From positions 744,001 through 808,000 of the forward strand of contig NW_026940638.1 of NCBI RefSeq assembly GCF_032062105.1: a DNA stretch of 64,000 nucleotides, read 5' to 3'. Under the pieces are notes generated by a model. The model was not told the origin of the DNA. It saw only the letters and a program-made list of their open reading frames with translations, and ran no database searches. The number at the start of each line of letters is the position of its first letter. The stretch's first letter is position 1. Positions 1 to 64,000 of this stretch are shown here, in pieces. This DNA is from Saccostrea cucullata. Taxonomy: Eukaryota. Position numbers and translations under genes: made by a program.

Positions 1-1420
1 CATTTGGCCGTGGAGGTGAATTCCTTATGTACGTTTTATCTCCGTATTTGCATTTAATAGGATTGAAATTATTGCTTAGAGCTTCTGAGAGACATTCAAA
101 CCCACATTCACATAAATAACAAAGACATTGTGTGTGTGTTTAAAAAAAAGAACTGCCTTAAACAATAGGAATGGATTTTTATTAATTCCATCGGAATCTT
201 GTTTCTATTTGCATGGCTCTGATGTTAAATTGATAATGGCTTTGTCACATATATTGACATGCTAACGTTGTAGAAAATCTCAAACAAATGAAATTTTTCA
301 TTGATTTTTGAGAAGTTCGCAAACTATTACCTTTAAAGAATCTGTTTAAAATTGTTAATAACAGACAAATATTAAAGTCGTTTTATTAGAGTACTACCCA
401 ACCCTTCTCAACTTGCAAAAGTGTTTTATTTTCGCTTTAATAAATTAGTCCGACCGCTCCATTCAAATCTCTTAAAATATTGTACAATATGGTGTAAAAA
501 TTTAAACCCTTAATTCATAGAAAGATTAGAAATTACAACCTAAAGTATATCGGGAGGATTTAAAGTTGGCCATTTAGCGTGAGACTTATTAATTGAATTA
601 TCGTGGGACTCGTCACCCGATCGATTCAATTTGATTTTTTCCACGAGGTCTATTGAGCGGATGTTCTAATGCTGTGACATTTAATTTAGAAATCTCCCGC
701 AGTGACGGTGTAAGATGTTTGCCTATATAAATATGTAAGCTTTTAATGCAGATTAGGTGTAAATGTTTGTTGTCAGAACCCGGCTCTGGGTTGAAGAGGT
801 TTGTTGAGCAATAAATATATATATCTACTCGGTTACAGAACCAGTCGCTCGCAATGTCCCACCTTTTGTAAGCGGTTGACAGCGCCAGATTTGCAAAAAT
901 TCCAAACTGATGTAAACTTCCGAGCCATTTGAACAAAACTTTGATTGTTTCTCTAACCAAATATCGGTTGTAATTATCTTGCCTCTATCGATTCACTCCT
1001 TCCGATAATTCCACGTTAAGTTTCCGTATCAATCTGTCTGAAAATGTCCGATGACATCTTTACCTATAAACCAAAATGAAATAAAGAATTTCGTTTGCTG
1101 ACAATTCAAACGAATTAAATGCAATTAAAAGAAAAGGAATACAATGTACATGTCCGTTCGATTTAAATTGCACGCTGAATTCTTCCTTAAATCAATAGAA
1201 ATTTTTGGTGTATGTTTGCCTCCACAAATGTTTTTAATGACATATGTACAATTGAATATAGCTTAAATATATAGTTGTGGATTATATGTTGAAGATCTTT
1301 AAAGAACTATTTCCTTTTAACTAGGGCTTTAATGCCTGATCAATTCTGAATAGGTCTTGAACAAAAAAGCAGGGGAAATAATACCGACTTTTATCGATAC
1401 ATGCGCAAATTAATGACAAG

Positions 1421-1457
1421 TGTGCCGGGGTAACGGGCAATCGTTGCTAAGGACTAC
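1421..1457 (+). promoter_or_regulatory. Tandem RFX X-box-like motifs in the proximal promoter of the EF-hand gene
   Basis: TGTGCC-GG-GGTAAC (1421-1434) and GTTGCT-AAGG (1443-1452) resemble the X-box consensus GTTGCC-NN-GGYAAC. They lie ~140-170 bp upstream of the ATG of a likely motile-cilium gene. Confidence 0.55.
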
Positions 1458-1592
1458 CCGGTTGTTTGAATGTGGAGCACAGGTCCTATATGTAGACTAG
1501 TGGCTTATACAGGTTTATATACATAAATATACAATTGTTGGAAAAACTGTGCCTGGAGTAAATTCTTCTGGAAGGAACTTTTAACAGTAGAG

Positions 1593-1926
1593 ATGTCGCA
1601 GGTAGGGATACCTCGGCCAGCCTCAATTGGTCAAAAAATGGGGGTGAATCTCCCCCAAATTGAGCATCCATTGTCTCGCATGGGTAACCCCACTAACATG
1701 GATGTGAGAGGGGTGTCCCGCTCAGGGGACAGGCCTCTCTCTCACCCCACGGGTCGACCGCTGGCTAACGAGAACATATACACTGCCAGAAAGAGCCTCA
1801 GCGCTCATGGCCGGGATAGTAGGATGGCATCCAGACAAATGATGGCTCCTGTCCCCATCGAGAGCATTCCCGAGGGGGTGGAGGTCACATACGGAGACCC
1901 CGCAAAGACCAGACTGCCAGTATTCG
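1593..1926 (+). CDS. EFCAB6-like exon 1 (disordered Pro/Arg/Ser-rich N-terminus)
   Basis: ATG at 1593, GC-richer coding composition, donor CG|GTAAGA at 1927, phase 1. Confidence 0.85.
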
Positions 1927-4900
1927 GTAAGATTTTACTTTTGCTTGTGTTGAGGTCTTTGTGGATAACCTTATGTTTCGTTTTCTTTTTCCAAGCCTCG
2001 GTCGTTGTGCCTGCACACTACTGTCTTGTATATCATGACAAACATTATAATATTGCATTACAAAGACATTTATTTAAATTTTCTTATAAGATCTTATATT
2101 TTGAATGCATGTTATCCTTATTTTTGTCATTTTCACCGATTCTTTGATTCAAATGTATATTTCTCTCATGTGTCGGCATAGGATTTTGAAACCTTATTAT
2201 AAGATGTATATTTTTTCCTTGAATGTCATTATTTTAATTAAAAAATGCATGTCAAGGTGCACAGCACTTTTTAGCTGTCATATTGGGTATGATTAGCATA
2301 ATTAAAGACTTGGTAGCGGTACATAGGAGTTATCTAACAGATTTGGCGAACGGTTAGATCGAGGTTTCTTCAAGTGTTAAGCACACGAAATATCTGTTTA
2401 CTTTGGCATAAACGCTTTAAATGAAAAACCAACAAATAGTTTACTCAATAATCTTAACCATTTAGAATGCTTCCTATGTTCGGAAATGATCGTTTTAGCT
2501 TTAGTCTATGTTTCACCGGTCAGCACGTGGACCCACGGGGTTAAAAACCCAATTATAAACGATTTTACACATCCAACACTTCAAAATATTTTAAATTTTG
2601 GTAATGTCAATACACTTTGCAATTTTTTTTAAAGTGATATTTTTATTCAATATTAATTCTTTTCAACTGACATATTTTGAAAGGCAATTTAAAAGTCGGT
2701 AACAATTCAACCATTAAACCATACCGGCGGGGTGTAACTGAATATGACTCGTCTCCAGGGCCACGGGTTAACATTGTACTAATTGATGAGGGTTGACCGC
2801 AGAGAAATTACTTATCGTATTAAAGATTAACATTTATATCTATGACATTCAGGAAATGTTTGAAAATAAATCTGTTTTTATGATACAACATTGATCATTA
2901 ATGCTGATTCAGTTACTATTCAGCATTGATCGTATCTCGTTTGAAGCCATTTAAAATGTAAAACATAAAAGGATATCTGCCCCCCGATTCCATAATTAAC
3001 CAATAAAATCTAAAACCAGATGTCAATTTACATAGATGTTTCCATGTTCATTACAGGACAGAGTAACAGTGAAGCAAAGCCGGGTAGATTCCTCTTTTTA
3101 TTTTTAATTTTTTATTTACATTTCACAGAGTAGATTTCCTCCACAGATCTTTAGTATATATTTTCTTTCTTTAGTCCTAGCATGAATAACTTTGCTTTCA
3201 AAAAGAGTTTTTGAAATTTATTTTCTGTCAATTTTATGAAATATAGTGTAGTATTTTATACCACTTGGATTATAGTTTTTTATGGTCTCGAGTTGTTCAT
3301 ATTGCACCTCTTCTTTTTGGAGTTTCAATAGCTTTTTCTCTGGTCGATACGTCATTTATCAATAACCATTAAAGAACGAACTGTAAGATCTTGAAATGTA
3401 AGAATGCATGTAAATCAATTTCTTGCATTGTAAGCAACCTTTCACTCTGATAAAATTTAAAACCACCAAATCATTGTTAAGTAGGGCATATATCTCAATT
3501 TTATTATACAATGTTTTTAGATAGCATTGCGGTTAAGAGGGCGATAAAATTTGTAAATGTTTACAAGAAAATATGAAGTTACCCATTTTATTCACCAACA
3601 TGAATTTAATTCGATAAACACACTGATACGCGGTGACAAATGAAGCTTTGTTAAAAGAAAAAAAAAAGAATTAAAGAAAGAAAAGAGGAGAGGGTATCCA
3701 TAAGCTTTGCCTGTTGCCCAATCCCAATTGAATTATTCAATAAAAGATACGTATAAAGCAATGTCACTTTGTTTACAGGGAACCGTGCGGACATGGGGAG
3801 TCGGATGGAGAACGGAGCCCCGCCCAGCAGAATGTCCTCGCGACTGTCCCAAGTCTCCCAGCAGGCCAGGCTAGAGATCGACGAAGTAAGGCATCTACTG
3901 ACAGACACACAACCAGTATAATGTTCCCAAGTCAATAACAAGTTTAATAATAGTGGACCCTCAAAAACTAAATACAGCGTTTAGCTTGTAAATACATTTT
4001 AATCAACGATTTTTAAACTAGAATGTTCAACAGTAATATTTGTAAATTATACATATTTTGCATTAATGAGTGGAGTAGCTATGAATGAGAAAAACGTAGC
4101 CGGTTTGTTGATTTCATTTAGTTTTGCAAAGCTTTGCAAACTACACGCAAGTACAACAAAACAACATTATTAATATTTTTGATTACTGTATAAAATAAAT
4201 CCAACTTTAAAATTCATTCAGTATAACCAAGTCATTAACTTTGTAATGAAATAAGGAAAGATATCAGTGAGCCATTTAAATAAACACAAATACAACAAAC
4301 CTTGAACAAAACAGACCTTTGGAAATTTCAGAGGTTGATCAGATGTCTAAGAGAAGTAAGCATTCCCTGTAGTTCGTTCACACCCGCTGTGAGCCCGATT
4401 TTTTTTATCCGGTAGACGGAGTAATTTATAGTCAAATTTAGTATATAACACAGTCCTTACATTTGGTATGAAAATTTTCATTCAAAATATGACCTAGTAA
4501 TAAGTTTTGATTGCTAACAAGGCCATTTATTACAACAGTATAATTTAATACATGACCATAAACGTGGATACTGACATCCCTGTAACATCAACGTACGTGT
4601 CAGAAGCTCGCATTAGTTATATAAAGGTGTTTCGCCATCAAACATGTTATTGAGTATAATAAGCTGAGAAACATAAACACCATATACAGGTGATAGTGGA
4701 GTATTAATTCATAAATACGGAGAGCAGATGGTGGAAAAAAAATGTTAATTGGCTTTTATCGTCTAAAGTCAGGAAAACGTCCAAATAAGACTTGTGTTCA
4801 CTGGGATAAATAAATGTTAAATTATAAAATGTCGATTATTTGAATGTCGATCTGAAAGTCAAAGTAAGTGTTTTTTCCTTCTCGATGTAGAATTCATAAG

Positions 4901-7900
4901 AATATAAAATAGGCTGGGTAAGGAGCATAACTAGTGCCCATCGAATTTTGTCTCCAACGACTAAAGAATTGTTATCAATGAGGAACTATAATCTATAATT
5001 ACCATGGATATAAAACGAATTAATTCATTATCGTTTAACTTAGTACAAACGTATAGTATTTTGTTAGAACCTTGAAATATTAAAATATATAGAATATTTT
5101 TAACCCTGCAACTGTTCTACACTAACAAAGTACAAACTTTACATACTTTTTTTTACGAAGCAGAATAAATTTAGCGTCATAATATTTTCATAAATCGTGA
5201 TGGACACAAACTACAGTTCGAAATTTTCTCAGAATTATATATTTGATTCGAGAGAACAGATTTTCCAAACACAATTTATACGTATTTTATTCTATTTTTT
5301 AGATAATATTGGCGTGTTGCTTTACATTTTCTACCCATATCTTTAAATGTTTTTGTATCTAAATATGAGTGTTTTTACAATAACAGATAGAAACCATGCT
5401 GAGGCAGAGAATTAAGGGTAGTTATTATGAAATCAAGAAGAAGTTTAAGGACAACGACCCAGAACAGAAAGGAAATGTCTCTAGGTATTATCATACATGA
5501 CTATATATCAAATATTGAGTTCGAACACTCTTATAACACCTTTGATTATTCTAATATTTACAACGACACTTAAAGATTTTCCCGATACTTTCTCAATAAA
5601 ATTGCTTTGACTTACAGAGAGGCGTTCTACAGAATCCTGATGACCGTCCTAAATAGGAACCTCTCTCAGAACGTATTTAACCGACTAATGGACAGGCTGG
5701 GCTTCAAGGACAAACAGATTATCAATTATAGTGAGTTTTTCGCCTACTTCCACGAGGCGCAGGCCCAGAACGACTATCCTCGCTGGATGGACCCTATCCA
5801 GCGCATGTGGCCAGACAAGGCTACAATGAATTCCGCACAAGTCCACGCTCAACTGAAGGAAAAAGTTAGACAAAAGTGAGAGAAATATCGTATTGTACTC
5901 ACAAGCTGTGGTTTTTGACGTCACCTTGTGTGAATAACCCAAATTGCACGACTGTTTTATTTTTGTTCACCGTCTAATTTGCGTGCTTTAATTCCAGGTT
6001 CTTAGATATTGCCGATTTAATACCTCAAATGAACCCTGGAGGAACAGGAAGAATATTGAAACCTGAATTCAGACAAATGCTGAATAAATTAATGTTTTAC
6101 ATGGAAGACACAGAATTTGAAAAACTGTGGAAAAAGTACGATTTTACAACAAAAATCATTGTTAAAAGGGTGTAAATAAATGGATAGAATCAAAAATCAA
6201 ATTACTAAACTGTTTTTAATGTAGGTATGATCCTAACAATACTGGAACAGTCAACGGCCCACAGTTCCTGAACGCTCTGGGTATTCAGTTGGAGAATGGA
6301 GATGAAAGGATCAAATCTCCAGTACAAGGTAAGATAGATTTCTTCATCGCCAATAGGATACCATCATTTACAAAAATGGCATATTCATAGGATAACTATG
6401 TTGGTTTAAAATGATAGGAAAAGACTCAAAGAAGACGGGTAAAAAAGTAACGGTGAAGGAAGGTAAGCCTAAGCGTGGATTGGTTGTCTGCATGCAAAGG
6501 AGAAATGTTTGGGCTTGTAGAATTCTCCTTGTGTTTTTTAGTACAGTCCTTTTAGAATGATTGATTGGAATCAATTTAAAGAGCTATTTTCATCCATCAT
6601 GGAGGGTTATCGAATCCACCAGCACTTTAGAATATCCCTGTAGCACATAGTATTTGTTAGAAAATATGATTGGTATCCATGTATTGCATTCTGGGTAACA
6701 CGGAAATTTTATATGGTTTTTGGCAATGTATATACATTGTACTATATATAGTCACCGGGAATGGTAGTCACGTGTGTGTTTATGGGTAGGATAATTAGAA
6801 ACCTTTAGCGTTACCCCTGGTATATAATCGAAGACATAGATTTTATCATAAATGTCAATTAATAGATGAAGAAGAAGACTTGATGCTGATTGTTTTAATT
6901 TCCTTTCTACTACTACTGTATATGTTGTTTTCTTTATTTTGCTACATTAACACCAAATGCCGCTTTTAAATGAAAATATTTGAAAATTGAAAATATACAA
7001 TTATGGAAGGCCTACCTGTACTTTTCAGGGCCTTCATCAAACAGAACACCGCGAAAGAAGGAGATCGAGAGGAAACAGTCGCTGGATATAGAGCGCTGGT
7101 TAAAGAGCAAATTCAGAGAGGGATGTCATCAGATGCAGGAGGCTTTCGAAGCCAAAGACGCATCAAACAAAGGCGTGGTATGTAATTTACAGCGTCTTTC
7201 GGAGAAAGTATTAGTAAAAAGTGGAATTTACATTGCACTTAATTTTCTGAGAAGTATATTTGGTCGCTTATTTTGACAGGTGAGTTTTGACGACTTCTTG
7301 GAAGTCTTAGCTCAGTTCCACCTGAAGCTGGAGAAGAAGCTGCTTGCCGCCTTCCTGTCTAGATGTGCCGTACAAGCTCACAGAGACGGTGTCCCCTACC
7401 GAGACTTCCTCCACCGATTCCAGGACCGCTCCGAAATAGGAATGACCCACAACATCCTGACCAACACAAAGCACAGGCTAGTCAGACTGTTAGTTATCAA
7501 ATTTTATTCCTACAGGTGTGCAGTAGATGTTCTGGTGTGGAGTAGATGTACCGTGATTCCAGTTGTGTTTCCTCTTTAGTTTTGGGCAGTAGTTGAGACA
7601 GGGATCTAAGTCTGCTGGTAGAAGATGCACATCCATTACATCAAACTTTCATCAACCATCAACACTCTAGCTCAACTGTTTTTTTCCCAGCTTTAGAATG
7701 ATTGCTTTTCCTTTTTGAATTTTTTTTCTGTCTCTCAGAAATCATGGTATTTCTCAATGTTGGTTTGATTTAGCAAACTTGTAGCACCATTATTTAGCGA
7801 ATGGATTTCTACACTTGGGTGATATATGCTCTTTGATTCTTCCAATTGAACCATTAAAAATAAAAATTTGAGAAAAAACTAGTAGTTATCTGACAACAAG

Positions 7901-10151
7901 TCCACTTCTGTTTACAGGGTGAATGACAGACCGGCTAGCCCCAGTCAGGTTTCCTCAATTAGTGGTATTGAAGTTCAGTTGATGAACATGTTCCAGAGAG
8001 ATTTCTTGGCTCTTCTAGGAACCTTCAAGTATGTACTTCAAAACATTTACTCACTACAATATTGAATATTCAATTATTTCCTTCAGTGATTAGAATTTGA
8101 AAGACTTATGTGTTTAAGCTTTTCTCTACTTTTTTAGGAGCATAGACAAATTAGGTCTGAATGTAATCAGTCAAGAGGAGTTCAGAGCGGCCATTGAGAG
8201 TCGATTTAATTTCCACCTCCAAGACGACCAGTTTGAAGCTTTTGTGGACAGACTTCCCCTAGATGAAGACGGCAATATCAAATATGCTGACTTTATGCAA
8301 CAATTTGACACAAAGTTAGAGCTTTGAAGAAGTTTTTGCAGTCTTTAATTTATGTTTATTGCAAACGTCACAATGATATTAACAGAAAACACGATCCTTT
8401 TGAATGATTTCATGTGTTCCTTTTTGTTACATCCAGAGGCAAAGCCAAGAGTCTTTTTGATAAAGAGAAGGGTGTGGACACATCTGGTCCCCCTAAAGTA
8501 CCCAGTCCGATCCCAGAAGTAGGTCCCCCAGAGATGCCAGAGGGCAGCCCTGTGGATAGACTTGTCATTGATGAACCAGTAATGGCGGACTATGCTCAAG
8601 TTCGCCGCACACCACAGGAACTGTTCAAAGTTATTAAAGACCTTATGAACAGACGATTTCAAGATATAGAAAGAGTATTTTATGAACTAGATGAAATAAA
8701 TAGCGAAAGGCTATCACAAGAAATGATGTTTCAACTACTAAAGAGGTACTAACAATTTATTGTAGATTGTTTTGCATTCATATAGATTTCTCTTTAAGAA
8801 TCTTTAGTGGACAAATGTTTAAACTAGCGACATCATATTTCCAGGTTTGACATAAGACCAGAAGTTTCGCGTGGAGAAATTAGAGATCTTTGGAAGACAT
8901 TTATTACTAATACAGACAAAACCCTAGATTACCATGAATTTATCCGCCATTTTGGATTCTCAAAGAAGTCTGCTTCCTTCCCGAATGCTAAACTGAACCC
9001 ACCCAAGAGAGGAGATGCGGACTACATGATCAGATCAAGGAAACTCAACTGTGCTGCCGACATGCTGGAGGACAGTCTCAGGTCAAAGGTAACAATGTCT
9101 TTCCTGTGAAGAGAAGCAGTTTTGGACTCTAGCCTTTTTGTTTTCTTTTTGTTTCAGTCTTTCCAGGTGTTTTTAATGAGAATTGCGCATACGTATGATA
9201 TGTTTGGGATTCAAAAAGTTTGCCTCCAAAGTCCAAAATTGATTAAGTCCTGTCATAAATAACTTGCTGGCATCTTTAGATATTGTGTAAAATCAACTTA
9301 AATTCTTTTTTGTTGACTTTGGTATCCCTATCTATTTTTAGGTTGATTACATGTGGGAGGATCTTAGAAAGGAATTTGTGGATATGGACCCCTATGGAAC
9401 AGGCTACATTACCAGAGAAGAGTTTAAGGACGTTCTCACTGAGCTCTGTGTTCATCTCAGTGAGTTTGAAATAAACAAACTCAGTGACAAGTTTGATCTG
9501 AAGAGAGATGGACGGTATGTCTGTATTTTTTAAATACACATTTTGGATTATTTCTGGAATAATTTGTAATCACTTTTATTTAATTCCAATATTATATCTT
9601 TGATAGGGTTTCTTATATTGAGTTCTTGAAGCCATTTGCCCTTAGAAAACAGATTTGGCGTCATGGTAACAATATGCTTTCTCTGCTTGCTCACCCTCAA
9701 CCAGAACTGCCAATTCCTGATATTGTAGAACCCCCACAGAAGGGTCTTCATGGCATCACTTCTAAACTGAGGCAGAAGGTACGATTCTTCAATCAAATAT
9801 TTAGTAACCATTCCACTATTACAGCATTACCTCTCAAGATTCTCCTCCTAAGTTTGTCTATAATTATTACATCGGTTGTAATTACTGTTTCTGGTTCATT
9901 CTATACAGCTTGCTGGGGACTGGAAGAATCTACGAAGGGCTTTCAGGAAATTGGACACCAAAAATGATGGTTATCTATCAGTTCCAGAGTTCCGCTCAGT
10001 CTTGAAACTGGCCAATGTCATTCTGGATGAAGATGAAGTTTACCATGTTCTTACTCAATTTGACCAAAACATGTCTGGCAAAATCCCATATGAAAAGTTC
10101 ATTGACGAAACATTCAAACCTGCAACAAGACAGAGTGTACGAAAAATCTGA
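1593..10151 (+). CDS. EFCAB6: EF-hand calcium-binding domain-containing protein 6-like, 17 exons, ~961 aa
   Basis: Exons joined by hand with consistent phases: 1593-1926, 3057-3083, 3779-3885, 5387-5484, 5618-5875, 5998-6135, 6225-6328, 6418-6462, 7029-7177, 7280-7476, 7918-8028, 8138-8314, 8437-8745, 8845-9088, 9342-9514, 9607-9778, 9909-10151. Total 2886 nt, ending at TGA. Many EF-hand-like loops (DPEQKGNVSREAF, DPNNTGTVNGPQF, DASNKGVVSFDDF, DPYGTGYITREEF, DLKRDGRVSYIEF, DTKNDGYLSVPEF, DQNMSGKIPYEKF). The gene model is well supported; EFCAB6 orthology is inferred from architecture only. Confidence 0.8.
3057..3083 (+). CDS. EFCAB6-like 27-nt microexon (GQSNSEAKP)
   Basis: ttacag acceptor, G|GTAGAT donor, symmetric phase 1-1, open frame. 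Confidence 0.6.
3779..3885 (+). CDS. EFCAB6-like exon 3
   Basis: ttgtttacag acceptor; GNRADMGSRMENGAPPSRMSSRLSQVSQQARLEIDE; donor GTAAGG. Confidence 0.85.
4290..4760 (-). mobile_element. Old Naiad-type Penelope-like element 3' fragment in intron 3
   Basis: Decayed '...P.YGVYVSQL' RT C-terminus plus the 3' UTR motif (GCGGGTGTGA...TGCTTACT...CTGATC) seen in younger copies. Confidence 0.65.
5387..5484 (+). CDS. EFCAB6-like exon 4 (first EF-hand)
   Basis: IETMLRQRIKGSYYEIKKKFKDNDPEQKGNVS; AG/GT boundaries in phase. Confidence 0.9.
5618..5875 (+). CDS. EFCAB6-like exon 5
   Basis: cttacag acceptor, GTGAGA donor; overlaps ORF 5607-5879. Confidence 0.9.
5998..6135 (+). CDS. EFCAB6-like exon 6
   Basis: FLDIADLIPQMNPGGTGRILKPEFRQMLNKLMFYMEDTEFEKLWK; AG/GT in phase. 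Confidence 0.9.
6225..6328 (+). CDS. EFCAB6-like exon 7
   Basis: YDPNNTGTVNGPQFLNALG EF-hand; donor G|GTAAGA. Confidence 0.9.
6418..6462 (+). CDS. EFCAB6-like 45-nt cassette exon (GKDSKKTGKKVTVKE)
   Basis: Weak acceptor (atgatag), strong donor AG|GTAAGC, symmetric phase 1-1. Confidence 0.5.
7029..7177 (+). CDS. EFCAB6-like exon 9
   Basis: cttttcag acceptor; GTG|GTATGT donor. Confidence 0.9.
7280..7476 (+). CDS. EFCAB6-like exon 10 (3' end ambiguous: 7476 or 7515)
   Basis: VSFDDFLEVLAQF...NTKH. Candidate donors AG|GCTAGT (7477) and AG|GTGTGC (7516) are both phase 2. Confidence 0.8.
7918..8028 (+). CDS. EFCAB6-like exon 11
   Basis: VNDRPASPSQVSSISGIEVQLMNMFQRDFLALLGTF; AG/GT in phase. Confidence 0.85.
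8138..8314 (+). CDS. EFCAB6-like exon 12
   Basis: SIDKLGLNVISQEEF...LDEDGNIKYADFMQQF EF-hand pair. Confidence 0.9.
8437..8745 (+). CDS. EFCAB6-like exon 13
   Basis: Overlaps ORF 8414-8752; atccag acceptor, AG|GTACTA donor. Confidence 0.9.
8845..9088 (+). CDS. EFCAB6-like exon 14
   Basis: FDIRPEVSRGEIRDLWKTF...KLNCAADMLEDSLRSK; AAG|GTAACA donor. Confidence 0.9.
9342..9514 (+). CDS. EFCAB6-like exon 15
   Basis: MDPYGTGYITREEF EF-hand; ttttag acceptor, GTATGT donor. Confidence 0.9.
9607..9778 (+). CDS. EFCAB6-like exon 16
   Basis: VSYIEFLKPFALRKQIW...SKLRQK; AAG|GTACGA donor. Confidence 0.9.
9909..10151 (+). CDS. EFCAB6-like terminal coding exon
   Basis: LAGDWKNLRRAFRKLDTKNDGYLSVPEF...DQNMSGKIPYEKF...RKI*. 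Confidence 0.9.
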   Translation, partial: LAGDWKNLRRAFRKLDTKNDGYLSVPEFRSVLKLANVILDEDEVYHVLTQFDQNMSGKIPYEKFIDETFKPATRQSVRKI

Positions 10152-10793
10152 CATTGTAACATATTTAGTATTTCTTCTCTTTTGTGAGATATGTGACCTT
10201 ATTCAACAAGTGAATGTGCATGTTGGTGAAACTATGAACATTGAAGGAAAATACGTTTAAAACTGAATGTCAACAATATTTTTATACTTGTGTATTTATA
10301 ATTTTTCATATCCTGCCGTATCATTCATCCTGTTCCCATTATGAATTGTCCTTGATCCCGAATTCTGATGTGATAACTTATTTTTGTGGTGCATCTACAT
10401 GTTTGCTGTCATTCTAAGTTCATTGTATTTATATATATTATATAACAGTATTATCAGCTATAGGTGTGCACGTGCCTTTCAGTTTTGAGCAATAGATACA
10501 CTACATTTAGGATGTACAAACAAAATCCCATAAAGATTAACATTGTAGCACCCTTCTTGAATCCAATACTTCATAGCGTTTTGGTTGATCATGAAAAGCG
10601 ATATTTTATGAGAGTATTGCATAGACAACTGTATTATATATATTTTGATTTAAGCAAGGTATTTTACTGCTACATTGTATCGTGATCTGTAGGGCTGCTC
10701 CACACCATGTTCTGATGTGATGGAAACTGTGATATTTCTTTTGTCTCTACGTCTCCACTAACATTACATGTATTTGTTACAATATCGTTTTAC

Positions 10794-10799
10794 AATAAA
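10794..10799 (+). terminator. Candidate polyadenylation signal of the EF-hand gene
   Basis: AATAAA ~640 nt after the stop codon, followed by a T-rich tract. Confidence 0.55.
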
Positions 10800-11469
10800 A
10801 TTGTAAAAAATTTAGTCACTTCATTTTTTCATCTTCTTTTAAACCATTACAAGATCAAAAGTAGCATTGATGATCCTGTAGCGTATAAACGTACTGTGTT
10901 TTGCAAGGAGCAAGAATTCTTTTATTAATATATTTTCCTTTTACTCTTTCTGAGTTATTATTGATTGGATCTATATACAAAAGATTTAATAGGGTAAACT
11001 GTGGTTCCCGAGCAAGGTTTTCGATCTGCATTGTGTTCCTGGAGTTCCTATTGTTTAGTGAAGTACTATGTTCTTTCACCGTTATTAAGAATTACTTCGC
11101 CTCGGTAACTCACCACAGTTCCTCTGGACTGTTCCCTTTCCACTAGTGTCTTACTTCTAATCTTTGATCTTTATATGTGTCTTTCTAAGAGAGCTGCTTT
11201 ATTAGTTATTACCTAGCGTCTTCTGCTTTCTTTTTTTTTCAACAACTGATTCCGTCAGAAATGACATGGCAGTTGCTTATTTTCCAATATCTTCTCCGAT
11301 TCCAAGATACACCTGTAGTAGGCATAGCCAAATACACTGCCCATTACAGTTCTTTATTTCAACACAAGTAAAGCTGATTTCCTTTCCCTGCTTTCTATAA
11401 TAAAATATTGTCCTATCCTCTTTTCCCTACTTTTTAAATTCGTTTGATAACTTTGTTTGCCTTTTAATA

Positions 11470-12620
11470 AGCAGTAAATGACCTTATCAGCAAATTCAAT
11501 TTACCAACTAGACATACCGAATGTTGACTGACATTTTTCATACAAATCGTTAGGTCATTGTGTTTAAATTGAATTGTGCCTGGATTTTTTTTCATATGTT
11601 CGATCCTGATGAGGAACCACTTCATATGTTGTGACCAGTCAGCTAGGGATACCTACTTCTCCATGGACCCAATCCTACCTCCGATATTATAATAGATCTG
11701 TGTTTCTTTTGCTCTCATTTTTCTCCTAATGAAGTTTAAATTTTGATTTTTGTATTTTTCGCTTTTACACCGTTAGAAAAAATGATACTCGCACTATCAC
11801 ACTTTTGCGTGATTACACGGATTCATTTAAATATATTCCAGTAATGCATAAACCACCTTTCTATTTTCCGTACCTTGTTCATACACGTAATATGTTTTCA
11901 AACAATATCAGGTTTCAAGAACCTCGAACAAAAGAGGAGAAAAAAAACCGGAAAAACACTGAGTTAGATAAAGGCTATTATTAATTGACAACTAAGTGTT
12001 TTGCAAATTTCAAAATCCAGTAAAATTGATTTTCGGATGAAACTCAGTTGCAACACTGATACAAAAAATCCATAGGACATGTCGGCGTTGATAAGAACGA
12101 TAGGGAAATAGAGTTTTGTCACGTTCCTTTTTCCATAGCATCTCATTCCCTTTTTCTATGAAGAGAAATGTGTCCTAGGGAGACAAACATTCACATGTCA
12201 CCTTGATATATTTCCGTGAACTCGAAATAGCGACAATACAATTTGTCATATCTTTTTCAGGCTTGGATAATTTACAGACCAAAGGCATGAATGATCATCT
12301 AACAATTTAATTTTATGACATTTCCATCAGCAACTTTCTCTACTTATGAAGCAATATTCTGCTACCACCTGCTTATGGTGTTAATGTCTCCCGACTAATT
12401 TGTGGTTATCAAGAACATGCTCTGACTAGGATCAATATTTAAACGGAGACTGCTGTCAAATAAGCTGATTTTACAGGATTTTTAACTAACTTATTTATGG
12501 TTAGCATTTTGCAAATTCTATTGTCGTTTTAATGATCTTGTTTGGAAATTCAGCCTATCGTTTGGGGAGTATTTTAACTGACATGTTACCCACATTTTAT
12601 AGGGTCATTGTTTATACGAT
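11470..12620 (+). mobile_element. Two decayed Naiad/PLE 3' fragments (~11470-11780 and ~12230-12620)
   Basis: Similar to the RT C-terminus and 3' UTR of copies at 13 kb and 31 kb. Confidence 0.6.
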
Positions 12621-12889
12621 TTTTTTTTACCTTGTCCATATAGTTTACAGTGCGTGTATCCTCTTGATCGTTTTATTTATACACAATAGTACATGATATA
12701 TGAAAAATAAAGAAAAAAGAAATCCAGTTATTACTCAGACTGGATGATTAGATTGTTCTAAATCATTTAGACATAGAATCCGGAAGACGATTGTCTACAT
12801 AGAAAACCCATTCGGTTATTTTCCATTAGAAGATATCAATAGGAGACGGTTTTCTACATATAAAGCCTTCATTGTTCAATATTACAAAG

Positions 12890-13480
12890 AAGAAGGATAT
12901 GGAGATAATGAACAGTATTCAATCTCAAAGTTGAATAAAACAAAACAAAATAGGAGCAGAGCAATCACGGACCTCCGAAACATCGGAGGTGGGATCAGGT
13001 GCCATGGAGAAAGTGGGCATCTCCTGCTGACCGGTCACACCCGCCGTGTGCTCCTTGTCATGATCAGGAAATAACGGAAAAATTCGTCGTCAATTCAATG
13101 TTTAAATAATGGACTAACAATTAGAATGAAAAACGTCAGTCAGCATTTGACTTAATGATAAATTGTATATGCTGACAAGGTTATTGTATCGACCATAGAA
13201 CTTACGAAATGATGACTTTAAACGAGACTGTTGATATTCTTGTTTCATCAACTTGCTTGTCAATAATTTACCTCGTTTTAGAAATTGTTCATACGTAGAA
13301 CATGCTCTTGTGTATCGAATCAACTGAGATATATACACTCCATATGCAGGTGATGAAGGTATGTTGCTGCATAAGTAAGGGAAGTTGATTATAGAAAAGT
13401 TAATTCATCACGTTTATCATAAAACTTGGTCTTTAGATTACCATTAACTTATTTTTCAAGTAAAATATCCAAGTATGAAA
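12890..13480 (-). mobile_element. Naiad-type Penelope-like retroelement, 5'-truncated (RT C-terminus plus 3' UTR)
   Basis: AYGVYISQLIRYTRACS...LKSSFRKFYGRYN...DVFHSNC* with no GIY-YIG domain after the RT, consistent with the N-terminal-EN (Naiad) clade. Confidence 0.85.
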
Positions 13481-14139
13481 TATATTACTAGAGACTATAT
13501 GCCTTTTTAGAAACAATCATCGGTCAACATTACATTTTCCCGAGAGATGACTGTTTATACCAGATATAAAATATTACATTGAAGTTATTTCCAGAAGATA
13601 ATCGTGAAAATAGGAAACCTTCAACGACTAATATTACATAGTTTTCACGGGAGTTGATTGTCTTACAGAAAACTTCCGCCAGTCAATACAGAATTACTAG
13701 TATTAGAAATTTTCCCGGGAGTTTACTCTCTACATAAAAAAACCTTTATTGGAGATGAATGTTTAGAAAGAAAACCTCCATTGGTCAATACAGAACCATT
13801 TGACGTTTTTGAAAATTCCCCGGGAGCCAACTCTCTTTATAAAAAACAACAAATAATTCATGGTCTACAAAGAAAACCTCCTCCGGTCAATATCACATAA
13901 AAGCTATCCCTGGAAGACGATAGTCTAAAGAGAGAAATCTCTATCGGTTAATTTCATTAAGAAGTTATCTCCAGGATATGATGGTTTACATAGAAAACCT
14001 TCATCAGTCAGTATCACAAAAAAGCTATCACTGTAGAAGATGTCTTTTCAGAAAACATCCATCGGTCAGAATCATATACAAATTTTCCCGGGAGATGATT
14101 GTTTATATACAACAAAAATCAATGCAGATATTCTTGGAT

Positions 14140-14400
14140 TGATTGATTGATTGTATATTGTTTAACGTCCCTCTCGAGGATTTTTCACTAATATATGGAG
14201 ACGTCACTCGGCACTGAGGGCCATTGAGCAGGGAGTGGTCTTTTTCGTGCCAGCACCTACTGCGACACCGGACCTCGGTTTATACGGTATTACCCGAAGG
14301 ACCGGTCTCCACATCCCACATGGGATTCAAACCCGCGATGTAAGAATCAACTCCTTACTTCGCGACAAAAGAGCAGACGCTCTAACCACTGCGCCACGCT
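14140..14400 (-). mobile_element. tRNA-headed Deu/Nin-domain SINE
   Basis: A box TGGCGCAGTGG, B-like GGTTTGAATCC, Deu-like core GTCCTTCGG...AAACCGAGGTCC, (CAAT)n tail. Confidence 0.85.
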
Positions 14401-14814
14401 GAAGATAATTGTTTAAATACGGTAAATCTCCATCCTCAATATCACCTAAGTTTGGTTTAAAGAAAACTTCCAGAGGTCAATACAAAGTCATTTTGAAGTT
14501 TTACCCATGGGTTGATTCTCTGAATAGAAAACCTATATAGGAGATGATTGTCTATAAGGAAAACCTCCATCGGTCAATACAAAATCAGATGAAGGTTTTG
14601 AAGAATTTCCCGGGAGTCGATTCTCTTCATAGAAAACCTACATCGGTCAAGAGCACATACATGTACTTGTAAGTTATCCCTGGAAGATAATACTAGTAAT
14701 ATAAATTGAAAAGTTCCATCATCCAATCGGTAGACCACTCGCTATGTGATTGGAAGATCGTGTATTCAAATAATGGCTGCGACTAGTTTTAGGACGAAAA
14801 ATAGACAACAAGAA

Positions 14815-15350
14815 GGAGACCAATCACGGACCTCCGAAACATCGGAGGTGGGATCAGGTGCCATGGAGAAAGAAGCATCTCCTGCTGACCGGTCACACCC
14901 GCCGTGTGCTCCTTGTCATGATCAGGAAATAACGGAAAAATTCGTCGTCAATTCAATGTTTAAATAATGGACTAACAATTAGAAATGAAAAAGGACCAAT
15001 GAAAAACATCAGTCAGCATTTGACTCAATGATAAATTGTATTTGCTGACAAGGTCATTGTATCGACCATAGAACTTACGAAATGATGACTTTAAACGAGA
15101 CTGCTGATATTCTTGTTTCATCAACTTGCTTGTCAATAATTTACCTCGTTTTAGAAATTGTTCATACGTAGAACATGCTCTTGTGTATCGAATCAACTGA
15201 GATATATACACTCCATATGCAGGTGATGAAGGTATGTTGCTGCATAAGTAAGGGAAGTTGACGATAGAAAAGTTAAGTCATCACGTTTATCATATAACTT
15301 GGTTGTTAGATTACCATTAACATCTTTTTCAAGTAAAATATCCAAGTATG
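14815..15350 (-). mobile_element. Naiad/PLE 3' fragment (duplicate of 12960-13480)
   Basis: Near-identical to the 13 kb copy; ORF 14972-15211. Confidence 0.85.
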
Positions 15351-16009
15351 AAACATATTACTAGAGACTTTATGCCTTTTTAGAAACAATCATTGGTCAA
15401 CATTACATTTTCCCGAGAGATGACTGTTTATACAGATATAAAATATCACATTGAAGATATTTCCAGAAGATAATCGTGAAAATGGGAAATCTTCAACGAC
15501 ATAATATTACATACTTTTCACGGGAGTTGATTGTCTTACAGAAAACTTCCGCCGGTCAATACAGAATTACTAGTATTAGAAATTTTCCCGGGAGTTTACT
15601 CTCTGCATAAAAAAAACTTTATTGGAGATGAATTTTTATAAAGAAAACCTCCATTGGTCAATACAGAACCATTTGACGTTTTTGAAAATTCCCCGGGAGC
15701 CAACTCTCTTTATAAAAAACAACAAATAATTCATGGTCTACAAAGAAAACCTCCTCCGGTCAATATCACATAAAAGCTATCCCTGGAAGACGATAGTCTA
15801 AAGAGAGAAATCTCTATCGGTTAATTTCATTAAGAAGTTATCTCCAGGATATGATGGTTTACATAGAAAACCTTAATCAGTCAGTATCACAATAAAGCTA
15901 TCGCTGTAGAAGATGTCTTTTCAGAAAACATCCATCGGTCAGAATCATATAGAAGTTTTCCCGGGAGATGATTGTTTATATATAACAAAAATCAAAGCAG
16001 ATATTCTTG

Positions 16010-16263
16010 GATTGATTGATTGATTGTATATTGTTTAACGCCCCTCTCGAGGATTTTTCACTCATATATGGAGACGTCAATCGGCACTCAGGGCCATTGA
16101 GCAGGGAGTAGTCTTTTTCGTGCCAGCACCTACTTCGACACTGGACCTCAGTTTATACGGTTTTACCCGAAGGACCGGTCTCCACATCCCACATGGGATT
16201 CAAACCCGCGATGTAAGAATCAACTCCTTACTTCGCGAAAACGCTCTAACCACTGCGCCACGC
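16010..16263 (-). mobile_element. tRNA-headed Deu/Nin-domain SINE (duplicate of 14140-14400)
   Basis: Same sequence and the same flanks as the 14 kb copy. Confidence 0.85.
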
Positions 16264-16584
16264 TGAAGATAATTGTTTAAATACGGTAAATCTCCATCCT
16301 CAATATCACCTAAGTTTGGTTTAAAGAAAACTTCCAGAGGTCAATACAAAGTCATTTTGAAGTTTTACCCGGGAGTTGATTCTCTGAATAGAAAACCTTT
16401 AAAGGAGATTATCGTCTATAAGAAAAACCTCCATCGGTCAATACAAAATTAGATGAAGGTTTTGAAGAATTTCCCGGTAGTCGATTCTCTTCATAGAAAA
16501 CCTACATCGGTCAAGAGCACATACATGTACTTGTAAGTTATCCCTGGAAGATAATACTAGTAATATAAATTGAAAAGTTCCATC

Positions 16585-16982
16585 ATCCAATCGGTAGACC
16601 ACTCGCTATGTGATTGGAAGATCGTGTATTCAAATAATGGCTGCGACTAGTTTTAGGACGAAAAATAGACAACAAGAAGGATATGGAGATAACGAACAGT
16701 ATTCAATATCAAAGTCCATAAAACAATACAAAATAGGAAGAGCAAACACGGAGCTCCGAACATCAGAGGTGGGATCAGGTGCCATGGAGGAGTGAGCATC
16801 CCCTGCTAGCAAGTATTCTTTCGCGACATGCTAGGCACTTTGAATTGTGGGTCCTTTGGATGAGACCTTAAGAACCGAGGTCCCGTGTCAGGATGAGCGT
16901 TGACGCAATAAATAACCCCTCACTGCCCAATGACCCCGAGTGCCGTGTAAAAGTCTTCATTTGAAGGCCTTCACTGGTAGAC
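16585..16982 (+). mobile_element. Meta+Deu (MD-type) SINE interrupted by a short Naiad 3' end (~16677-16807)
   Basis: tRNA-like head, Meta-like segment, GTCCTTTGGATGAGACCTTAAGAACCGAGG core; Naiad tail inserted in minus orientation. Confidence 0.75.
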
Positions 16983-17620
16983 GGTCAATATCACATAGAA
17001 GTTATCCCTGGAAAATGATGGTTTAGAAAACTTTTATCGGATAATTTCATTAAGAAGTTATCTCCAGGAGATGATAGTCTACATAGAAAACCTTTATATA
17101 CTAGTATCAGTATCACACGGAAGCTATCACTGGAGACGATCGTTCAATATTACATAGAAGTTTTTTGCGGGAGATGATTGTTTATATACAAAATATCACA
17201 TTAAGAAGTTATTCTTGGAAAATATTTGTTTATATAGTAAATCTCTAATCTCAATATCACCTAAGTTTGGTTTAAAGAAAACTTCCGTAGGTCAATACAA
17301 AGTCATTCTGAAGTTTTCCCCGGGAGTTGATTCTCTGAATGGAAAACCTTTATTATAGGAGGTGATTGTCTTTAAAGAAAACTTCCATAGGTCAAAACAG
17401 AATCATTTGAAATGTCCCCCGGGAATTTACTCTCTGCCAAAAAAAACCCCCTTATCGGAGGTAAATGTTTATAAAGAAAACCTCCATTGGTCAATACAGA
17501 ACCATTTGACGTTTTTGAAGTTTCCCCGGGAGTCAATTCTCTTCATAGAAAATCCACATCGGTCAATAGCGCATACAAGTTATCCCTGGGAGATAATGAT
17601 CTACATTGAAAAGCTCCATC

Positions 17621-17952
17621 GGTCAATCGGTAGAACACTCGCCTTGTGATCGGAAGATCGTGTATTCGAATCATGGCTGCTACTAACTTTAGGATAAAAA
17701 ATAAGCAGCAAGTGCTCTTTCGCGAAGTGCTCGGCATTTTGAAGTGAAATGGGTCCTTCGGATGAGACCTTAAGAACCGAGGTTCCTTGTCGCGATAGTC
17801 GTTGACACGATAAACAGCACTCACTGCTCAGTGGCCCTGAATGTCATGTAAAAGTCTTAATTTGAAGCCCATCGGTAGATGGTGACATCTCTACCTGAGT
17901 GAAAAATTCTCAAACTGGACGAAAAACAACAAATAGTTAATCAAACAATCAA
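17621..17952 (+). mobile_element. MD-type SINE embedded in the macrosatellite
   Basis: TCGGTAGAACACTCGCC...TTCGAATC head; GTCCTTCGGATGAGACC core; CAATCAATC tail. Confidence 0.85.
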
Positions 17953-18223
17953 TCCGTCTTTCAAAATACACAGAAGTTATACCCGGGAGATGATGGTATT
18001 CAACGAAAACCTCCACCTGTCAATATATCATAAAAAGATATCCTTGGAAGACGATGGTGAAAAAAGAAAACCTCTATCGATTAATTTCATTACAAGTTAG
18101 ATCCAAAAGATGATGGTCTACATAAAAAAACCCTCATCGGTCTGTATCACAAAGAAGATATCACGGGAGACTATGTCTTAACAGAATTCATCAGTCAGTA
18201 TCACATGGAAGTTTTTTCAGGAG

Positions 18224-18552
18224 ATTGATTGATTGTTTGTTGTTTTACATCTCATTCGAAAATTTTTCACTCAGATAGAGATGTCACTGTATACCGGTGA
18301 AGGGCTTTAAATTTTGACTTTACTCTGCACTCAAGGCCATTGAGCAGTGAGGGATCTTTAACGTGCCAAAGCCTGCAGTGACATGGGTCATCGGTTTTTG
18401 AGGTCTAGTCTGAAGGACCCGCAATTTTCACTTCAAAGTTCCGAGCGCATCGCGAGGGAACAAACACAAATTTTATCGACTTAGGCCAGTCTCGGTAGAG
18501 ATTCGAACTCACAACCTCCCGATCACGAAGCAAGAGCTCTACCTACTGAGAT
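18224..18552 (-). mobile_element. MD-type SINE, independent minus-strand insertion
   Basis: B box GTTCGAATC, Deu-like core, (CAAT)n tail at the left end. Confidence 0.75.
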
Positions 18553-18840
18553 ACAAGATGATAGTTCATGTAGAAAATATTACATTGAAATTATTTCTGG
18601 ATGGCAATAACCTTCATCGGTCAATATCACATGGTGAATTTTCCCCAGGAGTTATAGTTGTCTATAAAGAAAACTTCTATCGGTCCATTCAAAATCATTT
18701 GAAATTTTGTTGATTTTTTGCAAAGAAAACCTTTATCGAAAATGATTGTCTAAAATTAAAACCTCCGATGGTCAAAGAGAATTATTTTAAGTTTTTGAAC
18801 TATTTCCCGGTAGTACATCATCTCCATAGAAAACCTTTAT

Positions 18841-19156
18841 CGGTCAATGACACAGTCTGTAGAGCACTCGCTCTGTGATCGGAAGATAGTGTGTTCGAAA
18901 CACTGCTTCGACTGCCTTTATCGATTAAAATTAGGCAGCAACTGTTCCTTCGCGAAGAATTCGACACTTTGAAGTGAAAGTTGTGGGTCCTTCGGATGAG
19001 ACCCTTAAAATCGAGGCTCAATGTCGTGGTTGGCGTTGAAACAATAAACAACCCTCACTGCGAAGTGGCACTGACTGCCGAGTTAAAGTATTCATTTGAA
19101 GCCTTTCACTGGTAGATGGTGACATCTCTATATGAGTAAACATTTCCAGCTGGACG
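18841..19156 (+). mobile_element. MD-type SINE embedded in the macrosatellite
   Basis: Same head and core as the 17621 copy. Confidence 0.8.
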
Positions 19157-19502
19157 TTATACTACACACAATATATTATATAAGAAGATTATTTTCGTAG
19201 TTTTCATTGGCTGAAAGAACGTCACATGAAATTCCTCCTTTTGTGATATCGATGCTAAAGCGCGTCCGCGGAAAATAATATCGCACGACACGCCGTTCGA
19301 TTGCACTAAAGTCACGTAGTACGTTACCTTATAATATAAGAAGCGTGAAGTGAACCATTGTGACGTAATGACAGTCAAGTCCGTTCAGTAAGGACTGTGT
19401 CAGTGCATTCAATTTGCGTGATTATATAATAAAGCTATTATGGACTTCAGTGAACGGTCAATATGTGGTTATAAGGTCTCCTGGCAATTGATATTGACCC
19501 CA
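19157..19502. mobile_element. Probable non-autonomous Crypton-like fragment
   Basis: CpG-rich insert that truncates the SINE tail. TTATA/ATTATATAAT motifs and GGTCAATAT...ATATTGACC inverted repeat resemble mollusc CryptonV non-autonomous elements (family call is inference). Confidence 0.4.
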
Positions 19503-20086
19503 GGCACAGAAATATCACATGGAAGTTATTCCTGAAAGATGATGGTCTACAAAGAAAACCTCCACTGGTCAATATCACATCAAAGTTTTACAAGGGAGAT
19601 GATGAAAACCTCCATCGGTCAATATCACATAGAAGTTAACCCTGGAAGATGATGGTCTACAAAAAAAAACTCCACCGGTCAATATCACATAGAAGTTTTA
19701 CCATGAAGATGATGAAAACCTTCACCGGTCAATATCACATAGAAGTTATCCCTGGAAGATGATGGTCTACAAAGAAAACCTCCACCGGTCAATATCACAT
19801 AGAAATTTTACCAGGGAGATGATGGTCTACAAATAAAACCTCCACCGATCAATATCACATAGAAGTTTTACCACAGAGATGATGAAAACCTCCATCGGTC
19901 AATATCACATAGAAGTTATCCCTGGAAGATGACGGTCTACAAAGAAAACCTCCACCGGTCAATATCACATAGAAGTTTTACCAGGGATCGAGATGATGGT
20001 CTACAAAGAAAATCTACATCGGTCAATATAACATGAATACATTCATCTGTCAATATTATATAGAATTATCCCGGGATAATTGTCTA

Positions 20087-20437
20087 TGTCACAGGTAGTG
20101 AAAAATCAAGTTCTCAGCCGGGACTCGAACCCAGGGCCCCTGGCGTACCGTGTCAGCGCTCTAAACACTGAGCTTTTGAGACCTGATATATTGACTGACC
20201 TTCACGCACCTGTGAATCCGGTGACATATTCCAACCCCTTTGTAGAAATTTGTAGAGTTAAGGAAATGCGTGAAGCATATTCCAAGGGAACAGTGGGTTT
20301 TGTACATACGGCGCCAAATGTCAAAGGTGGTGAAAAACCAAGTCTCAACCGAGACTCGAACCCAGGACCTCTGGCGTATCGTGCCAGCGCTCTAACCACT
20401 GAACTATTGAGACCCGATATAATTGCTGACGTTCACC
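20087..20437 (-). mobile_element. TRIM (miniature LTR retrotransposon) with tRNA-like cassettes in both LTRs (Helenus-type architecture)
   Basis: Complete 140-bp LTR TGTCAC...GTGACA (20087-20226). Minus-strand PPT AAAGGGGTTGGAATA (20227-20241). 92 bp between the LTRs. PBS TGGCGCCGTATG (20305-20316) 2 nt from the truncated second LTR (20319-~20437). Confidence 0.85.
20341..20414 (-). ncRNA. tRNA-like Pol III cassette inside the TRIM 5' LTR (not a decoding tRNA)
   Basis: GGTCTCAATAGTTCAGTGGTTAGAGCGCTGGCACGATACGCCAGAGGTCCTGGGTTCGAGTCTCGGTTGAGACT folds as a cloverleaf with A and B boxes and is followed by TTTTT. A second copy lies at 20109-20183. Confidence 0.75.
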
Positions 20438-20670
20438 TTTTTCGGTCAATACGGAATCATTTGAAGTTTTCCCTGGGAGTTAATTCTCCGCAAAGAAAAC
20501 CTTTATCGGAGATGAAGGTTTGTAAAGAAAACCTCCATTGGTCAGTTTAGAATCATTTACCATTTTTGAAGTATTCCCAGGAGTTGATTCTCTTCATTTA
20601 AAAATCTACATCGGTCAAAAACACATATAAATTCTCCCTGGGAGATAATGATCGATATTGAAAAGCTCCA

Positions 20671-21000
20671 TCGGTCAATCGGTACAACACTCGCCATAGG
20701 ATCGTGTGCTCGATTAACTACCGCGATTGACCTTAGTCGATGAATTAGACAGAAACTTTTCCTTCGCGAAATGCTCGTCACTGTGAAGTGAAAGTTGTGA
20801 GTCTTTCGGATGAGACCTTAAAAACCGAGGCCCAATGTCGCGGTAGGCATTGGCACGAGAAAAAAAATACCTCACCTCAATGGCCCTGAATGCCGTGTAA
20901 AAGTCTTAATTTTAAGGCCTTCAACGGTAGATGGTGACAACTCTAGTGAAAAAAAATCTCAAACTGGAAGTAAAACTACACACAGTGAATCAATCAGTCA
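20671..21000 (+). mobile_element. MD-type SINE embedded in the macrosatellite
   Basis: GTCTTTCGGATGAGACCTTAAAAACCGAGG core; same insertion phase as the other copies. Confidence 0.8.
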
Positions 21001-21160
21001 TTCATTCATTCAATATTAGATAGAAATTTTACTCGGAAGATATTGGTCTACAAAGAAAACGTCCACCTGTCAATATAACATAAAAGTTATCCCTGGGAGA
21101 CAATTGTCTGTATAAAAAAGTTATTCCTAAGAGATAATGATCTACATTGACAACCTCCAT

Positions 21161-22212
21161 CCGTCAATCGGTAAAACACTCGCTCTGTGATAGGAAGTTT
21201 GAATCAATGCCGCGACTGGCCTTACTCGGTAAAAAAAAATACACAGCAAGAGTTCCTTCGTGAAGTCCTCGGCAGTTCAAAGGGAAAGTTGTGGGTCTTT
21301 CGGAGGAGACCTTAAGGTTTCGTCAAAGGTCAACATGTCTAAAAAATTATTTTTACAATAGCTCCAAAACTATGTGTGGTATAAAGTCAAGAAGTTTACA
21401 GTTTATAAATATATCATTGATTAATAGATAGAAAGTATCACTTGATAACAAATATTTTAAAACAGATATTATTTGAGAAAATTGTATTAGAAAATGTGCA
21501 TATTTAAAGAAAAATGCACCTGCTTAATTCTGTCCTTTTTGTGAAAACCAACATTGTAGAAATAATATATGTTTATCATTGAAGGGCAAGTTGGGCGTGA
21601 ATGGTCTCTGAAAGGCTGTTATTGAAAGCATGACATGTATAAAGACAAGACCCCTATAGAATCGGCCATTTGCAATGTACTTTCACTTTCAAGTCTTGAC
21701 ATTTGGACAAAATAAACAGGGAAAACAACTTTCCAGAGGCTATCCAAGTCCAATTGCCCTTCATTGATAAACATATTTTGTTTCTGCAATGATGGTTTTC
21801 ACTAAGAGCATGGAATAAACTAGGTGTATTTTTTGAAAATATATGCATTTTTAAGAAGAATTTTTCTCAATTAATATTATTCCAAGTATTTTTTTAATAA
21901 AATGATACTTTCTATCTGTTAATCAATGAAAAATTTATAAACTGTAAAAGTTTCAGCTTTATACCTCACATAGTTTTGGGGCTATTGTAAAAATAAATTT
22001 TTGGACATGTTGACCTTTGACGAAACCTTAAAAGCCGAGGCCGTGTGTCACAATAGGCGTTGCATGATAAACAACCCTCACTGCTCAATTGCCGTTAGTG
22101 CCACATAAAAGTCTAAATTTGAAGCCCTTCAGCGGTAGATGGTGACATCTCTATCTTAGTGAAAAATACTCGAACTGGACGTAAAACAGCAAATAATAAT
22201 CAAACAATCAAT
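21161..22212 (+). mobile_element. MD-type SINE interrupted by a foldback DNA element
   Basis: Core split as GAGACCTTAA|...|TTAAAAGCCGAGG. Confidence 0.8.
21316..22027. mobile_element. Long-TIR foldback non-autonomous DNA transposon, TTAA TSD (Kolobok-like)
   Basis: GGTTTCGTCAAAGGTCAACATGTC...GACATGTTGACCTTTGACGAAACC termini, imperfect inverted arms of roughly 300 bp, TTAA on both sides. Confidence 0.8.
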
Positions 22213-22586
22213 CCATCTTTCAATTTAACATAGAAGTTTTACCCGGGAGATAATGGTCGACAAATAAAACCTCCACCGGTCAATATAACTAAGAACTTAT
22301 CCCTGGAAGACGATGTACATAGAAAACCCTCATCGGCCAGTTTCACAAAGAAGCTATCACGAAAGACGAAGGGGCTCTTCACAGAAAACATTCATCGGTC
22401 AAAATTACATAGAAGTCTTCCCGGGAGATGATTGTTTATATACAAATTATCAAAAGTTATTCTTGGAAGATACTTGTCTATATAGTGAATCTCCAACCTC
22501 AATATCACCTAGAAGTTTGCTTTAAAGAAACTTCCGTAGGTCAATACGGAATCATCTGAAATGTTCCCCGGGAGTTTACTCTCTGC

Positions 22587-22623
<37 letters not shown>

Positions 22624-24376
22624 GCTTTGACCATTCTGTTCTTTACCAGATTTCCCCCTTTAAATACATACTGCGACCTCACCCTACCCCACTGATCATA
22701 ATTTAGACATTTTGAAATCTACACTACCCCAGGATGCTTCCACAAAAGTTTCAGCTTTCTTGGCCCAGTAGTTCTTGAGAAGATTATAAAAGATTTGTTC
22801 TGTATATTTCTATGTAAAACTTGGATTTCCTATTGTGGCCCGCCCTACCCCCGGGGGTCATGATTTGAACAATTTAGAATCTACACTACCCCAGGATGCT
22901 TCCACATAAGTTTCAGCTTTTCTGGCCCAGTGGTTCTTGAGAAGAAGATTTTTCAAAGATTTCTATGTAAAACTTGGATTCCCCATTGTGGCCCCGCCCT
23001 ACCCCCGGGGGTCATGATTTGAACAATTTAGAATCTACACTACCCCAGGATGCTTCCACATAAGTTTCAGCTTTTCTGGCCCAGTGGTTCTTGAGAAGAA
23101 GATTTTCAAAGATTTTTCCTATATATTTCTATGTAAAACTTGGATTCCCCATTGTGGCCCCGCCCTACCCCCGGGGGTCATGATTTGAACAATTTAGAAT
23201 CTACACTACCCCAGGATGCTTCCACATAAGTTTCAGCTTTTCTGGCCCAGTGGTTCTTGAGGAGAAGATTTTTTAATGACCTCACCCTATTTTTGTCTTT
23301 TCTTGATTGTCACAATCAAAGTTGATTTTGTTACATGTTTATTTGTTTTTCTTTTATTAGTATTGCCCTGTGTTGAGCCTTATTTGTATTTAGTGTTTAT
23401 CCTGCAAGGAGCCCCATTGTGACGCTCAGGTGATTTAAATATTTGGCCAGTCGCTATATAAGGTGATGTCAGGTTTATCTTGGGTAGCGCACGTTTTCCT
23501 TGACCAGTGAAAGTAGTTTCACATGTCCATGGAGGGTTAGGTAGTTTTTCGTGGTAACTGAATCTCCAATCAGGGTAAGTGTAATTTACTTACATTTATT
23601 ATATTAAAAAGTAATGCAGTATTATGTTAATTGAGCTTATTCTATTTTTATCCACGAGAAAGTGTTTGAATTGTATACGGGAATTTTACCACGTGCACAT
23701 GCCGTGAGTTTAAGCGTAAAGTAATGATATTAGTTTATTACTCAGAGTGTAACGTTACAATGTATTATTATTTTGCTTTGCGAAGCGGTGTGATACATGT
23801 TAGTTAAAACTGTATGTTGAAACAAGTATATGTGTAAACATTTATGTTATGTTGTAAGGCAGCCCGTTCGGGGTCAAGCTTATTATGTCTACGCATATTT
23901 GTTGAAGGTCCCTATTGATACATGTTAGTATGATTTGGTGCTGTCGGCGGAGGCAACCTAAGGGCGTGGTACGCTGGGCCGAGACCGTGAGAAAGGAAAC
24001 GTGGTTTCCCGGATTTGGCAGCATTGCAGACGCTTAAGACGCGTGGGATAGGCGCGGGACGTCGAGGACGTGGTGGCATTTGGTGTAAGGGCGTGGTACC
24101 CGTAGGTCATGGACCGTTAAACACAGGAGGCGGGGACGGATATAGGAACGTGGTCTCAGGATGGACACTGATAGACATTTTGAAATTCATTAATTTCATT
24201 TTGTATATTTGTACATATTTGTTTTTATATAAAATTGTAAATAGAAAATAGTTTTATCACTGATCAAGTTTAGGGTGTCATGACATTGATTATCTCCCCT
24301 TGTCAGGGGACTTGGCCCTTCATTTTCACAAATTAAATTCCCCTTTACCAAGGATGCTTTGTACTAAGTTTGGTCA

Positions 24377-24413
<37 letters not shown>

Positions 24414-24417
24414 GTGA

Positions 24418-24450
<33 letters not shown>

Positions 24451-24485
24451 GGACTGACAGACGGATGGCCCTGAGTGACAAAATG

Positions 24486-24527
<42 letters not shown>
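22587..24527 (-). mobile_element. Non-autonomous Helentron-type (HINE/pearl-like) element with ~166-bp satellite core
   Basis: AACAAGAGGCCCATGGGCC end, GCTCACTTGAGCCTTCGGCTCAGGTGAGC subterminal inverted repeat, (GACA)n microsatellite, internal tandem units spaced 162/154/166 bp, inserted in an A-run. Confidence 0.85.
23308..24285. mobile_element. Solo LTR (978 bp), 5-bp TSD, BEL/Pao- or Copia-type
   Basis: TGTCAC...ATGACA termini; TTGAT duplicated at 23303-23307 and 24286-24290; the host HINE rejoins as TTCTTGATTATCTCCCC. Confidence 0.85.
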
Positions 24528-24532
<5 letters not shown>

Positions 24533-24685
24533 AACCTTTATCGGAGATGAATGTTTATAAAGAAAACCTCCATCGGTAATTACAAAATTATATGAAGGTT
24601 TTGAAGTTTTCCCGGGAGTCGATTCTCTTCAGAGAAAACCTACATCGGTCAATAGCAATATTAATCTACATTGAAAATCCGAGTC

Positions 24686-25012
24686 CATCAATCGATAGAG
24701 CGCTCGCTTCATGATCGGAAGGTCGTGTGCTCGAATCACGGCCGCTACAGACCTTAATCGATACAAAAGCAGAACTGTTTCTTCAAAACCGTTCGGCACT
24801 TTATAGTGAAAGCTGTGGGCCCTTTTGTTGAGACCTTAAAATCGAAGCCCCGTGTCGTGATCGGCGTTGGCATAATGAAGAACATTCACTGCTCAATAAC
24901 CCTAAGTGGTGTCTAAAAGTCTAAATTTGATGCCCTTCACCGGTAGATGGTGAATCACTATATATGAATGAAAAATTCTCGACGTAAAAAAACAAAAAAT
25001 CAAACAATCAAT
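24686..25012 (+). mobile_element. MD-type SINE embedded in the macrosatellite
   Basis: Head GATAGAGCGCTCGC...CTCGAATC, Deu-like core, CAATCAATC tail. Confidence 0.8.
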
Positions 25013-25394
25013 CCATGGGTCAATATCAGATAGAGGTTTTACCCAGGAGATGATGATCTACAAAGAAAACCTCAAACGGTCAATAAAGTTTTCTTCGGGA
25101 GACAATTTTCTTCATAGAAAACCCTCAGTTCTCCTCAGCACACGATTGTCTTTCTGGAAAACCTTCATCGGTAAATATCACATAAAACTTTTCCCGGGAA
25201 AACTTTCATCGGTAAATATCATATAAAAGTTATCGAGGGAAGCGATTGCCGGTATAGAAACATCCCCCCATTGGTCAATTAGGTCAAATCTGATTGAAAG
25301 AACGGACATCAACGAATTTGGGATAAAATGATGTTTTAAAATACGAATTCATGATTCTTTTCGTGAGGATATACAAAGAGAAATAACTCTGGTA

Positions 25395-26441
25395 CGAGGG
25401 CCGTTCAAAAATTACGCGGATTCTGCTATTATTTACTATTCCAGAAGTCATATAGTTAAGAAATTTCACAGAAATATGTATCTCAAAGATTCTAATACAT
25501 TTTGGGCAAAATATCTGTATTTCAAAAAAATTCTCCTTACATTATCGCTGTTTTGAAATCGCAGATGGAGAGGTACGGAGCACGACAAAAAATTTGAAAC
25601 AAAAACATGCGGAATCCAAAATTTAACTCATTAATTTTTTTATAATTCGCGAAATTTCTCGACAATATTCTCAAATGTATCTTTACATTGTTCTATTATT
25701 ATGCATTTAGATTTCTGAGGTGATATTTGAAGTACTAACAGAAATATAGTGATTTTTCTCCGATGCGATGACTGTGAAAATGACGTCTCCTGAATTGACG
25801 GAGCACCGCCTTTTTGTTAAATTGTGTGTTATGCTCGAGATATCGCCAGCATAGATCCAAATTATGCCTAATAAAACATTTAGTAAAGTAGAGAATTCGT
25901 GACATTTGTCTACAAATAGCAAATTTGAATTTTAGACCGTTAGACATCTCTAAAAAGGCTATATGGGAGGATGTGAAGAGGATTGTTGACGAAAATTTAT
26001 CAGTATTGTAAAGAACGTGATTGAGAGTGACCAATGTCAGACTATATCTCATAAATACCTGCAGTTTTGGGTTTTAAAACAAAAAAAGAAGTACATTCTT
26101 TTTTTGTTTGATAGATTTTAATATTGACAAGAAATGGTGTATGGATGTTGAGTGGTAACTCAAACTGTCTGTAAAGGAACTCTTGGGAAAATGTTGAGAA
26201 AATGAAAGCTCGCGGTTTTTTTTTTACAATGCCCGTGACGTCGAAGATTTAATGACGTCTGTGACTTAATGATATGTTCTGATAAATCATCCAAAATTGA
26301 TATCAATTTACAATATTTTGATATGAAATTTTGAAGACTATATAAGTAAAGATTCTTTTATATCCTGTGACATATTGCCCTATTATGTCGTCAAATATTT
26401 TTTCTGTGCAACAAGAACGCAAAATTTTTGAACGGCCCTCT
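25395..26441. mobile_element. Non-autonomous Tc1/mariner-like element
   Basis: TA|CGAGGGCCGTTCAAAAATT...AATTTTTGAACGGCCCTCT|TA termini; no transposase ORF. Confidence 0.75.
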
Positions 26442-27084
26442 TAAATGTAAATGGTAAAGACTTTAGAATTTAGAGCTGATAACGATTCGTAACAGGAACT
26501 TATCCGTCATATTATTTTGTTCAGTCGTAATATCTGAGGGCCCCTATGTTAGGCATTCACTTCGTTACTGTTGAGTAATATCACGTTGCCACCTGTGTAG
26601 GCAGACAAAGTCATTGTAAAACATTCGGTATCAACGAAAGTAACTGTCTCCTTCTTCTTCGATAGAGGAGAAAGTTAATGTAAGATAACCAGCAAGAACG
26701 CGTTTCGTCCATTCCAAGCCGGTATCCATTACAATAAAGCTCTCAGATGCACGGATGAAAGGAGTATACCTACTACTGGTGTCGATGATGGAAAATCGAA
26801 GTTCTAAGTCATGTATCTTTTTTTACGAGTCGTGTCCAACTTTAATTTGGTTCAGTTTCTACTTTTTTACAATTTACAACACACTTTCTAGAGGAAGTTC
26901 GCATAAAGTTTTGCCTCCTTCAGCTAAAAAGGTGCTGTTATTCGAGTTTTCAAGCTTGGTTTTTACTTCTGGCATCTGGTCAACTTTTGAACAGCCAGTT
27001 TCCTCTATTACAGTCTGTTTGTATTTGTTCCATACGTATGGATTGGCTATACTATGACCTACCCTTTTCGTTTTTATGCCATGT

Positions 27085-27512
27085 CTGCTTCTCTGCTTCT
27101 CTCCAAACTTGGCTCAAAGTATCCTTGGATAAAGGGGATTAAAGATTGTTCAAGTGAAGGGCCACACCCCAAATTAAGGGGAGATAACTAAGAAGAGGTA
27201 AAAAAAAATTGGTGGGTCATTCTTTAAAAAAACAAATCCCAAGAACTACTGTGGCCAGAAATGATGAAACTTAGATAAAAGCTTCATGACATGAGGAAGA
27301 TACAATATTGTTCAAAACATGAGGGTTGGACATACATAAGGGATCAGTTTGTTCAAATCATGACCCCCGGGGAATAGGGTGGGGCCACAATGGACGATCA
27401 GTGTTTAACATAAAAATGCATGTATATTGGAAATACCTTCAAGAAAATCCTCTTCTCAAGAACAGCAAAGCTATTATTGGTCATATTTATATGGAAGCAT
27501 CATCACGTTGTG
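27085..27512 (+). mobile_element. Decayed HINE satellite-core fragment
   Basis: TTCAAATCATGACCCCCGGG...GGGCCACAAT is the reverse complement of the core at 22.8-23.2 kb. Confidence 0.65.
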
Positions 27513-28168
27513 TCTGAGTGGAAATTAAGAAGTGTTTATTCAGAAATAAATATCACAGACGTGTTAGCATAAAAAATATCGGATCTGAGTTCTTGTAGGA
27601 GTTAGTGTATGTTTAAAAATAGAGATTTATAGCAAGAGAATTGGAGAATTGATTGTTAATGGAATAGGGTTATATTTACAGATCATTGAAAGATTGTAAT
27701 TGGTGAGATCGACAGAGAATTGATGTCAAAATAAATTAACCCTAGTCTGCATTATCATTTTACAAGTCTTGTACCTTCAAATCTAAGTTTTACTCAACCG
27801 GTCGGTTCCTTATACTTAAATTTGCAGAAAAAGAAATATGGGCTATGAACATTAGTATAAATCTTTACGATGCATTTCTAACTGATCTTTACAAACTGTA
27901 GCTTGAAACAATATCATCTTTGATTGCAACAGTTTAATGCTGTATTCTTTTAAGAATTTTATTTTAGTTCTACATTTGGAAATCTAAATGATACTCGCAG
28001 TATACATTCCAAGGATGAAATTCTTCAAAATCACATTTCAATATTCGAAACTCTTAAGGACATCCTCATCTTCTAATGAAACAATTTTCATTTTATGCAT
28101 CTTAATATGATTCAAATTTCTTGACAGTCTTAGAAAGGGACATGCAAAAGGTTGGTATGTAATGGTTA

Positions 28169-28268
28169 TAAGCCGAAAACTGTCCATTATGTCAGATATT
28201 AGACGACCCGAGGCGCGTTATCGCCGAGGAGAGTCTAATATCTGACAAATTGGTCAGTTTGAGGCTTA
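28169..28268. mobile_element. Hairpin relic of a Crypton-like non-autonomous element
   Basis: ~36-bp imperfect inverted arms around a CGAGGCGCG...CGCCGAG loop. Confidence 0.5.
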
Positions 28269-28314
28269 CAACTTACTTAAAACATTTCATCACTGTCAAA
28301 CACTTCTATTGTTA

Positions 28315-28530
28315 ACTCGGCACTCAGGGCCATTGAGCAGGAAGGGGTCTTTTTCGTGCCAGCACCTACTGCGATACTGGACGTCTGTTTATACGGTCTC
28401 ATCCGAAGGACCTGTCTTAACGCACCACAGTGAGATACGAACCCGCGACGTAAGGATCAACTCCTTACTATGCAAAGACAGAGCAGACAGATTGCGGACG
28501 ACCACTGACAGACGACGCTCTAACCATATG
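28315..28530 (-). mobile_element. tRNA-headed Deu SINE (same family as 14140)
   Basis: Contains the GTAAGGAGTTGATCCTTAC arm and the Deu-like core. Confidence 0.75.
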
Positions 28531-29477
28531 GCTGGTGAGATCTGCTTTCATAGTGGCGTTTCCCAATAGTCCTCCTCCTTCCACTCCCCCAGCACGACTT
28601 CAAGCCTTTCTTGATCTTCCGAGGTTTCTTCCTTGCTTTTTCTAGCAATAACAGTCTGCAATAACAGATATAACTTTGTTATGTCTCCATGTACATCTTC
28701 CATCTGTTCAGGCTACTGAATATGAAGACAGAATATGTTTCAGGCTGGTTGGTCTACAACAAAAATTGCAGTCTGAGTCGTCCCACATGCCCCATATTGC
28801 CAGATTGGTCGGAGATGGCAACACGTCATGAACCGCATTAAGCTGAAACTGAAGTCTCTGGGGCTCTGTTATCCAGATCTTATTCCAAGATAATTTTATC
28901 TGTCGGGCTCCTTACAAGTTTAGGCAGCTACCCCGCTTCTTCATACCAATGCCTTCACCATTCGTGTGCTTTTCCATGTTGCGTGCTCCTATCTGCACAA
29001 GTTGCCTCTTCCTCACTTTTGACGATATTCCCAATCTTGTCGATGGTATTATTGCTATTCCCTCCTCCTTGCCTATTATAACACGGTTTGCCTCAGGCGA
29101 GACTCTTACTCTTGTACTGTCTTCTTTGCTAACCACCTTTTCATTACCGTCGCGTAGCATCAGAAACTGCCTGACCTTGGTGACCTTGAATTCCTCAACG
29201 ATTGACGACAAAGGTTATTACAGCTTTGTTCTTGTGCTGTACAAATCAATGCTGCTAAACTTACCACCAGCCATCTTCTAGGGTACCTTCTTATCCGTCG
29301 CTCCATCGAGTGGTATATCGTTCACAAGTGAGCCCAAATAAATCATGGAAGTATGCCGTGTTGGTACATCCATACCTCACATTTTCTTGGAAAGGCACTT
29401 TTGTCTATGGTGTGCATCCAATTCTCCAGTTGATTACTGGTGTCACTAACATTCTGTTTATCACTCCATGAAACATC

Positions 29478-30092
29478 AACAAGAGGCCGATGAGCCACAA
29501 TGCTCAACTAAGTAGCTTTGGCCATTCTGTTATTTAATAGATTTTCCTTTTCCAAGTGGTTCTTGAGATGATTTCTAAAGTTTTCTCCCCTAAATACTTC
29601 AATGCAAAAGTTGGATTCCCTATAGTGGCCTCGCCCCCCCCCCCGGGGTCATGATTAGAACAATTTAAAATCTACACTCCCTCAAGATGCTTCCACGTAA
29701 ATTTCAGCTTTTCTGGCCCAGTGATTCTTAAGAAGATTTTTAAAGTTTTTTCCTATACATTTCTATGTAAAACTTGGATTCCCTACTCTGGTCCAACCCT
29801 ACCATTGGGGATCATGATTTGAATTATTTAGAATCTATACTCCCCCAAGATGCTTCCACATAAGTTTCAGCTTTTCTGGCCTAGTGGTTCTTGAGAAGAA
29901 GATTTTTTATGACCCCACCCTATTTTTTTGTATAATTTTCTTGATTATCTTCCTTGGAAGGGGACTTGGCCTTTTATTTTAGCAATTTAAACTCCCCTTC
30001 ACCCAAGCATGCTTTGTACCATGTTTGGTAAAAACTGACCCAGTGGTTCTTGAGAAGTTGAAAATGTGAAAGACGGACGACAGATAACGGGA

Positions 30093-30135
<43 letters not shown>
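29478..30135 (-). mobile_element. Non-autonomous Helentron-type element inserted in the Hero relic
   Basis: AACAAGAGGCC...GCTCACTTGAGCTTTCAGCTCAGGTGAGCTAAAA; ~2 satellite units. Confidence 0.85.
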
Positions 30136-30138
<3 letters not shown>

Positions 30139-30392
30139 TTTTCTGGGCATTTGATGGGTTTTTCTGAGACTGATAGGACAATCTCTTCTACCCTGAACTT
30201 TCCCCTTTTTAAATACTAGGCTCCTAGACTTTGTTGACTTGATCTTCATACGGGCGCAACTTATCATATCTTCTATCCCCTTCAAAGTTCCATTCTGTCT
30301 CTATGATGGTCTTTGTACTTATTGTCATATCGTTCATGAACGTTCAGACAGGGGGCTGTCTCACGCCTACCAACATCCATGGACCTTTACTC

Positions 30393-30631
30393 AGGCCAGC
30401 TTTAAAATAATGTTTGGTTGCCCGACTAGGGATAAAAAATTTGGGTCGGTAGGTAGGTGAGAAAATTATTTTCCTCAGAAAATTACAATATTTTTGCAAT
30501 TTTTTAAAAATATATTTTCCAGAATGAAGAAAAACTATTGCTTCCTGGAGGACATAAGAGGTTTTTGAGTCGGGCCATTTTAGCTAGTCGGTCGGGAGAG
30601 GGCAACCAAACAATTTTTTTAAAGATGTCCT
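30393..30631. mobile_element. MITE (possibly PIF/Harbinger-like)
   Basis: GGCCAGCTTTAAAATAATGTTTGGTTGCCC / GGCAACCAAACAATTTTTTTAAAGATGTCC terminal inverted repeats. Confidence 0.65.
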
Positions 30632-30879
30632 CGTCTTCTGCATAGACTTCATTACCAAATACATGGCTACAAAGAACAGAACAAAATTACTGTTACTGTA
30701 AAGCTAATATCAATTTCTAGGCGCAGCCACGATGTTGTGAAGTCTTCGAAATGAACCGTAATTTGAAGCTTGTCAACGTAACTTTTGAGTAGCGTCCAAT
30801 TCCTGTTTGGTATATGGTAGCTCTGTAGCGTAAGTTGGACTAGTTTATGAGATATGGAAAAATATGCATTGGGTAGTTG

Positions 30880-31835
30880 CCTAGACGGTGTGAATCAGAT
30901 GTGGATACTCAAAAATTCCAAAGAACTTTTGAACAATTTGAAATCTCAAGATTTTACCAAAATTAACAGCTTAAAAACTTACGACTTTTCAACTTTATAC
31001 ACAACCATTCCCCACGATAAATTAAAGTCCAGGCTTTTTAATATCATTGACAGCTGCTTTTTCAATAAAAATAGAACTCGTAAACTTACTTACCTGGTCA
31101 TTTGTCATTTGCAAAATTATTTTGTTTAAACACATTCTGATTGCACACACAAGTACTCTGAAGTTGACATCAAAGAGATGCTTGAGTGTCTGATTGACAA
31201 TATCTATGTAGATTTTAGAGACCAGGTATTCACACAATCTATTGGAATTCCCATGGGTACCAATTGCGTTCCGTTATTAGCAGACCTATTTTTATATTCA
31301 TATGAAGCAGAATGTGTGCAAAATCTTATGCGTGAAAAGAAGAAAACACTTGCTGTGGCCTTCAACTCGACATTTAGATATGTCGACGACGTATTGTCTA
31401 TTAACAATGATAATTTCCATACCTACGTCGATACGATACATCCTGGTGAACTGGAGATAAAAGATACCACAGAGTCTGACACATCTGTTTCATACTTGGA
31501 TATTTTACTTGAAAAAGACGTTAATGGTAATCTAACAACCAAGTGCATGCTCTACGTATGAACAGTCTCTAAAACGGGGTAAATTATTGATAAGCAAGTT
31601 GATGAAACAAGAACATCAACAGCCTCGTTTAAAGTCATCATTTCGTAAGTTCTATGGTCGATACAATGACCTTGTCACCAAATACAATTTATCATTGAGT
31701 CAAATGCTGACTGACGTTTTTCATACTAATTGTTAGTCCATTATTTATATACTGAATTGACGATGGATTTTTCCTATTTTGTATTGTTTTATGGACTTTG
31801 AGATTGAATACTGTTCTTTATCTCCATATCTTTCA
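30880..31835 (+). pseudogene. Naiad-type Penelope-like reverse transcriptase pseudogene (longest copy in the window)
   Basis: GVNQMWILKNS, TYDFSTLYTTIPH, GIPMGTNCVPLLADLFLY and FRYVDDVLSINN motifs. Disrupted at ~31129, with internal deletions at ~31543 and in the 3' UTR. Confidence 0.9.
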
Positions 31836-32001
31836 TCCAACAATATGACTTCCAGTTCTCCTTTCATCTCTTTAGCTTCCTGTAAAATCTCTGTTAAAAC
31901 ACTTTGTACACTTTGCTTTGACCACATTCCGAAACCCCTGACACTCTGCAAAAGCTATGCCTATGTATTGTTAGACGTAGACATATGTTTCAGAGCATAT
32001 A

Positions 32002-32211
32002 CTGTGAAATCAATAATTTTGTGGGGGAGGGTAATTTTTCGTTGTTTTCAAGGTATGAAGAGACCCACGAATTTATGTCCACTATGAAATGCAATTTTTC
32101 ACATATATTACTATCGAACAATTCTTCCGCCACGAAATCAGACCCCCATGAACCAATATATTTTCCTCAAACCACGAAAATTTTACCCCTCGAAAAAATA
32201 TGATTTTACAG
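32002..32211. mobile_element. Tc1/mariner-type MITE, TA TSD
   Basis: TA|CTGTGAAATCA...TGATTTTACAG|TA. Confidence 0.75.
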
Positions 32212-32904
32212 TAGGTTGTCATCCTCTTGGCCAAAATACCCAGGTTAATTTTACTTCAACGTCCATTAGGGAAATGGTACGGAACTGCTTGTTACTTTGA
32301 GCTTTCCTACTTTGCAATGAAGCATCCTTTAGCTTAATGCCAACTGCCCCTTTCTCCACACAATTCTCAGATGAAACTGCTCTAGCCTTCCTGGTGACAC
32401 CTTTACTTTTCGCAGTTTTGGTTCTGTTTCATCGAACAAATGGTCTAGATTGTGTGGCTGCATGAGCTTCTCGAACTCTCTTAAATCTTCATTTCTCCTT
32501 GGATTACTATTCATATCCTTCAAATATTGTTCGACTTCCTCTCTTCCCGTTGTTAGCTTCCTGATCCTTTGTTGCCTAAATGTTTTGATGTAATTGGAAT
32601 GTGCTGGCTGTAAATCGTGCTCTTCCTATTGCTTGCCCCTTGATTCCTTATTGCTTCTAGCCGGCCACTTGACCTTTGCTTTCCTCTCTGATTCTGCCAG
32701 CTGCTTCCTGGGCTGGCGTATCTGTTCTGGTGTTACCACTTCTCCCTGGTTGCCCCCCTCCAACTCGTTGACTGTCGCTTGGACGTTGTTGTCACGGTAA
32801 TTAGATTCCTGGACTACCTCCCACGTCTAACTAGGTGTCTCCGTTTATTGCGTCAGTCGATGAATCGGAGTGCATCCTATCTTTCCCCTGTGTATTTTCA
32901 GCCC

Positions 32905-33252
32905 CGTCGTCGCAAACAACGGCCAAAATGTACGATCCTCTCTCATTATAACCGTGATTGAATGAGAAGAGAATATTTCGAAGCTCATTAAAATATTGAT
33001 CAATGCTAGTAAAGCGTAGTCGGATAATGAACTTTGATAAGGCCTTTCAATACCCAATCGCAGTGTACGAAATATTTCCTGTACACTGCTTATGTCAATT
33101 GTTAATTTTAATTGCGATGGTAACAAAATCTGTCAATGACTGAATATGACGTCAAAATAGAGAGGCCTTAATATTCAAGTTTACAAAACTTTTTGTGATC
33201 AATCAGCCACCGGTAGGAGAGAGCGGACTCCTGACCGTGGCTTGAGACGATG
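32905..33252. mobile_element. MITE with 9-bp TSD (Mutator-like), copy 1
   Basis: TIR CGTCGTCGCAAACAACGG / CCGTGGCTTGAGACGATG; TSD TTTCAGCCC / TTTCAGCTC. Confidence 0.8.
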
Positions 33253-33332
33253 TTTCAGCTCCTGCTCGTTCTTTAAGACTGCTTGTAGGTCTTCCAACGA
33301 TATGTTTATGGAATAAACACTAATTAGCTCCT

Positions 33333-33595
33333 GTGGGGATCCGGGTTAGAATAGGTCCTCAGTATCGTCTTGCTTGTCGTAAAAGGCGACTAAATGGGGC
33401 GGTCCTTCGGATGAGACCGTATAAACCGAGGCCCCGTGTCACAGCAGGTGTGGCACGATAAAGATCCCTCCCTGCTCAAAGGCCGTAAGTGCCGAGCATA
33501 GGCCTAAATTTGCAGCCCTTCACCGGCAATGGTGACGTCTCCATATCAGTGAAATATTCTGGAGAGGGACGTTAAACAATGTAAAATCAATCAAT
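33333..33595 (+). mobile_element. Intact chimeric SINE: RTE-like structured 5' module, Deu core and shared tail
   Basis: 13-bp TSD CTAATTAGCTCCT (33320-33332 and 33596-33608); TGTCGTAAAAGGCGACTAA motif; GTCCTTCGGATGAGACC...AAACCGAGGCCCCGTG; (CAAT)n tail; no A or B box. Confidence 0.85.
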
Positions 33596-33609
33596 CTAAT
33601 TAGCTCCTT

Positions 33610-35080
33610 TGTTAACTGGCCTGTTTTATATCAATTAAAGCAGCATTTCTTGAAAAAATTCAACATGAGAAGGAGGAAACTCTTGCTGTGTTTTTCAACT
33701 TGACATTAAGATATACCAAAGATGCATTAACAATTAACGTCAACACCTAGTAGTTTCATTCAAAAATAGATCTCATACATCTTCGGAAATTTAAAATAAA
33801 AGAAATCACAGAGTCTGTCATATCTATATTTTTATATTTAATATCCACCTATCATCTGTATATGATGTTTACATCTCCTAATTTATTTGATACTCAAGGG
33901 CATACTCCGAGTGCGATCATTTTTTTTCAATAGAAGAATGCTAATGATAAGTTGATGTTACAGGGGTTTCAACAACTTCATTTTAAGTCGGCGATTCATG
34001 AATTTTATGTCACTGTAATGAACATGTAACCAAAATATAACCTTTCCTTGGTCTTATTTTGGCTGACTTGTGTTAGACTAATTTTAAGGTCTTTATTTCT
34101 ATACTGAATTTGACTATGGAATGTTCTGTTTATCCGATCAGCATACCCTAAAACAGGTTTTGACAAGAAAGTGGTGGCTTATTTTCAAAACCGCCTTATT
34201 TTCAAATTGCGGCTTATTAGCAATGCAAAAAAACTGGTAAGCGAAGGGAGCATAATCACGGTTTATTATCATTATGTACAATCATTGAATAAATTGTAAT
34301 TGTTGGATTGAGAACCACTTGTTCGTTCTAAGAATTAAAAAAATCATTAATGTCGCCCTGAACTTTCCCCTTATTTCCATGACAACTATTGAAAATTTGA
34401 AATTTTAAAATGCTAATCACATAACTACAATTACTAATCATTAATATAACAAAGTTTCATTACGATTGTTCAAGGGAACAGAAAGAATACTCCCGGACAA
34501 AATAATAGCAATATGTCGCCCAACTTTTTTTTACGAAAGACCTAAAATTCGTCACTTTTCGCACCTTTCCATGGTAATGGTAGTCATTCTAAAGCTGAAC
34601 GTCCTCACTGCAAAACTACAACTACTGATCATTTTTTGAGGAAACTTCCCTTACTTATGCAGCAATCTACCTTCATCGTCTGCATACGGGTTCTCATTTT
34701 ATTCGAAATGCAAGAGCATGCTCTGCGTATGAACAATTTTTTAAAACGAGGTAAGTTAGTGACAAACAAGTTTAGAAACAAGAATATCAGTAGTATCGTT
34801 TACAGTCGTCATTTCGTAAGTTCTTGGGTCGATACACTGACCTTGTTAGCAAATACAATTTATCATTAAGTCAATTGCTGACTGACGTTCTTCATACTAC
34901 TTGTTAGTCCATTATTTATACACTGAATTTTCGACGGATTTTTGCGTTATTTCCCGATTATGACAAGGAGCACACGGCGGAAGTGACTGGTCAGCAGGAA
35001 TTGTTCACTCCTCCATGGCACCTGGTCCCCTCTCATGTTTTGGAGGACCACGTTTGCTCTGCTCCTATTTTGTATGATAT
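33610..35080 (+). mobile_element. Naiad/PLE fragments (~33610-34140 old; ~34635-35080 younger, with 3' UTR motif)
   Basis: Similar to the RT C-terminus (FLKRGKLVTNK) and GGTCAGCAGG...CTCCTCCATGGCACCTG. Confidence 0.7.
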
Positions 35081-35366
35081 CAATATGATCAATAGAGCCT
35101 CTCATTTACACTGGGACCTCTGATCTTGTGGCTACGTCAATTTAAGCAATTCTGGAAAAGGGCATCCTTGCTCATTCTAACCACACACAAAGTTTATCTG
35201 CAAGAATATGTTTGTTAACAATCAATTATGTGTGCAGTAATTAAATTTCAATTTGATTCATGAGAGCATTTATTAAAAATATTTAAAACTGACATATAAT
35301 TGTGATGAATTTCTGCCTTAGACTTGGAGCTATGAGTATAAGTTGGATTACCACTTGCACTTTGAA

Positions 35367-35697
35367 TATAGATAGTTTTCGATTGACCTAAATTTAGCAA
35401 AAGTTACCTCCCGTTGGCCGCCATACTGGAGGTCCAAATGCTCATATTCCTTCATTGTTCAACCAATTTTAAATTTTTATATTTGCGATTTAGAATTAGG
35501 AATCGTTATTTTTCTGAAGTATATAAATTTTTGGAAGCCTCCTTTATTTAAAAAAAATTATTTAATAAAAATTTTCCACCAAATATTTATGCTATATTTT
35601 CTTAAACTTGGTAAGACAAAGAGGAAAACTCACCGGGTCGACCTCCAATATGGCGACCAACGGGAGGTAACTTTAGGTCAATCGAAAACTATCTATA
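35367..35697. mobile_element. Foldback MITE
   Basis: TATAGATAGTTTTCGATTGACCTAAA...TTTAGGTCAATCGAAAACTATCTATA with internal inverted AGTTACCTCCCGTTGG. Confidence 0.75.
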
Positions 35698-36519
35698 CAC
35701 GATATCCCCAGCTGAAAAAAAAATGTATGAATTAGATTTTTCTATGGCCATCAACTTCCCTCATTTATGCAGAAAATTATTCCAATAATACCTATACATA
35801 GAATCTATGTCTCCCATTTGATAAGATTTGTAAGAGCATCTTTTAAACCAAGTCAAGCCACTGACAAATAAGCTGAGGTTACAAGGGATGTTACGGCTTC
35901 TATGGTAGTCTAAATTATGCCTTTAATTGTACAAACAATCTTTTGTTGGATCATATTATGTCTGATCATAGACGTAACAGGTCTATTGTCTGACATGTTA
36001 GATAATATTAGCAGAGACCAATATACTTTAAGTACGCCTATATCTACCTAGGTCCCTGACATTAGTAAAGGGTCATCGGTTGTCAAAAGTCCAGTAACTA
36101 AGAGAGTTTTTTTGTTGAGTGCAAATAATTCTTTGTATTAGCTCACCATAGATTACACTTAAAATTGCCTTTTATGTAGAAACTTAATAAATCTATACTT
36201 TTTATTAGACAGGTCATTGGAACATACGTCCCCCTTTGAGCAAGGTACGAAAGACAACTCTGCATAATCGATTACTTCAATCGTTGTAGGCCCTATTTCA
36301 TAATCTAAAGCCTGTGATTTTAATCACAAAAACCAGAGGTGCAATCAAAATACACAAATCAATTTATAAAACAATATATCTCATAAAGAATACAGAAAAA
36401 ATCGCCTAGAAAGTCCTTCCTAAAACAGTTTACATAGTTACCAAGCAACAATTTTATTATCTAAATCTGCCTGATGTTCTAAGCGGTCGCACCGACTCTA
36501 CGCATGCCTAGATTGTGTT

Positions 36520-51200: not shown

Positions 51201-52619
51201 TGACCTGAGGTAACAGAACTACTATTGACTATAATATAAATATGGCACGCATGATCAAATCCCCTCATACTAATCATACTCATGTATCCAAAATCCCCTT
51301 CAAAAATGATACTATGCACACATGTACCTACTCCAGAAAAATGTGATCAGTCAATGCTACCTTAGAATCAAGGAATCATTTGTAAAGATCACATGAAATT
51401 TGGATCACAACAAGAATTAATGATTGATTTAAATATGAAAAAAGATCACGAAAGTTGATAAAACTGATTTGTTTGATATTTCGTATAATAATTTTTTTGA
51501 AGAAATTCAATTTGTGCATTAAACTTCTCTTGCAATATTGTGAATTGTTTTATATGGTCACATGTATATACATTGAACCATCAACAATTATTCCCAATAA
51601 AGATCACATCCATTAAATGTTGAGATTGCATAAATTTAAAACGCGTACCAATACTTTATACAATTTTTTTTGTGATCTATGAAAAGAGATTAGTAGTAGC
51701 CATATATTTGTACAAAATATACAGCATACTGAAGGCAATAATAGTTCCATGGGTGATTATTCTGATCAGTGAAATCTGACCAATAATATGACATTTTCCC
51801 CTAGAAACTTAGTTAACTGGTAAATATATAAAATAAAATAATGTGAAATGTAATTATCAATACATGCAGTGTTGTTGTCATCATAACAGTCATATACAGA
51901 TATCCTGATTTTAAATTTTTATTAATTTTTTTAAAGGAACTTAGTGATATTATATAAATGTTTTCCAAGGACACCAATATGAACCAAAAATCATTATTTT
52001 ACTAGTATATCATTACTTTTTGTTTTGAAAATATATTATTAAGATAGCAACGGAAATTGACATAAGTTCCAACTATCTAGGTACAGTAATCCCCTTTTTT
52101 TCTTGACTGAGCAATTGGTGCATATGTTCATGTTTACCTTGGTGTAACTAATTAACCAACATGCTTGATAACAGATATACAAGTGATTAAGGTACGCCTG
52201 TGTGATTTAATTTATTTTGACATGGGTTTAAAAGACTCTTTTGGTAATTCCTTTCTATTCTTGTGATTGTTCTCTATCAATTATTAGCAATTAGTAGTGT
52301 AAATATTCCCAGTGTCACCAATAAGCAAAATAAAACCTGGAGAGATGTAACCTTGAGTCAAGTATTCATTGTATTCAATGCACAATGAATCTGCATTTTT
52401 AAAAAAGCAAGTTTGAAAACAAATTTATTGATCTGAAGGATCCTTTTAAACAAAATAATAGTGCAGAAATTTGTACAGAAAAAGTAAAAAAAAAAATATG
52501 CCAGAAATTTATACAGAACAAGTAAAGACTCTTTAAAAAAAAAACAACCAATAGAAGGGAAAAAATGGCTGTTAAGTTGCTAGGAAACTCAGGTGTGCTT
52601 GAGGAATTCTGCAAATTCA

Positions 52620-53190
52620 ATTATTTGCTATGAGGCAGCTAAGAACTCAAGTTCGATTGGAGGACTTTGGTAATGCCCAGTTGGCTTTGAGGTTCTAAAA
52701 TGGAAACTCAAGTTTGGTTGGAGGATTTTGCTAATGCCCTAACTGGCTTTGAGGGATCTTGGAAACTCAGGTTTGGTTGGAGGACTTTGCTAATGCCTTA
52801 ATTGGCCTTGAGGTTCTTGGAGACTCAAGTTTGGTTGGAGGACTTTGCTAATGCCCTAATTGGCTTTGAGATTCTTGGAGACTCAAGTCTGGTTGGAGGA
52901 CTTTGCTAATGCCCTAATTGGCTTTGAGATTCTTGGACACTAAAGTTTGGTTGGAGGACATTGGTAATGCCCTAATTGGCTTTGAGATTCTTGAAGACTC
53001 AAGTTTGGTTGGAGGACATTGGTAATGCCCTAATTGGCCTTGAGATTCTTGGAGACTCAAGTTTGGTTGGAGGACATTGCCAATGCCCTAATTGGCCTTG
53101 AGATTCTTGAAGACTCAAGTTTGGTTGGAGGTCATTGGTAATGCCCTAATTGGCTTTCAGGCAGCTAGGAACTCAAGTTTGTTTGGAAGA
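52620..53190. repeat. 58-bp minisatellite (~9-10 copies)
   Basis: ACTCAAGTTTGGTTGGAGGACTTTGCTAATGCCCTAATTGGCTTTGAGATTCTTGGAG; period 52823->52881. Confidence 0.9.
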
Positions 53191-54039
53191 CTCTTGCTTA
53201 ATCACCAATCTCAAAAGATCATCAGAAAAAGTGAAATTAATATATATATATTGTAAAGAAGTTTGTATCATCCTAAGAGATTCTTCTTGAGAGATCTTTT
53301 CTGAACATAAGCTGGTCAGCAGGGTGTAAAGTTTTAAAGGTGGCTCTACAACTCTCAGTTTCTATTTAGAAATATTTTAATATAGATACATGCATAAGAT
53401 ATTTATCAGAAGAATGCAGAAATAAGTACTAGATTGGTCGGCATTATTTTAAGGGGTTTGTAGACTTTATTGCAGGGATTTTATAGACATTATTGCAAGG
53501 ACTTTGTAGAACTATTTTAAAAAGTGTACTTCCAATAGAATTGCTTGTCATCATTGTATCTAATAATTTACCATTTATTTTACTCCCCATTTTTGGGCAA
53601 GCGTTTGTTCTTTGAAAGGTTTCTTATGCATGATCTCCAGCATGGAGTGTCAGAATGGAAGACTGTAGCTGCTAGCTACCTTGGGTACAACTTGGAGAAG
53701 AGTGTTTAGGAAGTTGGCGGCAACCATACAATGATGTATGACATACATTCTCTGATGGTAAACATTGTCTATTGACATGGTAAATAGAGGGGGTATTGAG
53801 GAGATACTCCTATCCATTATGCTTATTATCTGATCTTGTTGAATTTGATGATTTGAGCAATGAATTAAAATTGATTCATTGTCCTCAAAAGGACTTTCAC
53901 AGTAGTTTGGGATTTCTCCAGATTTTGCTCAAACCTTTGATCTGATGATTTTTTTCTCTTCTACTTCTACTGCATGAACTATTATATTGAATTGATTTGA
54001 TAAGAAGATACATACAATCAACTCCCAGTCTTTTTTCTG

Positions 54040-54960
54040 AATGAAATATGAGGATAACACAGTAATCAAGCTCAAAGGATGATTGAACAATATACATTTT
54101 GTGTAGAGCAAACACAAACCTCTCAGAACATCAGATGGGATCAGGTGTCATGGAGGTGAACCCATCCCCTTTTGATCAGTAATACTTGTGATGATTTGCT
54201 CCTTGTTATAATTGGGAAAATAAAATTGTAGATAATTCATTGTGAAGATAATGGTTCTAAATATTAAAAAAAAATGTCAATTGCAACATTCAAATTAATG
54301 ATAGATTCTATTTGCTGAAGTCTTTCTATTGACCATAGACTTTGTGAAGTGTTTGACTGTAGAGTTCCTAGTTTTATCAATTTATTTGTCAATAGCTTGC
54401 CATATTTTAGAAATTGTTCCTATGTAGCTGACATGCTCTTGGATATCAAATCAACTGGGTGACATAAACTCCATATGCAAGTGCTAAGGGTATTTTGCTA
54501 AGTAAGTAAGGAAAATTAATGATAGAAAAATTGAGGTCATCATGTTTTTTCATAAAGTTTTGTTGTAAGGTTATCATTAACATCTTAATTTGAGTTAAAC
54601 ATCCAGTCATGAAAAAGATGTGTCATACACTGTGATATCTTTTATTTTTAGTTCAAAGGGATATATATATATATATCAGAAATGAATATTTTTAATTGGT
54701 AAAAAGCCATTGATGTATCTAAATGTTGCAGTGAATACCAAAGCAAGAGTCTTCTTCTTTTCAAGTTTTTGTGTAAATTCTGCTTTATTTGTTGTAAATG
54801 GGTGCTATTGTATATTTGAAAAAAGGTTATGTTCTGAGAGTGTTGTTTGGAAAAGAAATAGGCAATTTTGACATTCCTTATTAAAATGAAGAAATATTTT
54901 AGCCAACTTTTTACCACTGTACATTCCTTTGATATAAGTATCTTATCCATTAGTTGCTGT
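54040..54960 (-). mobile_element. Old CpG-decayed Naiad/PLE fragment
   Basis: Aligns with 13180-13480 (CTCCATATGCA, ATCAACTG) and the 3' UTR motif GGGATCAGGTGTCATGGAGG. Confidence 0.7.
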
Positions 54961-57257
54961 GAAATTGAAGAGTATCTGTAAGAAGTAGAAATTCTTGGAG
55001 CTAATCCTGGGTTGTGGATAGGTAGACAGATAAGAGGTCCTGTGTTTACCCGGGGATGAGAGCATGTGATCTCTGCTGACTTGTCATGTCTGTCAATAGG
55101 AGCTGCATTTCCCCTGACATGTCTGGAGCATTAGTTTGTTTGATCCTCAGTAATTAGGCTCCAGGTCTCCATAATACATGTATAGATTTATAGTTTCCTA
55201 TTTTTTCTGGCATTTACTTATTTCAAGCTCTGCATTATTCACTGGCGTACCATCTTATCTTTATAGTTTTGGTGATCAATTATTACTACAGATTTTTAGA
55301 ATGATTCAGCAAATTCTGCTAATGTTAATAATTAACACTACAGACATATTGTCATTTACATAACATTACATTTAAGTATATCTTAAGTAACATAATATGT
55401 CATTCAGTTTAATCTTATATTTATTTATATTATAAAGTATATTTCTTTTGTAATTCATAATACCCCCCGCTTCAATATGGGTAACTATCTGTTACGTTTT
55501 GGGGTACCCATCTCTTATCCACAACTCCTCATATTCCATTGAAAGAAATTTTTAATGAGACTTTCACAGAATCTTTGTTACGTAGTGCCATTGTGCACCT
55601 ACTATTTTTTCTTTTGGGTCAGATACTTATTTCGGGTCTCACAGAGCAAAACATGCACTTTGCCATTATAACCATAATGGGAGGCCGGGTATCATATGAT
55701 ACCTGTGATTTTATTGAAGAAAGTACTTGATAGGACATTACTATGAATCTTTAGTCTACCCTACTCCCTACAAACATGTGCAGTATAGGTACAATGTATA
55801 AGAAGAATTGTGATTTGGTTCTGGAGTCTTGTAGAGACGACCAATAATAAATTGAATTGGATGATTGGAGTAGATTGTTGAGTAAAATGAACTGTGACAA
55901 GAAGGGTTGTGGTCAGAAAAGTTAGTTTCATGCTTGCTCTTAGAAATGTAATAAGAGTTCAAAGGGCTTTTTAAGCTTTAGTGTACAGACATGGGTGCGT
56001 TCAGAAGGTTGAGAAAGTTTGAGAGTTAAAATTAATGGTTACTAAAAGGACTGATAATCAAATTAGAAGGAATATACTCAGTTTTGGTTTTGAACCCTGT
56101 AGTGCGTTGGCACCTTGTAATTACTCGACCCTCTCTGTCCATAGATCAATACTGACAGACCTGTCACATTGTCTTCAGAATTGACAATGCAAATAATACC
56201 CTTTCTCTGTGGCTCTCGGTTGACAGGTTAAAAAGATCGCTACCTTCAATTTTATTATTATGCACACAGAAAAATGTCAATACAGGAGATCTGAAAGATA
56301 TGAAATGTGGGACAGGGAATAGCAAAGATAAGTCTTTGATCCTTAGGGCTTAAAAACTCGCTCGTTGAAATGTTTGAAGAAGAACCCTGTCTTTTGTAGG
56401 AAAAAACAAACAATTTTCACACTGTTAGATATGTTTTTGAAATGTAGCACCTGTAAAGTTCAGGATTTTAGAACTCCCTCATGTGGTTCAAATATGATTG
56501 AAGTACTTTGATGATCTTAAAATAGTTCTATTGTGTTACAGATAGGTAGTGCAACATCAATAACATGGGGTGTTGTGCAACTCAATATTCAGATATTGAT
56601 TGTCATTTTACTATAGATACTTTTTCTTGAGTTGACTATAAAGTTATTGAATACTTTTAAAATGAAAGTTTTTTTTTCCTAAGAAAACTGATCAAGTTCC
56701 ATACAATTCACTTGAATTTTCAGAATCTTAAATTGATGTGCAAAGAAATGCTTGAAATTAGTTAAACTATCATTACTTCTTCATTTCTTATCTGATTTTC
56801 AACTTTTTTATATTAATTTTTGAAACGTTAATTTTTAAGGGTTTCCATCTTCATGGAAGACCTTAATATTTAATATTGTTTATTCTTCTTATTTTTCTGA
56901 CTTTCTAATTATGTGCATGTGATTTCTCAAAAACTACTGAATGGATTTTAATGAAATTTGCAGGAACAATGTGTTGTAATCTATAGTAATATTTTATCTA
57001 AGAAAAAAATTTTAAAAATCACCTCCGGTGCCAAGAAATAAACCATTCCCTGAATTTAAAATGACATATTGTCAGCAGATAATCTCAAGAACAGCAAAGA
57101 ATATAAATGTGAAACTTGTAGGGATTATAGATTGTGATAAATACTAGCCAGGATGTGACTTTTTGTTCCTCTTCAGTACTTCTGGTCAGTACTGGATACC
57201 AATTCAATTTTTAAAACTTTTTTTCCCTAATATTTTTTTAATTCATGCAGTAGTAGC

Positions 57258-57734
57258 TAAGGGCTGTATCAATATATCAATACGTATCGATATTCAAGAA
57301 AAATATCGTATCGAAAAATAACTTCCAATACGTATCGGACAGACAGTTTTTCTTCTAATTCTGTTAAAAAGATGGAAATTTCAATCACAAAAGATTATAT
57401 TTCACTTTTTTGAAATAAAACTGTTCAATAATTATATAATTTTTGGGGAAATAATACAGTTATTATAATTGTTTCAAAATACAAAGAGAATTTTATTTGA
57501 ACATGTTGAATTTACTGTCATTAAAAGTTTTAATTTAAAGTGTTATTGGTAATGTCAATAAGACAAGAACTTTAAAATGGGTAATAAAACACTTAATCGC
57601 TATGAAATTTTTGCATTAAAATGGTTTATAAGCCTTTTCTGATGGACTTGTTTTAGAATCCAATATATCGCATATCGCTTAAAAAAATATTGTATTGTAT
57701 CGTATCGAAAATTTTGGCTCAATACACAGCCCTA
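57258..57734. mobile_element. hAT-type MITE, 8-bp TSD
   Basis: TAAGGGCTGT...ACAGCCCTA; GTAGTAGC duplicated; subterminal (TATCG)n. Confidence 0.8.
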
Positions 57735-60700
57735 GTAGTAGCTCTAATAGAGGCTCTTCTGATAATGCTCAATAAATTATTTGCTTTAAAATTTATAAAT
57801 CCCAACTCTAGATATTTGCGTTTTAATATTTGAAACAGTGGTCCAAAATGGTGGCTGTCTCTTTTAACTCTGATGCGATGGTTGGTGTTAATGGAGACAG
57901 CCATCCGTCTGGTTGACCAAAAGTGCTGTAATGATCAATGAAAGGTGAAGAAATTGTAAGATCTGGCAGGTCTTGGAAATGGACAGTTTGTCTTTGAAAA
58001 CATATTAATACTCTGATCTCCGTATGCAATATAAAATAAGTAATTTGTATTATACATTTAATTTTATATAAAATGTATGAGGATGGAGAATCAGATGGAA
58101 GATTTCTCTCTGCTTGCAAATTTAAGAGATCACATCTAGTTTATTTTATATTGCAAATTCTAGCTGTTATACATGTAAACTGTTTTACATGTATTATTGT
58201 TTGTCATTGTAAACACTCAATAAGGTTAGTGAATTTCTGTAAAAAAAACTGTGTCACTTTTGAAATTATCATAATTAATTATATTAATTTGTTATTATCT
58301 GAGCTCACTGGCACATGAGTAACTTGGCTGTGTTCACTTTTGAAAGAATGTTAATGCATCAACTCTTGAATGAAATCATTTCATCAATGAATTTTATCTA
58401 GTGAAAAATTGTTTAAATTTATAGAATAATAATTTTGCTTTTAGTAAGTAAATTGAAGAAATTTGGCATTTTCTTAAAGTAAGTACTGTACATTTTCATG
58501 TAAAAAAAAAAAGGTTATTGACCTCTACCAGGCTCCATGTGTTAATGTAGACAATAACCAAACTGTAAATGTATAGACAGTACTCAAATTGTAAACAAAG
58601 TTTTATTCATAGAGAGCTTGTCAATATAAAATGTATGTGTGCCCCTTTCTTCCTGCTGTAATTAAGATTGCACAATCTCTTTGAAGTTTTTGTGATATTT
58701 TATGAGTTCAAAAACCTCTGTTTACTAGATACTCAAATAGTGATCAAATATTAACAATTTTGATTCCCTCGAGTGCTTGCAAATTGAATCACCCAAAGGC
58801 CTTGGAACACATAATCATTTAAGATCATCAATGTATGTAATAAACAATTTTTTTAAATCTGATTGTTGCTTGGGAAAACAAATCTGTCAAGGAGGATAAA
58901 CTACAGAGCTAAAAAGGTAAAAGAAGTTGCCTCCCTTTTCACATCAAGAAAAAAAGTTCCCTTGTTCTGTAATATTAATGTTTTTTTGTAATTTTTTTTT
59001 TCAAATAGGATTGCGTATCAAATACTGTAATTGATTGAAAGTTGATTTGCATTTTGCCAGTAGCGAAAATTCAAATGACTTGTATTTTGATATTTACTGA
59101 AAGTGGATATGACAGTTTTACCATTTCCTGTGGAAGGTTTAATAACTTTCATCACAGCAGATGACAGGTACATCAATATTTTATGAGAAAATAGCAGGAT
59201 CTCCCTGCTGCTTTTGTATTTAGTTTCTGCTCAAAGGCACAATGTTAGATGTCAAACAAAATATAGTTTTCCTCATCAATTTGGGGCATGCACTGTAAAT
59301 TTTACTGAGTATAAACTATAAACCCCCTTTTTGGGGCCTGCAAATCGGGGGAGGGGGGGGGGTTGATTACAAAATAAAAATTATGGTACCAAATTTGACC
59401 AAGCAGCAATCTGGACATTTTACTTCACAGTATTTTTCACTTGAAAGAAAAACTGGTGAAAAACCTATTGTGGTGTGCCACCCCCCTTCTCACAAAATAA
59501 TGTAGGGGAAAAGGTGTATGTTATATTCAGCAAAATGTGGAGATATGAAACAAGTCAACTAAAATTGATGATTTTATCTTGTCTTAATATCAAAGAACCT
59601 CACATGATATTTTGCAACAAAATATTGGTTTAAGCAGGAATAATTTATTCAATAAATTATATAGATTAACTTGACACAAAATGTCTAATAATTCAGAAGA
59701 ATTGAACTCATTCTTAGTTACTATAACCATTGAAATATCATTGAAAGCTGTTAGATTTGACATGTCAAATTTTAAACTGAGAGTTTGAAGTTTTTGAAAA
59801 CAAATTTTATTATTCAATCTGTAAGACTCTAATTAATAAGCAATTCACCTAGTAATCTCTATTGCTCTGACAAATTTCTAAGATTGCTCAAGTTAATCAA
59901 ACCGTAATATAAATAATGCTTTTCATTACAAAGTAATTTATTACGGTAACTGTTTCTGAACAGGCAGATGATAGTAAATGTGGTACATGTATTTCTATGA
60001 AGTGTGGTTTATATTGTGAAGCAATATATTATGATGGCGTACATTTTAAACCAAATTGGAGTGATAACAACAGCCACGGGGGTGGCAAAACTAAGGTTTG
60101 ATAGTGCTGCCCGCCTGCACTAGGGGGTCCAGGGGTGGGGGGCCAGAGTGGACTTCAACTTATGAAGCTTTGTCCTTGCGGAGAGTAAATTGCTGCCCAT
60201 GCTCAGTCCTGTGGTAGATTATGTCACAAATAACATGGCCGAAATTTTATTCTTCCCAAGCCTGACACTGAAAAGGCAATCATATTGTATTATGTCATTA
60301 AAGAAATAAGAAATAACAATTTTTTACATGTACATGTGTCATGTTTATAGACATGCACCCCCCTACCCTTTGTGTTTTTCTTTTTTCTTTTTTAAATTTC
60401 ACTTAATTAAGATTGTTAAATTTATTATTGGAAAATTAGCATGACAGCAACTACCATATAGCAGAATCATCCTCTTAAGGAAATCTTTATTGTAGAGATA
60501 AATTATTTGATGGAGGGTTAATTCATCTTATGAATTTTTAATGTAATATTCTTCACAAGTTACATCATGTGCATTAATTATTCACAAGAAGGTTACAGAA
60601 ACAGAAAATCTCTAATTTATCTAAGACAGCTGTAATTCAGTTTCTTGGGAGGTTCTTCTTTGAGTAAGCTGGTATCACAAATGTGCTCACTAGAAGGAGG

Positions 60701-61228
60701 AAATCTGTTGGGATGTGTTTATTTAAAAGACATTTAGCAATATTTTTTTTGAATTGCTAGAATACTCTTGGATAATGTACACTAGGCATGCAAGTTTTCT
60801 TTGAGTGATTTGATAGATTGTACCAGAAATGTAGTCATTGCCATGACGATTCCACACACTCGATTCCGAACAAGGAAATCGCTGGACAATGTTCTCATCA
60901 TTAATGGGTTTGTAAAAGCCAAGCAAAAACATATATTCCTTTCCTTAATGAAAAAGATTTTTTTATATGTATTTATTGTTTTTTCCTTTATTTCGAGTCA
61001 AGCTGGAGAAATCTGTTTTTTCGCTTTCAGTTTTATAAACATTTCACAAACTGGAGTTCGGTTTCAGATTGCATTGCATTAAGAAATAGTACTGAACGGT
61101 CATAAATTTTGGACCAATGGTGAGCATGTTTAACCAGCAAAACTATGATATGCGTATAAGATTTAAGTATTGTTTTACAGAATGCAGTCATTGTTTTTTT
61201 CTTTTCTTTAAAGCAAGCAATTTCCAAT

Positions 61229-61766
61229 TATAGTAAAACTCGTTTACTACGAACACAGATATTGTGAATTCATGGATAAAGCGAAGTTATCTTGGATCCC
61301 CAGCTTTATCATCGTCGCAAACCACGGCCAAAATGTACGATCCTCTCCCATTCTGGCCGTGGTTGAACGAGGAAAGAATTCTTCGTAGCTCATTAAAATA
61401 TTGACCAATGCGAGTAAAGCATAGTCGGAAGATGAACTTTATCGCGACCTTTTAATATCCAATCGCAGTAAAGGAAATTTTTCTTGTATACTGTTGACGT
61501 CAGTTGTTGATTTCGATTGCGATGGAAACAAAACTTGCCACTGACTGAATATGACGTCACAATAGAGAGGCATGAATATTCAAGATTACGACACTTTTTG
61601 TGATCAAGCAGCCACGGGTAGGAGAGAGCTATATGTGGACTCTGGACCGTGGCTTGAGACGATGCAGCTTTATAAATTTAATGAATTCCTTATACATATT
61701 ATTATAACGAATTACATATATTGCAAAGTCCCAGTGACTTTGTTATAACCAAATTTTTACTGTATA
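61229..61766. mobile_element. Tc1/pogo-type MITE hosting a Mutator-like MITE
   Basis: TATAGTAAAACTCG...TTTTTACTGTATA termini. Confidence 0.6.
61310..61664. mobile_element. MITE with 9-bp TSD (Mutator-like), copy 2
   Basis: CATCGTCGCAAACCACGG / CCGTGGCTTGAGACGATG; perfect TSD CAGCTTTAT. Confidence 0.85.
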
Positions 61767-61947
61767 TGTGTTTTCTTTTATTATTTGGCTACTATTGCAA
61801 TTGAAAGTTTCAGACAGATAGGTGGAGAAAACAATATGTTTTTACTGAAATAATTGAAACTTGCTATATTAATTTATATTTTTTCTGAAAGCAGAATCAA
61901 ATTACAGCTTTTCTTGAAATATGGATATTAAAATTTGTGGTAAACTC

Positions 61948-62813
61948 CAGGCTTGGGGTCAATTACTTTGAAATGTAATTAATTACTTTCAAATACATTG
62001 ATAATTTTGTCAATTACTTGCAATTACAATTACATTGATTTTTTCAAATGTAATTAATTACTTTCAATTACTTTGACAAATGTAATTAAATACATTTCAA
62101 TTACTTCGAGTTTTATTTTTATAAAAATAATGAAAAAAATTTTAAATAAGATTTTATTCGAACTTTCATTCAGTGTTTTTGTTCTTGGGTATGATAGGGA
62201 TTCACACCTGGTCAAAATTAGACCTTTACCTTATAATGAGTGTGACACACTGTTTAAACAAATAAAACATTATGAGACAATTAATTATTGTACAAACACA
62301 AGCCCATGCTACACCAGTATGGTGTATGGCAAGATCTTTTTTGTTACTTTCTCAAATCCATATTTTTGAAGGAAATAAATAATATCTATCACTATTCCAT
62401 TCATTATTTTCTATCTTAAAATGAATAGAATACAGGTAAATCTAAAAGGGGATGTAGTTAGTCTAATTGCTGTAAAACAAATTAACTATCAAAACATTTA
62501 TCATTGTTATTTGCAAGTGTGAATAGGGAGAACTGAGATTTATAAAACATGGGAATAAGTAATAAACCCACCAGTGTAAAACTATGTGGCAATATAAGAC
62601 ACTTTTTTAAATATAAACTTTCATTTTGAAAAAAAAGTAATTGAAATGTAATTGAAAAGTAATTGAAAATACATGACCCTTTTTGAAATGTATTTAAATA
62701 CATTCAATTATGTAATTGCAGGCTCTCTCAAATACAAATTACTTCCAATTACTTTGAAAAATGTAATTAATTACACTCAATTACAATTACTTTATTCAAT
62801 TACCCCATCCCTG
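61948..62813. mobile_element. hAT-type MITE, 8-bp TSD
   Basis: CAGGCTTGGGG...CCCCATCCCTG; GTAAACTC duplicated; (AATTAC)n subterminal repeats. Confidence 0.85.
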
Positions 62814-64000
62814 GTAAACTCATTAATTCCTGCTTTTTTCGGCCTATACATTCAGTTGTAAATAAATGTGACTGTGCTAAACAACCGGATTAATAATAAT
62901 AAAAAAAATTTTAACACCCTAACTATTTTGGCAACTTTTCTTTGGAAAATCCCTTTGTGAAATATTAGACAAGGATGACAGTAATAAAATAATTAAGCTT
63001 GATTTATTCATTAAATGCCTTGTGTCATGTATTAGGTTTGAGGAGAAACTGAATACATTGTCATCAATATAGCAGCTTTATTAAATTCTTTTCCATGTGC
63101 CAATACATCACTTCTAATCTCCAGAAAACCTTGCTTTTCATTCCCTCGGATTTGTATTCAGTTTCATTTTCAGACGTATAAAAGAAAAGATGCTAAGAAG
63201 CCATTAACTTGACAAGATTTGTGATTCGGCCATACAAACTTCGTATAAATGCATGGCATTTAATTTCTGATAATAGATTTGTTCTTTGCATCAATAGGTG
63301 ATATTTGTGAAAATGTCAGTGCAGATAATGCTAATAAGTCTGGATCCATCTTATCACAAATTTCTCCTTACCAACCAAGATAGTGTTATCATGGCTCGGA
63401 GCTTTCAGAGGAATATTAGCTTCCATTCCAATTGATGTAGAGAGTTCCGCGATTGTCAGCAAGTGGTTTGCGGAATTATTCGTTGATGACAGCAGTTGCT
63501 ACATGTAAATGCCTGTATAACTCTGAGATAGTAAACCTTGGTCTTTCAAGTCGTCATTGTTTGTTTGTGATAGTTTTCATTGGACAGTCAATAGAAAGTT
63601 AAATTGACTGCCAGTGTAGGCACTTTCAATATTGAAGTTGGCCACGCTTCATTTGTCAATATGAATATCACATAAGAAATGATGTGCCATTTTATTTTGG
63701 CTGGCTTAATACCTTTGTTTCAGGAATGTTCGTGTAAACACAAAACTGGAAATAGTTTATCATACCTGATAATTGACTCACCAATCAGTGGCAACATATC
63801 TTCACTCACCTTTGTTTAAATAAAAACATGTAATTGGAAGTGTTAACAGACATAAGGTGATATTTATAAAGTGTCCGTTGGTTCATTCCTCATAGAAACT
63901 AAAGGATTAACTTTCAATTCTCTAGCAGTAATGTTGGATTCTGTGAGTGAAGAAGCATGGCTTGATCTTATTGTGAATTAGTAAGATGGGCCTTTGTGGA

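What the first reader, a model, noticed from the sequence alone, without database searches (positions are those of the whole stretch)
20087..20437. Miniature LTR retrotransposon whose LTRs are built around a tRNA-like Pol III gene
Seen on the minus strand: truncated 5' LTR ending TGACA, 2 nt, PBS TGGCGCCGTATG, a short non-coding interior, PPT AAAGGGGTTGGAATA, then a complete 140-bp LTR TGTCAC...GTGACA. Each LTR contains a cloverleaf with A and B boxes. This is an LTR-type analogue of a SINE: a Pol III promoter plus LTR cis signals, presumably borrowing Gag/RT/IN from an autonomous partner. Known analogues are plant Cassandra (5S in the LTR) and the recently described tRNA-bearing Helenus TRIMs, so the class may be known, but this family and its partner may not be. 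Standard tools would likely call it two tRNA pseudogenes.
Basis: partly seen in the sequence, partly recalled or inferred. Interest (0 to 1): 0.8.

Follow-up and report, generated by a model that had tools for sequence, protein, structure and literature searches.

The report
Old copy of Helenus tRNA-LTR element

Summary
It is not new.

[quoted passage not shown] Each LTR contains a tRNA-like cloverleaf followed by a T-run.
- **Family in this genome.** The genome holds about 100 full copies and about 250 LTRs. Young copies are 384 bp (140 + 104 + 140).
- **Insertion and priming signals.** Fourteen of 19 distinct flank pairs have perfect 4-bp target-site duplications. One empty site skips exactly 388 bp. 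The PBS matches 13 nt of the host tRNA-Lys(CTT) 3' end.
- **Identity.** My majority consensus of 29 copies is letter-for-letter the published Helenus-4_SaGl consensus (Kojima 2024, PMC10886601, Saccostrea glomerata). The window copy is nearer to subfamily 4B and is old and dead: its LTRs are 88% alike, its PBS is broken and the interior carries a deletion.
- **Still open.** Pol III transcription was not shown by the RNA data. No autonomous partner was pinned down; only a group of tRNA-Lys-primed Gypsy elements with similar LTR ends was found.
The scan noted a similar 361-bp element elsewhere in this genome (s1-701056).

The parts
20319..20436 (-). 5' LTR remnant (consensus positions 22-140; the first 21 bases are lost where it abuts satellite sequence)
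   Evidence: BLAST to the family consensus, 89.9% identity; pairwise alignment
20341..20413 (-). tRNA-like cloverleaf in the 5' LTR, with the B box GGTTCGAGTCT at 20352-20362
   Evidence: Rfam tRNA 54.2 bits; ARAGORN tRNA-Ile(GAT) at 20340-20414; motif hit
20333..20337 (-). T5 run just after the tRNA-like part of the 5' LTR (looks like a Pol III terminator)
   Evidence: read directly from the sequence
20305..20316 (-). Degenerate primer-binding site TGGCGCCGTATG, preceded by the TT linker at 20317-20318. Only the first 7 nt still match the tRNA-Lys(CTT) 3' end.
20227..20318 (-). Non-coding interior of 92 nt (104 in intact copies). A 12-16 bp deletion removes the 5' arm of the hairpin that lies before the PPT.
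   Evidence: alignments; the hairpin in an intact copy
20227..20241 (-). Polypurine tract, mutated: AAAGGGGTTGGAATA against the family's AAAGAGGGGGAATA
20087..20226 (-). Complete 3' LTR, 140 bp, TGTCAC...GTGACA, 91.5% identical to the consensus
20110..20182 (-). tRNA-like cloverleaf in the 3' LTR (B box at 20121-20131), followed by a T5 run at 20101-20105
   Evidence: Rfam tRNA 30.2 bits; motif hit; sequence
19509..20060 (.). Flanking 50/60/110-bp tandem array, which resumes at about 20463-20690. It is the insertion target, not part of the element.
   Evidence: the repeat finder; TRF

Best explanation
Window 20087-20436 (minus strand) is an old, inactive copy of the terminal-repeat retrotransposon in miniature Helenus-4/4B_SaGl, a 'TRIMp3' element of the oyster Saccostrea glomerata or a very close relative.

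An intact element is 384 bp. It has two 140-bp LTRs (TGTCAC...GTGACA). Each LTR holds a tRNA-Thr-like cloverleaf with A and B boxes, followed by a T4-5 run. Between the LTRs lie a TT linker, a PBS complementary to the 3' end of host tRNA-Lys(CTT), about 75 nt of non-coding leader with a hairpin, and a polypurine tract.

Shown here: the element inserts the way an integrase does, making 4-bp target duplications, and it has spread to about 100 full copies and about 250 LTRs.

Inferred, not shown:
- Pol III starts at the tRNA-like part of the 5' LTR, reads through that LTR's T-run, and stops at the T-run of the 3' LTR. That would make the tRNA-like stretch the R region.
- The RNA is then packaged, reverse-transcribed from a tRNA-Lys primer, and integrated by proteins of an autonomous Gypsy element.

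This particular copy landed in a 60/110-bp satellite array. It later lost the first 21 bases of its 5' LTR and decayed in its PBS, PPT and hairpin.
For: - Structure and spread: more than 42 scored genomic matches out of 305 candidates. The alignment of 30 loci shows a conserved LTR-PBS-interior-PPT-LTR layout with unrelated flanks.
- Target-site duplications: 14 of 19 distinct flank pairs have perfect 4-bp duplications, and one has 5 bp.
- Empty site: one joint skips 388 = 384 + 4 bases, with 4 letters shared by both sides.
- Primer: the host tRNA-Lys(CTT) genes end ...CACGTTGGGCG, which gives a 13-nt PBS match once CCA is added.
- tRNA-like part: 62 bits with a perfect cloverleaf in young copies. 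Its D arm is identical to that of host tRNA-Thr(AGT).
- Identity: the majority consensus of 29 copies is identical to the published Helenus-4_SaGl LTR and interior. The published sizes of 140/104/384 and the 4-bp duplication agree.
- Copy numbers from junction patterns: LTR-PBS junction 117, PPT-LTR junction 92, LTR core 249.
- Decay of the window copy: LTR-to-LTR identity 88%, K2P distance 0.13.
Against: - Pol III transcription is not shown. In oligo-dT RNA-seq the depth over the element is only 0-4. The random-primed runs give a contig covering LTR + interior, but carried-over DNA could explain it.
- A T4-5 run lies inside the 5' LTR, so a full-length Pol III transcript needs read-through.
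- No autonomous element with the same LTR ends or the same interior was found.
- The window copy shows no target-site duplication, because its 5' end is lost.
Confidence: 0.93

Rival explanations
1. Same element, different engine. The genomic RNA is made by Pol II or by read-through from neighbouring promoters. The tRNA-like module then serves another purpose, such as a packaging or dimerisation structure, or RNase P/Z processing that sets the RNA ends, and is not a Pol III promoter.
For: A T4-5 run directly after the tRNA-like part of each LTR should stop much of Pol III inside the 5' LTR. No RNA data here show a Pol III-type start. The paper itself says the promoter function is unvalidated.
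Against: The A and B boxes and the whole cloverleaf are kept across Helenus families in several phyla, while the rest of the LTR is not. The precedent, Cassandra, is reported to be transcribed from its Pol III promoter. Oligo-dT libraries show almost no coverage.
Confidence: 0.15
2. This is not a retrotransposon. It is two tandem tRNA pseudogenes, two tRNA-derived SINE copies, or one unit of a local tandem repeat.
For: ARAGORN and Rfam on their own report tRNA genes. The copy sits inside a satellite array.
Against: The 351-bp unit recurs at more than 40 unrelated loci with sharp ends at TGTCAC/GTGACA, 4-bp target duplications, a conserved PBS and PPT, and one empty site. It has no LINE-type tail and no poly(A).
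Confidence: 0.02

Closest known systems
Helenus-4_SaGl and Helenus-4B_SaGl (Kojima 2024, Biology 13:119, PMC10886601; Saccostrea glomerata)
   Same: The consensus of this genome's copies is letter-identical to Helenus-4_SaGl (LTR 140, interior 104, total 384, 4-bp duplication, tRNA-Lys PBS). The window copy carries the diagnostic letters of subfamily 4B in the interior and LTR (single T in CAGTGG, CACTGTTCCCTTGGAATATGCTTCAC).
   Different: Nothing at family level. The window copy is a degraded member: truncated 5' LTR, mutated PBS and PPT, and an interior deletion.
Helenus-3_CGi / Helenus-3_CVi (Crassostrea gigas, C. virginica)
   Same: Related LTRs with the same ends (TGTCACCGGGT...CACCTGTGACA), the same tRNA-like core and the same PBS.
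   Different: The first about 25 bases of the LTR differ, and the interiors have diverged. These are versions of the lineage in other species.
Cassandra (plant TRIM with 5S rRNA in its LTRs) and Ajax (nemertean)
   Same: The same design: a non-coding TRIM whose LTRs carry a Pol III-type small-RNA gene.
   Different: Those carry a 5S rRNA module, make 5-bp duplications and live in different hosts. This element carries a tRNA module and makes 4-bp duplications.
tRNA-derived SINEs (SINE2)
   Same: A tRNA-like head with A and B boxes; short, non-coding and dependent on a partner.
   Different: SINEs have one head, a LINE-derived or A-rich tail and variable duplications. They have no LTRs, PBS or PPT.

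Membership tests
Helenus (TRIMp3, tRNA-bearing TRIM) | Two direct LTRs flanking a short non-coding interior that starts with a PBS and ends with a PPT | tested here: met
   Family. Window copy: all parts present but degraded.
Helenus (TRIMp3, tRNA-bearing TRIM) | tRNA-derived sequence with A and B boxes inside each LTR | tested here: met
   Rfam tRNA 54.2 and 30.2 bits in the window and 62 bits in young copies; ARAGORN tRNA-Thr(GGT).
Helenus (TRIMp3, tRNA-bearing TRIM) | 4-bp target-site duplication (animal Helenus) | tested here: met
   14 of 19 distinct flank pairs are perfect; the empty site skips 384 + 4. This cannot be recovered for the window copy itself.
Helenus (TRIMp3, tRNA-bearing TRIM) | Transcription from the Pol III promoter in the LTR | tested here: inconclusive
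   Oligo-dT RNA-seq depth is 0-4. Contigs from random-primed runs cover the element, but DNA carry-over is not excluded.
Helenus-4_SaGl / 4B_SaGl | Sequence identity to the published consensus | tested here: met
   The majority consensus of 29 copies equals the published LTR and interior letter for letter. The window copy is 90-91% identical in its LTRs.
Helenus-4_SaGl / 4B_SaGl | [quoted passage not shown] | tested here: met
   The host tRNA-Lys(CTT) genes end CACGTTGGGCG. This gives a 13-nt match in Helenus-4 and 12 nt in 4B, but only 7 contiguous nt in the window copy.
Cassandra / Ajax | 5S rRNA-derived sequence in the LTR | tested here: not met
   The Rfam scan finds tRNA and no 5S rRNA.
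tRNA-derived SINE (SINE2) | A single tRNA-like head with a LINE-related or A-rich 3' tail, and no LTR, PBS or PPT | tested here: not met
   The alignment of 30 loci shows paired LTRs, a PBS, a PPT and fixed 4-bp duplications.

The most novel reading that the evidence does not exclude
The oyster Helenus families 3 and 4 may be moved by one group of tRNA-Lys-primed Gypsy elements whose LTRs end CTGTNACA followed by TT and the PBS. A chimera on another contig (C6122) reads Gypsy LTR, then Helenus-3 interior and LTR, then Gypsy leader. It is joined exactly at a shared 23-nt LTR-end/PBS stretch. A second locus (L097) has a Helenus-4-type LTR with a Helenus-3-type interior. Both would be traces of exchange between RNAs or DNAs that use the same machinery, and would give the first concrete autonomous partner for an animal Helenus. 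None of this lies in the window.
Probability: 0.3. Interest if true: 0.4.

Novelty: already known. Interest (0 to 1): 0.1.

Why it matters
It matters little as a discovery, because the class (Helenus, TRIMp3) and this very family were published in 2024 from this oyster species. It matters for annotation. tRNA finders report these LTRs as tRNA-Thr/Ile genes (about 250 LTRs in this genome), which inflates tRNA counts. The two open questions from the paper remain open: whether Pol III really drives the element, and which Gypsy element moves it. Young, consensus-identical copies and a present/absent site in this genome would be good material for testing both.

Tried and rejected
**Partner hunt**
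- I searched the genome for the extended tRNA-Lys PBS (37 sites). This found several LTR families, but none shares more than the PBS and a few end bases with Helenus-4.
- The exact Helenus-4 LTR end plus PBS, outside Helenus LTRs, gave only 2 mutated Helenus copies.
- A relaxed version gave diverged Helenus copies and small unknown families that I could not fetch.
- The hairpin before the PPT never occurs without the PPT (0 hits).
- Two Gypsy families with gag-PR-RT-IN and a Lys PBS were examined: C9738/C16848 and C6122. They resemble Helenus-4 only in ...TGTTACA, the TT linker, the PBS and a G-rich PPT. That is too generic to name a partner.

**Expression**
- One read-laying run gave no start or end pile-ups on the element and almost no polyA reads. 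I rejected it as evidence either way.

**Solo LTRs**
The figure of about 50 solo or fragmentary LTRs is therefore only arithmetic from pattern counts.

**Readings rejected**
- Tandem tRNA pseudogenes, SINE copies, or a satellite unit (see the rival explanations).

**Species**
- The species name rests only on the identical consensus. The assembly size here (1.17 Gb, 23,869 contigs) was not checked against any published S. glomerata assembly.

Full report
**What is in the window.**
Read on the minus strand, the stretch holds these parts in order:
- a 5' LTR remnant at 20319-20436;
- a TT linker at 20317-20318;
- the string TGGCGCCGTATG at 20305-20316;
- a short interior that runs to 20227 and ends in the purine-rich AAAGGGGTTGGAATA (20227-20241);
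- a complete 140-bp LTR at 20087-20226 with TGTCAC...GTGACA ends.

The two LTR copies were picked up independently as a direct repeat (83% over 104 nt). They are 88% alike over 117 aligned positions (K2P 0.13). Rfam scores both as tRNA, at 54.2 and 30.2 bits against a threshold of 29. ARAGORN calls only the better one, as tRNA-Ile(GAT). Each tRNA-like part is followed by a T5 run. The B-box motif occurs nowhere else in the 64 kb, where none is expected by chance.

**It is a dispersed family with the hallmarks of LTR retrotransposition.**
The 351-bp stretch matches more than 42 scored places, out of 305 candidates, in the window's 1.17-Gb genome. An alignment of 30 loci with their flanks shows sharp common ends and unrelated flanks. 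The full structure is:
- LTR of 140 bp;
- TT linker;
- PBS TGGCGCCCAACGT;
- about 75 nt of leader;
- PPT AAAGAGGGGGAATA;
- LTR of 140 bp.

The total is 384 bp. Of 19 distinct flank pairs, 14 show a perfect 4-bp target-site duplication and one shows 5 bp. Several loci share flanks, meaning one insertion was later duplicated along with its host repeat.

Reads and contigs laid on a young copy include a joint that skips 388 bases, with 4 letters fitting either side. That equals the element plus one duplication copy, so it is an empty site.

Junction patterns with up to 2 mismatches give these counts:
- LTR-PBS junctions: 117, of which roughly 15 belong to other families;
- PPT-LTR junctions: 92;
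- LTR cores: 249, against 3 for the control.

This means about 100 full copies and, by arithmetic, some 50 solo or fragmentary LTRs.

**Primer and tRNA-like module.**
The genome's tRNA-Lys(CTT) genes end ...CCCCACGTTGGGCG. With CCA added, the PBS of Helenus-4 is complementary over 13 nt and that of 4B over 12 nt. In the window copy only 7 contiguous nt survive.

In young copies the LTR module is a perfect cloverleaf (62 bits). ARAGORN reads it as tRNA-Thr(GGT). Its D arm is identical to that of the host's tRNA-Thr(AGT). Position 33 of the anticodon loop is C rather than the near-universal U, so a working tRNA is unlikely; that last step rests on general tRNA knowledge.

The interior of an intact copy folds with a hairpin (GUAGAAUUCG-AGGA-CGAAUUUCUAC) just before the PPT (z = -2.1). 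Comparable stem/AGGA-type hairpins can be seen before the PPT in other published oyster Helenus interiors. I read that by eye and did not test it.

**It is a published family.**
[quoted passage not shown] In animals they make 4-bp duplications, and 51 families were reported from pteriomorph bivalves.

The paper's supplementary FASTA holds Helenus-4_SaGl and Helenus-4B_SaGl from Saccostrea glomerata. My majority consensus of 29 copies from this genome is identical, letter for letter, to the published Helenus-4_SaGl LTR (140) and interior (104). The paper's table lists 140/104/384 with a 4-bp duplication, and 139/103/381 for 4B. Its PBS figure assigns both to tRNA-Lys-CTT.

The genome is therefore S. 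glomerata or a very close relative. I did not check the 1.17-Gb assembly size against any published assembly.

The window copy carries the 4B-type letters in the LTR and most of the interior. It is 90-91% identical to the consensus in its LTRs.

**State of the window copy.**
Against the consensus it shows four kinds of damage:
- It lacks LTR positions 1-21, where satellite-like sequence abuts the element.
- It has four changes in the PBS.
- It has a 12-16 bp deletion that removes the 5' arm of the hairpin.
- It has an altered PPT.

It lies in a 50/60/110-bp tandem array that continues on both sides. No target duplication can be recovered. It is an old, dead copy.

**How it most likely works.**
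*Shown.* The element inserts by an integrase-type reaction with 4-bp duplications. It carries the cis signals for tRNA-Lys-primed reverse transcription. It has no coding capacity.

*Inferred, following the Cassandra model and the paper's discussion.* Pol III starts at the tRNA-like part of the 5' LTR. It must read through that LTR's T4-5 run and then stops at the same run in the 3' LTR. This would make about 80 nt of tRNA-like sequence the R region, with the roughly 45 bases before the tRNA-like part as U3 and the last 12-14 bases as U5. Proteins of a Gypsy element would then do the rest.

*RNA evidence.* The data I could lay do not decide this:
- Oligo-dT libraries cover the element at depth 0-4, while the flanks, which belong to another repeat, reach 600.
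- Two random-primed metatranscriptome runs contain an error-free 274-nt contig of LTR + interior + 30 nt. With about 100 genomic copies, carried-over DNA would explain it equally well.

**Partner.**
No autonomous element shares Helenus-4's LTR ends or interior. The genome does hold several Gypsy families with a tRNA-Lys PBS, a TT linker and ...CTGT(T/A)ACA ends:
- C9738/C16848, with gag-like, protease, RT and integrase domains;
- C6122, with RT/RNase H;
- others seen only at their junctions.

These resemblances are generic, so the partner of Helenus-4 remains unknown. The paper likewise reports only PBS-level similarity to Gypsy elements for animal Helenus.

**Side observations outside the window.**
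On C6122 a Gypsy LTR is followed by a Helenus-3_SaGl interior and LTR, and only then by the Gypsy's own leader. The joints fall in a 23-nt stretch (LTR end, TT, PBS) that the two elements share exactly. The Gypsy LTR also appears to start TGTAGTAG/TGTAATAG, against Helenus-3's TGTGGTAG, but I placed that LTR start by eye and it is uncertain. This points to that Gypsy family as the partner or recombination mate of the sister family Helenus-3_SaGl.

Locus L097 has a Helenus-4-like LTR (80% identity) with a Helenus-3-like interior. That suggests the two lineages exchange modules. I followed neither observation further.

**Verdict.**
The element belongs to an already described family in what is probably the species it was described from. 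This copy is a decayed relic. Interest is low. The scan's notes list a similar 361-bp tRNA-LTR element elsewhere in this genome (s1-701056). Its length equals that of the published Helenus-1_SaGl. I did not examine it.

Noticed in passing
L079 (G000:C6122:5500-15499), positions about 2008-2290; continued in L080: Chimeric tandem Gypsy element. The order is Gypsy LTR end (CCCCTGTTACA), then TT-PBS, then Helenus-3_SaGl interior, then Helenus-3_SaGl LTR (with a 12-bp deletion in its tRNA part), then TT-PBS, then the Gypsy leader. The joints lie in a 23-nt stretch shared exactly by both elements. The second tandem unit lacks the Helenus insert. This Gypsy family is a probable partner or recombination mate of the sister family Helenus-3_SaGl.
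   Followed up: partly
L097 (G000:C9708:38000-38600): An LTR about 80% identical to the Helenus-4 LTR is joined to an interior of Helenus-3 type (…gggtgttctctggtgggtgagagtgattg…). This is apparent module exchange between the two Helenus lineages.
   Followed up: no
window 19509-20060, 20463-20690, 21010-21180: A tandem array with 50/60/110-bp (and 170-bp) periods flanks the element on both sides. It is part of a larger unit repeated about 490 and about 1815 bp apart (pairs 19066-19170 / 20881-20984 and 20629-20821 / 21118-21315). It is probably a composite repeat with internal satellites. I did not identify it.
   Followed up: no
L034, L039 (G000:C6323, C12954): Host tRNA genes lie in a tandem array with a unit of about 1.27 kb. 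Each unit holds tRNA-Lys(CTT), tRNA-Thr(AGT) and tRNA-Met(CAT).
   Followed up: no
L005:1330-1479 and 1864-2013 (flanks of a young Helenus-4 copy): The flanks belong to another high-copy repeat that is very abundant in the RNA-seq runs (depth up to about 600 in oligo-dT reads). The Helenus-4 insertion was copied at least 10 times together with this host repeat or as assembly duplicates (loci L005-L007, L010, L012, L014, L015, L017, L022, L026).
   Followed up: no
G000:C12155:79505, C12817:233964, C12942:8536, C13528:26614: A small family whose LTR end is also GTGACA + TT, but which has a different PBS-like string (TGGCGCCRAAAGAGCGATTCACC).
   Followed up: no
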